The notes under the pieces: generated by a model | Database searches by the model: none | The model's input: only the letters and a program-made list of their open reading frames with translations | Told to the model about the DNA's origin: nothing | In this document: positions 1 through 64,000 of the stretch, in pieces | How the letters are laid out: each line of letters opens with the position of its first letter | How positions within the stretch are numbered: position 1 is the first letter of the stretch | Source of the DNA: a virus | Lineage: Duplodnaviria > Caudoviricetes | DNA length: 64,000 nt | Direction: 5' to 3' (one strand) | Virus record (IMG/VR): IMGVR_UViG_3300045596_000061 | Span: 32,565-96,564 of that record | Translations under genes and position numbers: made by a program

Positions 1-3000
1 GATTCTGTAAGACCAGGAAGAACTTTTTGCTTGTAATTAACTTCTTTATCAGTATCCTGTGATACACTATAGTTAAGAGCCATTACTGCATGTATATTGG
101 ATTTATATTTTATTGATACTGGGTCTACTCCAACATATGTTTTATTATCAACTCTCTTATCTGTTAGTCTTGAGAAGTTTGCAGTAAAAATATCATGAGA
201 ATTATTATATTCAGAATCAGTTCCTGCTACTACTATAGGATAGCCATCAGCTTTCTCTCCTACTCTTGTAACATTAAGAATCTTATCTATATTACCATAA
301 TAATTAATATCAGGTAATCCTGAGTTTTTTGGTGAAGGAATCCTAACTAATGAAACTTCATCAGAATTAAATATAGATACCCCTGAGATACCAGGAAAAT
401 TATCTTCATCATCTGTTTTCTCTGCTGTCCATATCTTATCAGAATCAAGAAATATAGTCTTATAGGAGTATCTTAATGTAGACTCTTTTTTCTTAGATAG
501 TTTAGCTGTCTTATAACTATTATCTATGTCAGCATCCTTGTTAGTTTTAAAGCTGCCATATTTAGTATTATTAAGAGAACCATCTCTATGCCAAGGATAC
601 ACTGCAAAACCTGTAGATAAATGGTCTGTATTTGAATTTTTATTATCTGTTAATTCATCAAACCAGAAAGCCTCTGTAAGTAAACTCTTATATCCAAATA
701 GAGAATCAGGTGCAGTTACTGAAAAATTATTATTTGCCCCTATACTTTCTTTATAAAATCCTAGTGGATGTTCAGTACTACTATTACTATCATCATTAAA
801 TTTATTAGTAATAGAAGAAGTCTGAATATCCACATCTGAAATAAAGGAAGTAAGAGGTATAATTCCTGTGATTCTTAATTTTAACTTAGTAGTATTGATA
901 TTCTGAATCTGACTGTCAAACTCTATATCAGGAGAATGAAGAGTTACTATAGACTGGTCAACATAATAATTTTCTGCATTATTAGTAACGAAAGTTCTTC
1001 TGTTCTCTGTGTCTGTAGATATACTGTCATTATGGCTTATATATGGTGTAGGAGGTGGATTGAATATACATTGTATTTCTGCATTCCTATATACATTACT
1101 AGGTATAGGACTATTGTGTCTAAACTCTGCAACAGACCCCATATCTATAGTATCTAAGTCTATTTCTGTTCCATCATTTAATATTATATGTCTATCATTA
1201 GTAAGTACTTCACCTGCTGAATATTCAGAATATAAACCAGCAGCATTATTACTGTTTGTTATTGGCTGATAATCACTGTTTACTGACTGTGGCTCAAATT
1301 CTTCTATAGGAGCTACAGCAGTAACAGTTATATCACTTGTGTTAGCACCAACACCCTTTATTACAGTTCCTGTACTTGAGCCATTAGGTGCATAGGGAGG
1401 AGGAGGATATAAACTATTATCTAGATTATTCTTTTCATAAATAAACCAGTAGCTTTCACTAGAATAACATAACATAATTAATGTAACTTCCAATGAAGAG
1501 TTAACTGTTTTAGTAGTTACAGAAAGAGGACATCCATATACTGTGTGCCCATCATCACTCCATGAATATAAAGAAGCTTTTTTAAGCACAGTATCAGAAG
1601 TACTTCCAGCAACACTTCCTGTAATCTGTAATAACCATAAGTTACTTGAATCATTATTTAAATCTCCTGCTTTTATCTTTCTTGCATTAGTATTATAATC
1701 AAAAGGTGCATTAGGTCTTATAAACCAAGAAGATTGAGCAAATGGAGTATTACTATATCTATCTGAAACATTATATACTGTAGGACATAACATGCCTTGA
1801 CATACACACTCTCTTTCACTGTAAGAAGGATAAACCATTACTGGTCTTACTCTTCTATAACCAAGATTATAAATAGATTGAAGAATGTCCTCATTATCAA
1901 GTTTAACTATACCTACGGGAAAATATACTGGTTGTGTATTATAATAGTTACCTGTATAAATATGTGCAGTATTTTCTTTATCTCCTATATATATAGCTTC
2001 TGACCATTTTCCTGTTTTATATTGAAACTGAACACCAAATCTATACCACTCAAGATATTTAAAAGTAGTAATTTCTTGTGAATTACCACTAAGTTGATTC
2101 TTATAGGGATAATATCCTGTAGCATCCGGTAAATCAACAGATTTATAAAAAGAGCCTTCTACACCATTAAGATTAGCGGTTGTAAATAATATTCTACGTC
2201 CTCTAAAAGAAGATTTATAATCATTAAGACTTCTCTCATTTATAGTATAATCTCCTAAAAATAAGGTATTATCTTTTTGTGTAAGAGTTCCTGCTGTTAT
2301 ATCTTCTCCTCCTACATACAATAACTCTGTAGGATCTATAGTATCACCTGAAGTTCCTGTATCAGTATAATTTATTATATTATATGTAGCACTTTTAAGT
2401 TTCATTTGACCACTGTTAACAGATACATTATAACCAGAGTAAATTCCTGAATGCCCTGGTGAAGGAAGTGTTACTCTAAAGGTAATTCCCTGCTTATCAA
2501 ATAAAATAATTCTTCCATCATCAAGTTTTACTCCCTTATAGTCAGTGGTGCTTCCCTCAAAGTACTTCTCATAAGTTTCTGTAGAAGTTGATGTATTATA
2601 CCACTGTACAAGTTCTTCTGCACTGTTTCTTTTAATAAGATATACATTACTCATATAGGCAGGAACAACATTATATGTAACATCCTTAAAAATATATAAA
2701 GGAGAAGAAATACTCTTGGGTACTTCTATCTCTAAATCAACAACTCTTTTAGTTGTAGCAGCAGCATCAATACTTGTTCTTACTATTGAATAAACCCTTA
2801 CATAGTCAAAGCTATGGTCAGGATTATTTATTGTAATATCAAAACTGTTACTTATTTTTTCCTCAGGGGAACCTCCTCTTGCATTATAAGATATATAATA
2901 TAGAGGAGAAGTGTAGAATATGTTAGTTTCCTGAGCATACTTATTGAAATAAGTAAAGCAGTACTGTATTACACCAGAAGGAAAAGTACCTCCTGTAATA

Positions 3001-3560
3001 GTATTCTTAGTAATAGCTATATCATCTGTAAAATCTATTGTTCTTACAAAGTCAAAGGCAGTGCTGTTCCACTTACTTTTATAGCTGTCAGATGCTTCTA
3101 TATTTATTACTCTTGGCTGATTTATACCATCAACCCAATAGATTTTCTGAAGTTCCTTATTCTCAAAAAAGGAAATAGTTTCTATAGGATTCCTTGCATT
3201 AAAGTTGAGATTTCCTGAAAAAAGTTCAGTACCTGTTAAATTATCAGGATTAGTTGATGGATTGTCAAACCATAATTTATAAATATGGTCACTACCATTA
3301 GAGTCTGATGTAAATAAGCAAATCTTATTATTTAAAGTTCCTAATCCTATAGGAGTACCTTTAATATTTATAATATTTCCTGCATCATTCTTAATTGCAG
3401 CAATCTTATTTCCCTTCTCATTTATAATACTAAGAGAGGTGTTTTCATTAGTAGCCATCACTCTTATATTCTTATTTTCATAAGAATATTCACTATTGAA
3501 TACAGAAGCACTTAAATCTCTCTGCATTCCCTTTGTTATAAACTGTACTTGTTTCTGCAT
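1..3560 (-). CDS. Tail muzzle/stabilization protein, 3' end runs off the window (absent from ORF track)
   Basis: ATG at 3560 (MQKQVQFITKGMQRDLSASVFNSEYSYENKNIR); frame open at every spot checked down to base 1; follows ring protein 1 as in the crAss001 gene order. Confidence 0.8.
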   Translation of the reverse strand, partial: MQKQVQFITKGMQRDLSASVFNSEYSYENKNIRVMATNENTSLSIINEKGNKIAAIKNDAGNIINIKGTPIGLGTLNNKICLFTSDSNGSDHIYKLWFDNPSTNPDNLTGTELFSGNLNFNARNPIETISFFENKELQKIYWVDGINQPRVINIEASDSYKSKWNSTAFDFVRTIDFTDDIAITKNTITGGTFPSGVIQYCFTYFNKYAQETNIFYTSPLYYISYNARGGSPEEKISNSFDITINNPDHSFDYVRVYSIVRTSIDAAATTKRVVDLEIEVPKSISSPLYIFKDVTYNVVPAYMSNVYLIKRNSAEELVQWYNTSTSTETYEKYFEGSTTDYKGVKLDDGRIILFDKQGITFRVTLPSPGHSGIYSGYNVSVNSGQMKLKSATYNIINYTDTGTSGDTIDPTELLYVGGEDITAGTLTQKDNTLFLGDYTINERSLNDYKSSFRGRRILFTTANLNGVEGSFYKSVDLPDATGYYPYKNQLSGNSQEITTFKYLEWYRFGVQFQYKTGKWSEAIYIGDKENTAHIYTGNYYNTQPVYFPVGIVKLDNEDILQSIYNLGYRRVRPVMVYPSYSERECVCQGMLCPTVYNVSDRYSNTPFAQSSWFIRPNAPFDYNTNARKIKAGDLNNDSSNLWLLQITGSVAGSTSDTVLKKASLYSWSDDGHTVYGCPLSVTTKTVNSSLEVTLIMLCYSSESYWFIYEKNNLDNSLYPPPPYAPNGSSTGTVIKGVGANTSDITVTAVAPIEEFEPQSVNSDYQPITNSNNAAGLYSEYSAGEVLTNDRHIILNDGTEIDLDTIDMGSVAEFRHNSPIPSNVYRNAEIQCIFNPPPTPYISHNDSISTDTENRRTFVTNNAENYYVDQSIVTLHSPDIEFDSQIQNINTTKLKLRITGIIPLTSFISDVDIQTSSITNKFNDDSNSSTEHPLGFYKESIGANNNFSVTAPDSLFGYKSLLTEAFWFDELTDNKNSNTDHLSTGFAVYPWHRDGSLNNTKYGSFKTNKDADIDNSYKTAKLSKKKESTLRYSYKTIFLDSDKIWTAEKTDDEDNFPGISGVSIFNSDEVSLVRIPSPKNSGLPDINYYGNIDKILNVTRVGEKADGYPIVVAGTDSEYNNSHDIFTANFSRLTDKRVDNKTYVGVDPVSIKYKSNIHAVMALNYSVSQDTDKEVNYKQKVLPGLTE

Positions 3561-3561
3561 A

Positions 3562-4263
3562 CTATTGAACCCTTATATATTCTCTGTCTCCTAGTCTTTT
3601 AAATCCCTTATCAAAGTCAGTATTTCTCTGAATAAGAGTAGTCCACATCCTTGAAATGCTCTCCATTTCTGAAGTACTTGGTATAGAAAATTCTTCCTGA
3701 CATTGACCTGCTGCCCATGAATATTGCTGTAATGTATTCTGTAATACATTAGCACTTATTTTACCCATATCAAATAATATAGTAAATACCTCTTTCTTTA
3801 TATAAAGCTCAAGAGCTTTAAGAAACACAGGATTATCTATCAGCATAGGAAAACCATCATTATCAACAGGAGTAGCTTTATAGGCAACATTTACTTTTCC
3901 TTCTTTAAAGGAAGTAAATATAATTCTATTCTGAGTTTTAAAAGTTAATTCATCAGGAACTCTGCCTCTATGATTTTTTACTTCTTCAGGATTAAATGAA
4001 TCTGTCATAGACCTAAGGCATATTCCTGTCTTACAGTCTTTAACTTGAATTATAGATACTATATCACATGGAAGTATCCCTCTGAAGTCATAAATATCTA
4101 CCATTTCCTGTTTATCAGTAAACATTTTAGGCATACCGAATATATGAATAAAGTCTATAATATATTGTACTGCCTGTTCTATGTTTACATCCTGTAAAAG
4201 AGGATGCCTTAATACCCTACTAAGTATCTCCTTTATATTTATATAATTATATTCTTCTACCAT
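3562..4263 (-). CDS. Tail ring protein 1 (crAss001 gp43-like)
   Basis: 233 aa; YKATPVDNDGFPMLIDN motif; directly upstream of muzzle. Confidence 0.7.
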   Translation of the reverse strand: MVEEYNYINIKEILSRVLRHPLLQDVNIEQAVQYIIDFIHIFGMPKMFTDKQEMVDIYDFRGILPCDIVSIIQVKDCKTGICLRSMTDSFNPEEVKNHRGRVPDELTFKTQNRIIFTSFKEGKVNVAYKATPVDNDGFPMLIDNPVFLKALELYIKKEVFTILFDMGKISANVLQNTLQQYSWAAGQCQEEFSIPSTSEMESISRMWTTLIQRNTDFDKGFKRLGDREYIRVQ

Positions 4264-4269
4264 ATTAAT

Positions 4270-5154
4270 TTAAGTTTTAGATTTTATTCTTTTGTTATAT
4301 GCTCTTCTTACAGAACTCATGTTATTAAGACTATTACCATAGAATCCTGCATTTGCTTCCATATATCCATGTCTTTTAAGTGCATTAGCAAATGAAAGAC
4401 TGTCTTTAGCACTCAAAGCCCCTGGATATCTTCTACTTAAAAGGCTAAGTTGATTAGAGGCATATTCTTCAGGAGAGTTAAATCTTCTATAACCACTATA
4501 GCCTTTTCCTTTAACTCCACCAAAGTTATTGTTCATAAGAGCCACTTTAGAATTACCATAATTACCCTCAAATGCTGCCTGAGCTACTAAATTATACAGG
4601 GTGGCATTACTTAATGTGATACCCTTTGCTTTAGCTGCATTATCAAAGACATTCATCATATATGAACTCCATGTATCATTGTTATAATTTCTTCTATTGT
4701 ACTTTCCTGTAGTAGTATGTTCAGGCTTTACTTGTACACTTTTATTAACATATGGTATTTGCTCATATTGCTGATTATAATTATACTGTGGAGCATTAGC
4801 TTCATATATAGGTTGGTGTACTTCAGAAGCAGCCTTCATGGATTCTATGAATGCATCTTCAATACTGTCAGAGCTTAATGGTGAAGAAGAAAAATCATCA
4901 TTAGGTGCAACAATATAGTTATCAGGATTTAAAAGATTCTCTGCACTAAGATAGCTATTATCAGATATATATGAGGGTAATTCTGTATTAGGGTTTACAG
5001 AGGTAGGTTCAATAGGATTTTCTCCTATAACAATATTACCTCCGAAAGAATGCTTATTATAAGCATCCCTTACATCCTTAAGAGAGTTAATATTATTCCT
5101 TACACTCTTTTTGATGAAGTCATATTTTTCTTTAATTGATAAACTATTCCACAT
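4270..5154 (-). CDS. Virion-associated GH73/FlgJ-like glucosaminidase with N-terminal cargo-type leader
   Basis: C-terminal AQAAFEGNYG, NNNFGGVKG, YRRFNSPEE and GYME motifs; probable start MWNSLS at 5154 (ORF track start 5175). Confidence 0.75.
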   Translation of the reverse strand: MWNSLSIKEKYDFIKKSVRNNINSLKDVRDAYNKHSFGGNIVIGENPIEPTSVNPNTELPSYISDNSYLSAENLLNPDNYIVAPNDDFSSSPLSSDSIEDAFIESMKAASEVHQPIYEANAPQYNYNQQYEQIPYVNKSVQVKPEHTTTGKYNRRNYNNDTWSSYMMNVFDNAAKAKGITLSNATLYNLVAQAAFEGNYGNSKVALMNNNFGGVKGKGYSGYRRFNSPEEYASNQLSLLSRRYPGALSAKDSLSFANALKRHGYMEANAGFYGNSLNNMSSVRRAYNKRIKSKT

Positions 5155-5698
5155 ACCCATATCTATTAAAAGCATCTACTATAACACCACCTCTAATATT
5201 CTTCTTTAACTCATTCTTTAATTCTCTATTGAATAACAAAATAAAGAAAGATTTATTAGTATAATCAGCTCTATTCTTATTATAGTATAATTTATATATA
5301 TTTTTATCTTCAACTCTTATAAGAGTTTTCTTATTTTTTGCCTCTTTATCCTCATACCATAGCTTAAGAGTTCTATCCCAATCTATAGGAATTGGATAGA
5401 CAATTTTATTATCTACTATAGAAATTCGTGGATTATATTTCCTAAGTTCTATTCTTCCTAATCTACATGGTAATGTAAAATCCTCTCCTTTAGCTATATT
5501 AGAAGCTATAATTGTATTAACTGCTCTTATAATTGAATAAAATTCATGTTCTTTTAAAGGTCTCCCTATATCAAACCATTTATTCTTTCTTATCCACTTA
5601 TAGGAATCATACACACCAAAACTTCTACTACTGGAAGTTTCCCTAGTACTGCTAACTCTTTTTACATCCTTTATAAATTTTTTAAAAGACTCTTCCAT
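5144..5698 (-). CDS. IHF/HU-like DNA-binding protein, conserved in crAss-like phages
   Basis: GEDFTLPCRLGRIELRK and IDWDRTLKLW; position between ring genes. Confidence 0.65.
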   Translation of the reverse strand: MEESFKKFIKDVKRVSSTRETSSSRSFGVYDSYKWIRKNKWFDIGRPLKEHEFYSIIRAVNTIIASNIAKGEDFTLPCRLGRIELRKYNPRISIVDNKIVYPIPIDWDRTLKLWYEDKEAKNKKTLIRVEDKNIYKLYYNKNRADYTNKSFFILLFNRELKNELKKNIRGGVIVDAFNRYGYVE

Positions 5699-5708
5699 AA
5701 TAATTATA

Positions 5709-6434
5709 TTAACTCCCTATCTGTTTCTGAAATTCACTCTTTGTATTTCTTGCTATAAAAGAAGAAAGATTTGATAAATCATCAGAGGCATTATTATCTT
5801 CATCTTTAGGTCTCCATGCAGGTCCTAGTAACTCTTTGACAATCAGCTCTATTACTATAGGAACAAGAGCATTCTCAAGAGGGAACTCTTTATCTAATAT
5901 ATTACATATAGAATCATCAGAGCAGCACAGGTTTAATGCTTCTTCAGCATCTTCAAATATTCCTGTGACTTTTACATTTTCAAGACATAAAAATTGTGGA
6001 TTTGCTGAATTAAAATATAAGTGATTATCTACACCTAAAGATGAATATATTATATTCTGTAAATACTTATTATATCCTACATATCTCATTCTATCTTTTG
6101 TAATATATGCTATATTTCCCTGATAATAATCAATAGGGTATATCATTATATTACCTATATTAATAAGTGAGGGTATCTTTTTTGTGGTTCTTAAATAAGG
6201 TCCTCCCTCACAAGGTTCCCCTGATATAGCATCAACCTTTTCAAGACTAAGACATATAGTCTGATAATTACTTGTAGGTATTTCCTTTTTAATATCACTG
6301 TATTTCTGCTTAAGTAAGAAAGCTCTATACTTATTTAAGAGAAATATTATATGTTCTTCTGTAAAATCAGCATCATCAGAGTACTCTTTTAACTCATCCA
6401 ATACCATATATACAAGTTCTCTATACTTACTCAT
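5709..6434 (-). CDS. Tail ring protein 2 (gp40-like)
   Basis: 241 aa; YQTICLSLEKV, GIFEDA and D..NNASD C-terminus; synteny. Confidence 0.7.
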   Translation of the reverse strand: MSKYRELVYMVLDELKEYSDDADFTEEHIIFLLNKYRAFLLKQKYSDIKKEIPTSNYQTICLSLEKVDAISGEPCEGGPYLRTTKKIPSLINIGNIMIYPIDYYQGNIAYITKDRMRYVGYNKYLQNIIYSSLGVDNHLYFNSANPQFLCLENVKVTGIFEDAEEALNLCCSDDSICNILDKEFPLENALVPIVIELIVKELLGPAWRPKDEDNNASDDLSNLSSFIARNTKSEFQKQIGS

Positions 6435-6462
6435 ACTTTTCTATTTATATTGTATATAAAAA

Positions 6463-6507
6463 ATCCTTTGTGCAAAAATAGAAAAAAAATTCTAATGCAC
6501 AAAGGAT
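6463..6507 (-). promoter_or_regulatory. Bacteroidota-type promoter (TTTG-N19-TATTTTTG) inside a 12-bp inverted repeat followed by a T-run
   Basis: -7 box 6473-6480, -33 box 6500-6503; IR arms atcctttgtgca 6463-6474 / tgcacaaaggat 6496-6507. Confidence 0.6.
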
Positions 6508-6543
6508 ATTAGTAACTTTATATAAAATAGCTAAAGCTATTAT

Positions 6544-6951
6544 TTATAAATTTGGTATATTATCAACTGTTATAGTAGAAGCAACCCCTGGTTTAACCAC
6601 TACAGTATTCTGTATCTCTGTTATTTCTTTATTAACAGATTCTTCTTCAAGATTACAAATCTGATATGCTAAATCAGTAATATCTCCCAAATGTAAATTA
6701 TTCATATCATCTTGTTTTTTATTACAATACTCAGGGTATGGTAGTAGACATGTAGTACCAAAGATACAGTATAATGCTTTCTCTATATCTCTGTAATCAT
6801 CTTCAGTTATTGCTGCATCTACATCTGAATATACAAAGTCAGTAACTGCTATAAAGAAAAGTAGTTTATATACATCATCATAACTTTTATATCCAAATTG
6901 TGATAGTGTAGTAAAGTATCTCTCTATTGCTTTGTATAGAATATTAATCAT
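6544..6951 (-). CDS. Tail hub protein B-like
   Basis: 135 aa; YFTTLSQFGYKSY, ALYCIFGTTCLLPYP; synteny. Confidence 0.55.
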   Translation of the reverse strand: MINILYKAIERYFTTLSQFGYKSYDDVYKLLFFIAVTDFVYSDVDAAITEDDYRDIEKALYCIFGTTCLLPYPEYCNKKQDDMNNLHLGDITDLAYQICNLEEESVNKEITEIQNTVVVKPGVASTITVDNIPNL

Positions 6952-7519
6952 AGCATTTGCAACTATTAGAAGATAAACTATTTCCTATATCCTTAAAAAA
7001 CTTATTGTAATACTTAATACCTTGAGCATAATGTTCTGTATTTATACTAAGCTGCATTGCCTTAAACTTAAGAAACATATCTATAAATTCTTTAGGAATC
7101 TGGCAATTATTTTCAACTTCCCTTATATACTGCATCATAATATTACTAACATTACATGTGCAGAAAGTAACTCCTAAAGTATATATATTATCCATACCAC
7201 AAGGTGTACAGGCAGTAGTATTTCCCTTAACTTTAATATAGACCATAAACATAGTATTACTTATATCTATATTACTGAAATCTGCTTTAGTAAGCTCTAC
7301 TCTGAAATCTTTAAGTAATTTAGTAGAATCTTCAGAATCAGTAATGGTCTGTGTATATATAGGAGTACTGCTTGGACCATTATCCTTATAAGTATCCTGT
7401 GTATCTATAGTAATAGAATCAAGATATATATCTTTATAGAATGTAAGATTCTTTACAGAAATATCAATTATAAGCTTTTTACCATCAGAAGTGACTCTAA
7501 GTTCATTAAAGTGTACCAT
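6944..7519 (-). CDS. Tail hub protein A-like
   Basis: Probable start MVHFNELR at 7519, because the ORF track start lies inside the terminator; CTPCGMD and C-terminal CxC; synteny. Confidence 0.55.
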   Translation of the reverse strand: MVHFNELRVTSDGKKLIIDISVKNLTFYKDIYLDSITIDTQDTYKDNGPSSTPIYTQTITDSEDSTKLLKDFRVELTKADFSNIDISNTMFMVYIKVKGNTTACTPCGMDNIYTLGVTFCTCNVSNIMMQYIREVENNCQIPKEFIDMFLKFKAMQLSINTEHYAQGIKYYNKFFKDIGNSLSSNSCKCYD

Positions 7520-7533
7520 ATTTACTGCATTTA

Positions 7534-7572
7534 TAAAATATAATATGAGGAACATCAGTCCCTCATATTATA
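7534..7572 (-). terminator. Intrinsic terminator after auxiliary capsid gene
   Basis: 12-bp stem tataatatgagg/cctcatattata followed by T-rich tail on the minus strand. Confidence 0.6.
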
Positions 7573-7579
7573 AAATTAT

Positions 7580-8623
7580 TTAATCAGCCCAATTAATAGT
7601 TATATCTGATGAAACAGCCTTAATCTTTTCTATAAGAGTGTCCATTGCACTTGTGCTAGTAGTTAAGGTATTAGCTTCTGTTACCAAAGTAATAGTCTTT
7701 TCAGACTTCTGCACTCCCTCATTACTTCCACTAGTATAATAATGGATATCCATTATATCATACTCCTTAGTAGGGTCTACAAGATACTTTGTAGGTATTG
7801 TGTGAGGCCATCCTACATTTCTATAGATATCTCCTCTTTCACCCATGCAGAAGTATTCAAGGTCTGCAATCTTATGACCATTCTTTATAACTTCTGTAGA
7901 AGTTACATCTGTAGCCTTACCCCAAATTACCTCATCACTATTATAAAGAACACTTGTAGGTACAAGAGTAAAGTAAACAGGAACTTGTTCCTTAATACCT
8001 AATACCCATTCCTGTGCTACTTCTGATATAGTGACATCAGTTGCTGTAGAAGCATCTATAGTAGCTCCAGTACTATCTATAAGAACATTCTTACTGTTAG
8101 CACTATCATATTTAACTCCTGCTACAACCTTACCTGCAATTTCAAACTGAAGAAGAGTTACAAGTTCTCTACTGAAGTTCTTCCACAAGGAAATTGCAAG
8201 CTGCTCATAGAACTGTGCAGCTGTCATGCCTGTATAAGCATGAACAATACCATACTTGAAGTACTGATCCTCATCAGACATTCCTATATACTGTCTGAAA
8301 ACTATTCTAAGAATATAATCCTGTCCTGCTATAGGAAGACCACCATTGACACTAGCATCAAGTCCTACTTTCTGCTTCTTTAGTTTATACTGTTGCTTAG
8401 AACCTCTTTTGCAGGTTATTGTAGAGAAATTATCTATACTAGGTATATTAATAAGATCACTCCTCATTAAATTTTCTACACCCTTATATTTAAAATATAA
8501 GTTTAAATTAGAAGAATCTGCTTTTGCAGCAATAGTTCCTGCTACATCAGTAGTTTTTACATCATCAGCTACTGCTGTAAATACATAGAGCTGTCTTACT
8601 TGATTTGTACTAAATGTTGCCAT
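7580..8623 (-). CDS. Auxiliary capsid protein (gp36-like)
   Basis: MATFSTNQVRQLYV N-terminus; ADLEYFCMGERGDIYR; synteny. Confidence 0.7.
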   Translation of the reverse strand: MATFSTNQVRQLYVFTAVADDVKTTDVAGTIAAKADSSNLNLYFKYKGVENLMRSDLINIPSIDNFSTITCKRGSKQQYKLKKQKVGLDASVNGGLPIAGQDYILRIVFRQYIGMSDEDQYFKYGIVHAYTGMTAAQFYEQLAISLWKNFSRELVTLLQFEIAGKVVAGVKYDSANSKNVLIDSTGATIDASTATDVTISEVAQEWVLGIKEQVPVYFTLVPTSVLYNSDEVIWGKATDVTSTEVIKNGHKIADLEYFCMGERGDIYRNVGWPHTIPTKYLVDPTKEYDIMDIHYYTSGSNEGVQKSEKTITLVTEANTLTTSTSAMDTLIEKIKAVSSDITINWAD

Positions 8624-8647
8624 TTTAATTTAATATTAAATTACACA

Positions 8648-9349
8648 TTATCCTGCACTTGTATGAGTTCTGCTTAGTACAGCAAGTTTTACTGCTTTTT
8701 CTAATATCCCTCTGTGTAATGCAGAATTTAATTTACACTCTGTTTCTTTGCTCACATTATTAATAGAAAGACCATCATTAAGAGTCTGTAATATTATAGG
8801 CTCTGGTCTTTCTATATATCTTACAAGATATGAGCTTATATTATATTTTGAAATTAACTCTACTATATTATCACTTATGTCAAGTCTTAATACTTTATTC
8901 TTATTAGCCTCTCTAAAAGGATTTCTGCTTATTCTCCAATAATCATCCTGTGTTACAGGTATCACTATTACTCTTTCACCATTAAGACATCCTAAAGAAG
9001 TATCATTAAGAACAACAGACTCATAAGTTATAAACCATAGCTTATCTGGTAATTTATAAAATACAGAAGAATCTGATAAACCATTATATCCAGACTCCTT
9101 ATCAGTTATAATATCCGTAATAACTAACTTCTCAAGGTATCTTCTAAGCTCTTCTGTCTTTTCAAATGAATCATTGTAAGGATTCTTTCCATTATATAGT
9201 TCTACTACTATAGACTCCTGTGCCTTTGTAAGAAATACAGATTTTTCATATTCATCAAATGCTGTACTATCCTGTATTCCCAAGTTCTGCTGTTGTAAGT
9301 AGGAACTTAAGAGTGTATCAAACTCATTTGAAAATTCTAAATTAGTCAT
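8648..9349 (-). CDS. Tail ring protein 3
   Basis: Paralog of next gene (EFSNEFD, EYEKSVFLTKAQ, C.L...LH..IL..AV.LA). Confidence 0.7.
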   Translation of the reverse strand: MTNLEFSNEFDTLLSSYLQQQNLGIQDSTAFDEYEKSVFLTKAQESIVVELYNGKNPYNDSFEKTEELRRYLEKLVITDIITDKESGYNGLSDSSVFYKLPDKLWFITYESVVLNDTSLGCLNGERVIVIPVTQDDYWRISRNPFREANKNKVLRLDISDNIVELISKYNISSYLVRYIERPEPIILQTLNDGLSINNVSKETECKLNSALHRGILEKAVKLAVLSRTHTSAG

Positions 9350-9360
9350 ATTAATAAGTA

Positions 9361-10173
9361 TTATCTAGAAGATAGCATTCCTTTATCTGTTTCACTATTT
9401 ACACCTAAGGCAATCTGAGAATTTAAGTCTCCTACATAAGCTGCCTTAGCTAGTTCCACTGCTCTTTGAAGAATCTCATGATGAAGAATAGTATCAAGTT
9501 CACAACTTTGCTCATCAGTTTCTCCATCATCCATAGTGACATCATTACCTAAGTTTTGTAATATAATAGCCCTTGGCTTTCTTATATATCTTATAGTATA
9601 TTGATGAATAATATCTATATTGTTTGCAAGAATTTCTATATGTGTAGAATCCTCTGCATTATTTGCCTTAATTCTCCATGCCTGATTATGAAGAGGATAG
9701 GTAAAAGGTTTTGCCATTAACCTTGCATATTCTCTATATTCTATAGGAATAACAGGAATCATTTTATCACTTATAGATGTACTACCTGAAGAACGTGATA
9801 TTCTCACAAACTCATTAATAATCATCATAATCTTAAGAGGTACTCTTGTAGAGTCTGTACTACTCTTTACTTCTGTTAAATTAAAAACAGTTGCTCTTGA
9901 ATCCAATTCAGGTCTTACAGAAGCATGACCATCCATTGCAGGAGTAAAATTAGCTGTTCTTATTATTGATGAAAAGTCTATTTGTCTTATTTCACTACCA
10001 TCAAAGCCTTCTTGTGACTTATTCAGTTTTGGATTAAAATATGACTTCACTATTTCATCTTGAGCTTTAGTCAAGAATACAGATTTTTCATATTCATTAA
10101 TACCAGGAGCTTGATTACTTGTTATATTATTATATAGAACATCAAACTCATTTGAAAATTCAGAGTTTGTCAT
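9361..10173 (-). CDS. Tail ring protein 4/5
   Basis: MTNSEFSNEFDVLYNNITSNQAPG; paralog of 8648-9349. Confidence 0.7.
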   Translation of the reverse strand: MTNSEFSNEFDVLYNNITSNQAPGINEYEKSVFLTKAQDEIVKSYFNPKLNKSQEGFDGSEIRQIDFSSIIRTANFTPAMDGHASVRPELDSRATVFNLTEVKSSTDSTRVPLKIMMIINEFVRISRSSGSTSISDKMIPVIPIEYREYARLMAKPFTYPLHNQAWRIKANNAEDSTHIEILANNIDIIHQYTIRYIRKPRAIILQNLGNDVTMDDGETDEQSCELDTILHHEILQRAVELAKAAYVGDLNSQIALGVNSETDKGMLSSR

Positions 10174-10187
10174 ATTTTATTTTTTAA

Positions 10188-11234
10188 TTATTCTTTTGTT
10201 TTAGCCTCAAGCATAAACTTAAGTTCCTGATGCTTAGGAAGATTAAGATACCTTGCAGCTATATTTAATGTAGGCTCTTCATTATTTTCACATAGAGGAG
10301 TATTATCCTCTCTAAGATATAAGAAGTTTCCTCTATTGGAAATAAGTCCAGCTTCTATTGATTTCTTTATAAGAACCTTAGTATCAAGTAATGGGTCAGT
10401 AATTACTCTTAAGAAGTTCTTACTATTACTCTGTATAAGGTCATTTATTTTTGTTTTAAGGAACTCAATCTTAATTGTCTTTGATGTAGGTCTGCCATCT
10501 AAGGTTTCCACTATATGCCTAAGTACACTAATATTATCTTCAACTTTACCATACTCCTTATAGCACATCATAGTAGTACTCATATTTGAGTTAGCCATCT
10601 TTGTATCTTCTCCTTCTGCTATAATAACAAACTGATATGTAGCTTTAGGAAAATCCTCCAAAGTCTTTAAAGACGGTGCTATAAAGTTTTTATTTGCAAG
10701 AAGAATCTTATATCTTATATAATCTTCAGGGTCTGCTAAATTAAGATAATTATCTCCTTTAGTAAGTCTTACAGAGTTTATGCCCTCTTCATTACTGTCA
10801 TCCCAAAAGTTGTCTTTCTTCTTATAAATACTTAAAGCATTATATTCAAGTCCCATTTTCTCTTCAAGGAAAGATTTTTCACTGTCTGTAAGTACATTAA
10901 CAAGCATACCTGATGAGAGTCTTGGCACTACAAAAGTCTTTGAAGCTCCCTCTGCCATACCTCCAGAAAGTACATGCTTTGGGTTATTACCCCAGATTCC
11001 AGATAATTTAGGAATAAATCTTACTATTACTCTCTCATTCCTTAGACAGTTTATTGTAGTTTCTACAGTACTATCTTCCTGTTTATTTTTAAGATTAGAA
11101 GAACTATGCTTGTCTGTGCTATTCTTCCTATTTCCCTTTTTTACTTCAATCATAGGAGTAGTGTTAACAGACTCCATGTCAAGTTCTGTGTGAGTATTCT
11201 TCTCTTGCTCACTAATATTTCTTTTATCTTCCAT
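10188..11234 (-). CDS. Conserved crAss-like protein downstream of major capsid gene
   Basis: 348 aa; HVLSGGMAE, LNLADPEDYIRYKILLAN; conserved position. Confidence 0.6.
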   Translation of the reverse strand: MEDKRNISEQEKNTHTELDMESVNTTPMIEVKKGNRKNSTDKHSSSNLKNKQEDSTVETTINCLRNERVIVRFIPKLSGIWGNNPKHVLSGGMAEGASKTFVVPRLSSGMLVNVLTDSEKSFLEEKMGLEYNALSIYKKKDNFWDDSNEEGINSVRLTKGDNYLNLADPEDYIRYKILLANKNFIAPSLKTLEDFPKATYQFVIIAEGEDTKMANSNMSTTMMCYKEYGKVEDNISVLRHIVETLDGRPTSKTIKIEFLKTKINDLIQSNSKNFLRVITDPLLDTKVLIKKSIEAGLISNRGNFLYLREDNTPLCENNEEPTLNIAARYLNLPKHQELKFMLEAKTKE

Positions 11235-11251
11235 TTTTATTTTCTCCTTTT

Positions 11252-11287
11252 AAAATTAAGGGAGAGAAAGAGTTAACCTCCTCTCCC
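11252..11287 (-). terminator. Intrinsic terminator after major capsid gene
   Basis: gggagag/ctctccc stem, then TTAATTTT on the minus strand. Confidence 0.55.
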
Positions 11288-11312
11288 ATAATTGTTTATA
11301 TATTAATCTGCC

Positions 11313-12824
11313 TTATCCCTGCAATATTGCCGGAATTATTGACATAGTTCTAGTAGGATCAAGTACACATATGCCCAAAGTAGCCATTCTATGGATAGTA
11401 GCACTATCTTCATCATATGACATATAAGGATTACCTATCTGACCTGTGAATGGGTTTCTGATACCCCACTGATAGCCTCTATATTCATTCTGACCTTTAA
11501 TCTTACATTTGAAGATGTTAGGCTGATCCATAGTACCCATATACATAATATCATATCTATAAGACATAGCCACACCACCAAATGGTGAGAGTATCTTATT
11601 TCTTACAGGATCATCATAGAATGGGTCTACATCAATCTTAACTTTAACACCATTAGGTGCAATAAACTCTGTGAACTGGAATCCTGCACTAAGAGCATGA
11701 TCATTAAGCTTAGATTGTGTTTTCTGGACTATATTCAGAGAACTATTATCAAGAACAAACTGAGTCCATCCACTCACAGTCTCAAGTACTTTCTTATGGA
11801 ACTGAATAGCACCTCTTTCACCTGTCTTTACAATGAATACTCTATCACCAAAGTCAAGTTTAGCAGCACTGATTTCATATAGTGCATCTTCAAGCAACTT
11901 AAGAGAGAAGTTATTATAGTAAATAGTATTAGCTACCTCCATTTGCTCAAATAAACCAGCACCAGTCTTAATAGCACTTCCTGATTTACCAAAGTTCATG
12001 TATTCACCATTCTGATTTCTGTTACTTCTACCCCATGCAAGTGCATTATTCTTGTAGTCTGAGAACTGAGATTCAACCTCAAAATCTACATTGTGCATCC
12101 ACATCTTAGCAACATCCTTAACATATCTTCCATTAGTTTCCTTAGTAATAGGGATACCAACTGCAAGTTTCTTATTAAGCATATTTCCTGGAACTTTATG
12201 CTGTATTCTAACTACAGACCATTCATTTCTCATAGATACAGGAGAAGTAAATCTTACATCACCTACTTTTCTTGAGAGTTCCTTTTCAACAAATGCAGCC
12301 TCAATAGAGAATCTTTCACCTGCAAGTAATCTTTCAGCAGGACATCCAGTAGTATTACCTCCTGCAAGCTCTACCTTATATACTGCATTAGTTCCTTCCA
12401 TTCTAGGTTCTCCAAGGACTCTAAACTGATAAAGTTCATTAAGATTACCTACAATATATTCACCATCAGCAAACCAATCCTCACCAAATACCAAATAGAA
12501 TGGTGCAGTACCTGCACCTACATTTGCACCAGTAGAAACAACTACTGCGCCATTTTCATCTCTTGCTTCAATAAGAGGAATGTTTCTTCTTGAACTTCCA
12601 ATAACATCCCAATAATATTCATTATCATCATCAAATTCTCTAGTAGGGAACTGATTCAAGAATGTATCAAGAGTCTTTCCTCTATAGTAAGCTAGCAACT
12701 GAACCATAAGGTCAGTAGCTTTTTGTGGTGCCTGCTGAAATATTGAACCTAAGTGGTTCTCTTTAGTCAAGCCTTTCCAATGCTGGAAACCCACCATTTG
12801 AAATCTACCTAATTTTCCTGCCAT
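11313..12824 (-). CDS. Major capsid protein
   Basis: 503 aa; MAGKLGRFQMVGFQHWKGLTKENHLG N-terminus recalled as typical of crAss-like MCPs; position. Confidence 0.88.
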   Translation of the reverse strand: MAGKLGRFQMVGFQHWKGLTKENHLGSIFQQAPQKATDLMVQLLAYYRGKTLDTFLNQFPTREFDDDNEYYWDVIGSSRRNIPLIEARDENGAVVVSTGANVGAGTAPFYLVFGEDWFADGEYIVGNLNELYQFRVLGEPRMEGTNAVYKVELAGGNTTGCPAERLLAGERFSIEAAFVEKELSRKVGDVRFTSPVSMRNEWSVVRIQHKVPGNMLNKKLAVGIPITKETNGRYVKDVAKMWMHNVDFEVESQFSDYKNNALAWGRSNRNQNGEYMNFGKSGSAIKTGAGLFEQMEVANTIYYNNFSLKLLEDALYEISAAKLDFGDRVFIVKTGERGAIQFHKKVLETVSGWTQFVLDNSSLNIVQKTQSKLNDHALSAGFQFTEFIAPNGVKVKIDVDPFYDDPVRNKILSPFGGVAMSYRYDIMYMGTMDQPNIFKCKIKGQNEYRGYQWGIRNPFTGQIGNPYMSYDEDSATIHRMATLGICVLDPTRTMSIIPAILQG

Positions 12825-12856
12825 AAAATAAAACTATTAAAAATTATTTTTATATT

Positions 12857-14041
12857 TTAAACATCTAATGTCCAACCTTTATTTATAATAGACTCTGAAT
12901 CATCCCCTACACCACTTACAAATTTCAAATTTCCATCTGAGTCTCTTGAAGTATTATTAAGTGTGCTTTCTAATTCCTGTAGTCCTTTTCTAACTTCTTT
13001 CTTAACCTTACCATTAACAAGCTTATCTATGTTCTTAAAGCCATCTGTAAGAGTATAAACAAGACCTATATTTTTTATAAAATCAATTCTGTTATCCATT
13101 TCATACTTCTGAATAGCAGTATATAACTGACCTGTTTCAGGGTCTTTATATATAGGTTTAGAAATATTATCAAAAACTTTAGCTCTTGTTGGTTTATCTA
13201 CTTCAATATCACCAAATACTTTATTATCTTCAAGGATTGATTTCTTAAGAGTTTCTGCTTGTTTATTTCTATCACTTATTTCTTCATCTTCTATCTCTTT
13301 GGCTTTATCTATAATGCTCTGATACTGTGTATTAAAGAACTCTTTATTACTTGAAAGTGCCTCTCTTGCATCATCTATATCAGTTCCTGCATTTAATGAT
13401 TTAGTTACTTCTCTTGAAGCCCTGTCTTTACTATATCCTCTATTAATAAAATCTTGAAATATCAGCTGCTTCCTAAGATTTTCACCATTAACTTCATCTG
13501 ATATTTTATCATCTCCAATAGAATCTAAGTAAGAGATAGTGGATTCATATTTTTTAATATCATCAGATTCTACTCCTGCATTAAGAGCATTGTCAATTCT
13601 CTTTTGCTTTTCTGTAAGTCCTGCCTGTATTTGCTTATCTACAAGTTCTCTAAATTCAGATGGCTTATTAATTTTTGAATATTCTTCTTCATTAAGGTCT
13701 GGGAAGATTCCTTCTTCTTTTAGAGCTTTAGCAATGGAAGAGTAGAAATTTTTAGGAGAAGTACTATCACCTTTATCAGGAGAAGTATCTTCCTTTCCCT
13801 CAATGTCTTCTTTTTCACTACCTACGCTCTCTGGTTTATCAGTAAATAAATTGTCTACATCAATAACCTCAGTAGTTTTATCTTTATCTTTATCACCTGT
13901 ATCATCAGGCTCTTTGTTATCTTCCTTATCTTCTTTATCAGAAGTAGAAGACTCTTTAACATCATTATTACTTGGCTCTTCAAAGAGATTTTCAATCTCA
14001 TTAGAGTCCAGTATGTTGTCAATACTTAATTCACCCTTCAT
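12857..14041 (-). CDS. Putative capsid scaffolding/assembly protein
   Basis: Acidic low-complexity N-terminus and helical body; directly upstream of MCP. Confidence 0.6.
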   Translation of the reverse strand: MKGELSIDNILDSNEIENLFEEPSNNDVKESSTSDKEDKEDNKEPDDTGDKDKDKTTEVIDVDNLFTDKPESVGSEKEDIEGKEDTSPDKGDSTSPKNFYSSIAKALKEEGIFPDLNEEEYSKINKPSEFRELVDKQIQAGLTEKQKRIDNALNAGVESDDIKKYESTISYLDSIGDDKISDEVNGENLRKQLIFQDFINRGYSKDRASREVTKSLNAGTDIDDAREALSSNKEFFNTQYQSIIDKAKEIEDEEISDRNKQAETLKKSILEDNKVFGDIEVDKPTRAKVFDNISKPIYKDPETGQLYTAIQKYEMDNRIDFIKNIGLVYTLTDGFKNIDKLVNGKVKKEVRKGLQELESTLNNTSRDSDGNLKFVSGVGDDSESIINKGWTLDV

Positions 14042-14072
14042 ATTAATTTCTCCTAAATTAAATTATTTAGTG

Positions 14073-14123
14073 CAAAGTTAAATGAAAGTAAGTCTATTTA
14101 CAATATTTTAATTAAATTACTAA
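14073..14123 (-). promoter_or_regulatory. Late promoter for capsid operon (ATTG-N20-TAACTTTG) with extended upstream element
   Basis: -7 box 14073-14080, -33 box 14101-14104. Confidence 0.65.
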
Positions 14124-14151
14124 GATAAGTATTATAAAAGTATTTATACTT

Positions 14152-14256
14152 TTACTTCTTTTTGCTATTAGACTTTCCTTTAAGTTTCCCACCACAAGCA
14201 AACACTCTCTTCTTTACTGTAGTGGTACTCTTTTTACAGCATCCTTTGCCTTTCAT
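14152..14256 (-). CDS. Small basic 34-aa protein with FACGG motif (not in ORF track)
   Basis: MKGKGCCKKSTTTVKKRVFACGGKLKGKSNSKKK*; fills the gap between lysis and capsid genes. Confidence 0.6.
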   Translation of the reverse strand: MKGKGCCKKSTTTVKKRVFACGGKLKGKSNSKKK

Positions 14257-14273
14257 ACTCTATATAATTAGAA

Positions 14274-14723
14274 TTAAATAATTTCTATTGTCAGACTACT
14301 GGCTTCTAAAAGTCTTTGGTATAATCTTTTAAATGTGCTTTGACTATTAATTACCATACCCTTAACTTTATTTTCACCAACTAAAATACATCCATAGGTA
14401 TCATCTGAAGTATTTCCAGGATGAATTAAAACACCATCAAATCCTATCACATTAAGAAGTCTTGGTATCTTACCATTGTATTGTGCTGCCCACTTTCTAT
14501 TCTTAAACTTAGAGCTGACAATATTCATAGATACATTATATACTCCAGTAGGTATAGCAGTCTTACCATAAACCTTTTTATCAGTAATCTCATTATATGA
14601 CATTGTAGATGAAAGACCTCTATCAGTATCTTCAAGAGTGTCACAAAAGTATTCACCATCTATACTTAAACTTCCTATAGTATATTCACTTCCTTTATAT
14701 CTTCTATTAAGTAGTAATTTCAT
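14274..14723 (-). CDS. DUF5675-family protein, putative endolysin
   Basis: TIGSL, CDTLED, GKTAIPTGVY, LIHPGN..DT.GCILVG; next to holin/spanin-like genes. Confidence 0.7.
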   Translation of the reverse strand: MKLLLNRRYKGSEYTIGSLSIDGEYFCDTLEDTDRGLSSTMSYNEITDKKVYGKTAIPTGVYNVSMNIVSSKFKNRKWAAQYNGKIPRLLNVIGFDGVLIHPGNTSDDTYGCILVGENKVKGMVINSQSTFKRLYQRLLEASSLTIEII

Positions 14724-15078
14724 TTAAATTCTCCTTATTGTTGTTATTGCTAATGATAATATCCTCTGTAGCATTTATTAGATTATTGTCTTTCTTTCTT
14801 ATCTGGCAAGTAAAGTCAACACAAATAGAACTCATTAATTTAAACATCTGCTTTCTGATATTACTCACTTCTGCTTCAAGTAAAAGATTTCTTTTGAGCA
14901 TATCATCAAGTCTTGTTTTATTATCATCAGAAAGCTTTTTATAAAACTCCAAAGAGTTCTGCATATTAGCTATTAATGAATCATCTACTTCACTATCATA
15001 TTTTCTTCTTGTAAATAACCATGTTATAATGCTACTTATAGCTGAGACTATAATACTTATTATTCCTGTACTAAGCAT
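14707..15078 (-). CDS. Putative holin
   Basis: N-terminal TM helix followed by RRK and a coiled coil; overlaps the endolysin-like gene. Confidence 0.5.
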   Translation of the reverse strand: MLSTGIISIIVSAISSIITWLFTRRKYDSEVDDSLIANMQNSLEFYKKLSDDNKTRLDDMLKRNLLLEAEVSNIRKQMFKLMSSICVDFTCQIRKKDNNLINATEDIIISNNNNKENLNEITT

Positions 15079-15118
15079 ACTTGATTGACTAATATTTTAA
15101 AGCTGTTCATACTATATA

Positions 15119-15724
15119 TTATTTTACTATTTCTATAAACTTATTCTTATTACTCTGTATATATGGATTTTCTTCTACTACAGTAATCTCGGTAATAGTC
15201 TGCTTCTTCTGAAACCATCTTAAAAGAAAGAACTTTTTTGGTGGGTTCACTGTTTCTCTTCTATTATAGAATATTATATGCTTTTTACTTATAAAAGAAG
15301 GGCAAACTCTTATTGTATTAGGATAGGATATTCCTATTTTAATAGAATACCAATTATCACCTATTACAGTATCCTTATCTATTATATTACTTTTAAAGAT
15401 AGTGTCCTTATATATAATAGTATCATTTTTTACTATAGTAGAGTTTAATGATTGAATACTTTTTATACTTTTATACTTTATATTATTCTTTTTTATAATA
15501 CTTCTAAGGTTACTTACTATAGTGTCTTTTGAGTATTTTAAGTCACTTATTGTCATTTTAAATTCTCTATTAACATTATTAACAGAGTCTGCTTCAGCAA
15601 TATATGCTTTATTATTAGCTATAGCTGTTTTCCAATTATTAGTTGCAATAAGTCCTGTTCTATAGGATATACCTAGTAGTATTAAAAGAACTAAAATTAT
15701 AATAATGAGTACATAATTTTTCAT
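15119..15724 (-). CDS. Putative Rz/spanin-like membrane protein
   Basis: N-terminal TM, coiled coil, PPKKFFLLRWFQKK, V.EENPY; lysis context. Confidence 0.5.
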   Translation of the reverse strand: MKNYVLIIIILVLLILLGISYRTGLIATNNWKTAIANNKAYIAEADSVNNVNREFKMTISDLKYSKDTIVSNLRSIIKKNNIKYKSIKSIQSLNSTIVKNDTIIYKDTIFKSNIIDKDTVIGDNWYSIKIGISYPNTIRVCPSFISKKHIIFYNRRETVNPPKKFFLLRWFQKKQTITEITVVEENPYIQSNKNKFIEIVK

Positions 15725-15743
15725 TCTGCTATAATTTTGGTTA

Positions 15744-15794
15744 CAAAACTATAAAAAGTAAATCACCTATACAATAGTATAAGTGATTTATTAA
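15744..15794 (-). promoter_or_regulatory. Late promoter for lysis genes (ATTG-N20-TAGTTTTG) overlapping a terminator-like hairpin
   Basis: -7 box 15744-15751, -33 box 15772-15775; minus-strand stem taaatcacttatac/gtataggtgattta followed by CTTTTT. Confidence 0.6.
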
Positions 15795-15814
15795 TGTTTT
15801 AATTTATATATTTA

Positions 15815-17341
15815 TTATGCCTCTATCCAACTTTGCTCAATAGCATATAAAGTACTTTTATAAATAGTTATATATTTATATGTTGTTCCATCATCAATGT
15901 CATATTCAGAATAGAAAGAAACAATAACTAATTGATCCCTCTTAAAATCTGCTATGTAGAAAGAAGTTGCTCCTTGTGTACTATTAGAATTATGACCTAA
16001 ATTGTAGTATCTACTAACAATAGAACTTTTATCCTTAGTTACTATATTATTAAACACACAATCATCTTTTAAGAATAAGCTCTTAAGAGAAGCAAAAGTG
16101 TACTTAGTTCCTGAGTCAGCATTAGGGTCATCCTCAGTATTTATAATAGATTCAGATATTGATGTACCACTTGCTGCATCTAATATAAATGATGGCATCT
16201 TATACACAAGCTTTATATCAATATTTTTATTACTGTCAATATTTAACTGTGTACTATCAAGACTTATAGTTTTAATAGGAATATCTGGAATAAAAAGATT
16301 TTTTCTACTTACATTTACTGTAATAGAAGAAACAGTTTCTCCACTTGTAATATTAAAAGTAAGAGTCAAAAGAATATTATTTTTAAAGTCTGCTAAACAA
16401 ATAGTAGAAATTTTACTAAATTTACTAGTATAGCTAATAGTAGTAAAATACTCTATACTAGAGCCAGTAGAAGAGCCAATAATATATTTATAAATGCAAT
16501 CAGGTATTTCAAATAATTGTAAGAATGTCTCTAATGTATAATTAGCACCTGTACTTGAATTTGGATCTAAAGCTCCTGTAATAGTTGTAGAATCAAAAGA
16601 AGAACCATCTGCTGCATCTACTATAAAAGAAGGCAATTTATATACAGACTTAATATTAACATTTTTATTACTATCTATTTCTAATGCTTCATTATTAAAG
16701 CTTATAGTTTTAATAGGTGTATCAGTTATAGAAAGGGACTTCTTTGTTATAGAAACTACAATGGAAGAAACTATTCCTCCAGAACTTGTAATATTAAAAG
16801 TAAGAGTTAAGTATGTATTACTTTTAAAATCAGCTAATTCAAAAGTAGATACATTACCAGATTGTGTAGTCTTACCTATAGCATTAAAGTAACTTATTTC
16901 AGAGTTTGCCGAAGAGTTAAGAACATACTTATATAGGCAATTAGGAATATCAAATAATTGTAAAAATGTCTTTAGAGTATATTTACTACCAGTATCAGAA
17001 TTTGGATCATATGCTGCTAAAATATCATCACTGCTAAAAGATGATCCATCAGTAGCTGTTGCTATAAATGATGGTAAAAAGTATATAGACTTTATATCAA
17101 CTAAACCAGCAGAAGAAATTGCTTGACTATTTCCATCCAAAGCAATAGATTTTATAGTAGAATCTCCTCCTGCTCCTGAATAAATGTCATCTAATATAGA
17201 GTATAAAGACTTATCAGCAGTTATACTATGTGCTGAATTTACATATCCATATACTGCTTTAGCATGAGTTACCGGATATATCTCTTCCTGACCTAAAGTT
17301 CCTATAAGTTCAGAACCTATTATTTTTCTTATTGTACCCAT
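15815..17341 (-). CDS. Fiber/decoration protein with three ~147-aa tandem repeats
   Basis: Repeats IK(S/T)I...DIK..Y.(L/M)PSFI..A..G...DPN...G.KYT; DNA word acttgtaatattaaaagtaagagt at 16343 and 16784 (441 nt apart). Confidence 0.6.
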   Translation of the reverse strand: MGTIRKIIGSELIGTLGQEEIYPVTHAKAVYGYVNSAHSITADKSLYSILDDIYSGAGGDSTIKSIALDGNSQAISSAGLVDIKSIYFLPSFIATATDGSSFSSDDILAAYDPNSDTGSKYTLKTFLQLFDIPNCLYKYVLNSSANSEISYFNAIGKTTQSGNVSTFELADFKSNTYLTLTFNITSSGGIVSSIVVSITKKSLSITDTPIKTISFNNEALEIDSNKNVNIKSVYKLPSFIVDAADGSSFDSTTITGALDPNSSTGANYTLETFLQLFEIPDCIYKYIIGSSTGSSIEYFTTISYTSKFSKISTICLADFKNNILLTLTFNITSGETVSSITVNVSRKNLFIPDIPIKTISLDSTQLNIDSNKNIDIKLVYKMPSFILDAASGTSISESIINTEDDPNADSGTKYTFASLKSLFLKDDCVFNNIVTKDKSSIVSRYYNLGHNSNSTQGATSFYIADFKRDQLVIVSFYSEYDIDDGTTYKYITIYKSTLYAIEQSWIEA

Positions 17342-17343
17342 AA

Positions 17344-18174
17344 TTATAATCCTAATTTATTTTCAATAATCTTTAATCTGTCATTCAAACTGTGAACAGC
17401 ACTGAGAGCTATCATTGATAACTTACCATAGTCTACTGCAAGATAACCATTCTTATCTTCTTTTACTATTTCAGGACAAATTTTCTGTATTTCCTGTGCC
17501 GAAGTTCCTAGTTGAGTTTCTCCTGGCTTATCCTTATACTCAAAGAATTTAATAGGAATTTCAAGAATATCATCTATATCGAATTTAGCATCAGATATAA
17601 AGTTCTTAAGTCTTTCATCTGAAGATTGTACAAATGCAACAGCAGTAATACTTCCTGTGGAAGTATCACTTTTATCTTTTCTTAAGTACATAGTATCCAG
17701 TACTGCATCAACTGTCATATCTGGAGGTAAAACAGTAGACCAATCAAGCTTTAAAGTACCATCAGCTCCTACCATAATACCATTACCATCTCCACTTGCA
17801 GTAGCAGCTTTAACTCCACCAAGTGCTGAAGCTGTAGCTATAGGAAGAGTGTACTTACTTAATCCATTAAGCTTTAATTTATCTGCACCTGACATTAAGC
17901 CAGGGTTTCCAGAAGATGCTACTGCTATATTAATTGTAAAGTTTCCATTTGTAGTCTTTAAAGCAATTATACCACTATCATCTGCAACAGAGGGAATAAA
18001 ATGTGCTTCTGTAATTGCACCATTATTAACTAAATTAGTAAGGGTATCACTAATTCCATAGGCAATACCATTTACTAATATTTCCTTAGTATCTGTTACA
18101 AAATATACATCATCTCTGTAAGTAGCTGCATCATACTTAGCTTTTGCTCCTCTTGCAAATTTTACTTCTGCCAT
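17344..18174 (-). CDS. Trimeric fiber protein with C-terminal peptidase S74 intramolecular chaperone
   Basis: SDERLKN, GTSAQEIQKICPEIV, YLAVDYGKL; GLMS.ADK.KL and YTLPIAT...LGGVK fiber repeats. Confidence 0.8.
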   Translation of the reverse strand: MAEVKFARGAKAKYDAATYRDDVYFVTDTKEILVNGIAYGISDTLTNLVNNGAITEAHFIPSVADDSGIIALKTTNGNFTINIAVASSGNPGLMSGADKLKLNGLSKYTLPIATASALGGVKAATASGDGNGIMVGADGTLKLDWSTVLPPDMTVDAVLDTMYLRKDKSDTSTGSITAVAFVQSSDERLKNFISDAKFDIDDILEIPIKFFEYKDKPGETQLGTSAQEIQKICPEIVKEDKNGYLAVDYGKLSMIALSAVHSLNDRLKIIENKLGL

Positions 18175-18297
18175 ATATTTATTTATTAATTAATTATTAA
18201 ATTATTATATATTAAGGTGACTAACAGTCACTTATGATTTAATTATAGAAGAGATTTTAATGTTAAAACCTCTCCTATAAATATTAATAGAATTGTA

Positions 18298-18582
18298 TTA
18301 TAGTACTCCCATTATAGCACCAATAGTAGCACCAAAAACATCTGCCTTTATATCCATCCAATCAAACTTTTCACCATTCTTCTTATCCCAGAGTTCCTTT
18401 ATAATCCCAACAGCAGTACCAAAAGCAAATCCTGCTATCAGTGAATATGCACATCCTAAATTACATACTTTTAGTATTTCTGTAATGATAAAGGATATAA
18501 GCATTACAAGATTAAAGTGCATCCATTTATCCACCTCTATCTTAGATAAGTAATTTGAAATTTTCTCAAATACCTTTCTCAT
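18298..18582 (-). CDS. VanZ/YfiM-like small membrane protein
   Basis: DKWMHF, KELWDK, FDWMDIKADVFG with hydrophobic helices. Confidence 0.55.
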   Translation of the reverse strand: MRKVFEKISNYLSKIEVDKWMHFNLVMLISFIITEILKVCNLGCAYSLIAGFAFGTAVGIIKELWDKKNGEKFDWMDIKADVFGATIGAIMGVL

Positions 18583-18585
18583 TAT

Positions 18586-18840
18586 TTACCATATTATAAT
18601 TGATACTAATATAGATATAACACTTCCTATAACCCATGAAATAGGATTCCACAGATTAAACTTTTTATTATACATTAAAACATTCATTACTTCAGTAAAT
18701 GCACCACATACAGCAGCTATACCAAGTGCTAATATCCATGCATTCTGCCCATCTAATGTATGCTCCTGCAATAATGCTAAAAATCCAAGTACTGCACCAA
18801 CAATACCAAATAACCATTTGCAACTTAATACTTTTTCCAT
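18586..18840 (-). CDS. Small 3-TM membrane protein
   Basis: Three hydrophobic segments in 84 aa; in operon. Confidence 0.55.
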   Translation of the reverse strand: MEKVLSCKWLFGIVGAVLGFLALLQEHTLDGQNAWILALGIAAVCGAFTEVMNVLMYNKKFNLWNPISWVIGSVISILVSIIIW

Positions 18841-18872
18841 AATTTTATAATTTTATTAATTAACTAAAATAT

Positions 18873-19175
18873 TTATAACTTATTATTACTACTGCTTTTA
18901 TAATTAAAATAGTCTTTACCAAACATCCTTACACTGATATAATAAAGTAGTGCAAAGCAATGAAGCCATATTGTTTTAAAAGGACTTACTTCTTCTTGAA
19001 ATATAATCTTTTCAATATTATGAAATAGTGTATTATCAGCTATAAGTCTACTTGCTTCATCTCCACCTATATCATAATCATCATCATGGCAACAACATGC
19101 AGCATAGAATTTATCAGCATAAGGTGGCTTAAACCACTTTAATATCCCAGTCTGGCATCCACATCCTCTGCTCAT
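18873..19175 (-). CDS. Phospholipase A2-like (DUF1353-like) protein
   Basis: GCG N-terminus, CCCHDDDY (HDxxY), R..AD..F and Y..VR.FG pattern. Confidence 0.55.
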   Translation of the reverse strand: MSRGCGCQTGILKWFKPPYADKFYAACCCHDDDYDIGGDEASRLIADNTLFHNIEKIIFQEEVSPFKTIWLHCFALLYYISVRMFGKDYFNYKSSSNNKL

Positions 19176-19690
19176 TGTAATAAATTCTCATATACACTCC
19201 AGTCAATTGCATTTTTTGTAGTCCAGCCAACAGAAAGTGTATCCTGTACATATTTTAATCCTTTCAGATAAAAATCTGCCAACGTAGTAATGTCTGTGAA
19301 TGTATAATAATCATTATTATAATTATCTCCAAATTTTACAATAAATCCATTTGTAGGCATTCCATTTGCTACATAGGCATCATAAGCAGCTTTATAATTA
19401 AACTGATTCTCAGAACTCAGCCAGACATTATGCTCTTTTTTTGCTGAGTCAATCCACACAAAACCTGATAATATAGCTTTATCTGTTTGCTTATTGTAAA
19501 AGTCAGTTATACTTTCTTTTATTTTCTCTATCAATAATTCTTTTGAACTACCAATTAAATCAAAAACTTGACATAAACATGTCACTCCATCATCATTATC
19601 TTTTTTATCAAAATATACACGCCATTTATCTTTACTTATCTTAATCATAGGCGTATAATCTGTAATCTTAACTAATGTCTTTACTATCAT
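19172..19690 (-). CDS. DUF4376-like tail-fiber-associated protein
   Basis: ILSGFVW, VWLSSENQFNYKAAYD, GW..K..IDWS.Y. Confidence 0.65.
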   Translation of the reverse strand: MIVKTLVKITDYTPMIKISKDKWRVYFDKKDNDDGVTCLCQVFDLIGSSKELLIEKIKESITDFYNKQTDKAILSGFVWIDSAKKEHNVWLSSENQFNYKAAYDAYVANGMPTNGFIVKFGDNYNNDYYTFTDITTLADFYLKGLKYVQDTLSVGWTTKNAIDWSVYENLLQ

Positions 19691-20810
19691 ATCTCTTTAA
19701 TTTAAAATATTTATAATGTCCCTGTATATATAATTTATTAAATACCTTATGTGGTAATATCTTTATAAGTTTTGTTCTTATATTATAGGAGCAGAAATGT
19801 TGCATTATACCAAAATAAGAATTTAATGTCATCATTGTACTCTCTGCACTAATCTTTCTTCTATATAGTGAGATAATAAATCTGTATGTATTATTTACTA
19901 CTCTATTAGCTATATAACTTCTGTCTTTATATACCACTGCACCACATGTTTTTATTCCATGGTAGGCTGGTTGAAAATATATTTTATCCATTTTTAGGCA
20001 AAGTTCTTTTTTTAGAAGAAGATTTCTTGAATATTCTACTGCCTTTAGTAATTCAGAATGCTTTCCAATAATATAAAAATCATCCATGTAGATTCCAATA
20101 TATTTATATCTAGCTTTTAAACAGTTTCCAAAATCTTTAAGAATTAATAAGGCTGACCATTGTGATACTAAATCTCCTATAGGTAAACCTTTATTTTTTC
20201 CATTTGTATATAAAGACTTATAACTAGGAATTAGATTCCACATAGATATAGGACTCTTTCTTATTGAATGATTTTCAGGTTCATAATATATAAGTAATTT
20301 AATTATATAATTAAGTTCTTCTTTATAATCTCCACTATATATATCAATTACTTTTTTCCATTCATTCCAAACTATATCTTTATTAAGTGACATGAAAAAA
20401 GATTTAATATCTCCTCCAAAAATCCAACTATCATTACCATATTCTTTATAAGAATCTATCATATCCTGCTTTAATACAGAATGATATTGATTTAGTCCCT
20501 TACCTTTTCTACAGTTATACATCCTATTAGGCAATATACTTTCAATAGTAGGTCTTAAAAACATAACTACTAAAGTATCAAGTATTCTTTTATTTATACT
20601 TCCTGCAAAAACTTCTCTTGGTTTAGGCTTAGTAACTATGAATGAGTTACTTTCACCTAAATCAACAGTTTGGTTTATAACAGACTCTCGGAGCAAATGA
20701 AGGTTATATCTGAAATCACTTTCAAATATAATTTGTGAACTAGATTTTCTACAATGTTTTCTAAAAATAAAGTAGGCATTGTAATATTGATTTATATCTA
20801 TATGTTTCAT
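19668..20810 (-). CDS. DGR reverse transcriptase
   Basis: KPREVFA, CRKGKG, DIKSFF, GLPIGDLVSQ, YMDDF; probable ATG at 20810 (frame stays open through TR to a TTG at 20924). Confidence 0.93.
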   Translation of the reverse strand: MKHIDINQYYNAYFIFRKHCRKSSSQIIFESDFRYNLHLLRESVINQTVDLGESNSFIVTKPKPREVFAGSINKRILDTLVVMFLRPTIESILPNRMYNCRKGKGLNQYHSVLKQDMIDSYKEYGNDSWIFGGDIKSFFMSLNKDIVWNEWKKVIDIYSGDYKEELNYIIKLLIYYEPENHSIRKSPISMWNLIPSYKSLYTNGKNKGLPIGDLVSQWSALLILKDFGNCLKARYKYIGIYMDDFYIIGKHSELLKAVEYSRNLLLKKELCLKMDKIYFQPAYHGIKTCGAVVYKDRSYIANRVVNNTYRFIISLYRRKISAESTMMTLNSYFGIMQHFCSYNIRTKLIKILPHKVFNKLYIQGHYKYFKLKRYDSKDIS

Positions 20811-20823
20811 ATATTTTTGTAAA

Positions 20824-20922
20824 GATTCACATACTGCGAACACAGAGTTGTTGTTGTTCTTGTCATTGTTGTTCACTGTCAAAGAAGAAAAGTTACAATT
20901 CCATGTGTTGTTGGCATTATTC
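20824..20922 (-). repeat. DGR template repeat (TR)
   Basis: AAC/AAT-rich copy of the target 3' end (reads NNANNTWNCNFSSLTVNNNDKNNNNSVFAVCE). Confidence 0.92.
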
Positions 20923-21021
20923 AATAACTAATATATCTTAACTGTTTATAAAACAGTGTATTGTCCATCTTTATTTAAAATATTTTCTCTATATGAGTTC
21001 ATAAAAATTTTATGCTTGTCA

Positions 21022-21414
21022 TTAGATTCTATTTATTACCTTCATTTTCTCTTCAAGTTTTACTCTAGCACTTATTATCAGTTCTCCAATATGACTTTCA
21101 GATAAATCGGAAATTAATCTTTCAGTCTTACTTTTTTGATTAACTTTATTTACTACAAAAATATATTCTCCCTCACATATATTAAGATTTGCTTCTAATA
21201 ATGTAAGATTATCATAACATTCTTCTAGCTTTTTAAGTTTTTCTGTATCATCTTTAGCTCTTTCTTCAAAAATAATACATTTTAAACAATTAGAAGCACA
21301 AACTCTAATATCTGCACCATAAGTATATTTAATATCTTTAGGTAAATGTTTTGTGATAGTATATAATAGTTTTGCAAGTTCTAATAATACACTATATAAA
21401 TTAAGCTTTCTCAT
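21022..21414 (-). CDS. avd: DGR accessory variability determinant (Avd-like four-helix bundle)
   Basis: Probable start MRKLNLY at 21414; LPKDIKYTYGADIR motif; between VR and TR. Confidence 0.75.
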   Translation of the reverse strand: MRKLNLYSVLLELAKLLYTITKHLPKDIKYTYGADIRVCASNCLKCIIFEERAKDDTEKLKKLEECYDNLTLLEANLNICEGEYIFVVNKVNQKSKTERLISDLSESHIGELIISARVKLEEKMKVINRI

Positions 21415-21415
21415 A

Positions 21416-22621
21416 TCAGGATGCACATACTGCGAACACAGAGATGAAGTTGAGGCTCTTGACATTGCTGCCCACTGTCAAAGAAGAAAAGTTACAAACC
21501 CATGCGCTGATGGCATTAAGCTGAGTAGAAGACCAGAATGGCGTAGAAGTAGGAAGAGCTGCTAATCCTACAGTAGTTCTACATGTATTAATGTCAGCAA
21601 TATTAAGTGCAATCTCATAAAGTTCACCTAACGCTGGTAAGTAACCATTTTTATTAGCTAATTTCCAAGTATAAGAATTACACCATTCAGCTGCATAAGT
21701 TAATGCAGTTCCTATGATTGCATCAGTATTAGCTTTTCCTGCATAATCAAATATTGCAGCATAAGAATCTGTAATAGTAGTACATCCGTCTATTAAGACA
21801 GAAGGACCCCATACTTTATTAGTATAATCAGGAGAAAGAATAATATCTACATTGCTTGTAGTTAGTTTAAATCCTGCTACATTGGCATTATTTGCTGTAT
21901 CCCATTCTGATGGTGAATAAGTATTTCCATCTTTATCTACTATTGCTACTTGTAGTTTTGTTTCTCCATATACAAAATTAGCAGTGAAAGTATCAGCAGA
22001 TGCTGTTCTTTCTATCAACATAGGAGTACTATAACCATTCTTTTTATCACAATATAATACTATAGACTGACCAAAAGGCACATATATAACTATATTAGTT
22101 CCTGCCCAAGTATATGTAGTTTTAACATTATTTATAACTGCTGTTACTATTTGTCCTGACATATCAGCACTATCATACGCTGAAACATTAATAGTTACCT
22201 TTTCAGATTCATATTTTAAAGAAACACTTCTACTATTTCCAGAAACTGCTGTAAATGAATCACTTTTAGGAGTGGTATATCCTGTAATAGGCTCTACTTC
22301 AACATAATATGATTCATCAGATTTAATATTCTGTGTTAAAGTAGTACCAGTCCATGTAAGTGTATATAAAATTGTATTATCAGATACTTTTTTAATATAT
22401 ACTTTCTTACCTATAATATTAATTCCTTGATTTGAGGAAAGTGTAATATTAATTTTTTCCACTGCAATATCACTGCCACTTCCACCTAATGAAGACCACT
22501 CACCATTTATAAAAGCCAGAAGGGAATAATTATTTAAATTACTATTATATTTAAGCCAAAAACTGTTTATATCAGTAGGCTCTGTCTGACTAAAAACTAT
22601 ATTTCTTTTTATTTCTGCCAT
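21416..22621 (-). CDS. DGR target: fiber/receptor-binding protein with two beta-rich repeats and C-terminal CLec-type domain
   Basis: GYLPALGEL and FWSSTQ...AW motifs; VR at the 3' end; two repeats ending GY(T/S)TP. Confidence 0.85.
   Translation of the reverse strand: MAEIKRNIVFSQTEPTDINSFWLKYNSNLNNYSLLAFINGEWSSLGGSGSDIAVEKINITLSSNQGINIIGKKVYIKKVSDNTILYTLTWTGTTLTQNIKSDESYYVEVEPITGYTTPKSDSFTAVSGNSRSVSLKYESEKVTINVSAYDSADMSGQIVTAVINNVKTTYTWAGTNIVIYVPFGQSIVLYCDKKNGYSTPMLIERTASADTFTANFVYGETKLQVAIVDKDGNTYSPSEWDTANNANVAGFKLTTSNVDIILSPDYTNKVWGPSVLIDGCTTITDSYAAIFDYAGKANTDAIIGTALTYAAEWCNSYTWKLANKNGYLPALGELYEIALNIADINTCRTTVGLAALPTSTPFWSSTQLNAISAWVCNFSSLTVGSNVKSLNFISVFAVCAS
21420..21521 (-). repeat. 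DGR variable repeat (VR)
   Basis: Reads LNAISAWVCNFSSLTVGSNVKSLNFISVFAVCA; about 17 substitutions versus TR, all at TR adenines, plus one extra codon. Confidence 0.92.
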
Positions 22622-22626
22622 AATAT

Positions 22627-25047
22627 TTAATTACTTTTAGTTGTTACTTGTTTATTTAAAGCTGCCCTTTTAATAGCAATCTCTTTATCATGTTTCTCTT
22701 TGTCCTGTACAAGTTTATCTCTTTCAAGTTTTATTTTAGTATCAAATTCTCTCATTTGCTCTATAAGTTTATCCTTATTTTCTTGAGTATTATCAGGTTC
22801 CTGAATACCATCATTCATATTTGCATAGCCTTCTGCCTGTATATTAGCTATTAAAACTTTAGTTTCATTATCTCTTATGTTAGCTTCTTCTTTTTGCTTA
22901 AGCTCAGATTCCTTTTGTAACATCTGAGATTCAAGGGCTTGCTGTTGCTGTTTAAGTTGTTCCTGCTGTTGCTGCTGCTGTCTTTCTTGTATCTGCTTTT
23001 CATTATTTTCAACCATTCTCTGTTTCTCAATAAGAGAAGAAGAGTTATAAAGCTGCATAATAGTAGAAAAAGAAAGAGTCTGATTCTGTAAAGCAGCCTG
23101 TGCAAGAGTATCAAGTTTCTGTGAAAGAAGCTGTGTGCTGTTACTATTATCTACTACTAAGCCATAATCACATTCAGCAAACTCATCACCATCTATATTC
23201 ATGACTTGCATAGACCCATCATTAAGAATATATTGGAACTTCTTACTTCTTCCTTTAAGTGCTGCCTTTGCAGTTTCTATAAAGCATTCAAGTACTCTTT
23301 TCTTTACATCATCATGTATAGTAAATAGCCACTCAGTTATATATGAGGATTGTAGAGTAGCTCTTTCAACTCCACCAACAGTTTCTCTATTACTTATCTG
23401 TCCCTCTCTCTGCTTAGAAATACCTGCAACATCACTCATCTCCATTTTAATAAATTCAAGAAGGTTCATATATTGCTGTATCTGATTTCCATCAGAAGCT
23501 GCTATTACTCCATTAGAAGCATTATTCATAGCTCCTGCAAGTTTACCTGTAGCTGCTCCTATATTACCTTCATTGAAACTATCCTCAACTGCTATACCCA
23601 TAGTCTTTGCATAGTATAACCATTTTTCTACATCCCATCCTTTAGGATGATTCTTAGCAAAATCATATCTTATAAGAGTGCCCCAATTTCTTGCTATAAG
23701 TTTATTAAGCCTGTCATGTATAATATCATAAAGATAACTATAAGGTTTCATCATATCAACAAGTGAGAAAGGTCTACTATCATTAAGATTATATATAGAG
23801 CCTATAATACCAAAGTGGCATCTTGATGGATTGCTAAGTCTATTATACTGTACTACTCTAGGTCTCATATTTACATAAATATCAGTACCTATTTTAGTAC
23901 CTTCCCATGCTTCATTAATATAAAATATCTGCTCTTCTTCTCCTTCATCTGTTTTAAGTATATAAGTTTCAGGATAAAAATGAAATTCCTCCTCACCTGT
24001 TTCTTTATTATAAGACCTTACTTTCTTAATCTTTCTTCTTGATTTCCAATATACTCTAAGAACTCTAAGATTACCAGCTATATCATAAGGAAGTAATGTA
24101 TTACCTATTCCTTCAGAAGTCATAAGAGGATCCCAAAAGAAACCTTCCTGTGAAGTAATCTCATCACCTATCATGTAATTATTTACAAAGCCCATTCTTT
24201 CATCTATATTACTCATAGAGTCAGTAGCTGCCTGTCCTACATGGTCTGGTAATTTATTTATATATTCAAGGTCTTTTGTAGTAAGTAAGTCATAATAAGT
24301 ATCTATTACCCTACCTGGACTCCAATAATCCTCAAGGACTATCATATCAGCATCTTCAATTTTATTTGAATAACCTGACTTAAATATTCTAACCTTAAGA
24401 GGATTAAGTTTTTCAAGTGTTGGCTCACCTCCTATTATACTACATTGATATATTTCCTCTCCTACAGTCATAGCATCCATAAATCCTTGATTAAATATAA
24501 GAGGAATATTAAGTTCTTTTACATAATGATTAAGTAAAAGATTAGATCTGATTTCTCTCATATCCTGCCACTCATAAGTGAAGTAATCACTCATTTTTTC
24601 AAGTTCCTGATTAGCATCCTCATCAGACTGACTGTTATTTGATACCCATTGCTGTAATCTCTGATAAATCTCTTCTTTCTTATTATTTTCTATATCTGAT
24701 ACTGCATTAGGATTAGTGACTATAACCTTAAAATCAAATACCCTTTTAGACTCTTCTCCTTTAAGGACATTAAGTTTACTATTCATTATAGGATAGTGCT
24801 GTATTCTATCTGGTATAAATCCTGCTCTAATATGTTCAGGATTTAGTATGAGTTCCATATCATTCATATGAAGTTTACCATTAAGTAAATCATAATTAAT
24901 CTTCTTATGAATCACACTCTTCCTACATAAAGAATAATTAAAGAAAGTTTTAGAGTCAGCCCAATCTAAGTGTGCCTTACGCCATGCTTTAGTTTTCTTA
25001 TTAAAAGAAAGCTGCTCAGGAGGAAGACTTTGTGAACTATATTCCAT
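22627..25047 (-). CDS. Portal protein
   Basis: 806 aa; LP..QL, IQHYPI, EAWEGTKIG, GIS.QREGQISNRETVGGVERA, Gln-rich coiled coil; after terminase. Confidence 0.88.
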   Translation of the reverse strand: MEYSSQSLPPEQLSFNKKTKAWRKAHLDWADSKTFFNYSLCRKSVIHKKINYDLLNGKLHMNDMELILNPEHIRAGFIPDRIQHYPIMNSKLNVLKGEESKRVFDFKVIVTNPNAVSDIENNKKEEIYQRLQQWVSNNSQSDEDANQELEKMSDYFTYEWQDMREIRSNLLLNHYVKELNIPLIFNQGFMDAMTVGEEIYQCSIIGGEPTLEKLNPLKVRIFKSGYSNKIEDADMIVLEDYWSPGRVIDTYYDLLTTKDLEYINKLPDHVGQAATDSMSNIDERMGFVNNYMIGDEITSQEGFFWDPLMTSEGIGNTLLPYDIAGNLRVLRVYWKSRRKIKKVRSYNKETGEEEFHFYPETYILKTDEGEEEQIFYINEAWEGTKIGTDIYVNMRPRVVQYNRLSNPSRCHFGIIGSIYNLNDSRPFSLVDMMKPYSYLYDIIHDRLNKLIARNWGTLIRYDFAKNHPKGWDVEKWLYYAKTMGIAVEDSFNEGNIGAATGKLAGAMNNASNGVIAASDGNQIQQYMNLLEFIKMEMSDVAGISKQREGQISNRETVGGVERATLQSSYITEWLFTIHDDVKKRVLECFIETAKAALKGRSKKFQYILNDGSMQVMNIDGDEFAECDYGLVVDNSNSTQLLSQKLDTLAQAALQNQTLSFSTIMQLYNSSSLIEKQRMVENNEKQIQERQQQQQQEQLKQQQQALESQMLQKESELKQKEEANIRDNETKVLIANIQAEGYANMNDGIQEPDNTQENKDKLIEQMREFDTKIKLERDKLVQDKEKHDKEIAIKRAALNKQVTTKSN

Positions 25048-25069
25048 ATTCTTTTATTTAATTTTGCTA

Positions 25070-25120
25070 CAAAAATAAGTAATCTCTGCATACTTTACAA
25101 TAATATAAGTAAAATACTAA
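25070..25120 (-). promoter_or_regulatory. Late promoter upstream of portal (ATTG-N20-TATTTTTG) with extended element
   Basis: -7 box 25070-25077, -33 box 25098-25101. Confidence 0.65.
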
Positions 25121-25145
25121 TTAATTATAGCTATTTTTACTAAAT

Positions 25146-27398
25146 TTACTGTTTAAAATCACTTATAATATTAAATTTATTATCATAGTTATCAGTAAAG
25201 AATTTATCATTACCTGCATAATTAGGAGGTATTTCAGTTCTCTCCTTAACATCTCCATTGTACATAATAATTTTTTCCTCTCTATATAACATTAATTGTA
25301 AAAGAGACATTATTCTATCTACATTAATTTCAGGATTATAAAGAATAAGTTCCTTAATTAATGCCCTGTTCTTTAAGAAGTGAAGATTAGGTAATGTGTA
25401 CTGTACTGATTCACCATTTTCTTCTTTTTCTACAGTGACTGGTTTAAGTAACCAATCTCTTATAAGAGTCATACCAAAATTCTTTATAGGTGTAGTTGCA
25501 GCTACTCCTTTAGAGCTATTACCAAAAGATGTAGTTTTAATAAGCTCTCTTTGCCTAAGATATTCAGGAGTATCAGCTAATAGATGTAATGAGTTAAATC
25601 TGCTGAAATAAGCAAAAGTATTCTTTTTATTATTTTCATAAAGAAGTCTTCCATTATAGAATAAACATAGCTTTCTTGCTAATTCATTAAGGTCATCAGC
25701 AAACATAGGTCTTCCTGTATATTCAGCTACTATTCTATCTGTCCATAAATCAAGTACAAATATAGAACCTAAAGACATAGTTTCTGCACTATCATTTTCA
25801 TAGTTATCAAGTGATAGTATATATCTCTCATAAGGTATTTTATTATTAACCTTTACAGGAAGTTCATATATTTCTAATGCTCCTGTTGATTTATTATCCT
25901 TAAGAGGAAAATCTCTTATAGGTTTTTCTGCTGTAGGTTTAAACTCTACAGTATTATCTTTAGCAAAGAATAACTCACCAACATAAGTATCACTATAAAA
26001 ATTAGGGTTGTTATCTATCTCTGCAAGTCTTGAATTAAGCTCGGTAACAGGAAATATGTTTTTCGTATATCTCTGTATAGCTTCCTGTGGAGTAATAGGT
26101 ATTTCAGCTATTCTCTTAGTAATAGTATTAATATCAGTACTTCCATATTTAACTTTGTATCTATCCTTAAGAATGTATATTAAAGCTCCTATAACATCAC
26201 TATTACCATCTTTATCATAATATCCTGCCATATTTATATATCCAGGAAAGAAGTAAGTAAAGACACTTCTACTCTGTCCTTCCTTATCATATACATTATT
26301 AATGCCTTTAATTCTATATCCATTAGGATTATACATAAGTTCCTGTAGAGAACTAAAGTCAGAATCCTTATCACCTGCTGTACCATAAGCATATATAAGA
26401 CCAAAAGTCTTTTCACCATCTTCCACAGAAGGTCTAAGTACAGAGAAAAGGTCTCTTAGTCTAGGGAAAGTACCTGCTTCTTCAAGTAGAAAAAGAACAC
26501 CTCTTGAACCTCTAAGTTTAGACTCATCATCTTTTGATGTAATTCCGACTACACTATTCTGTGTTCCTCTTCTTGCACCTGTATCTGAGTCAATATAACC
26601 CATAGTCCATTGAAGATTCTGCATTGATGATGTAATTCTCTTTGAAGGAAATTGAGTATTAATTGCACAGAAATCTATATAATACTGAAACATATCAAGA
26701 ATCTGATTAGCCCCATGAATATACTTTTTCTCTGATGCAGTAGCAACACACTGTACTTTTACATTTACTTCAGCACTTTCTCCTAATATAAATCTTTTAG
26801 CAAGCATAGCTGCTGCATAGTAAGACTTACCTTTACCTCTACTTGCAAGTTCAACAGCATGTTTACCTTCATTTCTACATTGCTCAAGATAATGTGATTT
26901 AAGATAATGACCTTCCCATACTTTAGGAAATCCTATAGCTCTGTTACTTCTATTATTACTTCCCTCTTTAATAAGCTGTATAGGGCAATAATTAAGAAAG
27001 AAATAAAAATCACCAGTAATCCATTCACCATCTGATGGTCTTATATATCCATCATAGCACCTTCTTATTTCTTCTCTTATCCATTTACCAAACTCACTAT
27101 TAGGATTACTATTAGGCTTAAGTTTAGTATAGCAGCCATTTTTCTCAAAGTATATAGCAGATGGTCTAAAGTAATCCATATTCTCTAAAATATGAGGCTT
27201 TGTTATATCTATTTTAATTCTTCCTAGTTCATCTCTGTCAAGGTCTTTTGCATATAATCTATGAGGAGATATAAGACTCTTTATGTAAGGAATATTATTA
27301 ATACACTCAAAAAACTGTTCCTTTTCTTCACTATTAAGAGTGTTTATAAGTTCTTCAGTAATTGGTGTCTGACAACTATTTACTTTAATTTCATTCAT
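25146..27398 (-). CDS. Terminase large subunit
   Basis: Walker A ASRGKGKS, Walker B LLEEAG, GTAG, nuclease-domain AEYTGRP / YENNK / NVDRI. Confidence 0.9.
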   Translation of the reverse strand: MNEIKVNSCQTPITEELINTLNSEEKEQFFECINNIPYIKSLISPHRLYAKDLDRDELGRIKIDITKPHILENMDYFRPSAIYFEKNGCYTKLKPNSNPNSEFGKWIREEIRRCYDGYIRPSDGEWITGDFYFFLNYCPIQLIKEGSNNRSNRAIGFPKVWEGHYLKSHYLEQCRNEGKHAVELASRGKGKSYYAAAMLAKRFILGESAEVNVKVQCVATASEKKYIHGANQILDMFQYYIDFCAINTQFPSKRITSSMQNLQWTMGYIDSDTGARRGTQNSVVGITSKDDESKLRGSRGVLFLLEEAGTFPRLRDLFSVLRPSVEDGEKTFGLIYAYGTAGDKDSDFSSLQELMYNPNGYRIKGINNVYDKEGQSRSVFTYFFPGYINMAGYYDKDGNSDVIGALIYILKDRYKVKYGSTDINTITKRIAEIPITPQEAIQRYTKNIFPVTELNSRLAEIDNNPNFYSDTYVGELFFAKDNTVEFKPTAEKPIRDFPLKDNKSTGALEIYELPVKVNNKIPYERYILSLDNYENDSAETMSLGSIFVLDLWTDRIVAEYTGRPMFADDLNELARKLCLFYNGRLLYENNKKNTFAYFSRFNSLHLLADTPEYLRQRELIKTTSFGNSSKGVAATTPIKNFGMTLIRDWLLKPVTVEKEENGESVQYTLPNLHFLKNRALIKELILYNPEINVDRIMSLLQLMLYREEKIIMYNGDVKERTEIPPNYAGNDKFFTDNYDNKFNIISDFKQ

Positions 27399-27409
27399 GT
27401 TATAATCAA

Positions 27410-27769
27410 TTATAATGCAGAAGAGTTGTAGTCACTATAATCATAATTAACTATTTTTATAATCTCCTTAGAGCTTATAAGATTAAACAGCTCTTTAAGT
27501 ACAATTCTATCAACTTCTTTCTCTACTTTATCCTTATTATCTTCTATACTTCTTGCTACTGCCTGAACTACAAGTACAGGAATTCTTTTCTTATTTACTA
27601 TAATCCATAGAGTTGTTTTATACCTCTTATAAGCTTTAAAACTATTATCAGGAATTACTTCTCTCTGAAATACAATATGTTCAACAACTTCAGTGCTGTC
27701 TATTCCAAGGTTCTTTCTTGTATTATAAAGAAAATCTTTAAATGCTTCTGCTAATATACTTAAATCCAT
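27410..27769 (-). CDS. Hypothetical protein
   Basis: 119-aa ORF tightly packed in operon. Confidence 0.6.
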   Translation of the reverse strand: MDLSILAEAFKDFLYNTRKNLGIDSTEVVEHIVFQREVIPDNSFKAYKRYKTTLWIIVNKKRIPVLVVQAVARSIEDNKDKVEKEVDRIVLKELFNLISSKEIIKIVNYDYSDYNSSAL

Positions 27770-27771
27770 AA

Positions 27772-28323
27772 TTATAATTTTATACCATCATCAAATAATG
27801 TTTTCTCCCCTGAACCTCTCATTCTACTACCTGATTTCATTTCTGTTGTTATTGCTCTTTCTGCATTGTCAAGTTCTTTTATAAGATCAGGTATCTGTTT
27901 AATAGTAGAAGTAATTGTATTAAGAGTATAGATAGGCTTCTCATGGTCATCAGTCTTACTTAAATCTATATCTCTTAATAACTTTCTAAGTTTATCTACT
28001 GCAAATCTTGTATCCTCAAGTAGTAATGCTCCTGTAGACTTAAATGTTTCATAGAATTTCATAGCCTCCTTAATGAGTTTGTCAGGCTTCCATTTATCTG
28101 AAAGTCCTTCTCCCTCCATAATAGCTTTCTGTCTTTCATTTATATCTACAATATACTGATAATCACTTCTTGGGTCTTCCATAAAGTAGATAAATCCAAG
28201 TTCTTGAAGAGCAGTACTTTTATTTTTAGATTTATCTCTATTCCATATATCTTTAAATGGCTTTAATAACAGAGCCTCTTCAGATATTATTACCTTATAA
28301 CCTTCATATTTAAATAGCTTCAT
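27772..28323 (-). CDS. Conserved crAss-like protein upstream of terminase (possible small terminase)
   Basis: RDKSKNK, YFMEDPRSDY, C-terminal RGSGEK; position. Confidence 0.55.
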   Translation of the reverse strand: MKLFKYEGYKVIISEEALLLKPFKDIWNRDKSKNKSTALQELGFIYFMEDPRSDYQYIVDINERQKAIMEGEGLSDKWKPDKLIKEAMKFYETFKSTGALLLEDTRFAVDKLRKLLRDIDLSKTDDHEKPIYTLNTITSTIKQIPDLIKELDNAERAITTEMKSGSRMRGSGEKTLFDDGIKL

Positions 28324-28386
28324 ATATAGGATATTAAAAATAAAAGCTCAGTAAGAGTAAATCAAACTAAGCTTTTATAATATTAA

Positions 28387-28818
28387 TTAAAGTATTATCT
28401 CCTTTTTCCTTGGCTGTATAAGAGTACTCTTGGGCTTATCTTTTACTTCTTCATAATCTTCTATAACGAAGTTTATGTCTCTGTCTTCAAGTAGTAAATC
28501 TTGTTTACCATCTAATTCAATTACATTAAAGCAGTACTCTATAATTGGATTATCAGATACTATTCCATCTTTAAGAGTACCATCTTTATGCTTAGTTCTA
28601 CCATATCTTATAGGGTTAATGCATACAAGGTCTCCTACTTTTATACCTCTTACAGAATCCCCAACAGCTATTACTGTCTGATACTCTTTTACATCACCTT
28701 TTTGTTTGTTTGCAATTATAAGATTGTTATCAATTACATCCTCATCATATCTATCCATTGTAGTTACTAAGGATGTAAACATTGGTTTTATCTTTTTAAT
28801 TTTTATCATTTTTATCAT
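28387..28818 (-). CDS. GroES-like co-chaperonin
   Basis: IKPM...V, VIAVGDSVRGIKVGDLV, LLEDRDI pattern. Confidence 0.65.
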   Translation of the reverse strand: MIKMIKIKKIKPMFTSLVTTMDRYDEDVIDNNLIIANKQKGDVKEYQTVIAVGDSVRGIKVGDLVCINPIRYGRTKHKDGTLKDGIVSDNPIIEYCFNVIELDGKQDLLLEDRDINFVIEDYEEVKDKPKSTLIQPRKKEIIL

Positions 28819-29062
28819 ATTTTTTAATTAGAAGTTCAAGTCTTTTTGTCAATATTGCAAAGTAATTAGTCATAGCTCCTAACTGCATTAGTATTAAATT
28901 ATATTGCACAAGCCCTACTTTTGATATAAACTTAGAATCTTTAATACTTTCATTAATTGCATTTATTTTCTCTTTAAGACTTCTATGTTCCCCTAGCATT
29001 CTAATAACAAAATCAGGTACTTCAGGAACTTCTTTATTATCTTTATCTCTATTGGGTTTCAT
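28796..29062 (-). CDS. Hypothetical helical protein
   Basis: 88 aa; RM..E...L..KI and LL..QL.AM..Y..IL pattern. Confidence 0.55.
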   Translation of the reverse strand: MKPNRDKDNKEVPEVPDFVIRMLGEHRSLKEKINAINESIKDSKFISKVGLVQYNLILMQLGAMTNYFAILTKRLELLIKKYDKNDKN

Positions 29063-29327
29063 TGTTCTTTATCTTTTTAATATATAAAAATCTATTCTTT
29101 ATTCTTTTATATCTATCATAATTACACATCAACTTACCTATTACTGGGATATTAAAGTTAGTTTTGAACTTACTATAATCTTTTTCTGCTATAGTTTCCT
29201 TTAAAGGAAGTAACTGTATATTACACTTTATGGATTTCCAATAATACATATAAGTTTTATATACTATATCCTCAGGTATATTAAGCTCATTAGATACCTT
29301 ATGTATAATACTTTTTATATCTATCAC
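29049..29327 (-). CDS. HU/IHF-like protein
   Basis: I..VS.ELNIP..V, NFNIPVIGKL. Confidence 0.5.
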   Translation of the reverse strand: MIDIKSIIHKVSNELNIPEDIVYKTYMYYWKSIKCNIQLLPLKETIAEKDYSKFKTNFNIPVIGKLMCNYDRYKRIKNRFLYIKKIKNNETQ

Positions 29328-29713
29328 TGCTTTTCATTTAAATCAAACAATAATAGTAACTTGAAATTCTTATCTTCAGGGACTATATTAGGTATAAATC
29401 TTGGATTAATCTTTCCATCCACTATAACCTTATTCTTTCTAAGTTTACCCATGATTACTTGAAAGTGAGGAAGAGTTATATTACACTCTTCCCTTACTTT
29501 CTTCTTAGTATCTTCACTCATTGTAACTTTATCAAGAATATTCTGGTCTTGTATTACTTTGCTTAATTTAAACCTATTCTTAACAAAGCTGGTTATTACC
29601 TCCATTTCTCTTTCAGTAAGATTATGAAATGGTTCTAGAAACATAAACCAATATCTGAAGAAGCTATTAGATAAAGAACAAGGTATCCTTACTACATTAT
29701 TAGCCTTATTCAT
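29324..29713 (-). CDS. Winged-helix DNA-binding protein (RepL-like)
   Basis: LTEREMEV, V.EECNIT...FQVIMGKLRK, INPRFIP. Confidence 0.5.
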   Translation of the reverse strand: MNKANNVVRIPCSLSNSFFRYWFMFLEPFHNLTEREMEVITSFVKNRFKLSKVIQDQNILDKVTMSEDTKKKVREECNITLPHFQVIMGKLRKNKVIVDGKINPRFIPNIVPEDKNFKLLLLFDLNEKQ

Positions 29714-29724
29714 AGTATATATTT

Positions 29725-30069
29725 CTACTTTTCAGAATCTTCCTTGAGGCTGTCTTTATTATCTGCTGCTTCTTCTTTCTTTTCAGGTAAAGTAATTGTC
29801 TCTTCAACTTCATTTACACACTTATCAACAAAGTCAGGATTAAACATACCACTGTACTCAAGTACTTTAAATAAATAGTCAAGTCTTTTAAACATATTAC
29901 TAAGATTAGCCTCCTGTAACTTTGTATAAAGCTGTCTTGACTGTTCACTGAGCTGATGAGCTATATTTTCAAGCTGCTCATATGATAATTTCTCCTGCTT
30001 CTGATCTGCACTTGGTTTAGCTGTCAGGTTATTCTTTACTACCTTTAATTTGTTTACTTTCTCTTCCAT
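29725..30069 (-). CDS. Hypothetical coiled-coil protein
   Basis: KLSYEQLENIAHQLSEQ, RLDYLFKV. Confidence 0.6.
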   Translation of the reverse strand: MEEKVNKLKVVKNNLTAKPSADQKQEKLSYEQLENIAHQLSEQSRQLYTKLQEANLSNMFKRLDYLFKVLEYSGMFNPDFVDKCVNEVEETITLPEKKEEAADNKDSLKEDSEK

Positions 30070-30097
30070 TGCTTTATAAATTAAATTATTATTATTA

Positions 30098-30331
30098 TTA
30101 AAAACTATCTAAATAATCATGACCATATTTTTCTTTATATAGTACTTTCCATTTTTCAATGCTGCATTCACTGATGTCTGTAGAACCACATGAGTCACAG
30201 TATATTGAGTCTTCTAATCCTGGTATATCCCTTATCCTTAATGAAAGACACTTCTTACAATAAAGAACTGGTTCTTTACTAAATTTGCTATCTTTCAATG
30301 CCTTAATATCTAAGTTATCTATACTACTCAT
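30098..30331 (-). CDS. Zn-ribbon protein
   Basis: CKKC...CDSC. Confidence 0.6.
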   Translation of the reverse strand: MSSIDNLDIKALKDSKFSKEPVLYCKKCLSLRIRDIPGLEDSIYCDSCGSTDISECSIEKWKVLYKEKYGHDYLDSF

Positions 30332-30356
30332 AAATGTTTATATATTAAGTGTGTAT

Positions 30357-30539
30357 TTATTGCTTATAATATATAAGTAAAAACCAGTCAGTTTCTTTTA
30401 ATATAGTTACTACATCCTCATGTTGAATACATTTATCATTAGCTTTCTTGAGAAGATCACGTATAGTACTAGCTGTTATAGCACATAAATACTTATGTGT
30501 ATCCCTCTCCTCATTATATAATTCTTCTTTTTCTTCCAT
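30357..30539 (-). CDS. Hypothetical protein
   Basis: 60-aa ORF in operon. Confidence 0.5.
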   Translation of the reverse strand: MEEKEELYNEERDTHKYLCAITASTIRDLLKKANDKCIQHEDVVTILKETDWFLLIYYKQ

Positions 30540-30546
30540 AATATAA

Positions 30547-30981
30547 TTAATATAATCTTACATCACAAAGATGAAATAGATAGTCATACTTATTAATATT
30601 CTGAATAAATGTTTCACATTCTGATGTAATACCTTTATATATAACATCTTCAGGAATCTTACTATAAAAGTCTATAGTAGTTGCTTTAACAGTAGCTATA
30701 AAGTCAAAAGCATTAAGGCAGTCACAAGGTATTCCTTTAACTGCATTAGGTTGCATTTTACCAAGTATTCCCATATAACCTTCAGCAAGACCATCCTGAT
30801 AATCTGAGATAACCCCTAAGAAATCATCAAGATATACATGTATGTTTTTTCTTGGTGCTGCCCAATGAAGATTTTTACATCTGGTTTTAAATCCTTCAAG
30901 TCTGTTTATGAATGAAAGAAATAGTTGTGAGCTTCCTTCTTCTTGTACTCTATCTCCTATAGGAGTAAGTAATGTTTCCAT
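30547..30981 (-). CDS. Ferritin/Dps-like protein
   Basis: KNLHWAA, HVYLDD, D.LAE pattern of the Dps ferroxidase site. Confidence 0.65.
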   Translation of the reverse strand: METLLTPIGDRVQEEGSSQLFLSFINRLEGFKTRCKNLHWAAPRKNIHVYLDDFLGVISDYQDGLAEGYMGILGKMQPNAVKGIPCDCLNAFDFIATVKATTIDFYSKIPEDVIYKGITSECETFIQNINKYDYLFHLCDVRLY

Positions 30982-31031
30982 ATTATTTTAGAGTTTAAAA
31001 TTAAAATTTATTAGTAACTAAATTAGTATTG

Positions 31032-31063
31032 CAAATATAAGGGATTATTTTCATACATACAAA
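31032..31063 (-). promoter_or_regulatory. Canonical Bacteroidota promoter TTTG-N20-TATATTTG
   Basis: -7 box 31032-31039, -33 box 31060-31063. Confidence 0.65.
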
Positions 31064-31087
31064 TAATATGAGTTTATTTAAATTAAA

Positions 31088-31429
31088 TTAACAGTGTTCA
31101 TGCATATTATCATCAGGCATAGGCTCTTCTGGTTCAGGCTCTCTATGTATATCATGATTTTCTCTATTCTCATATTTCTCTGACCATGCCTTAGTAATAC
31201 CTGCTGATGCAAATACTCCTGCAACAGAAGCTATATAAGCAGCAAGTCCATGTAAGTCAGTCCTTATAGTATGATTATATACTACTTCAATGATAAGTAT
31301 TGCAGCTGGTATTAATAATAATATTAATCCTATAATAGTTACAGCTATAAGAAAGAAGTTCTTTGAGGAAACTCCTGTATTATTCATTACTAGCTTTTTA
31401 ATAAAAGAAGCATTACTTGTTTTTGTCAT
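31088..31429 (-). CDS. 2-TM membrane protein (holin-like)
   Basis: GVSSKNF followed by two TM helices and a charged C-terminus. Confidence 0.55.
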   Translation of the reverse strand: MTKTSNASFIKKLVMNNTGVSSKNFFLIAVTIIGLILLLIPAAILIIEVVYNHTIRTDLHGLAAYIASVAGVFASAGITKAWSEKYENRENHDIHREPEPEEPMPDDNMHEHC

Positions 31430-31452
31430 AGTTTCTTATAAGATTAATGATA

Positions 31453-31842
31453 TTATACTGCTTTATATATTAATTCTTTGCTTTTACTTTTTCTAATAGT
31501 AAATCCCAAAGGAAGTAATGCATACTTATATATCTGCAATAGTCTTTTATTATCAGGAAATATATGCAGTGTACATCCTTTCCTATGCTCTTTAAAGAAT
31601 AGAAGGTAATCAATTAAACATTTCTTTGCCCATAGAAAAGATTTTATTCCATCTTTGCCTGTATGCTGCCCACTCTGAAAGCCCTTTTTTCTTTTAGAGG
31701 TAACATAAAAAGAAAAGTTATACTGATTACCTTCATACAAGTATGACTCACAATTAATTATCTGTCCATATATATTCTTTGATGTATATCTATATAAATC
31801 AACATACTCAAAGTCTCTTTTCTTTTCTACATTATATAACAT
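31453..31842 (-). CDS. Hypothetical protein, possible GNAT-like fold
   Basis: TGKDGIK and R..IY....LGF weak pattern. Confidence 0.45.
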   Translation of the reverse strand: MLYNVEKKRDFEYVDLYRYTSKNIYGQIINCESYLYEGNQYNFSFYVTSKRKKGFQSGQHTGKDGIKSFLWAKKCLIDYLLFFKEHRKGCTLHIFPDNKRLLQIYKYALLPLGFTIRKSKSKELIYKAV

Positions 31843-31870
31843 ATACTATATACTCTGATAAGAATTAAAG

Positions 31871-31944
31871 TGAAAGAGAAGAGACTTGAACTCTTAACCT
31901 ACAGATTAGAAATCTGTTGCTCTATCCAATTGAGCTACTCTTCC
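31871..31944 (-). tRNA. tRNA-Arg(TCT), CCA not encoded
   Basis: Acceptor GGAAGAG/CTCTTTC, D arm TAGCTCAATTGGATAGAGC, anticodon arm ACAGA-TTTCTAA-TCTGT, T loop TTCAAGT. Confidence 0.93.
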
Positions 31945-31949
31945 TTATA

Positions 31950-32573
31950 AAAAAGTAAGAGGCTGCCTTTAAAAACAATGGTCTAAAGTTCAGCCTCTGA
32001 TATTAGTTTAACCGAAATCACTAATATCTAAAAGTAAGTCTTTGACAAAATGAAGTATCTATTATCACTAACTGATGCTACTAACTATAATAAAAATTAT
32101 TACTAAAACCTTGTATGTTAATCCCTATTTAAAACTCATATTGACTTACTTTTATACTTTAATACAGACTTAAAATTTATATTAAAACCAAACAAAATAA
32201 TCTTAAATAATAATGTTATTATCAATCAAGCACAATAATAATTACCTGACGTTTTTATCCATCATCTGATGTAATTTAATTATAGCCACTGCTAATTTAT
32301 ATTTACACCCTTTGCTTATACTATTAATAGGGGGCGGTTATTATCTACTTTTATTGTAGTTTTATCTTGAACTCCTCTTTACCTCAACCTCTTTCTCATC
32401 ATCTTGGTGGGAGACCCCAGTTTATGTCATATAAGTTTTTCAAGTCCTAAGAGATGTATAACTACTCTATGTATAGGTGAGCAGGTCACTCTTTATGCCA
32501 ATCTAACTCAGGTGGTATTCCTTCAGTTTCATTTACTGTAGATTGAAATCTCTGGATGAACAGGGATTAACTG
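31950..32573 (-). ncRNA. Candidate large structured non-coding RNA of unknown family
   Basis: No long ORF; promoter right upstream; several long-range 8-11 bp complementary pairs (see findings). Confidence 0.45.
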
Positions 32574-32577
32574 TGAG

Positions 32578-32613
32578 CAAAGATAGTATAAAAAATTATA
32601 CTGTGCAAATATA
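32578..32613 (-). promoter_or_regulatory. Leftward promoter TTTG-N20-TATCTTTG with a second TATATTTG box
   Basis: TATCTTTG at 32578-32585; TATATTTG at 32606-32613, whose TTTG is the -33 box. Confidence 0.6.
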
Positions 32614-32853
32614 AAAGAATAAAAATGAAAGATTTAATAAAGATTAACTATTGAGTGCTATATTTATATGGGATTTTTATTTTATTTTATTTTTTTTCCT
32701 AAAATTTTTTTTAGAATTTTTTCTAGAATTTTTTAGTATTTCTATGAATGAAAGTCTGTCACCAAATACCCCTCCCAGACTTTGGAGAGTGGGTTTATAG
32801 CCCCTCTCTTACATAGAGATATTCTCTATGTAAATCCATAAAAAATTACAACT

Positions 32854-33126
32854 ATGGAATCCAAGAGTAATATGAGCCTTCAGGCTCTTAAGATGAGTGA
32901 AAATGGTTCAAGCATTGATTTCTTCCCTACAAAGGAAGGAACAGCACACACATTATTCTTTGTGTGTGGAAGTAAACGTGGCTTTGTTAGTGACAAAGCT
33001 GCTGAAACCCTAAGAGAATCAGGTGCTGCTGCCATTAATGAGCTTCAGTATTCTGAGGTGCAACTCACATCAGGTGAGTGGGCACCTTGCATTAGTACTA
33101 AGGGGAAGCCAGCATTTAGCTTGTAA
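32854..33126 (+). CDS. First gene of rightward arm, hypothetical
   Basis: 90 aa with AT-rich leader; followed by hairpins and terminator. Confidence 0.65.
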   Translation: MESKSNMSLQALKMSENGSSIDFFPTKEGTAHTLFFVCGSKRGFVSDKAAETLRESGAAAINELQYSEVQLTSGEWAPCISTKGKPAFSL

Positions 33127-33176
33127 CCCCTTAAAATGACTTCAAGCATTGCTTTAAGCAGTGCTTGTAAGTCATT

Positions 33177-33214
33177 GAGTATTAGGTAGTTAGACTACCT
33201 AATTACTCTTTTTT
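33177..33214 (+). terminator. Intrinsic terminator, preceded by a second long hairpin at 33135-33176
   Basis: gagta-ttaggtagt/actacctaa-tactc followed by TTTTTT. Confidence 0.65.
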
Positions 33215-33522
33215 CTCCATTAAAATTACAATGAAAAAATAGAACAATCAATAAGATTATAACTATTTTTACTGAATAATTCATATATATAATAATTAAA
33301 ATAAGTAGGCATAGCTCAGGCATTTCTGAAAGTTTTAATTATTATTCAAAAAAACTCAAATAGCTTCCCAAGTTGTTGAGGGCACCAGTTTCTTAGATAA
33401 ATGTATTAATATCTTGATCAGATATTGACAATATACACAGAAGAACCTCTGATAGTGAGACACAGTGTATAAATACATTAAAATAAACTAAGTTTTAGGT
33501 GTAAAACACAAAAACACATACT

Positions 33523-33759
33523 ATGGAAACAGGTATAATAATTATTTTGGCAATAATATTTTTATTACCAATAATAATATTAATAATAGGATTATTATCC
33601 TCTTTGATAGCATCACCATTAGTAAGTGATGATACTCCAAAGAAGAATAGAACTATTATATATATTATAAGTACTATAATAGCTATAATTATCATAGCTT
33701 CTATGAATAAATGTCAATCATCTATAGAAGATGACTATCCAGAAGCAAGAACAGAATAA
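33523..33759 (+). CDS. Small membrane protein
   Basis: Two Ile-rich TM segments. Confidence 0.55.
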   Translation: METGIIIILAIIFLLPIIILIIGLLSSLIASPLVSDDTPKKNRTIIYIISTIIAIIIIASMNKCQSSIEDDYPEARTE

Positions 33760-33780
33760 AATAATTAAATAATAAAATTA

Positions 33781-33906
33781 ATGAATAAAGTATTACAAAA
33801 GCTGAATGGTCACTGCTATATGCTTATAGCACACTGTGACAGTAAATTTCTAACTAATTGGGATTACTCTAATAAGAGTAAATCCCATAAAGTATCACTA
33901 TTTTAA
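33781..33906 (+). CDS. Possible 41-aa ORF (MNKVLQKLNGHCYML...)
   Basis: AT-rich leader and ATG; also contains two hairpins, so it may be non-coding. Confidence 0.3.
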   Translation: MNKVLQKLNGHCYMLIAHCDSKFLTNWDYSNKSKSHKVSLF

Positions 33907-33916
33907 TAGATACATT

Positions 33917-34156
33917 ATGAAAAAGTCACTTACAGAGAAGATATTTAAAATAGTTATTCTATGGATAACTATGATACTTACCTTAGTATTAATATGTATG
34001 GGAGCAAATATGAAATTCATAGCTCTTGCTTTCATACTAATAGCCTACACTGCATTATTATGTACTACAGTAGGTTTACTGTCCCTAAGAGAATTTTACA
34101 TCTACTCAGGTGCAAGATTCATTGATACTGTACTAAATAGAACATTAAATAAATAA
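33917..34156 (+). CDS. Small membrane protein
   Basis: Two TM segments. Confidence 0.55.
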   Translation: MKKSLTEKIFKIVILWITMILTLVLICMGANMKFIALAFILIAYTALLCTTVGLLSLREFYIYSGARFIDTVLNRTLNK

Positions 34157-34169
34157 TAATAATAATAAT

Positions 34170-34286
34170 ATGTGGTATAAAGTAGTTGATAACAGTAATG
34201 AAGAGCATAGTATCTATGCTACTTCAAGGCAAGGATTTGATAATTACTTGAGAAAGCATAAGGAATATACAGAGATTAAAGCGTAA
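34170..34286 (+). CDS. Small hypothetical protein, 38 aa (MWYKVVDNSNEEHSIY...)
   Basis: (AAT)n leader, ATG 34170, TAA 34286; hairpin at the 3' end. Confidence 0.5.
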   Translation: MWYKVVDNSNEEHSIYATSRQGFDNYLRKHKEYTEIKA

Positions 34287-34459
34287 TCTCTGCATTGGGG
34301 TCTGCACATTTATGTCTTTATTTTGTAGGTGCTTATATTTTTGTTTTATGATTAGTGTGCAGGCACAGGTTCTCCACTTGAGAAAGCAGGGAACCTTTTC
34401 TCTTTTTACTTTTTAATAAATAATATTTTATTATATAGAAAATTTTAATTAACTTTGCA

Positions 34460-34876
34460 ATGAATAATGATATATATGAAATAACTCCTGCATTTGATAG
34501 TATTTCAGATGCATCAGACTGGTATTTACATCTCTTTGGTTTTAATTCCATAGAAGAACATAATAGAACTAAAGTAGACTTTGAGGAAGGAATTAAGTAT
34601 GCTGCTGAGTGGCACACCTTAGAGGAAATACCTATGAAGAATAAAGCTGTTATTCTTAAATACAATAACTTAGATAATAGGATAGTTTATAAAGTTATTA
34701 TATTTAGAAATGTACAGGAACTCTTAAGTTCTATCCATGAAAGAATACACACAAACAGCATCCTTTGGAGATACATAGAGTTTATCGATACTAGAATAAA
34801 CTGTGATAAATGTAAGGCAAGCAAGTATTGTGATACCACAGTATCCAGCATTAAACTGTGTAGCAGAACACAATAA
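34460..34876 (+). CDS. Hypothetical protein with C-terminal Cys cluster
   Basis: F.EG..YA.EWH...E.P pattern; CDKC...C; TAACTTTG box at 34450-34457. Confidence 0.55.
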   Translation: MNNDIYEITPAFDSISDASDWYLHLFGFNSIEEHNRTKVDFEEGIKYAAEWHTLEEIPMKNKAVILKYNNLDNRIVYKVIIFRNVQELLSSIHERIHTNSILWRYIEFIDTRINCDKCKASKYCDTTVSSIKLCSRTQ

Positions 34877-35129
34877 TACAGAATATTATAGGAAGCTATA
34901 ACACATAGTTAGAAGTTTCCTTCATAATATATATCCTGATATACATCTGATATTGAATAGGAAGTATATGCTGATAGGCAAGCTATCATTAAATGTCCTG
35001 TTCACGGGTAGAAGCACCATTACTTTAGGACGTGAAACGCAAAAGCATAAACGTTTGACTTTAAGCAGTCTTTCAATAAGAAAGAGGTTGACTTTTTAGG
35101 ACATTTTTCAAAGTAAAAATCCAATTTAT

Positions 35130-35518
35130 GGGGGATAGATTGGCTTTGATTGATAAGAATCAGATTAAAGGACATGCTGACTGTATGAAAAGACATGCAA
35201 AACAATAAGTGCAGATAATACAGAATATCGCATTGCAGCTTAAGGCTGCTTGAGTATCACTTACTTAGAAACAGAAAGGTGAAAAGGTCTGTTAGGAGTC
35301 TAAGACAGAGTGCCCTACTTCTAGAACATTAATTGCTGTGGTTTCGCAGAAGGCAGCTCTACTTTTTAACTGTTTATGGACAATAAAACAGTTTGGTGGA
35401 AAGAATGTTAAATACATTCAGCTCCTGAAGTTATTGACTTCATTAAAAACAATATAAGCATGTAAGAATCCTTTCTTAGGATATCATCAAGACCTGAGTT
35501 CGACTCTCAGATCCTCCA
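35130..35518 (+). ncRNA. ssrA: tmRNA with tag peptide (A)ADNTEYRIAA*
   Basis: Acceptor GGGGGAT/ATCCTCC-A with G3.U70; T arm CTGAG-TTCGACT-CTCAG; tag ORF 35211-35243 after AATAAGT. Confidence 0.92.
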
Positions 35519-35839
35519 CTAAAACAAAACAGTATGTACTTATTTATTCCGGCATACTTACTTGGTTAACAAAGTCTTTATTAAAAGGAATAAAAACAAA
35601 TCCTACATATGAGTAGGTTGACTGTATGTTAAATAAGACATACTGAGTTGACAGCTATAATTAACTGTAAACCTCTATAAAGTATATAGAAGGTCATCCT
35701 TATTGGAGTTTGGACTATATACATTTTAAGCGAAGAACTCTTAATGGCAACATTACTAGAGTTCATTTAAAAACCAAAGGTATCTGGTTTCCTATAAATA
35801 GGTTTGAGGTACCATTTTTAATTGAACATATTCTATCAT

Positions 35840-36235
35840 ATGGACTTAAGTATAAAAGTAAATCTTGTCATTGAACTTCCAGGAAGTACAATGTATAGTA
35901 AGCAGGAGTGCTTAAAAGAACTCACAGACAAGGATAACAACACTGTTATTGCTGAGGATATTGATAAATATAATCAGCATACTCTTAAAGGAACTGATAA
36001 GAAAGGTGTTCCTTATGTTATCCACTATAAGACAAGAAAAGCAAAACCTGCCTTACAGGTTCTTGCTATCTCTAAGTACGCCTATGACTACATGATTTCT
36101 GATGAGTGCCCTGAATGGGAGAGAAAGAATGATTGGAAACTGAAGAATGCAGATAGCAGATTAAGTTCTCACCTGCATAGAATAGCTTCAGATATGAGAG
36201 GCACAGTAAAAGCTGTTGATGTCTATGAAGACTAA
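35840..36235 (+). CDS. Hypothetical protein
   Basis: Probable start MDLSIKV at 35840; followed by terminator. Confidence 0.6.
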   Translation: MDLSIKVNLVIELPGSTMYSKQECLKELTDKDNNTVIAEDIDKYNQHTLKGTDKKGVPYVIHYKTRKAKPALQVLAISKYAYDYMISDECPEWERKNDWKLKNADSRLSSHLHRIASDMRGTVKAVDVYED

Positions 36236-36244
36236 ATAGCTTTG

Positions 36245-36285
36245 AGTATGAGAGGGGATTATGTCCTTTCTCATACTATTTTTTT
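36245..36285 (+). terminator. Intrinsic terminator
   Basis: agtatgagaggggat/gtcctttctcatact followed by T7. Confidence 0.75.
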
Positions 36286-36301
36286 AATTTAATCTTATAA
36301 A

Positions 36302-36469
36302 ATGGAAGTAATAATTTTAATAGTTATATCAATAATAATACTATTCAACTTATACAAGATTTATAGTCCACATATAGATTTAGTAAGAGGAAAAACCAAA
36401 TTTACTATACTATTATGGTACACAAGTTCCGACAGTATAAGGAAAAATATAAAGCTGTTAGTATTATGA
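36302..36469 (+). CDS. Small membrane protein, 55 aa (not in ORF track)
   Basis: MEVIILIVISIIILFNLYKIYSPHID...; stop overlaps the next start (ATGA). Confidence 0.55.
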   Translation: MEVIILIVISIIILFNLYKIYSPHIDLVRGKTKFTILLWYTSSDSIRKNIKLLVL

Positions 36470-36942
36470 AACAAAGACATTATTTAATACTGTTAATGTG
36501 CTTTTTATTTATCTTTCCTATAATTAGTACACCTAAAGGAGAAAGTAGTAATTATTACTATCACTTTAATACTGCAATAAGTAATAAAAAGGAAATGAGT
36601 TTCCTGAATAAAACTCCTGAAGAAGGACTTATGGAGGCTTTATATTACTATAATATCAAACACCCTGAGATTGTATATGCTCAGGCTATACTTGAAAGTG
36701 GTAATTTTAAATCCAATGTTGCTCTTAAATATAATAATCTCTTTGGTCTTTATGATTCAAAGAGAGGCACATACTATAAGTTCAATCACTGGTCAGAGTC
36801 TATAAAGGGATATAAAGACTATATTCAATATAAGTATAAAGGCAATGATTATTATCAGTTTCTGACTGATATAGGATATGCTGAAGATACTCTTTATATA
36901 GACAAGATAAAGAAAGTAGTCAAATTAAATAAAGAATTATGA
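36466..36942 (+). CDS. GH73 glucosaminidase with N-terminal signal/anchor
   Basis: AQAILESGNFKS, NNLFGL, GYAED..YI; probable start MKQRH at 36466. Confidence 0.8.
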   Translation: MKQRHYLILLMCFLFIFPIISTPKGESSNYYYHFNTAISNKKEMSFLNKTPEEGLMEALYYYNIKHPEIVYAQAILESGNFKSNVALKYNNLFGLYDSKRGTYYKFNHWSESIKGYKDYIQYKYKGNDYYQFLTDIGYAEDTLYIDKIKKVVKLNKEL

Positions 36943-38156
36943 AACAGAGAGATACTCTTCTTAAAGAGATACTTACTTTTATCCCTACTTATCATAATAT
37001 AGCTCTTCAATGGGCTACAGGAGTAGGGAAATCAAGAGCTGCTATAGAATTATGCAATAAGGTAAGAATAACTCTTCATAGAGAGCCTTCAATACTTCTT
37101 ATAGTAGCAGAGACTGCACATAAAAAGAACTGGGAGAATGAGTTTATAAAGTGGGGAGCTTCTTTTACTAATATTACTATAGAGTGCTATGCTTCTCTTA
37201 AGAACTATAAGAACTCAAACTATGACATAGTTATATTTGATGAGGCTCATCATTTAAGCTCAGATTTAAGACTTGATATAGTAGATAGTATAAAGGCTGA
37301 CTATGTATTCTTATTATCTGCTACTCTATCAGATAACTTTATGATTGCCCTTTCAGGGATATTCAGTAAATTCATCACTTCTAAGGTTACTCTTAAAGAA
37401 GCCATCAGTAATAAATGGCTTCCTAAACCTAAGATATATATTATACCTATTAATCTTAGTAATACTTTACTTACAGGAGAAATAGTAGAAAAATGGGGAA
37501 AAGGGTCTCATAAGATAAGATGTGTTTATGCAGATAGGTGGAAGTATCTTAAAAGGAAGAGTTCATATCCTAACACAGAACTTCATATATTATGTTCACA
37601 GAAGCAGGAATATGACTATTATACTGAAAGATTTGAATATTGGAAGCAGTGCTACTATAATTCAAGAATGGTTTATATGAGAAATCAATGGATGCTTGCA
37701 GGTTCTAAGAGAAAGAGATTTCTTGGAGACTCAAAGACATCTGTAGCTAAAGGCATACTCTCTTTAATACATAATAAGAGATATATATGCTTTTGTTCAA
37801 GTATAAAACAGGCAGAATCTTTAGGAGGAAAGAACTGCATTCACTCAAAGAAGAAAGACTCCCTTACTGTAATAGATTCCTTTAATAAAGGTGATATTAA
37901 TAATCTCTATGCTGTAGGTATGTTGCAGGAAGGTCAGAATCTCAATAACATTGAAGCTGATATAATTATTCAGTTAGATGGTAAAGAGAGAGCTTTCATA
38001 CAGAAGTTTGGCAGAGGATTAAGAGCAGAGGACCCTATTCAGTTTATACTCTATTATAAAGGTACAAGGGATGAAGAATATCTTAATGCCCTTCTTCCTG
38101 GAATAGACAATAAGTATATAAATTATGTAAACAACATTAATGACATAGTATTATGA
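36939..38156 (+). CDS. Superfamily 2 DEAD/DEAH-like helicase
   Basis: ATGVGKS, DEAHH, LSAT, EGQN, QKFGRGLR. Confidence 0.88.
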   Translation: MKQRDTLLKEILTFIPTYHNIALQWATGVGKSRAAIELCNKVRITLHREPSILLIVAETAHKKNWENEFIKWGASFTNITIECYASLKNYKNSNYDIVIFDEAHHLSSDLRLDIVDSIKADYVFLLSATLSDNFMIALSGIFSKFITSKVTLKEAISNKWLPKPKIYIIPINLSNTLLTGEIVEKWGKGSHKIRCVYADRWKYLKRKSSYPNTELHILCSQKQEYDYYTERFEYWKQCYYNSRMVYMRNQWMLAGSKRKRFLGDSKTSVAKGILSLIHNKRYICFCSSIKQAESLGGKNCIHSKKKDSLTVIDSFNKGDINNLYAVGMLQEGQNLNNIEADIIIQLDGKERAFIQKFGRGLRAEDPIQFILYYKGTRDEEYLNALLPGIDNKYINYVNNINDIVL

Positions 38157-39319
38157 ATACTAAAATATATGCAAAGACAATAGAAGAAGAAGCTAAGAAG
38201 CAGGTAGAGAAACTCTCTGCCTGTGCAGCATATAAAGACTGTAAAATAAGAATAATGCCTGATGTTCATGCTGGCACAGGATGCACAATAGGAACAACAA
38301 TCAAGATTAAAGATAAAATAATTCCTAATACAGTAGGTGTTGATATTTCCTGTGGGATGCTTGTAGTTTATTTAGGTAATATAAATATTGACCTGAATAC
38401 CCTTGACTGTAGAATTAAAAGTGAGATTCCATGTGGATTTAATATACATGATAATGCAGTAGTCAAATTTACAGCTGCATTAAATAATTTAAAATGTAAA
38501 TCTGTGGTTGATATTGACATTGCTAATAAATCTATAGGAACTTTAGGTGGTGGTAATCACTTTATTGAGCTTGATGTTGATGATAGTGGTAATAAGTACT
38601 TAGTTATACATTCAGGTTCACGTAATCTTGGAGTAAGAGTATGTAATTATTATCAGAACTTGGCTACTGCTTCTTTATCAGATAATAGCAAGGAAATAAA
38701 AGAACTTATAGAAAAATATAAGGCAGAAGGCAGAGAAAAAGAAATATCTAAGGCATTGAAGTCTCTCCCAAAGAATAATATAGATAAAAATATGGCTTAT
38801 CTTGAAGGAGATAATATGAAGGATTATTTGTTTGACATGAAGATTATAGAGACTTATGCTTCTTTAAACAGAAATGTTATTGCCGCTGATATTTTAAGGT
38901 TTATTACATTTCCCTTTATAGCCTCCTCAAGATTTGAAACCTTGCATAATTATATTGATATTAAGAATAAAATATTAAGGAAGGGAGCAGTAAGTGCAAA
39001 GCTGAATGAGCATTTGATAATTCCCATGAATATGAGGGATGGCTCACTTCTATGTATAGGGAAAGGCAATCCTGATTGGAATTATTCAGCTCCTCATGGT
39101 GCTGGAAGACTGATGAGTAGAAAGAAAGCCAATGAGACTCTTAGTATAAATGATTTTAAGAACAGTATGAATGGTATATACTCTACATCTGTATGTGAAA
39201 GCACAATAGATGAGAGTCCTATGGCATATAAATCTATGGATGAAATTATAGAGTGTATCAAAGACACAGTTGATATAGTAAAGGTTATAAAACCTATTTA
39301 TAATTTTAAAGCAACTTAA
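38153..39319 (+). CDS. rtcB: RtcB-family RNA ligase
   Basis: MPDVHAG, GVDISCGM, GTLGGGNHFIE, HSGSR, HNY, RKGA, HGAGR, DESPMAYK. Confidence 0.92.
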   Translation: MNTKIYAKTIEEEAKKQVEKLSACAAYKDCKIRIMPDVHAGTGCTIGTTIKIKDKIIPNTVGVDISCGMLVVYLGNINIDLNTLDCRIKSEIPCGFNIHDNAVVKFTAALNNLKCKSVVDIDIANKSIGTLGGGNHFIELDVDDSGNKYLVIHSGSRNLGVRVCNYYQNLATASLSDNSKEIKELIEKYKAEGREKEISKALKSLPKNNIDKNMAYLEGDNMKDYLFDMKIIETYASLNRNVIAADILRFITFPFIASSRFETLHNYIDIKNKILRKGAVSAKLNEHLIIPMNMRDGSLLCIGKGNPDWNYSAPHGAGRLMSRKKANETLSINDFKNSMNGIYSTSVCESTIDESPMAYKSMDEIIECIKDTVDIVKVIKPIYNFKAT

Positions 39320-39331
39320 TAAAAAATAATT

Positions 39332-40213
39332 ATGAAATTATATATAATGGTTACTAAGTTTAAAAAATATGAGAGAAAGCCTCATAGCTTACATATGTAT
39401 CTATACTGTAAGAAAAGAACAGACAAAAAGAATGAGGGTACTACATATCTTGTAGATGGAAGCACATATACAGCATCATTAGATGATTATCTTACATTTA
39501 AACTGCCTGATAAAATAGCCAGATATTTTATGTTCTCCTTTAAGAATGGAAGCAACTATATATGTGCCAACGTAAAACACCTTAAAAGAAAAGAGTGCAC
39601 TGACCCTGAAAAGTTATTTCCTATTCTGAATGACCCCTCCCAATTTACTTTTACTCTGGTGTTACCTGAAGATGCAAAAAGAAGAAGGATTGTCAATACA
39701 AGAGAGTATAACAGTATGAAGGATATTGAAGACCACTGTGATGAACTTTTAAGTACATATCTTACAGCAAACACATTACATAAAATAGCCTCTCTGTTAA
39801 AATCAGAATATTTTACAGGAACAGGGGAAGGTGATTTGGTAGCTACTATTAAAACCAACATGTCTGTTCATGCTGACCTTATAGAAGTGTTTAAAAAGAA
39901 AATAGGATATAATATAGGAGAAAAATACAGAAGGAAGGCTATAGTTACAAAAGATATTGTATATAATTTTCCTGAATCTACTGAAGAAAAGAAAGCTGCT
40001 CCCCTTATATTTAAAAAGGGAATGACAGTATGGGAAGACAGGGATGAGTTTCCAGTCAATCAATTGTATCCTATAAATCCAGAGAGCTTGGGTTATTGGG
40101 AAGTAATAGATTTCTTTAATGATACTCATGGATATATGCAAGATAGGGTTACACTTAAGACAAAAGATGCTTTTCCATTCTGGAAGAATAATATAAAATA
40201 TATAGAAGAATAA
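39332..40213 (+). CDS. Hypothetical protein
   Basis: 293-aa ORF, no recognised motif. Confidence 0.65.
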   Translation: MKLYIMVTKFKKYERKPHSLHMYLYCKKRTDKKNEGTTYLVDGSTYTASLDDYLTFKLPDKIARYFMFSFKNGSNYICANVKHLKRKECTDPEKLFPILNDPSQFTFTLVLPEDAKRRRIVNTREYNSMKDIEDHCDELLSTYLTANTLHKIASLLKSEYFTGTGEGDLVATIKTNMSVHADLIEVFKKKIGYNIGEKYRRKAIVTKDIVYNFPESTEEKKAAPLIFKKGMTVWEDRDEFPVNQLYPINPESLGYWEVIDFFNDTHGYMQDRVTLKTKDAFPFWKNNIKYIEE

Positions 40214-40270
40214 TTATAACATTTAAATTACAATTTACTTTTTTAATAAACAATAAAAATTATAATAAAT

Positions 40271-40855
40271 ATGGAAACATTCAATAAAAAACAACTTGTA
40301 TTTGCATTAGAGGATAAAAAAAATATAAATAAGGATATTATATATCCTCTATATGGAAGAGTATCAAATTTTAAGTTCTATAAAAACATCTTAGACTGCT
40401 TAAAGAACAGAAAGAAAAATGAGTGTATAATGCTTTTTTATATGCCTGATGATTTTAATATAGAGCTTATAAAAGAAACAAGTGTAGTAGGACCTGTATT
40501 GTGTGATATTTTATATTGTTCTGATATTAAGCATTTTGATACTTTTTGTACTAAAATGTTTAATGAAGCTATGGCTGCAAGAGTAGATAGAGCAGATGCT
40601 TTATATAAAGAGAGTCTTACAAACAAAAAGAAAGCACAAGAGCAAGACTCTTCTGAAGATGCTAAAAGAAAAAGGCTTTGTAAAATAATAAGACTTATTA
40701 ATGAAAGGGAGGAGAAAGACAAGTCTTATAGGGAGCTTGGGAGACTTATTGTATTAAATAAGGAGAGTCCTGCTGTACCTTATCTTACAAAACTACAGAT
40801 GAAAGAAGCAGAACTGGCTAATTCAATAGACCAGGAATTACTTTCTTTAGTATAA
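40271..40855 (+). CDS. Hypothetical protein
   Basis: 194-aa ORF with coiled-coil C-terminus. Confidence 0.6.
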   Translation: METFNKKQLVFALEDKKNINKDIIYPLYGRVSNFKFYKNILDCLKNRKKNECIMLFYMPDDFNIELIKETSVVGPVLCDILYCSDIKHFDTFCTKMFNEAMAARVDRADALYKESLTNKKKAQEQDSSEDAKRKRLCKIIRLINEREEKDKSYRELGRLIVLNKESPAVPYLTKLQMKEAELANSIDQELLSLV

Positions 40856-40873
40856 ATATTAATTATTTATTAT

Positions 40874-41482
40874 ATGAAGTATGTAATAGATACTAATATA
40901 GTCAGTGAAAGAGGTATAGATATAAATGATTTTCTATACCTCTTTAAGTTATATGTTAATAAGAAACTAGTTCATAATAATCCTGCTGAAGATGGTTATT
41001 ATACAAGAATGAATGCCTTAGGATATATATTTACTGATATATGTCTTGATGGTAAGGTCATAAGCCTCTCAAAGGATGGTATTGAACTAGTTGAATCTGT
41101 TCTTATTAACAGTGAAGTGACAGACACTGCTAAAGACAGATTCACCAATCTTGCTGATAAACTTAGAGAGCTTTATCCTAAAGGAAGAAAAGAAGGTACT
41201 AATCTTCAATGGAGGGATTCTACTGCAATTATCTCTACCAGATTAAAATTACTGGTAAAGAAATATAAAGCAGAATTTACAGATGAGCAAGCTATAGATG
41301 CTACTAAAAGATATATTGAGTCCTTTAATGGAAGCTACAGGTATATGCAGGTTCTTAAGTATTTTATAAGTAAAATAACAGTAGTTGATGGTGCTAATGA
41401 ATATAATTCACAACTTCTTTCTTTTATAGAAAATACTGAAACTGATACTAATAACAATGAATGGACAGCAGAACTTAAGTAG
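40874..41482 (+). CDS. Putative replication initiator / helicase loader
   Basis: LRELYPKG, AT.RY, YMQVLKYFI; directly upstream of DnaB-like gene. Confidence 0.5.
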   Translation: MKYVIDTNIVSERGIDINDFLYLFKLYVNKKLVHNNPAEDGYYTRMNALGYIFTDICLDGKVISLSKDGIELVESVLINSEVTDTAKDRFTNLADKLRELYPKGRKEGTNLQWRDSTAIISTRLKLLVKKYKAEFTDEQAIDATKRYIESFNGSYRYMQVLKYFISKITVVDGANEYNSQLLSFIENTETDTNNNEWTAELK

Positions 41483-41493
41483 TTTTACTTTAT

Positions 41494-42732
41494 ATGGAAG
41501 AAAATAAAGAACTTAAAGTAAGAGTAAAAGCATTTCTTAAAGAGAGACGTAATAGAATATTAAGAGGAGAGATAAATAGTATTCCATCTCCTTTTATAAG
41601 ATTCAGGGATGACTTTGTAGGAATAGAGCAAGCTAAATACTACGTGGTCACAAGCTCCACAAAGGGAGGAAAAACACAATTAAGCTCCTTCTTATTTGTA
41701 TATAATACTCTTCTATATGCTTATACTCATCCTACTCAATGCAGTGTAAAGATATTTTATTATCCTCTTGAAGAAACTCCTGAAGATGTAATGACAAGAT
41801 TCATGTCTTATTTATTATATACTCTCAGTAATAGCAGAATCAGAATATCACCTACAAACCTTACTTCTACTGATAATGATAAACCAGTAGATGAGGATGT
41901 TTTAAAGCTGCTTGATACTGAAGAATATGATAATATACTTGAATTTTTTCAGAATAATATTATCTTTTCTGATTCTACTAATCCTACAGGAGTATATGCT
42001 GAATGTAAGAGCTATGCAGAGATGCATGGAACTGTACATCATAAGAAGAAAAAAGTAAAAGACAGTTTTACAAATGAAACTAAAGAGATAGAGGGTTTTA
42101 ACTATTATGAGAGTGATAATCCTAATGAATATAGGATTATATTTTATGATCATGTAAGTCTTACTTCAACTGAAAGAGGAATGACTCTTAAGCAGTCTAT
42201 AGATAAACTTAGTGAGTATATGGTATTACTTAGAAACAGATATAAGTTTACTCCTGTAGTCATTCAGCAACAAGCATTTGTAGGTGAAGGTCTTGATGCT
42301 TATAAAGAAAATAAAATAAGACCTACTATAGCTAACCTTGCAGATTCAAAATATCCTAGTAGAGATTGTAATGTATGCTTAGGATTGTTCTCTCCTTTTA
42401 AGTTTGAACTTAAGGAATATATGGGATATGATATTAGTAAGTTCAGAGATAATATAAGATTCATGGAATTACTTATAAATAGAGGAGGAACTCCTGGAGG
42501 TATGATAGCACTATTCTTTGATGGTGCAACATGCAGTTTTAATGAACTGCCTACTCCTAAGGATACTGCAAATATATACAAGGTATATACCTATCTTAAA
42601 TCTATAAGAGGTAAAAACAGTGTTCTAATGTTTATTCATAGTAAGTTAAATAATAATAAACTACTGGATAAAATAGAAAAATCAAGTATATTTGCATCTC
42701 TGTTTGGTAAATTTATAAATAGGGAGCAATAA
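41494..42732 (+). CDS. DnaB-like replicative helicase
   Basis: TKGGKT Walker A, LEE, DHVSL, V.IQQQ, LADSK...RD, NRGG. Confidence 0.8.
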   Translation: MEENKELKVRVKAFLKERRNRILRGEINSIPSPFIRFRDDFVGIEQAKYYVVTSSTKGGKTQLSSFLFVYNTLLYAYTHPTQCSVKIFYYPLEETPEDVMTRFMSYLLYTLSNSRIRISPTNLTSTDNDKPVDEDVLKLLDTEEYDNILEFFQNNIIFSDSTNPTGVYAECKSYAEMHGTVHHKKKKVKDSFTNETKEIEGFNYYESDNPNEYRIIFYDHVSLTSTERGMTLKQSIDKLSEYMVLLRNRYKFTPVVIQQQAFVGEGLDAYKENKIRPTIANLADSKYPSRDCNVCLGLFSPFKFELKEYMGYDISKFRDNIRFMELLINRGGTPGGMIALFFDGATCSFNELPTPKDTANIYKVYTYLKSIRGKNSVLMFIHSKLNNNKLLDKIEKSSIFASLFGKFINREQ

Positions 42733-42756
42733 AACAATAAACAAATATAAAAATTT

Positions 42757-43473
42757 ATGTCAAAGATTTTAATTTTAGCAAAAAGTGGCTTTGGTAAATC
42801 AACATCTATCGGAGAGATACCTGAATTAGGTATTAAGGGATTAAACCCAAAGACTACTTATTTAATCAGTTGTGTCAATAAACCTCTTCCTTTCAGGGGT
42901 GCTAATAAGAAGTATGTAGTAACTGATTTAGCTAATATAGATAAAGGTAATAGAATAGTGACCAATGACGCTGAAACTGTAGCTAAAGCTATTACTATGT
43001 TAGCTAATCCTAATAGTCCTTATAAGAATATTATATTGGATGATATGAATTATATGGCACAAGACTATTATATGAAGAATGCCTTAAAAGGAGGTTGGGA
43101 CTGTCCAAAGAAAATAGGGTATAATACAGGTCTTGTGTTTGATGCAATTAATGATATTCCTGAAGATAAAAATATTATATGTCTTGCTCACTATGAAGAA
43201 TATAAAGATAAAAATGGAGACTCATTATCATATAAATATAAGTCTACAGGAAGTATGGTAGATAATTATATAACACCTGAAGGCAAATTTGAAATAGTGC
43301 TTTATGGAAGAGCTACATATGATAATAAAGAGAAGAAATCTATAAGGGAGTTTGTAACTAATGATGATGGTGTATATCCTGCAAAGTCTCCTGTAGGTAT
43401 GTTTGACTTATATATTCCTAATGACTTAGGTCTTGTAACAGATAAAGTCAAAGAATATTATGGAGAGGAGTGA
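42757..43473 (+). CDS. Sak4-like P-loop ATPase (AAA_24)
   Basis: AKSGFGKST, IILDD, LAH, EGKFEIVL, AKSPVGMF; TATATTTG box upstream at 42687-42694. Confidence 0.8.
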   Translation: MSKILILAKSGFGKSTSIGEIPELGIKGLNPKTTYLISCVNKPLPFRGANKKYVVTDLANIDKGNRIVTNDAETVAKAITMLANPNSPYKNIILDDMNYMAQDYYMKNALKGGWDCPKKIGYNTGLVFDAINDIPEDKNIICLAHYEEYKDKNGDSLSYKYKSTGSMVDNYITPEGKFEIVLYGRATYDNKEKKSIREFVTNDDGVYPAKSPVGMFDLYIPNDLGLVTDKVKEYYGEE

Positions 43474-43744
43474 TGCTGTTGTATTACTTAATGATTTTAT
43501 AAACAATTCTATAAATAATAATAATAAAAGTATAGGAAATCAGATTATACATACATATCTTGAAGATAAGGGTATAGCTAAAGATAGAATAGACTCATTT
43601 ATAGAAGTGATAACTTCATTACCAGAATATATAATAAAGCAGTCCTATCTATTATGTGTGTATAAAGCTCGTGACTATATTAGGTGCAAATATAATATAT
43701 TCACACTTATAGACAAGAATAATAATGTATTATTATATTTTTAA
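43460..43744 (+). CDS. Hypothetical protein
   Basis: 94-aa ORF overlapping the upstream stop. Confidence 0.55.
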   Translation: MERSDAVVLLNDFINNSINNNNKSIGNQIIHTYLEDKGIAKDRIDSFIEVITSLPEYIIKQSYLLCVYKARDYIRCKYNIFTLIDKNNNVLLYF

Positions 43745-43770
43745 TTTTTAACGTTAAAAGCAAACAAAAA

Positions 43771-44193
43771 ATGGAAACAAAGAAATTTAGTAAATTTGAA
43801 GTAGCAGTTATAAAGAGAACTGCACAGAATGTCAATCCAATGGTTACAAAGAAAGAAAAAATCAAGACCAAGATTGATGAGTTACAGGCAGAGTATGATA
43901 ATCTCAGTACTATGCAGGAGCAATATGAGGCCTCTATTAAAACTATGACAGGAGGTTATGGTACAGAGGATATTGTAGAAAAGAAGATTGAAGAAACAGG
44001 CTCTGTAGATAAGAATGGTAATAAGATTAAAATCACCAAGTATATACTTAAATATCCGGATACTATTATCCCTGTAGAAACTCCTACTGAAACTTCTACA
44101 GATAAATTAGATGATAATCCTTTAAATACTGTAGATGAAACTCTGAATAATTCAGTATCTGCTTCTACAGAAAGCCCTGCTACAGAAGTTTAA
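43771..44193 (+). CDS. Hypothetical coiled-coil protein
   Basis: 140 aa with heptad region. Confidence 0.6.
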   Translation: METKKFSKFEVAVIKRTAQNVNPMVTKKEKIKTKIDELQAEYDNLSTMQEQYEASIKTMTGGYGTEDIVEKKIEETGSVDKNGNKIKITKYILKYPDTIIPVETPTETSTDKLDDNPLNTVDETLNNSVSASTESPATEV

Positions 44194-44248
44194 AAGCACA
44201 TATTATATTAATAGAAACTAGATATACAGTATTTAAAATAATAATATT

Positions 44249-45139
44249 ATGGCAATAGCTAAAGGAAAAATCTCAGAAGAAGCTAAAGAAGTAAAAAGAT
44301 ATTATGGTGTAGCTCCCGTATTTATTTTAGGAGTTAATCCATCTAAGGAGGAGCTTGAAGGTATTTATAAAACAAACCTTGATAAAGACCCTGAATATAC
44401 AGGCACTAATAAAGAGTCTGGAGTTAAGAACATAAGGCTTGATTTCATAGTAAAGGCAGACAGTGAAAAATGTGACTCTGATATGACTACTAAAGTCTCT
44501 ATGTTCCTTGAAGACAGTAAAAGATATAATAGGGATAAGACAAAAATTCAGGTCATTGATAAGTATGGCAGAACTGCATGGGTTACTTCTGAAGAGTATA
44601 AGAATAAGGAAATTCCTATGTATAAGAATGGTCCTGCTAACCTTGATTCTGACTACAGAGCTTGCTATGTAGGAGAAGAGAACCTAACACAATTTATAGC
44701 TTTCTATCTGAATATTCCAAGTGTGATGACATACAAGGACAGCAAGTGGGTTATGTCAGATACTCCTGAAGAGAGTGAAGTCAGACTTGATAGAATAGAA
44801 GACTACTTTAAAGGAGATGTGTCTGAGTTAAGAGAAGCTATTAATTTGCAGCCTAAGAATAAGATTAAGATTATGTTCGGAATAAAGACTACTGATGATG
44901 GAAAACAGTATCAGGATGCCTATACAAAGAGGTTCTTAAGGAATGATGCCTCTAACTATAAGAGTCTTTATGAAGATGTACAGCAATCTCAGGAAGCATC
45001 TGCATATTCTCATACTACCTTTCTGTTTGATAAGATAAAAGAGTATAATGTTGAAGCTACCGATTTATCAAAGAGTGACAGTAAGGACTTACCTTTTGAT
45101 GATACTGCTGCTCAATCTCCTTGGGGATTCTCAAAATAA
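44249..45139 (+). CDS. Putative single-stranded DNA-binding protein
   Basis: Between recombinase and primase; acidic DLPF tail; IDKYGRTAW. Confidence 0.6.
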   Translation: MAIAKGKISEEAKEVKRYYGVAPVFILGVNPSKEELEGIYKTNLDKDPEYTGTNKESGVKNIRLDFIVKADSEKCDSDMTTKVSMFLEDSKRYNRDKTKIQVIDKYGRTAWVTSEEYKNKEIPMYKNGPANLDSDYRACYVGEENLTQFIAFYLNIPSVMTYKDSKWVMSDTPEESEVRLDRIEDYFKGDVSELREAINLQPKNKIKIMFGIKTTDDGKQYQDAYTKRFLRNDASNYKSLYEDVQQSQEASAYSHTTFLFDKIKEYNVEATDLSKSDSKDLPFDDTAAQSPWGFSK

Positions 45140-45186
45140 AATTATTTAAACTGTACTTTATAATAATACTTATTTAATATTAGTGT

Positions 45187-46203
45187 ATGGCAATTAGCAA
45201 TGGCATAGAAACTACAACACTTGAAGAAATCCTTCAAGTAGTATCAGAGGAGGAAATAATTAACTACTATCTCAGTATAAATAGAATACCAACTGTAATA
45301 AACAGTCCTATAAGAAGAGATAGTAATCCTTCATTTGGGATATTCTATAATAAAAGAGGAAGAGTTAAATATATTGACTTCTCTACAAAGGAAAGCGGTA
45401 GTATATATGACTTGCTAAAACTTATGTGGCATTGTAGTTATCCCAAAATGCTGAGTATCATAAAGGGTGATATTAAGAATATAAGTAAAGTCTGTGTAAA
45501 CAATAGTAATAAAAGCATTAAAAGTAAAAACCATAATAATGATAATAATACTGCTTCAGATCTTCAATGTAAGATAAGAAAGTGGAAAGACTATGATATT
45601 AAGTATTGGGGTGATTATGGTATATCATTAAAGTGGTTAAAGTATGCAGAAGTATATCCTATATCTCATAAAATAATAATTAAAAATGGATATAGATATA
45701 TTTTTGCTGCTGATAAATATGCTTATGCTTATGTAGAACATAAAGAGGGAAAAACTACATTAAAGATATATCAGCCTTTTAATAAAAAAGGATATAAATG
45801 GTGTAACAAGCATGATGCCTCTACTATAAGTCTGTGGACTAAAGTACCTGATAAAGGAGATATAATATGTATATGTTCATCTTTAAAAGATGCTTTATGT
45901 TTATGGGCTAACACAGGAATACCATCCATTGCTATACAGGGAGAAGGATATAATATGAGTAATACTGCAATTAGTGAACTTAGGAAAAGATTTAAGAGTG
46001 TGTTTATCTGTCTTGATAATGATGAACCTGGATTAAAAGATGGTAAATCACTTGGAGAATCTACTAAATTCACTAATATAATATTACCTCCCTTTAAAGG
46101 AGGTAAGGATATAAGTGATTTAAGAAAAGCAGTGGGTAAAGTACAATTTAAGACTATTATATATAATCTTTTTAAGGAAAAAGATTATTCAGGGGACAAT
46201 TAA
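45187..46203 (+). CDS. DNA primase (TOPRIM)
   Basis: SPIRRDSNPSF, SSLKDAL, QGEG, LDNDEPG, KDISD. Confidence 0.85.
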   Translation: MAISNGIETTTLEEILQVVSEEEIINYYLSINRIPTVINSPIRRDSNPSFGIFYNKRGRVKYIDFSTKESGSIYDLLKLMWHCSYPKMLSIIKGDIKNISKVCVNNSNKSIKSKNHNNDNNTASDLQCKIRKWKDYDIKYWGDYGISLKWLKYAEVYPISHKIIIKNGYRYIFAADKYAYAYVEHKEGKTTLKIYQPFNKKGYKWCNKHDASTISLWTKVPDKGDIICICSSLKDALCLWANTGIPSIAIQGEGYNMSNTAISELRKRFKSVFICLDNDEPGLKDGKSLGESTKFTNIILPPFKGGKDISDLRKAVGKVQFKTIIYNLFKEKDYSGDN

Positions 46204-46239
46204 TTTTATATTTATATTAACAATCAAATTAAAGTAATT

Positions 46240-46926
46240 ATGGAAACAAGAAAAATTACAGTTGTTTCAACAAAAACACAGAGTAAGAAGACTATTATGT
46301 CTAATGCAGCCACATTAGGAGAGTTAAAAGTAGAATTGACAAACAGCAATATAGACTTTAAGGATATGGCTTTCTTTGAAGGAGTATCTAAAACAAGTCT
46401 TATATCAGATGATTCTGCTCTTCCTCATGACATACCTTATAAAGGTACTATTACTAATGACTTAGTTATTATGATAACTAACTCAAGGAAGAAGATTTCA
46501 AGCGGTGCTGACAGAAAAGCTATTTATCAAACTATTAAAGACCTTAACTTACAGGAAGTTTGTAAAGCAAAGTTTGGTAAAAACTTTACAATGTGCAAAA
46601 CTGATGACTTACTTTCAGTAATAGCAGAAAATAAAAAACCTGCTGAAGGAAAACCTGCTCCAGAAATGAGGGCAGAAAAACCGACTACTGACAGTGAAAC
46701 TATGAATGCTGTTCCTGTAGAGTGTGAAGATGTAAAAGCTCGTAAGGCTATCACTGCTTTATGTGACTTACTAATGAACAGTGATGCTATAGACGACTAT
46801 GATGAAGATGATCTTGAAAAGATTAAGAATAACCTAAGTACACATACAAAGTCTGACAAAGAACTTTGTATTGGTGATTCTCCATATTCAGATGCTGAAA
46901 TAGATGATATGATGGCTTCAATGTAG
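46240..46926 (+). CDS. Putative ubiquitin-like (beta-grasp) protein precursor
   Basis: Residues 1-89: two strands, TLGELK helix, LP, LVIMIT strand, ending KKISSG89; helical/acidic extension follows; upstream of E2/JAB/E1-like genes. Confidence 0.55.
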   Translation: METRKITVVSTKTQSKKTIMSNAATLGELKVELTNSNIDFKDMAFFEGVSKTSLISDDSALPHDIPYKGTITNDLVIMITNSRKKISSGADRKAIYQTIKDLNLQEVCKAKFGKNFTMCKTDDLLSVIAENKKPAEGKPAPEMRAEKPTTDSETMNAVPVECEDVKARKAITALCDLLMNSDAIDDYDEDDLEKIKNNLSTHTKSDKELCIGDSPYSDAEIDDMMASM

Positions 46927-46948
46927 ACTTTAAACTCTATGATAACAC

Positions 46949-46989
46949 AATAAGGGGACTTAATAATAATTAGGTTCCCTTATTTTTTT
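46949..46989 (+). terminator. Intrinsic terminator between Ubl-like and E2-like genes
   Basis: aataaggggact/ggttcccttatt followed by T-run. Confidence 0.7.
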
Positions 46990-47005
46990 GTTAATTATTC
47001 ATATT

Positions 47006-48376
47006 ATGAAAGAAATAGAAGAAAATAAAGACTTAAAAACAAAGCTCTTACTTAGTACTCTTGTCACTAATGCATTCAATGAAATGATGCATGTACCATC
47101 TGAAATTGAAAAAATCTTTATAGATTATTATGGAGAAGATAGAGTTGATATGACATGTACAAAGACTAAAGAGGATGTTGAAAACATGCTTCTGAGGACA
47201 CAATTACATAGTTTACTCTATCCTAGTTCAGAAGAGGAGAAGGGAATATGTGATGCTTTAAGTGAAGAGGATATAAATTTAATAGATTTAGATACGGATG
47301 ATACTTCTTTTACTATAATCTATAATATGATAGTTACATATATAGATAGGATAATAAGTAGAATAGCACCATTATTTACTATAACAGTTTACTTTCCTAA
47401 CATAAGGGTCACTAATGAATATGGTAGATTTGTAGATATTACTAAATTATTTACAAGAACTACTATAATGTGGGACGGAGAATTGGTAGATAAGTTTCAG
47501 ATAAACAGGTCTGAATATACTAGTTCTCAGTTTTCTTCAGGATATAAGCACAGTCATACTTACTCATTAGACAGTAATAGCATACAAGCATTAGAGCAGT
47601 TTACCCCTCCTTGCTTAGGAAGTGGTCCATTAAACACTACTATAGCTACTCTAAAAAATAGAACTGACTATACTATATGGAGATTATATTGCCATGAAAT
47701 GGATGAATATCTTAAAGTTGAATCTATTTCCGGAGGTCCTTATATAAGACTTGAAGAAATTGGAAAACTGAATTTATTTCTGAATACAGTATCAATAGAA
47801 AGTGCTATTTGCCATAGAGATGATGTCAGTGTGCCAGATTATTTAACTACAGATGAGTTTAAACTTTTTATAAATGATTTTATTAAATCAGGATTGATAA
47901 AATTTGTACATCATGATAATGGAGTAGCCTTAGCAATGTCATCACTGGATTTTTGGATAATGGCTAGTAATTTCTATATAAAATGGTTCAACAGTCATAA
48001 AGACTCATTTAGAAAAGGGATAGTAAATCAAGCATCAACTATGTATCCTCTTAGAAAAGCTGTAATAAGAGGTGATAAAGTTTACTTTGGCAACTTCTAT
48101 AGTACAGGAACAGAGTTTGAAGGAATAACATTATTCACATTTAAAGGTAAGGATGTTAAGTTACATATAATAGATGATGATAGTAATATAGAAGATAATA
48201 CAACTCTATTATTGCATCATACATTTATAAGAGCCTTACTCTATGCTATAATGAGAGTTATTAATTATTTATATCAGAAACCAATAGAACAGAATTATGA
48301 AAAAAGAAGAAATAGAGATAAAGGAGAAGAAAGCACAGGAAGTACAGTTATTACAGAACATGAATTTCTCCTCTAA
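47006..48376 (+). CDS. Putative prokaryotic E2-like protein
   Basis: YKHSH...FTPPCLGSGP (Cys codon 47612-47614) resembles the E2 HPx...CL active-site flap; probable ATG 47006. Confidence 0.5.
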   Translation: MKEIEENKDLKTKLLLSTLVTNAFNEMMHVPSEIEKIFIDYYGEDRVDMTCTKTKEDVENMLLRTQLHSLLYPSSEEEKGICDALSEEDINLIDLDTDDTSFTIIYNMIVTYIDRIISRIAPLFTITVYFPNIRVTNEYGRFVDITKLFTRTTIMWDGELVDKFQINRSEYTSSQFSSGYKHSHTYSLDSNSIQALEQFTPPCLGSGPLNTTIATLKNRTDYTIWRLYCHEMDEYLKVESISGGPYIRLEEIGKLNLFLNTVSIESAICHRDDVSVPDYLTTDEFKLFINDFIKSGLIKFVHHDNGVALAMSSLDFWIMASNFYIKWFNSHKDSFRKGIVNQASTMYPLRKAVIRGDKVYFGNFYSTGTEFEGITLFTFKGKDVKLHIIDDDSNIEDNTTLLLHHTFIRALLYAIMRVINYLYQKPIEQNYEKRRNRDKGEESTGSTVITEHEFLL

Positions 48377-49607
48377 AATTATTATACCTGAAAAGGTAGA
48401 ACTTAAAATAAGATATGTATGTAGTAAGGAGTGGAACAATGAGTGGTCAGGAATATTATTTTATAAGCCAGAAGGAAATTATAAAGATAATAATATAGTT
48501 ATTACTTGTCATGATTTTATTATTCTTGACATAGGTAATAACACATTTACTGAGTTTGAGCTTAATCCTGATGTTATTGCATATATGACAGACCATGATT
48601 TACTTGACTGTAAGACTGGCTTAATTCATTCACATGATACAATGGCTACATTTTTCAGTGGAACTGACCAAGATACCTTAAGAAAAGAAGGAGCTAATAT
48701 GAATAATTTTGTCTCTTTAATAGTTAATGATAAAGGAGATTATACTGCTGCTATGACAAGAAAAATAAGAATAGTAGAAAATGTATCCTCTATAGAAAAC
48801 TATGATTACTTTGATTGTGGTAGTAAGAGTATGAAATCAGAAAGAAAGAGAGAGAGCAATATCATAGAATGGCACTATCTGAATGTAAATAAGGAACTAG
48901 TATCAGTAAACACAATTGATGTAGATAAGCAGCTCTTTAAAATAAAAGACAGACAGGAGAAAGAAAGAGAGAAAGCAGCAAGCTATCAGAATGGAATTAG
49001 TCATCCTAATAATTTTATAGGAGAACATAAAACTATAAACCTATTCTCACCAAGAAGTAAGGTTACTCCGATACAGAGAGGATATAATGCTTATGATGAT
49101 CCTGATAGTCCATTATATTCAGGAGATGATGAGTATGACAGTCCTAATTTATTCAGTAAAGATGAATCATATAATAATACCTTAAAGGAAGAGAAAAAAG
49201 CTCCTGATAAGGAATTTACATCTGATGATTTACAAAGTATCTATCATATTCCATTAAATAATGATGTAATCAACTCTCTTCTTTTAGAGATAGTTACAGG
49301 AAGTGTAGTAGTTTCAAATAAGAGTAAGATAGATATTATAAAGTGGTCTTCTACTATGAACAGTGTATTTGATACCAGATTTAATTATGAAAAAAATGGA
49401 ATGTGGTACTTTGAAATATGGATGGAAGGTTATATTGACTCCTTATTATCTGAGGTAACTGAACAAATACCTGAAACAGAAGAGTATGATGGTGATGCTA
49501 TTGAAAGTGTAATAGCTTCAAGTCTTATAAAAGAGCTGCAAACTATTCCAGGAAATAAATATATAAAGACTATTATAAACATATTAAATTCACATATTAC
49601 ATGTTAG
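48297..49607 (+). CDS. JAB/MPN+ metallo-isopeptidase
   Basis: EWSG plus complete JAMM motif HSH-x7-S-x2-D (HSHDTMATFFSGTD). Confidence 0.88.
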   Translation: MKKEEIEIKEKKAQEVQLLQNMNFSSKIIIPEKVELKIRYVCSKEWNNEWSGILFYKPEGNYKDNNIVITCHDFIILDIGNNTFTEFELNPDVIAYMTDHDLLDCKTGLIHSHDTMATFFSGTDQDTLRKEGANMNNFVSLIVNDKGDYTAAMTRKIRIVENVSSIENYDYFDCGSKSMKSERKRESNIIEWHYLNVNKELVSVNTIDVDKQLFKIKDRQEKEREKAASYQNGISHPNNFIGEHKTINLFSPRSKVTPIQRGYNAYDDPDSPLYSGDDEYDSPNLFSKDESYNNTLKEEKKAPDKEFTSDDLQSIYHIPLNNDVINSLLLEIVTGSVVVSNKSKIDIIKWSSTMNSVFDTRFNYEKNGMWYFEIWMEGYIDSLLSEVTEQIPETEEYDGDAIESVIASSLIKELQTIPGNKYIKTIINILNSHITC

Positions 49608-50617
49608 ATATAGGTTATTCAGCAACAACAGATGAAAATGATGAAACTGCTCAACCAGAAGAAACAGCAGAATCAAGTACAGAAGATGCCACTGTAGTGA
49701 CATCTGCAAGTACTGCTTCAGATAATTCAGTAGATGTAGATGAAGTAGTAAACAGTGCTTATATTAATGATTTAGGAGAAACTAATTATGCTGCCCTTAC
49801 GAGAGCAGTTGAAGAAGCTAATCCTATAGGAATACAGGCAGAGCATACTAGTGAAGCTCCAAGGGTAGTAAGTGATTCTATACCTGAAAACTCAGAATCA
49901 TTAAGTGTCAAAGAGAATACTTCAAGATTCAGTAGTGCTATATGGTTTGAAGAAGCAAAGAATCAAACAATACTATTAGCAGGATTAGGAGGAATAGGAA
50001 GCTATACTGCATTTCTATTATCAAGGTTGCAGCCTCGTCAGTTACGATTATATGATAATGATGAGGTAGATGCATCAAATACATCAGGTCAACTGTATTC
50101 TAGTAGCTCTATAGGTACTAAAAAAGTATCTGCAATAGATAATTTTATAAAAACATATTCTTCTTATTATAGGTCAGACTTATTTAGTAGTATGTTTGAC
50201 GGTAATACTCCTTCATCTGATATAATGATTTGTGGGTTTGACAGTATGCAATCAAGAAAGACTTTCTTTAATTCATGGCGTGCTAGAGTAGATATTACTT
50301 ATGAATCTAATAGGAAAGACTGCTTATTCATTGATGGCAGACTATCAGCAGAAGAATTTCAGATTTTTTGTATTAAAGGTGATGATGAGTATAATATAAA
50401 CAGATATGCTAAAGAGTTTCTATTCTCTGATTCTGAAGCAGAAGCTACAATATGCAGTTATAAGCAGACCTCTTTCTGTGCAAATATGATAGCATCATAT
50501 ATTGTAAACTTGTTTATAAACTTCTGTGCTAATAAATGTCATCCTTTAGTTTTAAGAGATTTACCTTTCATTACAGAGTATAATGCAGAAACAATACTAT
50601 TAAAAACAGAAAATTAA
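49601..50617 (+). CDS. E1/ThiF-family adenylyltransferase
   Basis: GLGGIGS, DNDEVDASNTSGQ, GFDS..SR, IDGR, candidate catalytic Cys in TICSYKQT (codon 50453-50455). Confidence 0.88.
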   Translation: MLDIGYSATTDENDETAQPEETAESSTEDATVVTSASTASDNSVDVDEVVNSAYINDLGETNYAALTRAVEEANPIGIQAEHTSEAPRVVSDSIPENSESLSVKENTSRFSSAIWFEEAKNQTILLAGLGGIGSYTAFLLSRLQPRQLRLYDNDEVDASNTSGQLYSSSSIGTKKVSAIDNFIKTYSSYYRSDLFSSMFDGNTPSSDIMICGFDSMQSRKTFFNSWRARVDITYESNRKDCLFIDGRLSAEEFQIFCIKGDDEYNINRYAKEFLFSDSEAEATICSYKQTSFCANMIASYIVNLFINFCANKCHPLVLRDLPFITEYNAETILLKTEN

Positions 50618-50618
50618 T

Positions 50619-51407
50619 ATGACAGATGCTTATAGAAGTATGATATTGTCTTCTTTACACCCGTTTATGGGATATGACAGAGGAATAATACACTCCTTAC
50701 TAGTTAGTAATGATATATTTTGTAACTCTATACTATATACTGTAAAGCATAATGAACCCTTTGAGATTCCGACATATGTAGACTTGGAAAGATGTGAAAA
50801 CTGGGATATTTCAGATACTAAAGCAAGAGATATTGTAACTAACAGTAAGAATATAGTACGGTCATTCCCTTTATACTATAGAGGATGTGAAGAAAGCAGA
50901 TGTACAATACAAAGTGCAATAAAAGGCACATTTGATAAGACAGCAATAGTATCAGGAGTAAAAAAGGTGAATATTACTGGAAAAAATCCTAATACATATT
51001 ATGGTGGAAGTGGATTAATATTAGATAAGAACATGAATCCGCTGGTTATGTTAACTTCTGTTTATAATATAATAGAAACTCAGACTATTAATGCTTTAGG
51101 TGATAAAGCCTCCTCCTATCAAGTAAGAGGTACTAATAAATATATATTTCATGTTAATCCTGTGCTATTCTCTGATACTAAAAGCCCATTAAGCAGAACT
51201 ATAATAAATGATTTTATACCTGTATATCTGGAAGAATCAAAGGGTGGAGTAACTGAAATAAAGATTTCAATAGATGAAATGGGTGGATTCTTCTTACATA
51301 ATAAGGTACCATCTGAAGTTGCAAAAGAAGATTTTAATAAAGTATTTAGTGATAAATTATTAGAAAATACTGATTTAGTGTCTTCTCTATTCTTAAGTTT
51401 CACATAG
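50619..51407 (+). CDS. Hypothetical protein co-transcribed with E1-like gene
   Basis: Starts 1 nt after the E1 stop; YYGGSGLILD..MNPL. Confidence 0.6.
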   Translation: MTDAYRSMILSSLHPFMGYDRGIIHSLLVSNDIFCNSILYTVKHNEPFEIPTYVDLERCENWDISDTKARDIVTNSKNIVRSFPLYYRGCEESRCTIQSAIKGTFDKTAIVSGVKKVNITGKNPNTYYGGSGLILDKNMNPLVMLTSVYNIIETQTINALGDKASSYQVRGTNKYIFHVNPVLFSDTKSPLSRTIINDFIPVYLEESKGGVTEIKISIDEMGGFFLHNKVPSEVAKEDFNKVFSDKLLENTDLVSSLFLSFT

Positions 51408-51408
51408 T

Positions 51409-52095
51409 ATGAAAAGTATGAGAGAGTTCTTTGGAGACTGGACAAAGGTTATAGATGAACAATTACTTAAAGATACCTTATCTAAAGTATTGAGTGATTG
51501 TAAGTTATCAGAGCTTTGCCCTTCTTCAGAGAATGTATTCAAAGCATTTACCTTATTTCCTTTAAAGGACTTAAAGGCTGTGTTTATAGGACAGGATCCA
51601 TATCCTCAAAGAGGAGTTGCCACAGGAGTTTTATTTGGTAATAATAAAGAAATTCCTAATGATAGACTATCTCCTTCATTAAATATCATTAAAGAGTCTG
51701 TAATTAATTTTGAGATACCACATAATTTTATTACTTTTGACAACACAATGGAAGAATGGGGTAAACAAGGTATTCTTATGATTAATTCAGCTCTTACATG
51801 TAAAGTAGGAGAAGTGGGTTCACATACTTATATATGGAGACCTTTTATTTCTTCTTTATTAAAGAATTTATCAAAGTATAATACTGCAATAGTATATGTA
51901 TTATTTGGTAATCAGGCAAAGTCATTCAAAAATAGTATAAATAAAAATACTAATTATATTTTTGAAGAAAGACATCCTGCATGGTATGCAAGAAATAAAG
52001 AGAAAATGCCCAAGGAAATCTTTGATTGTATTAATTATGTCATACTTGGACTATATGGAGAAGAATTTACTTGGTATAAAGAAGAAAATACTTAA
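51409..52095 (+). CDS. ung: Uracil-DNA glycosylase, family 1
   Basis: GQDPYP, SPSL, W..QGILMIN, HPA. Confidence 0.9.
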   Translation: MKSMREFFGDWTKVIDEQLLKDTLSKVLSDCKLSELCPSSENVFKAFTLFPLKDLKAVFIGQDPYPQRGVATGVLFGNNKEIPNDRLSPSLNIIKESVINFEIPHNFITFDNTMEEWGKQGILMINSALTCKVGEVGSHTYIWRPFISSLLKNLSKYNTAIVYVLFGNQAKSFKNSINKNTNYIFEERHPAWYARNKEKMPKEIFDCINYVILGLYGEEFTWYKEENT

Positions 52096-52132
52096 AATAA
52101 GTTAATTAAACAATTTAAATAATATAATAATT

Positions 52133-52606
52133 ATGAATGAAGATGATTTTTTCAAGTTTTTAGAGTGCATTATTAAGGCATCATCTAAAGTTAAAACAGA
52201 CAATGCAGAACATAGTGAAGAAAAGAGGGACAATATCCCTTCTGGGGTTTTGGTTATACCTGAGATAGTAATAAATTCTCTTGCAGCAAGGTTGTATTGG
52301 AAAAGAGAGAAAGTTATTAACTATGTAATGTCTATATGGGAGATAAATCATTGGGCTGCAACAGAAATAATGCTTAGAGAAATAGCTAAAACTTTTGACT
52401 TAAGGCATTCTGGTGATATTTGTCATCAAACAGAAGTATATGTTATAAGTAGCTATAATGGTCATGTATATAGACTTTTCAGAAATGATATAACTACATT
52501 TAAAAACTTTGCTGCCTTTAGGAGTGGAGAAGAAGCAAAGGACGCAATAAAGCTATTACAGTCATTCTTTGATATAATGTTTAATAATGCTAAAGCCAAA
52601 TTCTAA
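52133..52606 (+). CDS. Hypothetical protein
   Basis: LREIAK..D, FKNFAAFRS.EEA. Confidence 0.6.
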   Translation: MNEDDFFKFLECIIKASSKVKTDNAEHSEEKRDNIPSGVLVIPEIVINSLAARLYWKREKVINYVMSIWEINHWAATEIMLREIAKTFDLRHSGDICHQTEVYVISSYNGHVYRLFRNDITTFKNFAAFRSGEEAKDAIKLLQSFFDIMFNNAKAKF

Positions 52607-53045
52607 GATAAAGAATGCTTCCTGTAAAGAATTTAATAACATACAGTTTAAATCCAGACTTGAAGTTATGTGCTATAAGACACTTCTTCAGGCTGGATTT
52701 AAACCTGATTATGAAAAGATTAAATTTGTTTTACTTAGAGGATTCAGACCTACTGTTAAATTCTATACTAGGGATACAAAAACTGGAAATCTTAAAATTA
52801 ATAATAAGAAAATTATAGATATTACATATACTCCTGATTTTACTTTTGAGTATAACGGTATTCTTATAGTTATTGAAGTAAAAGGTTTTGAGAATGATGT
52901 ATTTCCTCTTAAGAAGAAGTTATTCAGAAGATATATGGAAGAGAGTCTTGAAGATTCTCCTTCTTATATCTATTTTGAAATATTTAATAAAAAACAGTTG
53001 TTACAGGCAATAGAAGTGATTAAGAGCATTAGCTTAAACAAATAA
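52587..53045 (+). CDS. PD-(D/E)XK endonuclease (DUF1064-like)
   Basis: FKSRLE, YTPDF, IEVKG. Confidence 0.8.
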   Translation: MLKPNSKIKNASCKEFNNIQFKSRLEVMCYKTLLQAGFKPDYEKIKFVLLRGFRPTVKFYTRDTKTGNLKINNKKIIDITYTPDFTFEYNGILIVIEVKGFENDVFPLKKKLFRRYMEESLEDSPSYIYFEIFNKKQLLQAIEVIKSISLNK

Positions 53046-53049
53046 TTTT

Positions 53050-53322
53050 ATGAAAGACTATATTGACAGAATGAAAGAGTTTCTTACCTATCTTCCCAGT
53101 AAAGATAAAGAGCTGTGTAAAGAGCTTATTATACAAAGAAAGTTTACTACTTTATATGATATTGTAGTATCTGATATAAGAAAAATACAAAGAAGAGCGA
53201 GAAGTATCTCAATAAATGATGTCAATATAGTTGATAATATAAATATGCTAGGTATATTTAAATTACTCATTGAAGAATATATAAGTAAGATTGATTTAGA
53301 TTATGAGGAAGATGATATATAA
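53050..53322 (+). CDS. Hypothetical protein
   Basis: 90-aa ORF in operon. Confidence 0.55.
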   Translation: MKDYIDRMKEFLTYLPSKDKELCKELIIQRKFTTLYDIVVSDIRKIQRRARSISINDVNIVDNINMLGIFKLLIEEYISKIDLDYEEDDI

Positions 53323-53324
53323 AG

Positions 53325-54389
53325 ATGAATAAAATGGATAGTAAAATTAAAAAATCATTATATGATATAAGTTTTAAGGTAAGTGAAGAAGAATATAGGG
53401 CAGACAAGGCTTTAAGCTATTCAACACTTGCAAGATTTGAAAGAGAGGGTTTTAATAAACTGGATACTTTATTTGAAAGCATCAGCTCTCCCTCACTTAC
53501 CTTTGGAAGTGCTGTAGACTGCATTATAACTGATGGAGAAGATGCTTTTAAAGATAGATTTATCACAGCTGAATTTCCTTCAGTACCTGATTCTATACTT
53601 CCTATTATAAAGGCTTTATTTAATGAATTTAGTACTACACATGATAATATTACAAAAATACCTAATGAAGAAGTAATAGGGTTTGCATCTCAGTTTAACT
53701 ATCAGAATAACTGGAAACCTGAGACAAGGGCTAAAGTAATAAAGGAAAAAGGAGAGGCTTATTATAATCTTCTTTATCTTGCAGGAGACAAGACTATACT
53801 TGATACAGATACCTATAATGATGTAATAAAGTGTGTGGAAGCTCTTAAAACAAGTCCTAATACTAAATATTATTTTGCAGATGATAATCCTTTTGATAAT
53901 ATAAGTAGGTATTATCAGCTTAAGTTCAAAGCTGCCTTGCATGGTATAAATTATAGATGTATGTTTGATGAACTGATAGTTGACTATGATAAAAAGACTA
54001 TACAGCCTATAGATTTAAAGACATCATCAAAGCCTGAATGGGATTTCTACAAGTCTTTTATTGAATGGAATTACTCTATTCAGAATAGACTCTATACAAG
54101 AATACTCAGTAAGGTTATTAGCTTGGATGATTACTTTAAAGACTTTAAAATATTACCTTATAAGGATATTGTAATAAGTAGAAAGACACTTGTTCCATTA
54201 GTATGGGACTGTGATTTTTCAGAAGCTGAAGGAACTCTTACTTTTGGCTCTAATAATCAGATAATAATGAGAGACCCTGAAGAAATAGCAGGAGAGTTGT
54301 CTTATTATCTTAAGTATAATCCAAAAGTTCCTATAGGAATAACAGCTAAAGAAGGAAATAATTTAAGAACTTGGTTAAATAAACTCTAA
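53325..54389 (+). CDS. PD-(D/E)XK exonuclease (RecE/ExoVIII-like)
   Basis: EEEYR...LSYS, FGSAVD, D...DLKT, Y.IQ..LY. Confidence 0.8.
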   Translation: MNKMDSKIKKSLYDISFKVSEEEYRADKALSYSTLARFEREGFNKLDTLFESISSPSLTFGSAVDCIITDGEDAFKDRFITAEFPSVPDSILPIIKALFNEFSTTHDNITKIPNEEVIGFASQFNYQNNWKPETRAKVIKEKGEAYYNLLYLAGDKTILDTDTYNDVIKCVEALKTSPNTKYYFADDNPFDNISRYYQLKFKAALHGINYRCMFDELIVDYDKKTIQPIDLKTSSKPEWDFYKSFIEWNYSIQNRLYTRILSKVISLDDYFKDFKILPYKDIVISRKTLVPLVWDCDFSEAEGTLTFGSNNQIIMRDPEEIAGELSYYLKYNPKVPIGITAKEGNNLRTWLNKL

Positions 54390-54402
54390 ATATAAGATAA
54401 GA

Positions 54403-57400
54403 ATGATTGTAGTAAAGAGAGATGGTAAAAAAGAAACTTTTAATCTTACAAAGATTACCAATGCTTTAACAAAAGCCTTTATAGCCTGTCATATACAGGT
54501 AATAGATTTCAATTATAAGCAGAAGTTTACAAAATATCTTTGTAGAAGACTAGGAACTAAAGATATAGATACCTATGAGGATATAATAGATATAGAGGAA
54601 GTACAGAATATAGTTGAAGACTTTCTCATGGCTGAATATCCTAAGGTGGCTAAAGCATATATTCTTTACAGAGAAGAGCATAAGCAGACAAGATTTATAG
54701 AGAGTAGAATAAACTACATGGAATCTTACAGTAAAGATAATACTAATGCAGCTTCAGCTTCAGAAACTGATGCTAACTCAAATGTAAGTTCTAAGAATGT
54801 TGCTAATCTTGAAGGGGAAGTATATAAGACTACTAATAGGAATATACAGAGGCATAGAATGAAGTTCCCCCTAGATAAGCTATTTCCAAAAGAGAATCTT
54901 GCTGGACAATATAAAAGTGATTTGGAAAAACATATTATATATGTTCAAGATGAGGCTAGCACTCCTGTTTTAAAATACTATTGTGGAGCTTATACTTTGT
55001 ATCCTCTTATGACTGAAGGTGTTGGAAATGTTGATAATATTACTCCTACTCCTCCTAATGATATACCATCTTTCTGTGGTCAGGTTACTAATTTAGCCTT
55101 CTTACTTACATCCCAGTCAAAAGGTGCATGTCTATACAAAAATCAAAAGTTGCTGATTAATAATAAATGGACTTCAGCTAAAGATTTTGTAGAAAAAAAC
55201 CTGAGTACAGAAAATTCTTTTAAGGATAAAGAAGGAAGTGTTTGGGAGTATGCAAATGTCAATTCATATGAGGTCTTTGAAGAAGGAAAGAATGTTCCTA
55301 TAAACAAAGTATTCAGAAGGAAGTATAAAGACAAAATATATAGAATTGAATCTAATAAGGGTTTTATAGCAGAAACATCAAAAGACCATAAGTTTAAGGT
55401 ATTTAGAGGTAATAAAATCATAGAAGTAACAGCTGAAAATCTTAAATTATATGATACTGTTTTTGTAAATAATAATTTTTGTATAGATTTTAACTCTGCT
55501 GATTATAAAGAGGGATGGATAAAAGGTATGATTCTTGGTGATGGATGTATTACTCAAAAGAATGCTGTACAGTTAAGTATTACATATGGTCAAGAATATT
55601 ATGAAACAATATTTAATTCATACACAAAGGAACTTTATGGTTTTACTCTTAATAGATGTAAAGGACATGGATGCTATCAGTTAGAGAAGAGTGGGGAATA
55701 TCCATATAACTGTATTCATTCAGGAATAGAAGGAGATAATACCTTTAATAAACACCTTATAACATTAGATAGAAGTAATGATTTTCTTATAGGAGTGTTG
55801 GATGGAATACTAAGCTCTGATGGAAGTGACCATCATTCTATAAGCATATCATTGGTTAATAAGCATATAATTGAAGAAATACAATATATACTTGATGTCA
55901 TTCATATAAAATACTTTTATAAAGAAACTGAAGCACATGATAATAAAGCCAAGCTATATACACTCAATATTTCATCACAAGTGCTTAAATATACTCCAAA
56001 CTTCCAGAAAAAATTAAAAACAAATAGGATTGTTAAGGATATTTATTATTATAGTGGCTATGCTAAATGTGGACATAAAAATCCTGAGTATATAGAGTCT
56101 ACTACTAAAAATCATTTTAAATATTCATCTTATAATCTTGATGTTATAACAAACATAAGCAGTTTTGATAATGATGACGATTATGTTTATGAAATAGAAA
56201 CTGCCTCTCATTGGTATAATTGTGGTGGATTTATAACACATAACTGTGCTTTTGGAGACTTACTTATAGTTCTTAATTATTATATTATAAAAGAATATGG
56301 TTCTCAATGGTATAATAAGGTAGATGTATCTGTAAGTAATGAACATTGTTTAAAGCATAAAACTATTCTTTCAGAGATAAGAAAAGGTCTTAAGCAGTTT
56401 ATTTATGGTGTAAATCAACCAGCAGGTAATAGAAGCTATAACTCACCATTTACAAATGTAAGTTTTTATGATCATAATTACTTTAATGCTATGTTTGAAG
56501 GATTTAGTTATCCTGATGGTACTAAGCCTGAATGGGCAGCCATAGATAAACTACAAAGAATATTCATGGAGCTTCATAGAGAATTAAGATTAATTAAACC
56601 TCTTACTTTTCCTGTAACTACTATGGCTTTAGTCAATGATGGTAAAGATATTATAGATAAAGAATATAAAGAACTTTGCGCTGAAGAATGGGCTAAAGGA
56701 GGTTCTTTCTTTTGTTATACAAGTAATGACCCTACAAGTTTAGCATCATGTTGTAGAGTTTTGAATAAGGTAAACAAGAACACCTTCAGCTCTACTACAG
56801 GTATGACAGGTATTATGACAGGAAGTTGTAATGTTATTACTCTTAATCTTAATAGGATAATACAAGATTGGTATAGAAGATGGCATACAAGAGAAGATGG
56901 TAAAAAGATTGCCATTGATTTTACTATAGAGGAATATGATGATTTGAAAGCCTATCTTATAAATATACTTGAAAGAGTATATAAGTATCATATAGCCTAT
57001 AAGACCATGTTATATGATAAGGAAGATAAAGGTATGTTCTGTTCTTCAAATGCAGGTTATCTTTATATGAAGAAGCTGTATTCTACTATAGGAGTAATAG
57101 GATATTATGAGGCTGCTAAATTCTTAGGACTTAAAACTGATAATAATAAGGACTATAAGGAGTTCTTACAATTAGTATTAGGTACTATTAAAGAGCAGAA
57201 TAAGATACATTCTATTCATGACAAAAAGAGACCTTTCTTATTTAATACAGAGGCTATTCCAGGAGAAAATGTAGCAATTAAATTATATGATTGGGATAAA
57301 AAAGATGGATATTATGTTCCTGAAGACCAAAACTTATATAATTGTTATTTCTTTAATCCTTGGGATAATACTTCAGTACTTGATAAACTTAAACTTCATG

Positions 57401-57723
57401 GCAGAGATATAAATGAATCTACTGATGGAGGACAGGCTTGTCATATAAATTTGGACAGTCACTTAAGTAAAGAGCAGTATCTTAAACTTATAGATGTGGC
57501 AGTTAAAGAAGGAACTAATTATTTTACTTTTAATATACCAATGAGTGAATGTGCTGACTGTGGACATACAGTTAATGCTCCTATAAAAGAATGCCCTATA
57601 TGTCATAGCAAGCATATTAAATACTGGACAAGAATAATAGGATACCTTACTTGTGTGGATAATTGGTCTAAAGGAAGACAGATAGAACAGAAGAAAAGAG
57701 TTTATAATCATAAAATAGAATAA
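54403..57723 (+). CDS. nrdD: Anaerobic (class III) ribonucleoside-triphosphate reductase with intein
   Basis: ATP cone VVKRDG, TFPV, SCCR, CxxC/CxxC Zn site, glycyl-radical motif RIIGYL. Confidence 0.92.
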   Translation: MIVVKRDGKKETFNLTKITNALTKAFIACHIQVIDFNYKQKFTKYLCRRLGTKDIDTYEDIIDIEEVQNIVEDFLMAEYPKVAKAYILYREEHKQTRFIESRINYMESYSKDNTNAASASETDANSNVSSKNVANLEGEVYKTTNRNIQRHRMKFPLDKLFPKENLAGQYKSDLEKHIIYVQDEASTPVLKYYCGAYTLYPLMTEGVGNVDNITPTPPNDIPSFCGQVTNLAFLLTSQSKGACLYKNQKLLINNKWTSAKDFVEKNLSTENSFKDKEGSVWEYANVNSYEVFEEGKNVPINKVFRRKYKDKIYRIESNKGFIAETSKDHKFKVFRGNKIIEVTAENLKLYDTVFVNNNFCIDFNSADYKEGWIKGMILGDGCITQKNAVQLSITYGQEYYETIFNSYTKELYGFTLNRCKGHGCYQLEKSGEYPYNCIHSGIEGDNTFNKHLITLDRSNDFLIGVLDGILSSDGSDHHSISISLVNKHIIEEIQYILDVIHIKYFYKETEAHDNKAKLYTLNISSQVLKYTPNFQKKLKTNRIVKDIYYYSGYAKCGHKNPEYIESTTKNHFKYSSYNLDVITNISSFDNDDDYVYEIETASHWYNCGGFITHNCAFGDLLIVLNYYIIKEYGSQWYNKVDVSVSNEHCLKHKTILSEIRKGLKQFIYGVNQPAGNRSYNSPFTNVSFYDHNYFNAMFEGFSYPDGTKPEWAAIDKLQRIFMELHRELRLIKPLTFPVTTMALVNDGKDIIDKEYKELCAEEWAKGGSFFCYTSNDPTSLASCCRVLNKVNKNTFSSTTGMTGIMTGSCNVITLNLNRIIQDWYRRWHTREDGKKIAIDFTIEEYDDLKAYLINILERVYKYHIAYKTMLYDKEDKGMFCSSNAGYLYMKKLYSTIGVIGYYEAAKFLGLKTDNNKDYKEFLQLVLGTIKEQNKIHSIHDKKRPFLFNTEAIPGENVAIKLYDWDKKDGYYVPEDQNLYNCYFFNPWDNTSVLDKLKLHGRDINESTDGGQACHINLDSHLSKEQYLKLIDVAVKEGTNYFTFNIPMSECADCGHTVNAPIKECPICHSKHIKYWTRIIGYLTCVDNWSKGRQIEQKKRVYNHKIE
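55129..56244 (+). mobile_element. Intein (372 aa) with LAGLIDADG homing endonuclease in NrdD
   Basis: KGA|CLYKN start, block B TSKDHKF, GMILGDGC and GILSSDGS, YVYEIE...THN|C end. Confidence 0.92.
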
Positions 57724-57724
57724 T

Positions 57725-57955
57725 ATGAAAGTTATTAAAGTAATTTTTATAACAGCAGCTATAATTATTGTATTACTTTACTTAGTCTCTGTACTATTTC
57801 TTCCTTTTTCTCATAAAGAGTTTAATTATAATGGACATAGCTATATAGAGCTAAACAGTACTGTACTTCATAATCCTGATTGCAGGAAATGTGACTCTAT
57901 TCAAAATGCTAAATTTGATAAATTAGTAAATTCTTTAAAAATAGGAGATGAATGA
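57725..57955 (+). CDS. Small membrane-anchored protein with H.PDC..C motif
   Basis: N-terminal TM, GHSYI, HNPDCRKC. Confidence 0.6.
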   Translation: MKVIKVIFITAAIIIVLLYLVSVLFLPFSHKEFNYNGHSYIELNSTVLHNPDCRKCDSIQNAKFDKLVNSLKIGDE

Positions 57956-58125
57956 GTAAGAAAAGCTTTAGAAAAATCTATAAGAACATAGTAAAATCTA
58001 TATGGTTTAAAAAGGCTTATGAAAATAAATCTATTGGAGAAACAATAGAGATAAAAGATAGTCAGGAAATTCATAGTGGTTACTATAGTGATTTAGTAGA
58101 TAAACATTTTAATGAATTAATATAA
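57952..58125 (+). CDS. Small hypothetical protein, 57 aa (not in ORF track)
   Basis: MSKKSFRKIYKN...; ATGA overlap upstream, stop abuts nrdG ATG. Confidence 0.55.
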   Translation: MSKKSFRKIYKNIVKSIWFKKAYENKSIGETIEIKDSQEIHSGYYSDLVDKHFNELI

Positions 58126-58632
58126 ATGCTTAAATATACAGATACAGCAGTTACATTTGCTGAAATCCCTGATGAGATTACTTTATGTATTAACATAAGT
58201 AATTGTCCTATACATTGTAAAGATTGTCATAGTAAGTATTTATGGAAAGATATAGGTACTACACTTGATATAGATACTTTTAAGGGACTGATAAGAAGAA
58301 GTGAGGGGATTTCATGTGTATGTATAATGGGAGGTGATATAGAACCTAAAGAAGTAAATAATCTATTTAGTTCTATTAATCTTTATTCTGATATACTTCC
58401 TATTAAACATGCTTGGTACTCAGGAGAAACTAAGTTATCTAAAGACATAGACTTACATTGGTTTGACTATATTAAGATTGGTCCTTATATAAAGGAAAAG
58501 GGAGGATTAGATAATCCAAACACTAATCAAAAATTGTATAAAGTCATACATCATAATTATATGTTTGAAGATATGGATGAATTAAAAGACATAACCTATA
58601 AATTTTGGAAAAATGATACAAGTAATAAATAG
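58126..58632 (+). CDS. nrdG: Anaerobic RNR activating enzyme (radical SAM)
   Basis: CPIHCKDC (CxxxCxxC), MGGD, KIGPY, TNQK. Confidence 0.9.
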   Translation: MLKYTDTAVTFAEIPDEITLCINISNCPIHCKDCHSKYLWKDIGTTLDIDTFKGLIRRSEGISCVCIMGGDIEPKEVNNLFSSINLYSDILPIKHAWYSGETKLSKDIDLHWFDYIKIGPYIKEKGGLDNPNTNQKLYKVIHHNYMFEDMDELKDITYKFWKNDTSNK

Positions 58633-59176
58633 CCCAGAAGGATATATAGTAAGTAAACATTATAGGGGAGCTGATAATAATGTTATAATAGAATATAAAA
58701 AGGAAAACCATTTTAAAAAAGGAGACTTTCTACATTCAATATATAATGATAATATGATTATATATGATGAACCTATAGATGCACACTATGTAAATTCTAT
58801 CTACAGTAATACTTATTTAGATAATAAAGGTTGGGATATAGATTGCTTTAGACAGGCTACACAGATAGAAAAGAATACCTTTATTGAATATATGCATAAA
58901 AAAGGCTTTGATTGGGATTCTGATAACCTTAAAATATGTAAGTTTGTTTGGAAGCCTAAAGTAGGTGAAGAGTACTTTTATATAAATCAATATGGTTATT
59001 GTGTACAATCAAAGAATAAGGGAGAAAAAGTTGATGATTTACTTTTTAGTATAGGAAATTACTTTCAGACTCTTGATGAAGCAAGAGAATGTGCTAAAGT
59101 GTTATCATCCACTATAGTAAATTTAAAGAACCTTAATAAGCCAAGTAATAAGATGAGTATAATAGATGATATTTGA
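58613..59176 (+). CDS. Hypothetical phage protein
   Basis: FKKGDF, WKPK.GE.YFYI, GNYF.T.DEA. Confidence 0.6.
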   Translation: MIQVINSPEGYIVSKHYRGADNNVIIEYKKENHFKKGDFLHSIYNDNMIIYDEPIDAHYVNSIYSNTYLDNKGWDIDCFRQATQIEKNTFIEYMHKKGFDWDSDNLKICKFVWKPKVGEEYFYINQYGYCVQSKNKGEKVDDLLFSIGNYFQTLDEARECAKVLSSTIVNLKNLNKPSNKMSIIDDI

Positions 59177-59387
59177 AAGAACTGATATAGAAGAAAGACA
59201 AGAAGACCTTGCTATTAGGGTTATTACATTTAAGATTTTTGGTCTTATAGTCTATAAATCAAAAATGTCTACTGCTAATAGTAAAATAGTTAATAATTTT
59301 GTAAAGCCTGTAAGAAGAGTAAATTCTATTATAGGCTTTATTAATAATAATAATAAAAATAATGAAGATAAAAGTAAGAAGTATTAA
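59166..59387 (+). CDS. Hypothetical protein
   Basis: 73-aa ORF overlapping both neighbours. Confidence 0.5.
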   Translation: MIFERTDIEERQEDLAIRVITFKIFGLIVYKSKMSTANSKIVNNFVKPVRRVNSIIGFINNNNKNNEDKSKKY

Positions 59388-59871
59388 TCATAAACCTCTA
59401 TCCTTGGAAACTCTTGGAGAAGAAGCTGTTCCATTTAATTTTATAGAAAAAGGGGAGTGGATAGATTTAAGAAGCTCTATCGGAGTAAAAGCAAAGAAGC
59501 AACAGGATAAAGTATGCTATAGTATGATACCTTTAGGAATAGCAATGCAGCTTCCTAAAGGATATGAAGCTATAGTAGCGCCAAGAAGCAGTACATTTAA
59601 AAAGTATGGCATTATCATGGCTAACTCTATAGGGATAATAGATTCTTCTTATTGTGGTAATGATGATGAATGGCAATTTCCTGCTCTATTTACTAGAGAT
59701 GCTAAAGTAGGCTTTAATGATAGGATATGCCAATTCAGGATACAATTAAGTCAAAAAGCTACTGTTTTACAGAAATTAAAGTGGTTATTTACAAGTAAAA
59801 TTAAATTTGTATGGGTTAGTAATTTAGCTAATGATAATAGAGGTGGATTTGGTTCTACAGGTACAAAGTAA
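59362..59871 (+). CDS. dut: Trimeric dUTPase
   Basis: IDL, PRSS, GIIDSSYCG, RICQ, RGGFGSTG. Confidence 0.92.
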   Translation: MKIKVRSINHKPLSLETLGEEAVPFNFIEKGEWIDLRSSIGVKAKKQQDKVCYSMIPLGIAMQLPKGYEAIVAPRSSTFKKYGIIMANSIGIIDSSYCGNDDEWQFPALFTRDAKVGFNDRICQFRIQLSQKATVLQKLKWLFTSKIKFVWVSNLANDNRGGFGSTGTK

Positions 59872-59877
59872 TGAGAT

Positions 59878-60366
59878 ATGAAAATAATAGAAATAATTTT
59901 ATTTGCACTTATATTAGCTTCAATATTAACACTAATAACCAAGTTATATATTGATTCTAACAATAAGTTTAGTATATCATTTAAAGAATCTATGGACTTA
60001 ACAAAACTTCCTATAATAACTTTTGAAAATAATGGACTTAAATTTAATTTCTTATTAGATACAGGGGCTGATTTTTCTGTTATTAATGAAAGCTGTCTTA
60101 GTACTATAAATCATATTAAAACTAGTGAAACTGGAAAGGTTCATGGCTTTGAGGGAAACTATGTTGATACTACTTATGTTAATATTCCTCTTGAATATAA
60201 TGATAACCTGTTTACAGACTTCTTTCAGGTAGTAGATTTAAGTAAAGCATTTGGAAATGTAAAAGCAGAATATGGTGTGACACTGCATGGAATACTGGGA
60301 AACTCTTTCTTTCAGAAATATAAATATATACTTGACTTTAATAAATTAAAAGCATACATAAAATGA
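59878..60366 (+). CDS. Membrane-anchored retropepsin-like aspartyl protease
   Basis: N-terminal TM, FLLDTGA, GILG..F. Confidence 0.8.
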   Translation: MKIIEIILFALILASILTLITKLYIDSNNKFSISFKESMDLTKLPIITFENNGLKFNFLLDTGADFSVINESCLSTINHIKTSETGKVHGFEGNYVDTTYVNIPLEYNDNLFTDFFQVVDLSKAFGNVKAEYGVTLHGILGNSFFQKYKYILDFNKLKAYIK

Positions 60367-60578
60367 AAAGAATTAAATTAATTAATAACTCTCTTGAAGT
60401 AATAGAAGAAAAAAAGTATTTACTTAAGACTGATGGGCACTATCTAAGAACTGGTTATATGCTTGGCAAGGATAATAAAGATAATAAATTTGTTGATCCT
60501 GAAGGAGGTCCTATGATGATAGTAGATACTGTTAAGTATGATAAAAATAGAAAAGGGTATATTATAACTATAAAGTAA
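60363..60578 (+). CDS. Hypothetical protein
   Basis: FVDPEGGPM motif. Confidence 0.55.
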   Translation: MKRIKLINNSLEVIEEKKYLLKTDGHYLRTGYMLGKDNKDNKFVDPEGGPMMIVDTVKYDKNRKGYIITIK

Positions 60579-62980
60579 TGATATATTTTGTAACTACAAA
60601 TAAGGAACTCTTTGAGAATGAGCAATATAAGATAATAAGTCCTGATAAAGCTCTTACTATACTTAAAGATTGGTCTATCTTTCAGTTTGATACTGAAACT
60701 ACAGGAAGAGACCCTCACCTATGTAAGTTACTTTTAATGCAATTTGGTAATATTAAAGGAGATATACAGATAGTAGTAGACTGTACTACTATTTCTCCCT
60801 TAATATTTAAAGAATACATAGAAAATAACTGCATGATAGGGCAGAATCTTAAGTTTGATTTACAATTTCTATATAATTATAATATTATACCATTAAATGT
60901 GTATGATACTATGATTGTGGAGCAGCTTCTTTACTTAGGTTATCCTACTTTCTTATTAGGAATGTCTGATAAAATGATGACAGATTACTGTTATCTTATA
61001 TATAATGAAAGATTATATGACTCCTTTAATTCAAAGCAGAAAAAAGAATTTCTGTATAATAGTGGTGATAAGGGACGCAAAATAGCAGATTTCATATATA
61101 ATCATTCAGGAGCTTCCTTAAAGGCACTTACCTATAGGTATCTCAATATAGAAATGGATAAGAGTGTAAGAGGAGAAATTATATGGAGAGGTATAGATAC
61201 TGATGTAATTATATATGCAGCTACTGATGTGAAGTATCTATATGAAATAGTGAAGAAGCAACTTTATATATGCAAAGAGAAGAGTTGTATTAATGGTGCA
61301 AGGCTTGAATGTAACTTTGTTCCTGCTATAGCTTATCTTGAATGGTGTGGTATTAAGATAGATATTGATAAATGGAAACTTAAGATGAAATATGATAAAT
61401 CTATAAGAATGGTTTATTTAAAAGCTCTTAATAATTTTATCATAGCAGCTTCTTTAAAGAAGGATACTTATATTTCCTATATTTCATTATCAGATAAAGA
61501 AGAGGATGATTTAAGTAAAGAAAGAAAACTATATAAGGACTGCAATAGAGTTCCTGAGAATGATATAGTTAGTCCTGAAGGAGCTAAATTTGAAGCTTAC
61601 TTATGTAAAGTGACTAAAGAATTAAGCTCTAAATATTCTAAAAGAGACTTACAGGGAGACTTATTTGAAGGTTTTAATACAGAAACTCAGTGTACAGTTA
61701 ATTGGAATAGCTCTTCACAGGTAGTAGATATATTGAAGACTCTTGGTTTTAATACTAAAGTAATAGATAAGAAAACAAGTGAGGAGAAAGATTCTGCTCT
61801 TGAAAAAGTAATTAAGAAACAGAAAGGAATAAATGACATCTTCTTAAGTATTTATCTCAATTATAAAGAAGCAGATAAAGTATGTTCAACTTATGGACAG
61901 TCTTACTTGAATGCTATTAATCCAAAGACAGGAAGAATACATACTAATTTTCATCAATTAGGTGCTGCATCAGGTAGAATGTCATGTGGTTCACAGCAGA
62001 CTAATACAGACTTAGCTAAACTTAAAGGATTACCATTAAATACTAAAGACTGTGAGCTTAAATGTGCTTATCCTCAAATACAGAATTTACCTGCTGATGA
62101 TAGAACAAGAAGCTGCTTTATAAGTGAGAAAAGAAATAGTTTTTGTAGTTGTGACTATTCAGCATTGGAATCCAGATTAGGTGCTGATATTTACAATGAG
62201 AAGTCTATGATTAATGAATATCTACATGGTAGTGGTGATATTCATTCCCTTGTAGCTAAAGCATGCTTTCCTGAAGAACTTAAAGACATTCCTACAAATG
62301 AAGTAAAGAAAAGAAGACCTGACTTAAGAAAGAAAGCCAAATCTCCTGAGTTTGCAAAACAGTTTGGGGGAGGTTCAGACTCTATTAAGGACTCTTTGGG
62401 AATAACTAAAGAGGAAGCAGATAAAATAGGTAATGCTTATGATAAGGGTTTTCCAGGGGTTACTAAATTTGGTAATATGGGAGCAGCTAAAGTAAAAAAG
62501 AACGGTTATGTACTTATTAATCCTTTAACAGGACATAAGATGTATTGGTGTGACCATTCTTATTGGTGTATAGAGCAGCAGAGTTTTAATTCAGAATTTT
62601 GGGATAGATATAGAGCTATGAAAAGTACAATGCCCTATAATGAATTTGCTGAAACTTGGGAAAAGAAGAGAGTTACTCTTCATTTTAAAGCAGCAAGCAA
62701 ATGGGGTAGATTAAGTCTTAATGCTCCTACACAAGGAACAGGTATAATTATACTTAAGTATGCTATTACTAACTTCTTCAAGTACATAGTCAGTAATAAT
62801 TTGTTCAATATAGTTAAATTAGTAGATTTAGTACATGATGAGGCTTGCATTGAATATCCTGAAAGTATGAAAGATGTTCCTGATACTCTTAAGAAGTTTA
62901 TGGAGGAATCTTCTTCTATATTCTGTAAGAAACTACCTATTCCAGCAGATGCTGAAGTAGGAAAATATTGGATTCACTAA
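60578..62980 (+). CDS. polA: Family A DNA polymerase with 3'-5' exonuclease
   Basis: DTETTG, NLKFD, YAATD, GRMS, DYSALE.R, R..AK..EF...FG, NAPTQG, VHDE. Confidence 0.92.
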   Translation: MIYFVTTNKELFENEQYKIISPDKALTILKDWSIFQFDTETTGRDPHLCKLLLMQFGNIKGDIQIVVDCTTISPLIFKEYIENNCMIGQNLKFDLQFLYNYNIIPLNVYDTMIVEQLLYLGYPTFLLGMSDKMMTDYCYLIYNERLYDSFNSKQKKEFLYNSGDKGRKIADFIYNHSGASLKALTYRYLNIEMDKSVRGEIIWRGIDTDVIIYAATDVKYLYEIVKKQLYICKEKSCINGARLECNFVPAIAYLEWCGIKIDIDKWKLKMKYDKSIRMVYLKALNNFIIAASLKKDTYISYISLSDKEEDDLSKERKLYKDCNRVPENDIVSPEGAKFEAYLCKVTKELSSKYSKRDLQGDLFEGFNTETQCTVNWNSSSQVVDILKTLGFNTKVIDKKTSEEKDSALEKVIKKQKGINDIFLSIYLNYKEADKVCSTYGQSYLNAINPKTGRIHTNFHQLGAASGRMSCGSQQTNTDLAKLKGLPLNTKDCELKCAYPQIQNLPADDRTRSCFISEKRNSFCSCDYSALESRLGADIYNEKSMINEYLHGSGDIHSLVAKACFPEELKDIPTNEVKKRRPDLRKKAKSPEFAKQFGGGSDSIKDSLGITKEEADKIGNAYDKGFPGVTKFGNMGAAKVKKNGYVLINPLTGHKMYWCDHSYWCIEQQSFNSEFWDRYRAMKSTMPYNEFAETWEKKRVTLHFKAASKWGRLSLNAPTQGTGIIILKYAITNFFKYIVSNNLFNIVKLVDLVHDEACIEYPESMKDVPDTLKKFMEESSSIFCKKLPIPADAEVGKYWIH

Positions 62981-62989
62981 TAAAATAAT

Positions 62990-63475
62990 ATGAAAATATA
63001 CAAGTGTATTAAGAGTTTTGGTAGCACAGGCTCTAATAATGTTATATTTTCCTCTAATAATGTTATATTTTCCTTTAATAAGGGAAATCTTTATAGGGCT
63101 TATACTAAAGAAGAGGGAGATAATATAGTAGGAGATGATATAATCATTGATGAAAATAACAATAGAATGCCTATAAAGTGTATTAAAGATTTTCAGAAGT
63201 ATTTTATAGCAAAAAGTGGTTCTTTTGCGTTTTCTAAAGATAATCAGGATAATGTAAATCATCCTTCACACTATACTTGGCTTAAAGACAAATGCGGTAT
63301 AGAAGTAATTGATATTACAAGACATCTTGACTTTGATTTAGGCAATGCTGTTAAGTATCTTCTTAGATGTGGGCATAAGTCTGAAGAAGGAATGTCTGAT
63401 AAAGATAAAACTATTGAAGACTTAAAGAAGGCTATATGGTATATTAATGATAAAATAAATACTCTGAATAAATGA
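62990..63475 (+). CDS. DUF3310-domain protein
   Basis: DNVNHPSHY, GNAVKYL.R, EDLKKA.WY. Confidence 0.8.
   Translation: MKIYKCIKSFGSTGSNNVIFSSNNVIFSFNKGNLYRAYTKEEGDNIVGDDIIIDENNNRMPIKCIKDFQKYFIAKSGSFAFSKDNQDNVNHPSHYTWLKDKCGIEVIDITRHLDFDLGNAVKYLLRCGHKSEEGMSDKDKTIEDLKKAIWYINDKINTLNK
63031..63072 (+). repeat. Perfect 21-bp tandem duplication (in frame)
   Basis: ctctaataatgttatattttc x2, encoding SNNVIFS twice. Confidence 0.9.
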
Positions 63476-63699
63476 CTGCTGATGAATTAATTGAAACTAT
63501 TAGAGCAACTCATACAGACTTAAGTAATACCCCAGTAGTAATAATAAAGAGAAACAAAAAAAGTACTAATAACTACTCTGTTAGGAATATTAAGTATAAT
63601 GAGTATTTTAAAGAGTTTGAAATTGAGATTGAAACTAATGCATATGTTAAAATAAACAATGCACACTACTTAAAAGAACTTAAAAAACATACACAATGA
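63472..63699 (+). CDS. Hypothetical protein
   Basis: 75 aa, ATGA-coupled. Confidence 0.55.
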   Translation: MTADELIETIRATHTDLSNTPVVIIKRNKKSTNNYSVRNIKYNEYFKEFEIEIETNAYVKINNAHYLKELKKHTQ

Positions 63700-63860
63700 C
63701 AATAAAAGAATTAGAAGAGGCTATAAAGAGTATTCCTGCATGTACTCCTGATACATGTATCAGGGTATCTAAGAAGGGTAAAAAAGTAAAAACATTATAT
63801 TGGATTACTCATGTAGAGTATAATGACTCATTAAAAGAGGCTGAATTAGTAATAGAGTAA
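63696..63860 (+). CDS. Hypothetical protein, 54 aa, apparent paralog of upstream gene (not in ORF track)
   Basis: MTIKELEEAIK...VEYNDSLKEAELVIE versus MTADELIETIR...IKYNEYFKEFEIEIE. Confidence 0.55.
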   Translation: MTIKELEEAIKSIPACTPDTCIRVSKKGKKVKTLYWITHVEYNDSLKEAELVIE

Positions 63861-63881
63861 ATAAATAAAAATAAAATAGTT

Positions 63882-64000
63882 ATGATATACAATAGTATTA
63901 TACCTCCTAAAGGGTTTAAATGTATTAATTTATTTGGTATTGTATTTGCCAGAAAGGATGTAAAAGTATTACAAAGAGATATAAATCATGAGAAGATACA
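63882..64000 (+). CDS. Partial zincin-like protein, truncated by window end
   Basis: MIYNSIIPPKGFKCINLFGIVFARK...INHEKI; likely the start of an HExxH motif. Confidence 0.55.
   Translation, partial: MIYNSIIPPKGFKCINLFGIVFARKDVKVLQRDINHEKI

Follow-up and report, generated by a model that had tools for sequence, protein, structure and literature searches.

A probable new structured RNA of crAss-like gut phages and its divergent copy beside a tRNA-Arg gene

Described phage RNAs and the locus compared with them

ROOL (RF03087) and GOLLD (RF01998) are large, ornate noncoding RNAs of phages, prophages and bacteria, whose function is unknown; where they are carried by phages, they often lie beside tRNA genes. 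HK022 putL and putR are cis-acting processive antitermination leaders of about 70 nt, each bearing two stem-loops. Among crAss-like phages, the Cellulophaga phage phi14:2 produces early, abundant long noncoding RNAs from the g004-g005 and g005-g006 gaps, and its early genes have been assigned to the virion polymerase (10.1101/2020.03.07.982082, Drobysheva et al., Nature 2021).

The window analysed here is a stretch of 64,000 nt from a crAss-like, Steigviridae-like gut phage with a genome of 96.5 kb. A sequence-only reading of this stretch had proposed that an ORF-free interval behind a consensus promoter encodes a structured RNA of about 600 nt running into a tRNA gene, which would be either an undescribed noncoding RNA or a distant relative of GOLLD and ROOL. 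Our analysis indicates that the minus-strand segment 32112-32572 is very probably a real, conserved structured RNA and a divergent member of a crAss-like family. The elements of the locus, in the order of predicted transcription, are as follows:

32578-32609, minus strand: Bacteroidota-type sigma-70 promoter, TTTG-N20-TAtcTTTG, an exact match to the consensus TTTG-N20-TAnnTTTG
32446-32572, minus strand: 5' part of the RNA, of phage-specific sequence, between promoter and core
32268-32445, minus strand: core domain of the RNA family, matched by R1, a covariance model built from 16 other crAss-like phages with the window left out
32130-32267, minus strand: AT-rich segment of 138 nt with 20% G+C, between core and 3' block
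32112-32129, minus strand: 3' block AAUAGGGAUUAACAUACA, TAGGGAT..., family consensus YUAGGGAUWAYUAUA
31999-32028, minus strand: stable 9-bp hairpin (arms 31999-32007/32020-32028), predicted by folding in the 3' tail of the transcription unit
31945-31998, minus strand: terminator-like element, an 8-bp stem (31958-31965/31991-31998) with a U-tract, ending one base before the tRNA
31870-31944, minus strand: tRNA-Arg(TCT), anticodon UCU, found by ARAGORN and Rfam (Rfam match 31871-31944)
35130-35521, apart from this series: tmRNA, Rfam match

As the sequence-only reading had noticed, the RNA locus adjoins a tRNA gene, since tRNA-Arg starts directly 3' of it on the same strand. The locus is the divergence point of two gene arms, and the RNA is the first element of the arm with the packaging, structural and tRNA genes. 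The cumulative GC skew reaches its minimum at about 32200-32500, and no iterons or DnaA-box-like repeats were found inside 31945-32573.

The interval is indeed ORF-free: under translation table 11 no minus-strand ORF of at least 30 aa lies between 31945 and 32573, and with TGA read as Trp no ORF of at least 60 aa lies within the same limits. Reading TAG as Gln adds a single 96-aa frame (31758-32048), which crosses the tRNA gene. A hidden protein gene was therefore rejected. The locus was also not explained by decayed remnants of a tRNA array, as weak tRNA matches are absent at E up to 10.

With ROOL and GOLLD the locus shares its tRNA-adjacent position in a phage, and the resemblance is one of context only: those RNAs are about 580 and 800 nt long, versus about 300 nt in the present family, and their conserved motifs differ. 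The 64-kb window contains no GOLLD or ROOL match at the gathering threshold. Apart from tRNA-Arg and tmRNA, no RNA family of Rfam 15 matches between 31000 and 37000, even at E up to 10, nor does any, at E up to 1, in 12 other members of the family. The covariance-model comparison with Rfam thus speaks against a distant member of GOLLD or ROOL and bears out the proposal of an undescribed RNA.

The phi14:2 noncoding RNAs likewise come from long gaps, in a crAss-like phage that belongs to the same subfamily (Asinivirinae). However, they lie among early genes, whereas the family RNA has a host-type promoter and stands at the head of the late/tRNA arm. Searching the complete phi14:2 genome (NC_021806) with R1 gave no match at E up to 1; with filters off, its best match in the first 9 kb had an E-value of 0.099 and lay on the wrong strand. 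Homology to the g004-g006 RNAs was rejected on these grounds.

A conserved core and its occurrence in crAss-like phages

The R1 match to the core has 41.9 bits and an E-value of 1.3e-5 over the window. It is the sole match in the 96.5-kb genome and the lowest scoring of 36 R1 matches. The R1 fold consists of stacked helices H1, H2 and H3 together with an ACC/GGU helix, arranged around invariant purine-rich loops; the invariants of the family are the hairpin loop UGAGAAAA, the internal loop UGAGGGUAAA and the bulge AACCGCC. In the window these parts are placed as follows, the helices being taken from the R1 alignment:

32430-32435 / 32315-32320, minus strand: helix H1
32415-32418 / 32330-32333, minus strand: helix H2
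32410-32413 / 32372-32375, minus strand: helix H3
32406-32408 / 32387-32389, minus strand: ACC/GGU helix of 3 bp
32390-32405, minus strand: hairpin loop AAGAUGAUGAGAAAGA of the core domain
32376-32386, minus strand: internal loop UGAGGUAAAGA of the core domain
32345-32359, minus strand: lineage-specific hairpin inserted within the core
32333-32339, minus strand: AACCGCC of the core domain

All pairs of H2, H3 and the ACC/GGU helix are canonical in the window copy, and its loops read UGAGAAAG, UGAGGUAAA and AACCGCC, while H1 and H4 show mismatches in the R1 alignment. A GNRA-capped hairpin, H4, directly 3' of H1 is a feature of the family that the window copy lacks: most H4 pairs are non-canonical there, and in their place stands an AU-rich hairpin that is longer and differs at its tip. 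H4 is also the weakest helix across the family (74% paired).

Among 29 distinct sequences, 88.2% of the pair cells are canonical versus 58.7% in shuffles, and the figure falls to 33-45% when the partners are slid; these counts come from the A4 alignment, which was fitted to R1, and are inflated by that fit. Compensatory changes occur in 28 of the 30 pairs, and the covariation score was matched by none of 500 shuffles. H3 is 97.9% paired, with three to four pair types at 4/5 of its pairs, and ACC/GGU becomes GCC/GGC in four sequences with zero exceptions. Because the helices contain many G-U pairs, the strand of the RNA is fixed. The conservation and covariation looked for in related phages were found in the core. 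The comparative support covers 32268-32445, the promoter and the 3' block, and the covarying helices (H1, H2, H3 and ACC/GGU) differ from those that the sequence-only reading had listed.

A coding origin of the shared motif was rejected, as its reading frame differs between lineages. Direct sequence comparison recovered little of the locus: tRNA was the sole match of the whole region by blastn to GenBank phages, and matches to 35 related loci were limited to the tRNA and 32705-32805. A search of IMG/VR with an exact 17-mer gave no match, and one of metagenomes gave 49 matches, all due to chance. The flanking 129-aa protein has no homologues beyond itself, and an identical copy of it is carried by six contigs.

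A 17-base core pattern was more informative. In IMG/VR, 48 of its 50 matches were family members, nearly all on contigs of 92-104 kb. Two of the 80 matches listed in prokaryote genome bins were members, and among the matches listed both look like binned phage contigs, so that a host-chromosome homologue was rejected. The RNA occurs in many crAss-like phages and is so far restricted to them, with one copy per genome, always on the late-gene strand. R1 matches nine of 19 complete terminase relatives, and the phages that keep the RNA are so far apart that their large terminases share only about 52% identity; in the L034 group a diverged copy can still be recognised. We found no published description of a crAss-like RNA of about 310 nt in the literature searched. 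The family, being in no RNA catalogue (Rfam 15) and undescribed in that literature, is new.

The Bacteroides phage crAss001 (MH675552) carries the RNA at about 659-985, in the gap between gp2 and gp3. Its copy and that of the window share the core fold and invariant loops (R1 scores of 129 bits in crAss001 versus 41.9 in the window), as well as the promoter type, the promoter-core distance, the 3' block, the strand of the tRNAs and late genes, and single-copy occurrence. The window copy differs in being longer, in having an extra hairpin in the core bulge, in lacking the GGGG run, and in a 5' domain that is unrecognisable by sequence. Downstream of it come a terminator-like hairpin and one tRNA, whereas in crAss001 small ORFs and a tRNA array follow, the first 4.6 kb of that genome containing 18 or more tRNA genes. 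The crAss001 phage also encodes a TROVE protein (PMC8375218). A Ro/TROVE partner was rejected for the window phage, as its genome has no TROVE domain.

Promoter, ends and lineage-specific parts

The promoter lies where the sequence-only reading had placed it. Its consensus occurs four times in the window, three of them in same-strand intergenic gaps. No promoter motif was found for tRNA-Arg itself, and there are no further TAnnTTTG boxes on the minus strand in 31945-32853. In 14 of 15 relatives the homologous gap contains a full same-strand consensus promoter, the exception being a gap of 65 nt. The family promoter was defined as a same-strand TTTG-N18-22-TAnnTTTG whose end lies 143-203 nt 5' of the core motif. 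This distance is 179 nt in the window versus 143-203 nt in nearly all members, counted among those with enough upstream sequence. The transcript is predicted from the promoter position to start at about 32571-32572. Together with the R1 match, the family promoter upholds the main proposal of the sequence-only reading, i.e. a promoter-driven, structured and undescribed noncoding RNA on the strand and with the start it had suggested.

In other members, a 5' domain opens with hairpin Ha right after the start, followed by helix Hb and helices Hc/Hd with an AAAUA loop and GGGUAGUA / GAGGUWA internal loops; in a plain MAFFT alignment fitted to no structure, 96.6% of Hd is paired. By position, 32446-32572 corresponds to Ha, Hb and Hc/Hd, and helices drawn there by eye (ACAG/CUGU, AAGAG/CUCUU and GUGA/UCAC) are loosely analogous to those of the family. 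An HMM built from the 5' domains of 15 members has no match in 32446-32577, and the first 133 nt of the window copy fold with a z-score of +0.63, so that the correspondence is one of position.

The AT-rich segment occupies the place of one short variable hairpin in other members, and nothing similar to 32130-32267 was found in any relative. It lengthens the window copy by about 140-170 nt, the RNA measuring about 460 nt (32112-32572), while other phages have about 255-365 nt. Of the 17 lineages inspected, 15 carry the 3' block. From the -7 box to the end of this block there are 467 nt in the window versus 255-365 nt in 16 other lineages, and it is the 138-nt AT-rich segment that carries the block beyond the family range. 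The proposed extent of about 600 nt stands only in part, as the conserved RNA covers about 460 nt here and a length of 625 nt would apply only if the hairpin at 31958-31998 ends the transcript.

The sequence-only reading had paired the predicted 5' end of the RNA with a downstream site over 10 bp. This pair (32117-32126 / 32562-32571) is perfect, extends to 13 nt at 92%, and lands on the family-conserved 3' block, which is complementary to 32559-32571 with a duplex energy of -18.4 kcal/mol in the window. An equivalent pairing is not conserved in other members. Own pairs of 5' end and 3' block in the family have a mean of -10.6 kcal/mol, cross pairs -9.3 and shuffled partners -8.3; as own pairs barely beat the controls and the partner positions are inconsistent, a family-wide closing helix was rejected. 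The second proposed pair likewise exists and crosses the first, and is one base pair longer than noted (12 bp, 32029-32040 / 32143-32154). Its DNA is unique to the window phage, and one arm (32143-32154) lies within the AT-rich segment.

Both hairpins described at the 3' end were found again (31958-31965/31991-31998 and 31999-32007/32020-32028), and the fold of 31940-32115 has a z-score of -2.46. In the terminator-like element the stem AGAGGCUG/CAGCCUCU contains G+C, encloses an inner stem and is followed by UACUUUUUUAUAA; a scan for consensus terminators missed it because its loop exceeds the limit of the scan. From its sequence, the hairpin at 31945-31998 probably acts as a terminator.

Taken by itself, the sequence of this interval says less. 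Four 10-mer inverted matches were observed versus 0.80 expected from dinucleotide shuffles, 3.3% of which reach four. The MFE z-score of the 627 nt is -1.96 on the minus strand and -1.37 on the plus strand, and that of 32110-32572 is -1.64. As a set, the inverted repeats are only modestly above chance (p of about 0.03), and single-sequence folding is not significant.

Possible roles of the RNA

Our overall best explanation, to which we give somewhat better than even credence, is a free-standing folded noncoding RNA gene of crAss-like (Steigviridae-type) phages of Bacteroidales. The host RNA polymerase would initiate near 32571, and the RNA would end at the 3' block or continue as far as the hairpin and U-tract at 31945-31998, with tRNA-Arg supplied through read-through. 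The RNA would then work free-standing, its invariant loops binding a protein or RNA of the host or phage expression machinery. Action in trans rather than in cis is close to an even call, leaning if anything towards trans. We suggest more tentatively a new functional class, i.e. a trans-acting, tertiary-structured RNA that captures or re-programs a component of Bacteroidales gene expression. RNA polymerase, Rho, a ribonuclease or the ribosome might be the captured target, with the purine-rich loops as the binding surface.

The alternative that we take most seriously, unlikely as we consider it, is a cis-acting operon leader. By analogy with HK022 put, the RNA would stay on, or signal to, the host RNA polymerase that transcribes it. 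The polymerase might thereby pass the terminator-like hairpin and go on through the untranslated tRNA genes and a late operon of about 30 kb, or the RNA might attenuate entry into that operon. Like put, the RNA is a folded element immediately 3' of a promoter, ahead of terminators and a long operon, and the window has the same order of promoter, RNA, terminator-like hairpin and genes. Every copy of the RNA is on the late-gene strand, and it is usually what is transcribed first in that arm; ORFs of at least 40 aa start 11-41 nt past the 3' block in 10 of 17 lineages; and in crAss001 and other phages the RNA precedes long arrays of untranslated tRNA genes. In the window, a hairpin with a U-tract separates the RNA from a tRNA for which no promoter motif was found, so that transcription of the tRNA and of the two ORFs after it depends on read-through. 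The downstream ORFs, the late-gene strand and the promoterless tRNA-Arg all three fit a cis-acting leader equally. On the other hand, several members are cut off by a terminator, a second promoter or both between the RNA and the next gene: L097 has a strong terminator after the RNA and a further promoter-like box beyond it, and in L102 and the L034 group another full consensus promoter lies in that interval. In two further lineages (L026 and L029) some 2 kb separate the RNA from the late arm, and the ORFs around its gap are on the opposite strand. Which ORF comes first downstream varies between lineages, and this also led us to reject a riboswitch for a particular gene. Moreover, the ornate fold of 255-365 nt (255-465 nt over the whole family) is far above the size of known antitermination leaders, and no boxA-like or put-like similarity was seen. 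The terminators and second promoters, the displaced copies, and the unconserved first ORF together with the terminator-like hairpin of the window are the reasons why we favour a free-standing, trans-acting RNA over a cis-acting leader.

The remaining explanations carry little weight. An origin-associated transcript, priming or activating replication through an R-loop in the style of ColE1 RNA II or the T7 primary origin, with the 20% G+C segment as the unwinding region, would suit the GC-skew minimum, the divergence of the two arms, the very AT-rich segment 3' of the core in the window phage and the conserved G-rich single-stranded runs. We consider it very improbable, as the change of coding strand explains the skew switch equally well, the AT-rich segment is absent from other members, L026 and L029 have the RNA away from the divergence point, and the interval is free of origin-type repeats. 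The compensatory changes also indicate a folded-RNA function, though RNA II folds too. Barely lower in our estimation stands a catalytic or tRNA-related RNA, that is, a ribozyme or a scaffold that processes, modifies or protects the phage tRNAs, usually encoded 3' of it. The RNA adjoins tRNA genes or arrays in the window, in crAss001 and in many members, and invariant unpaired nucleotides and a GNRA-capped hairpin are typical of tertiary-structured RNAs. However, models of RNase P, group I and II introns, hammerhead and other ribozymes had no match, there is no evidence of cleavage sites, and some members (L011 and L012 among them) have their tRNAs at a distance of over 2 kb downstream, or none were found nearby. 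Least probable of all is that no functional RNA exists and that an AT-rich spacer with chance repeats is preceded by a promoter merely driving the tRNA. The marginal excess of inverted repeats, the weak fold z-scores and the finding of no close relative with which to compare the whole 627 nt would agree with this. It is largely refuted by the core match to R1 (E of 1e-5, sole in the genome), by the promoter and 3' block in family order, and by the very strong covariation across the family.

Among viruses of the human gut the crAss-like phages are the most abundant; to our knowledge, almost nothing is known of how they control their own gene expression. An RNA conserved through compensatory changes, with a perfect host-type promoter heading the tRNA and structural arm, is likely to be an important player in it. 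The crAss001 phage has been cultured and grows on Bacteroides intestinalis in the laboratory, and the expression, partners and necessity of the RNA are therefore directly testable. The window copy, with its extra segment, strong 5'-3' closing helix and terminator-like hairpin before a lone tRNA, is the most divergent yet seen, and helps to define the indispensable parts of the RNA. If true, the trans-acting reading of a free-standing RNA would mean a new functional class of phage RNA made from a host promoter.

Gene arms and the divergent gap

The window, part of a 96.5-kb IMG/VR virus record, has large ORFs that match the crAss-type terminase and portal families. By terminase its closest named relative is Pamirivirus cr116_1 (Steigviridae, Asinivirinae; 70.6% identity), and the identity to the crAss001 terminase is ~52%. 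As the leftward genes (terminase at 25146-27398, portal and others) extend up to 31842 and the rightward genes (helicase, primase-region genes, polymerase) start at 32854, the RNA described here is located in the divergent gap beside tRNA-Arg.

Features at the divergence point
31945-32853: divergent gap, 909 nt, between the leftward and rightward arms
31870-31944, - strand: tRNA-Arg(UCU), adjoining the divergent gap

The related phages L005-L036 mostly carry ~5-16 tRNAs at the site of this single tRNA. A second conserved non-coding element, at 32693-32810 on the + side of the same gap, heads the replication arm. In it, 3.5 copies of TTTTTTCTAGAA precede a C-run/hairpin/G-run block. The element shares 70-76% identity with six other lineages, in which the hairpin is often GCC-UUCG-GGC, and may serve as promoter or operator, as origin element or as a further leader RNA. 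The phage also encodes a tmRNA (35130-35521, + strand; tag peptide ADNTEYRIAA; ARAGORN and Rfam, 67.2 bits) within an ORF-poor 3.5-kb zone (33150-36400), which the sequence-only reading had likewise flagged.

That reading had proposed a structured RNA of about 600 nt running into the tRNA gene, and all the features it listed are present at 31945-32609. There are no - strand ORFs of at least 30 aa in 31945-32573, where recoding of TGA as tryptophan opens no ORF of at least 60 aa and recoding of TAG as glutamine yields a sole new frame, which crosses the tRNA gene. The promoter (32578-32609, - strand) is an exact Bacteroidota TTTG-N20-TAtcTTTG consensus. Both 3' hairpins and the first long-range pair (32117-32126/32562-32571, 10 bp) were found, as was the second pair (32029-32040/32143-32154), which is 12 bp long rather than the 11 bp reported. 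Taken together, the repeats exceed chance only modestly: four 10-mer inverted matches were counted versus 0.8 expected, a number equalled by 3.3% of dinucleotide shuffles. The folding energies are not distinctive either (z = -1.96 for the - strand versus -1.37 for the + strand; -1.64 for 32110-32572 and +0.63 for the first 133 nt), and from the window sequence alone the case for a structured RNA would be weak.

A family of covarying RNAs in crAss-like phages

No close relative of the phage was recovered, and the comparison set comprised 32 loci of related phages, fetched by terminase at 60-75% identity. In blastn only the tRNA and the block 32705-32805 of the window were alignable with them. 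Most relatives have an ORF-free gap of 300-620 nt at the divergence point, and a full consensus promoter on the late-gene strand was present in 14 of the 15 gaps examined, the exception being a gap of 65 nt. Downstream of these promoters a shared motif was read, ACCAA..UGAGAAAAGGUUGAGGGUAAA...AACCGCC, whose profile recovered further copies in loci outside its building set. A 17-base degenerate pattern of the motif gave 50 matches in IMG/VR, nearly all on contigs of 92-104 kb, and 48 of them had the flanks of the family.

The flanks of the motif covary plainly: the five pairs that close it read GUCCU/AGGAC, AGCCU/AGGCU, GACCU/AGGUC, AGCAC/GUGCU, GAUGC/GCAUC, CUGCU/AGCAG etc., and two more helices are stacked outside them. 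From the structure drawn on an alignment of 16 other crAss-like phages, with the window left out, we built a covariance model of the core, R1, which matched the window once in the whole genome (32268-32445, - strand; 41.9 bits, E 1.3e-5). It found 36 copies among 63 sources, those outside the seed including L029, L002, L005/6, L026 and crAss001. Canonical pairs occupied 88.2% of the pair cells in 29 distinct sequences (58.7% when shuffled, 33-45% with partners slid), in an alignment that was itself fitted to the R1 structure, the same covariation being visible in the raw sequence. Compensatory changes occurred at 28 of the 30 pairs, no shuffle equalled the covariation score, and the 3-bp helix within the loop, ACC/GGU, became GCC/GGC in four sequences without exception.

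Outside the core, inspection by eye revealed a 5' domain that opens with the hairpin Ha immediately past the start and further comprises the long-range helix Hb and the bulged helix Hc, inside which lies Hd with its AAAUA loop. All four differ in sequence between lineages; on a plain MAFFT alignment, Hd was 96.6% paired. On the 3' side of the outer core helix, H1, a usually GNRA-capped hairpin is followed by a variable hairpin and the conserved block YUAGGGAUWAYUAUA, which ends 255-365 nt from the promoter in the family.

The copy of the window and its 3' tail

Elements of the RNA in the window (core coordinates verified)
32430-32435/32315-32320, - strand: helix H1
32415-32418/32330-32333, - strand: helix H2
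32410-32413/32372-32375, - strand: helix H3
32406-32408/32387-32389, - strand: ACC/GGU helix
32345-32359, - strand: extra hairpin inside the bulge
32333-32339, - strand: AACCGCC
32112-32129, - strand: 3' block

The promoter ends 179 nt ahead of the core (family range 143-203 nt), and the 3' block ends 467 nt from it, displaced by a 138-nt segment of 20% G+C. The 5' domain was not recognized by an HMM of the 5' domains of other members and the GNRA-capped hairpin is not retained; the window holds the most divergent known member of the family.

The 3' block is the 3' partner in the first long-range pair, which forms a strong duplex in the window (-18.4 kcal/mol). Since own-pair energies across the family (mean -10.6) hardly exceed those of cross-pairs (-9.3) and shuffled controls (-8.3), and the partners lie at differing places, we regard this helix as present in the sequence, yet as lineage-specific or unproven. 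The second pair falls in DNA without a counterpart elsewhere. The sequence observation is confirmed. Its interpretation as a structured RNA not described before and read in the direction of the tRNA is correct in substance, but wrong as to the particular helices and the size of the conserved unit.

Further downstream, 31945-32110 folds as two stable hairpins (z = -2.46), the second of which, AGAGGCUG...CAGCCUCU followed by UACUUUUUUAUAA and ending one base ahead of the tRNA, looks like an intrinsic terminator. As no further TAnnTTTG box occurs on the - strand within the gap and the next promoter is at 31032-31063, the tRNA and the two ORFs preceding that promoter would depend on read-through.

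Novelty, distribution and possible mode of action

Searches with Rfam 15 found no known family at the RNA (31945-32573): an E limit of 10 gave no match there in the window, and an E limit of 1 gave none for the RNA of 12 other members. Membership of GOLLD or ROOL, the kinship suggested by the sequence-only reading, is therefore ruled out, as are RNase P, tmRNA, introns and small ribozymes, as far as the models can see. A weak Rfam match to archaeal RNase P in the crAss001-like contig L133 (1787-1922, - strand; 22 bits, E 0.012, far under the gathering score), ~1 kb upstream of the RNA on the same strand, is probably due to chance.

The commonest variant is 96% identical to positions 659-1077 of Bacteroides phage crAss001 (MH675552), where the RNA (129 bits with R1) is situated upstream of the tRNA array, in the space between gp2 and gp3, which carries no annotation. 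Full-text searches yielded no paper on an RNA at this site, and the RNA-seq paper on crAss001 sets out three transcription modules without mention of such an RNA. Drobysheva et al. (bioRxiv 10.1101/2020.03.07.982082) reported that two gaps of phi14:2 give rise to abundant non-coding transcripts; R1 has no match in that genome. The RNA constitutes a new family of structured phage RNAs, not yet catalogued. The crAss001 gp3 (999-1148), a 49-aa ORF starting ~14 nt after the RNA end, is annotated as 'putative beta-fructosidase', which looks doubtful.

Where found, the RNA occurs once per genome. R1 matched 9 of the 19 complete terminase relatives; the L034/cr116_1 group has a diverged copy, which R1 missed. 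Among the 80 pattern matches listed from prokaryote genome bins, two were true members and there was no sign of a host-chromosome homologue. One of the two (L176, 1227-1395, - strand; 68 bits) comes from a 42.6-kb contig in the bin of a goat-caecum Prevotella sp. MAG; this is either phage DNA that was sorted into the bin or a clue to the host.

Some relatives showed other peculiarities. Four carry CUA-anticodon tRNAs, 'Pyl' by ARAGORN (L002 4373-4444, L025 6034-6107, L035 6023-6099, L036 6121-6193), which suggests that TAG codes for an amino acid in their late genes; L025 and L036 also have long ORF-free gaps under table 11. In L027, L028, L030 and L033 the large-terminase match spans ~3.2 kb, stretched by ~1 kb, the pattern that an intron or intein in the gene would give.

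As to function, a role as origin or primer is very improbable: the GC-skew minimum lies at 32200-32500, but it is confounded by the coding-strand switch. A tRNA-related ribozyme would be most improbable, and a stretch with no function is hardly credible. A Ro-like partner is unlikely in the window phage, since no TROVE domain is present in its genome. 

The main contest is between two readings. The less probable of them, and on balance rather unlikely, is a cis-acting leader, e.g. for processive antitermination. In its favour, 10 of 17 lineages have an ORF that starts 11-41 nt past the 3' block, the RNA is on the late strand in every case, and the window has the order promoter, RNA, terminator, promoter-less tRNA.

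The reading that we consider to have an even chance, or slightly better, is that of a free-standing, trans-acting RNA. It is suggested by the strong terminator 3' of the RNA and the new promoter-like box after it in L097, by the second full consensus promoter ahead of the next gene in L102 and the L034 group, by the location of the RNA in L026 and L029 between ORFs of the opposite strand, ~2 kb away from the late arm, by the lack of conservation of the first downstream ORF between lineages, and by the terminator-like hairpin of the window.

Follow-up and report, generated by a model that had tools for sequence, protein, structure and literature searches.

A putative virus-encoded ubiquitin-like conjugation pathway in crAss-like phages

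Known systems and the phage locus

To our knowledge, work on gene sets that combine a ubiquitin-like protein (Ubl) with the enzymes of its processing and conjugation has until now been confined to bacterial anti-phage defences. In Bil systems of types I and II, BilA (Ubl), BilB (E2), BilC (JAB peptidase) and BilD (a large IAD-AAD-CYS E1) are encoded in this order and serve the host by tagging phage tail proteins (Chambers et al., 10.1101/2023.09.26.559546; Hor et al., 10.1101/2023.09.04.556158); BilC cuts BilA after a conserved glycine (10.1101/2023.09.26.559546). In Type I Bub (BubAB, BubCD, BubE; formerly 6E.1/DUF6527), the Ubl forms the N-terminal portion of a longer polypeptide, and BubCD, which contains a minimal and homodimeric E1, cuts this BubAB Ubl-fusion after Gly229 (Ye et al., 2024, 10.1101/2024.11.21.623953). 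Archaea possess a smaller set, SAMP/UbaA/HvJAMM1 (and Pyrococcus JAMM1-SAMP2), in which a single minimal E1 and a JAMM peptidase act with a small modifier of beta-grasp fold. The phage module described here shares these three components with the archaeal systems, most resembles Type I Bub and Bil, and is a member of neither.

The module resides in the 96.5-kb genome of a crAss-like gut phage, of which a stretch of 64,000 nucleotides was analysed (the window). Between positions 46240 and 51407, the window holds five co-oriented genes on the plus strand, P1 to P5. The open reading frames of P1 to P4 are consecutive (46240-46926, 47006-48376, 48297-49607 and 49601-50617), with P3 overlapping the stop of P2 and the start of P4, and a TTG at 46988 is a further open start for P2 besides the ATG at 47006. 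P1-P5 are syntenic with Gp79-Gp75 of crAss001, and P1-P4 with gp53-gp50 of Flavobacterium phage FpV4. Because the order P1-P2-P3-P4, which is also that of BilA-B-C-D, is kept in 83 of 83 related loci, including those of cultured crAss001 and DAC15 relatives and of the distant FpV4, the module is not a product of chance, and the run of four co-oriented genes noticed in the initial annotation is real. Consistent with the statement made there that ThiF and MPN genes had been noted singly in crAss-like phages, in the GenBank record of crAss001 ThiF and a metalloprotease are each named on their own.

The block is flanked by a DNA primase gene on one side and a uracil-DNA glycosylase (UDG) gene on the other, its surroundings are genes of nucleotide and DNA metabolism, and the genes from P2 to UDG overlap or adjoin closely. 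Whereas Bub is found in a bacterial defence island, the phage module thus sits within viral replication genes, and its fixed site between primase and UDG suggests a tie to replication or to early host takeover. The fifth gene, P5 (50619-51407, plus strand; 262 aa), is homologous to crAss001 Gp75 and was found by BLAST at the same position in 58 of the 83 loci; elsewhere the slot holds a divergent ORF, and the resemblance to FpV4 gp49 is a weak one of motifs. P5 matched nothing in Pfam, PHROG, PADLOC or PDB. As this included Pfam at E values up to 0.1, no DUF6527 protease was detected, which marks a difference from Bub.

The tag precursor, its peptidase and the E1-like enzyme

Residues 1-89 of P1 (46240-46506, plus strand), homologous to crAss001 Gp79 and FpV4 gp53, are predicted to form a Ubl beta-grasp domain that ends in KKISSG89. 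Its secondary structure elements run strand, strand, helix, strand, strand, and beta-grasp folds are the sole matches in both the AF2 and the ESM Atlas models. Structural matches of residues 1-87 include the TINCR Ubl (Z 5.7, rmsd 2.1 Å over 57 aligned residues) and, all beta-grasp as well, ferredoxins, MoaD, FAT10, ubiquitin, Atg12 and UBX; the Atlas model yields TM scores of 0.57/0.75 with ThiS/SAMP2 and 0.67/0.67 with ubiquitin. The initial beta-grasp call is thus well supported by two independent models, although confidence in the AF2 model is low (mean pLDDT 52.6). Among 34 non-redundant homologues, FpV4 included, conservation of at least 95% is confined to L54, L61, P62, K84, S88 and G89. 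The Ubl end (K-x3-S-G89; Gly89 at 46504-46506) is near-invariant, and FpV4 reads ...KQVKSGG at the same place; archaeal modifiers, in contrast, end in GG and carry no large passenger.

What follows the glycine is a conserved 139-residue protein rather than a short propeptide. This passenger (residues 90-228; 46507-46926, plus strand), delimited by alignment, is composed of a small conserved helical part (FGKNFTMCKT), a low-complexity linker and an acidic tail (SPYSD.EIDDM), and it has no sequence match in Pfam or PDB. In two near-full-length IMG/VR phage contigs (L052 and L065), an HNH homing-endonuclease insert divides P1 exactly at Gly89|Ala90; downstream of the insert the passenger is an ORF of its own, starting at Met91, and a 91-residue Ubl is left that extends two residues past the glycine. 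A conserved Ubl glycine followed by residues for a JAB to remove is shared with Bil, where the extension measures up to 9 residues. As in Bub, the Ubl stands at the N-terminal end of a larger protein and, we propose, must be freed by the JAB after a conserved glycine, but the phage passenger is not an E2.

A terminator-like hairpin with a 16-bp stem and a T tract (46949-46994, plus strand) separates P1 from P2. At the same site, a hairpin and U tract of other sequence are present in crAss001, bajarodcaudo virus 1, FpV4 and many IMG/VR loci. Such a conserved element past P1 would probably allow the tag to be produced in larger amounts than the enzymes.

The candidate for trimming the tag is P3 (48297-49607, plus strand; 436 aa), which consists of a JAB/JAMM (MPN+) zinc peptidase domain, identified by motif and profiles (about residues 30-170), and a C-terminal region. 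The initial assignment of an intact JAMM motif is borne out: E49 (48441-48443) and H111-S-H113, seven residues, S121, two residues and D124 (48627-48668) are complete and invariant. P3 scores E 2e-4 with Pfam Prok-JAB, short of the cut-off of that model, and 8e-4 with PADLOC JAB. Among PDB profiles Pyrococcus JAMM1 ranks best (1.2e-3), followed by Rpn11-like proteins and CSN5, so that the nearest solved relatives of P3 are Ubl-specific JAMMs.

P4 (49601-50617, plus strand; 338 aa) has a disordered acidic N-terminus and a minimal ThiF/UBA5-type E1 adenylation domain (about residues 106-338). It matches Pfam ThiF (3e-14) and, in profile comparisons, UBA5 first (9e-12), then PaaA, MccB, TcdA and ThiF. 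GxGGIG (GLGGIG, residues 128-133), D152, K175 and D214 are retained, which preserves the aspartates that bind Mg and ribose as well as the Lys; in the alignment, K175 corresponds to MoeB K86, D214 to MoeB D130, and the invariant C285 (50453-50455) to MoeB C187 and ThiF C184. Both CxxC pairs are absent from P4 in the alignment with MoeB and ThiF. The initial description as a ThiF/E1 protein with nucleotide-binding motifs and a candidate cysteine, lacking CxxC, therefore holds. One departure is the invariant Gly163, which replaces the canonical ATP-binding Arg (MoeB R73, ThiF R70, and Cap2) found in all characterised E1-like enzymes aligned with P4; in BubCD, an adenylation-domain R227A mutant is the inactive control (10.1101/2024.11.21.623953), and R227 may or may not be the counterpart of MoeB R73. 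The minimal UBA5/ThiF-like domain, of about 230 residues, again recalls Bub and differs from the multidomain BilD. JAB and E1 are adjacent in both Bub and phage, yet fused in the former and separate proteins from overlapping genes in the latter. An invariant Cys is also retained in both the phage E1 and P2, where Bub instead relies on Tyr and Ser with oxyester intermediates.

Might these three proteins instead handle sulfur? ThiF C184 forms the ThiF-ThiS acyl-disulfide, and JAB, E1 and beta-grasp protein together are the hallmark of the CysO and Qbs systems. P1 would then be a carrier of the ThiS/MoaD/CysO/QbsE type, which the JAB trims (as with Mec+ and QbsD) and the ThiF-like enzyme adenylates, its thiocarboxylate would feed nucleotide, tRNA or DNA modification, and P2 would be a sulfur-using enzyme. 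The minimal ThiF/MoeB size of P4, its crossover-loop cysteine, the structural matches of P1 to ThiS/SAMP2 and MoaD, the CysO- and Qbs-like trio with its carrier-trimming JAB and the location among nucleotide and DNA metabolism genes are all in keeping with such a role. We nevertheless consider it improbable. Rhodanese, cysteine desulfurase, PP-loop ATPase and Pfam ThiS/MoaD are absent from the entire 96.5-kb genome, which extends the initial observation for the window, although each of the four turned up in 12-14 of the 14 control genomes. Compared with ThiF/MoeB-ThiS/MoaD and CysO-MoeZ-Mec+, the phage module lacks the CxxC zinc pairs, an R73 equivalent, a rhodanese domain and the pathway genes; furthermore, the tag bears a large conserved passenger, and the core of P2 resembles UBC/RWD domains and no sulfur transferase.

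P2 as a candidate transfer enzyme

P2 (47006-48376, plus strand; 456 aa) is a Cys/His protein, for which the AF2 model (pLDDT 76.6 overall, 86-98 across most of residues 121-240) predicts, with high confidence, a UBC/RWD-like core (about residues 28-250); no fold is assigned to the C-terminal domain (about 281-423). In a comparison of the model with 48,161 chains (VIA wide search), UBC, UEV or RWD domains made up about 40 of the 50 best matches; their Z scores of 4.2-5.8 lie below the background best of 7-8 stated for the search tool. Cap2 E2 (7to3_A) and BubB (9eav_D) are among them, and a second structural search added UbcH5c and UFC1. Foldseek gave no matches with P2, and neither sequence nor profile comparisons (Pfam, PADLOC, PDB and hhalign) tie it to an E2 family; with PADLOC models, P1 and P2 gave no hit even at E values up to 1, which sets them apart from Bil. 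A diverged UBC fold without canonical motifs is, in turn, a feature of the Bub E2.

The P2 family comprises 3140 clusters at 50% identity. Across 210 diverse relatives, N137, E138, Y180, H182, S183, H184, C203, G205, G207, P208, E239 and S240 are invariant. These twelve residues include one cysteine and two histidines, and the pattern fits an enzyme rather than a scaffold. The cysteine (Cys203, 47612-47614) and the histidines come after the beta-meander; HSH (residues 182-184, 47549-47557) stands where HPN is expected in an E2, and the cysteine follows 11-24 residues beyond it, immediately before a helix. An E2 cysteine with conserved histidines nearby is likewise found in Bil. The HSH and CLG motifs of the initial annotation are real, the codons that it gave for Gly89, Cys203 and Cys285 are correct, and its E2-like call gains support at the level of fold, but not of sequence kinship to E2s. 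On the strength of the model, we regard P2 as a probable candidate for the transfer enzyme.

Many members of the UBC/RWD superfold are non-catalytic, and in the P2 search the non-catalytic RWD and UEV domains rank level with true E2s. Conceivably, then, P1, P3 and P4 form a minimal trio like archaeal SAMP/HvJAMM1/UbaA, in which both activation and transfer of the tag fall to the E1 alone, and P2 serves otherwise, as a UBC/RWD-fold target or adaptor or as a Cys/His or metal enzyme. The well supported parts are indeed Ubl, JAB and E1, PfJAMM1 is the best solved relative of the phage JAB, and no sequence kinship ties P2 to E2s. We hold this to be an unlikely alternative: the invariant residues of P2 are enzyme-like, and its synteny is as strict as that of P1, P3 and P4. 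The archaeal systems, with SAMP2 (and ThiS) as a structural match of P1, lack an E2-like partner and double as sulfur carriers.

A proposed pathway

We favour, with some confidence, the reading that the module is a virus-encoded Ubl activation and conjugation pathway. Gene content, motifs, folds and synteny are in hand; from them we infer all of the enzymatic steps. P1 would be the precursor, a beta-grasp Ubl fused to its passenger. We envision that the P3 JAMM cuts after Ser88-Gly89, exposing the Gly carboxylate and freeing the passenger, as BilC does with BilA and BubC with BubAB, and that P4, a probably homodimeric ThiF/UBA5-like E1, adenylates Gly89. The Ubl would then move onto Cys285 at the end of the crossover loop, and P2, with its invariant His182, His184 and Cys203, would take it over and pass it on to lysine residues in proteins of the phage or the host. 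Like Bil, the pathway would work without a separate E3, and the extra domains of P2 would choose the targets. P3 may reverse tagging as well.

Host Ubl systems act against phages, and JAB peptidases control them. The module, or its JAB, might therefore undo or jam Ubl-based immunity (Cap2/Cap3 CBASS priming, Bil, Bub), either by cleaving host conjugates or by means of a decoy Ubl that soaks up host enzymes. P4 does match the PADLOC models of Cap2 and BilD, but weakly and in the generic nucleotide-binding part only, and a decoy needs neither an intact E1, nor a conserved Cys/His protein, nor a fixed site in the replication module of Bacteroides and Flavobacterium phages. As the principal explanation, counter-defence appears very improbable; it is compatible with a phage-run conjugation pathway and would fit alongside it.

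Overall, the initial observation is confirmed and its interpretation in part supported: of the proposed protein-tagging cascade, Ubl, JAB and E1 hold and P2 is E2-like by fold, whereas the E2 role finds no sequence link and P4 lacks the canonical Arg. A literature search found no paper on a phage-encoded Ubl tagging module. If our reading is correct, then a phage owns a Ubl, its trimming protease, an E1 and a candidate E2, a kit otherwise studied as an anti-phage defence.

A conserved gene block among the replication genes

The virus record comprises 96,564 bp, with a completeness judged to be 95% and a G+C content of about 30%. Its strand skew flips near 33 kb, and the genes discussed here lie in the rightward replication block. 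They encode P1 (46240-46926 (+)), in which a candidate ubiquitin-like protein (Ubl, residues 1-89) is joined to a passenger (residues 90-228); P2 (47006-48376 (+), 456 aa), a candidate E2; P3 (48297-49607 (+), 436 aa), a JAB/JAMM peptidase; P4 (49601-50617 (+), 338 aa), a minimal E1 of the ThiF/UBA5 type; and P5 (50619-51407 (+), 262 aa). The P2/P3 and P3/P4 genes overlap, while P4/P5 and P5/UDG abut. The start of P2 is most likely the ATG at 47006, which is also used in the database copy.

In tblastn searches with the ThiF-like and the 456-aa proteins, the same genes turn up in cultured Steigviridae and metagenomic crAss-like phages (crAss001, DAC15/DAC17, PhiCrAssBcn isolates, Kehishuvirus, Kolpuevirus and several metagenomic phages). 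A further 29 records, all FpV4-type phages of Flavobacterium psychrophilum, contain the ThiF-like gene. In crAss001, the genes for Gp79, Gp78, Gp77 ("metalloprotease"), Gp76 ("thiamine biosynthesis protein, ThiF") and Gp75 are flanked by primase (Gp80) and UDG (Gp74); in FpV4, primase and UDG come first and are followed by gp53, gp52, gp51, gp50 (ThiF) and gp49. GenBank names only the ThiF and metalloprotease members, with a single record reading "E1 enzyme family protein". We compared 80 IMG/VR loci, retrieved with a P2 profile (of 291 confirmed), and three annotated phages. The order and strand of P1-P2-P3-P4 are identical in all 83 loci. The four open reading frames are as the initial annotation had described them, and the three codon positions that it gave are correct. 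P5 is recognised by BLAST in 58 of the 83 loci; in the others, its position is taken by a divergent ORF. It has no match in Pfam, PADLOC or PDB profiles and at most families of unknown function in PHROGs; its resemblance to FpV4 gp49 is confined to a 24-residue motif (probability 2.8%).

Upstream of the primase, a 296-aa protein (44249-45139 (+), a homologue of crAss001 Gp81) has the C-terminus ...DLPFDD..., and FpV4 gp49 (entry coordinates L003:7666-8754) ends in ...EDLPF. Both ends resemble the acidic tips of single-stranded-DNA-binding proteins, and the tail of the P1 passenger is likewise acidic (SPYSD.EIDDM).

A terminator-like hairpin with a T tract is located 3' of P1 (46949-46994). Hairpins with a U tract occupy the same site in crAss001, bajarodcaudo virus 1, FpV4 and many of the IMG/VR loci (entry L001-L040), with quite different sequences. 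Because the hairpin is kept across diverged phages despite different stems, it suggests a regulated read-through into the enzyme genes. In three loci (L038, L051 and L061), about 570 nt of additional sequence separate the Ubl gene from P2.

The candidate Ubl precursor and its putative peptidase

P1 homologues align in three parts: a highly conserved N-terminal stretch of 89 residues, a small conserved helical part (FGKNFTMCKT), and a variable linker with an acidic tail. Among 34 non-redundant sequences, FpV4 included, the only residues conserved to at least 95% are L54, L61, P62, K84, S88 and G89; FpV4 gp53 reads ...MRPKQVKSGG at the position of Gly89. P1 has no informative sequence match in Pfam, PHROGs, PADLOC or PDB profiles. 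Its AlphaFold2 (AF2) model is weak (pLDDT 52.6) and arranges the first 80 residues as strand, strand, helix, strand, strand. In an exhaustive structural search, every match to residues 1-87 of this model was a beta-grasp: the TINCR Ubl (Z 5.7, rmsd 2.1 A), ferredoxins, MoaD, FAT10, the Dsk2 UBL, ubiquitin, Atg12 and UBX. Foldseek found no significant match in the PDB, and its non-significant list likewise consists of beta-grasp proteins. An independent model from the ESM Atlas resembles ThiS/SAMP2 (TM 0.57/0.75) and a ubiquitin domain (TM 0.67/0.67). The beta-grasp call made earlier for residues 1-89 is therefore upheld by all fold matches, albeit on an AF2 model of low pLDDT, and S88-G89 would provide the conserved C-terminal Gly expected at the end of a Ubl fold.

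In two of the compared loci, both on contigs of near-genome length, the P1 gene itself is divided at this position. An HNH/NUMOD-type homing endonuclease ORF resides on an insert of about 555-570 nt (L052:4937-5490, contig 3300045988_031580; L065:4876-5443, contig 3300045988_006353) exactly between codon 89 (Gly) and codon 91 (Met). This yields a 91-residue ORF, in which two residues follow a terminal ...KKI(K/R)SG, and a second ORF that encodes the passenger from Met91 onward. A group I intron was considered as the cause of the split and set aside: none was detected at the insert, whether at the gathering score or with E allowed up to 1, and the same search was positive further downstream in L065 (Rfam RF00028, 84.8 bits, L065:11115-11358). 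The insert could represent gene fission, or an intron that escaped detection and homed to the gene's most conserved DNA. On either origin, its position marks the Gly89 junction as the functional boundary.

The downstream intron of L065 lies just upstream of that locus's only UDG match, which is partial (11575-11886), and L048, L060 and L067 similarly show a short UDG match after a gap. At L052:4948-4960, the endonuclease ORF has an in-frame TGA (MEI-stop-KD...) where the L065 copy has Trp (MENWKI...); either the codon is read as Trp in that phage or the gene is decaying.

A candidate peptidase for such a precursor is encoded by P3. Its JAMM motif, already reported as intact in the initial annotation, is complete (E49, H111-S-H113, S121, D124) and invariant in 19 diverse homologues, with the catalytic Glu and the H-x-H-x7-S-x2-D arrangement of MPN+ proteins. 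The Pfam Prok-JAB score of 21.7 bits falls just under the cut-off of 25. By family profile, the best solved relatives are Pyrococcus JAMM1 (PfJAMM1, E 1.2e-3), CSN5 and a protein like Rpn11; each of these acts on ubiquitin-like proteins. Another 260 residues extend beyond the JAMM part at the C-terminus.

The predicted activating enzyme and the candidate conjugating enzyme

P4 matches Pfam ThiF at 3e-14 (53 bits, cut-off 28), and its family profile ranks UBA5 first (9e-12), followed by PaaA, MccB, TcdA, Uba1, ThiF, NAE1/UBA3 and Cap2. We aligned the family with MoeB and ThiF of E. coli MG1655 and with two Cap2-like E1 domains. The hallmarks of ThiF/E1-like adenylating enzymes are present: the nucleotide-binding motif G128-x-G130-G131-I-G133, the ribose-binding Asp (D152; MoeB D62/ThiF D59), the conserved Lys (K175; MoeB K86/ThiF K83), and the Mg-binding Asp (D214; MoeB D130/ThiF D127) and Arg (R219; MoeB R135/ThiF R132) of the DxxxxR motif. 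The Arg of the SNLxRQ motif, found in MoeB, ThiF and the two Cap2-like E1 domains, is missing from P4. In place of this canonical ATP-phosphate contact (MoeB R73/ThiF R70) stands G163, which is invariant in the phage family; the loss is a family trait and not decay. With the canonical Arg missing across the family, it should not simply be assumed that P4 performs the predicted adenylation chemistry.

In minimal E1s, the catalytic Cys is found where the crossover loop ends. In P4, the invariant C285 (MoeB C187/ThiF C184) occupies this place, with five residues to go to the next helix, and a Cys is also found here in the Cap2-like domains. C285 is thus the putative catalytic residue of a thioester-type E1. 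Y269, within the loop, is also invariant. Peptide adenylation of the MccB/PaaA type and tRNA dehydratase activity of the TcdA type were rejected as readings of P4: these families rank below UBA5 in the profile comparison, and either activity would leave the JAB protein and a Gly-ended beta-grasp partner unexplained.

A rival reading is a sulfur-carrier pathway, in which P4 would serve a ThiS- or MoaD-like protein. We consider this improbable. At both CxxC pairs of MoeB and ThiF, the phage sequences have gaps or residues other than Cys, confirming that P4 lacks the zinc pairs, as had been noticed beforehand, and the R73 equivalent is missing as well. Neither are there partner pathway genes: a profile search of the phage genome gave no Rhodanese, Aminotran_5, ATP_bind_3 or ThiS match. 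The genome thus has no match to rhodanese, cysteine desulfurase, PP-loop ATPase or ThiS/MoaD, whereas each family was found in 12-14 of 14 control genomes, which corroborates the earlier remark that sulfur-relay genes are lacking.

P2 belongs to a large family (3140 clusters at 50% identity, E up to 1e-3) with no informative match in Pfam, PADLOC or PDB profiles and at most families of unknown function in PHROGs. Among 185,579 prokaryotic species genomes it has two matches only, in bins labelled Acholeplasmatales and Bacilli: L084 (CAAGJD010000129.1) and L085 (JAZNOG010000003.1). L084 and IMG/VR locus L032 lie on one and the same contig of 94,451 bp, so that L084 is probably a crAss-like phage contig binned with a bacterial genome; L085 sits in a bacterial bin. 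As far as seen, the family is viral. Twelve residues are invariant in 210 diverse members (N137, E138, Y180, H182, S183, H184, C203, G205, G207, P208, E239 and S240), and FpV4 gp52 retains YMHSH and FCIG.

Does P2 adopt an E2 fold? AF2 yields a usable model (pLDDT 76.6, with 86-98 across most of residues 121-240), while that from the ESM Atlas is too poor for use (pLDDT 0.32). Foldseek with the P2 model returned nothing significant from the PDB. In an exhaustive VIA search of 48,161 chains, UBC, UEV and RWD domains make up about 40 of the best 50 matches, at Z-scores of 4.2-5.8, below the background level of the tool. They include the Tsg101 UEV (Z 5.8), Ubc8 (Z 5.6), BRE, Ube2K, Ubc9, several RWD domains and FANCL, as well as two E2 domains from bacteria, those of Cap2 (7to3_A, Z 4.9, chain residues 9-154) and of BubB (9eav_D, Z 4.8). 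Because the Z-scores lie below background, the weight of this evidence is on the one-sidedness of the list and on no single match. A second structural look adds UbcH5c and UFC1, the latter being the E2 partner of UBA5. The modelled order of elements (long helix, strand, helical insert, three strands, HSH loop, Cys203, helix, helix) would fit an E2 with an inserted helical bundle. The C-terminal domain (residues 281-423) gives weak structural matches only.

Canonical E2s have an HPN motif with the catalytic Cys about 8-10 residues downstream. P2 instead has HSH, with the Cys 11-24 (mostly 15) residues downstream, and matches neither UQ_con nor Prok-E2 by sequence. As Pfam Prok-E2_B is present in only 2 of 401 genomes, two Cap2 E2 domains had to serve as reference; the hhalign probability of 0.1% against these two sequences is a weak test and uninformative for or against an E2. 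A papain or NlpC/P60-like reading of the Cys/His pair was discarded, there being no such fold among the structural matches. The E2-like call thus finds an echo in the fold comparisons, at low Z, and none in sequence profiles or Foldseek. On the model, P2 likely has a UBC-like fold; that it is a catalytic E2 is plausible, and we rate this lower because the superfold also holds inactive RWD and UEV members. Alternatively, the phage might run an E2-independent, SAMP-like system in which P2 has another role. To this arrangement, with which the missing E2 sequence match would agree, we assign a small though appreciable chance.

A proposed tagging pathway and its relatives

How might the four proteins act together? 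We envision that P3 would free the Ubl by cutting P1 after Gly89, just as BilC trims BilA after a conserved Gly (10.1101/2023.09.26.559546) and BubCD cuts the BubAB fusion after Gly229 (10.1101/2024.11.21.623953). P4 would adenylate the Ubl and then carry it on Cys285, a task for which the Bub E1, a minimal homodimer, offers a precedent (10.1101/2024.11.21.623953). The UBC-like P2 may accept the Ubl on Cys203 and conjugate it to targets without an E3; BubB, too, is a diverged UBC fold without canonical motifs (10.1101/2024.11.21.623953). Tagging might perhaps be reversed by P3. The module is best read as a virus-encoded ubiquitin-like pathway, all enzymatic steps of which we infer from gene content, motifs, folds and synteny. 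On these same grounds, the whole tagging cascade proposed in the initial annotation is supported in part.

In its predicted working, the module comes closest to Type I Bub and Bil, yet it lacks defining features of both. Bil (BilABCD) has a tandem IAD-AAD-CYS E1, whereas the adenylation domain of P4 stands alone and measures about 230 residues; with E up to 1, neither P1 nor P2 is recognised by any PADLOC model, a BilD match is confined to the nucleotide-binding stretch of P4, and the module resides in a phage genome. In Type I Bub, the Ubl is fused to the E2 and the JAB to the E1, whereas in the phage, the fusion partner of the Ubl is a passenger other than an E2, and JAB and E1 are two distinct proteins. 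Moreover, Type I Bub employs Tyr/Ser oxyester catalysis and a DUF6527 protease, whereas P4 and P2 each keep an invariant Cys and no such protease was found in the module, P5 being without a Pfam match. The two have in common only the principle that a JAB releases the Ubl from a fusion protein. From ThiF/MoeB carriers the module differs by the absence of zinc pairs, R73 equivalent and pathway genes. Its architecture therefore makes it a new, phage-encoded variant among systems of the Ubl, E1, E2 and JAB kind.

Bacterial Ubl conjugation (CBASS Cap2/Cap3, Bil and Bub) has so far been described as host anti-phage immunity. Counter-defence as the main role of the phage module seems very improbable to us. 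We propose, tentatively and at a little less than an even chance, that Steigviridae-type crAss-like phages and distant Flavobacterium phages run their own E1-E2-type tagging as part of the replication programme, with a tag cut from a precursor in two parts, of which the second is a functional protein as well, and with replisome or host proteins being modified. A literature search of incomplete coverage retrieved no description of the module in crAss-like or other phages.

If true, ubiquitin-type conjugation among prokaryotes would serve viruses in addition to being directed against them, and the complete, strictly conserved set in a replication module would show the virus side with the same chemistry. 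Steigviridae-type crAss-like phages are among the most abundant virus groups of the human gut, and thousands of gut phage genomes contain four or five genes, now "hypothetical" or misnamed ("thiamine biosynthesis protein", "metalloprotease"), that would thereby gain a function. The presence of the module in cultured, genetically accessible phages (crAss001, DAC15, FpV4) makes for an experimentally tractable and directly testable system. A minimal Cys-bearing E1, a Ubl-passenger precursor and a large E2-like protein would add a third architecture to the evolutionary view of ubiquitin signalling.
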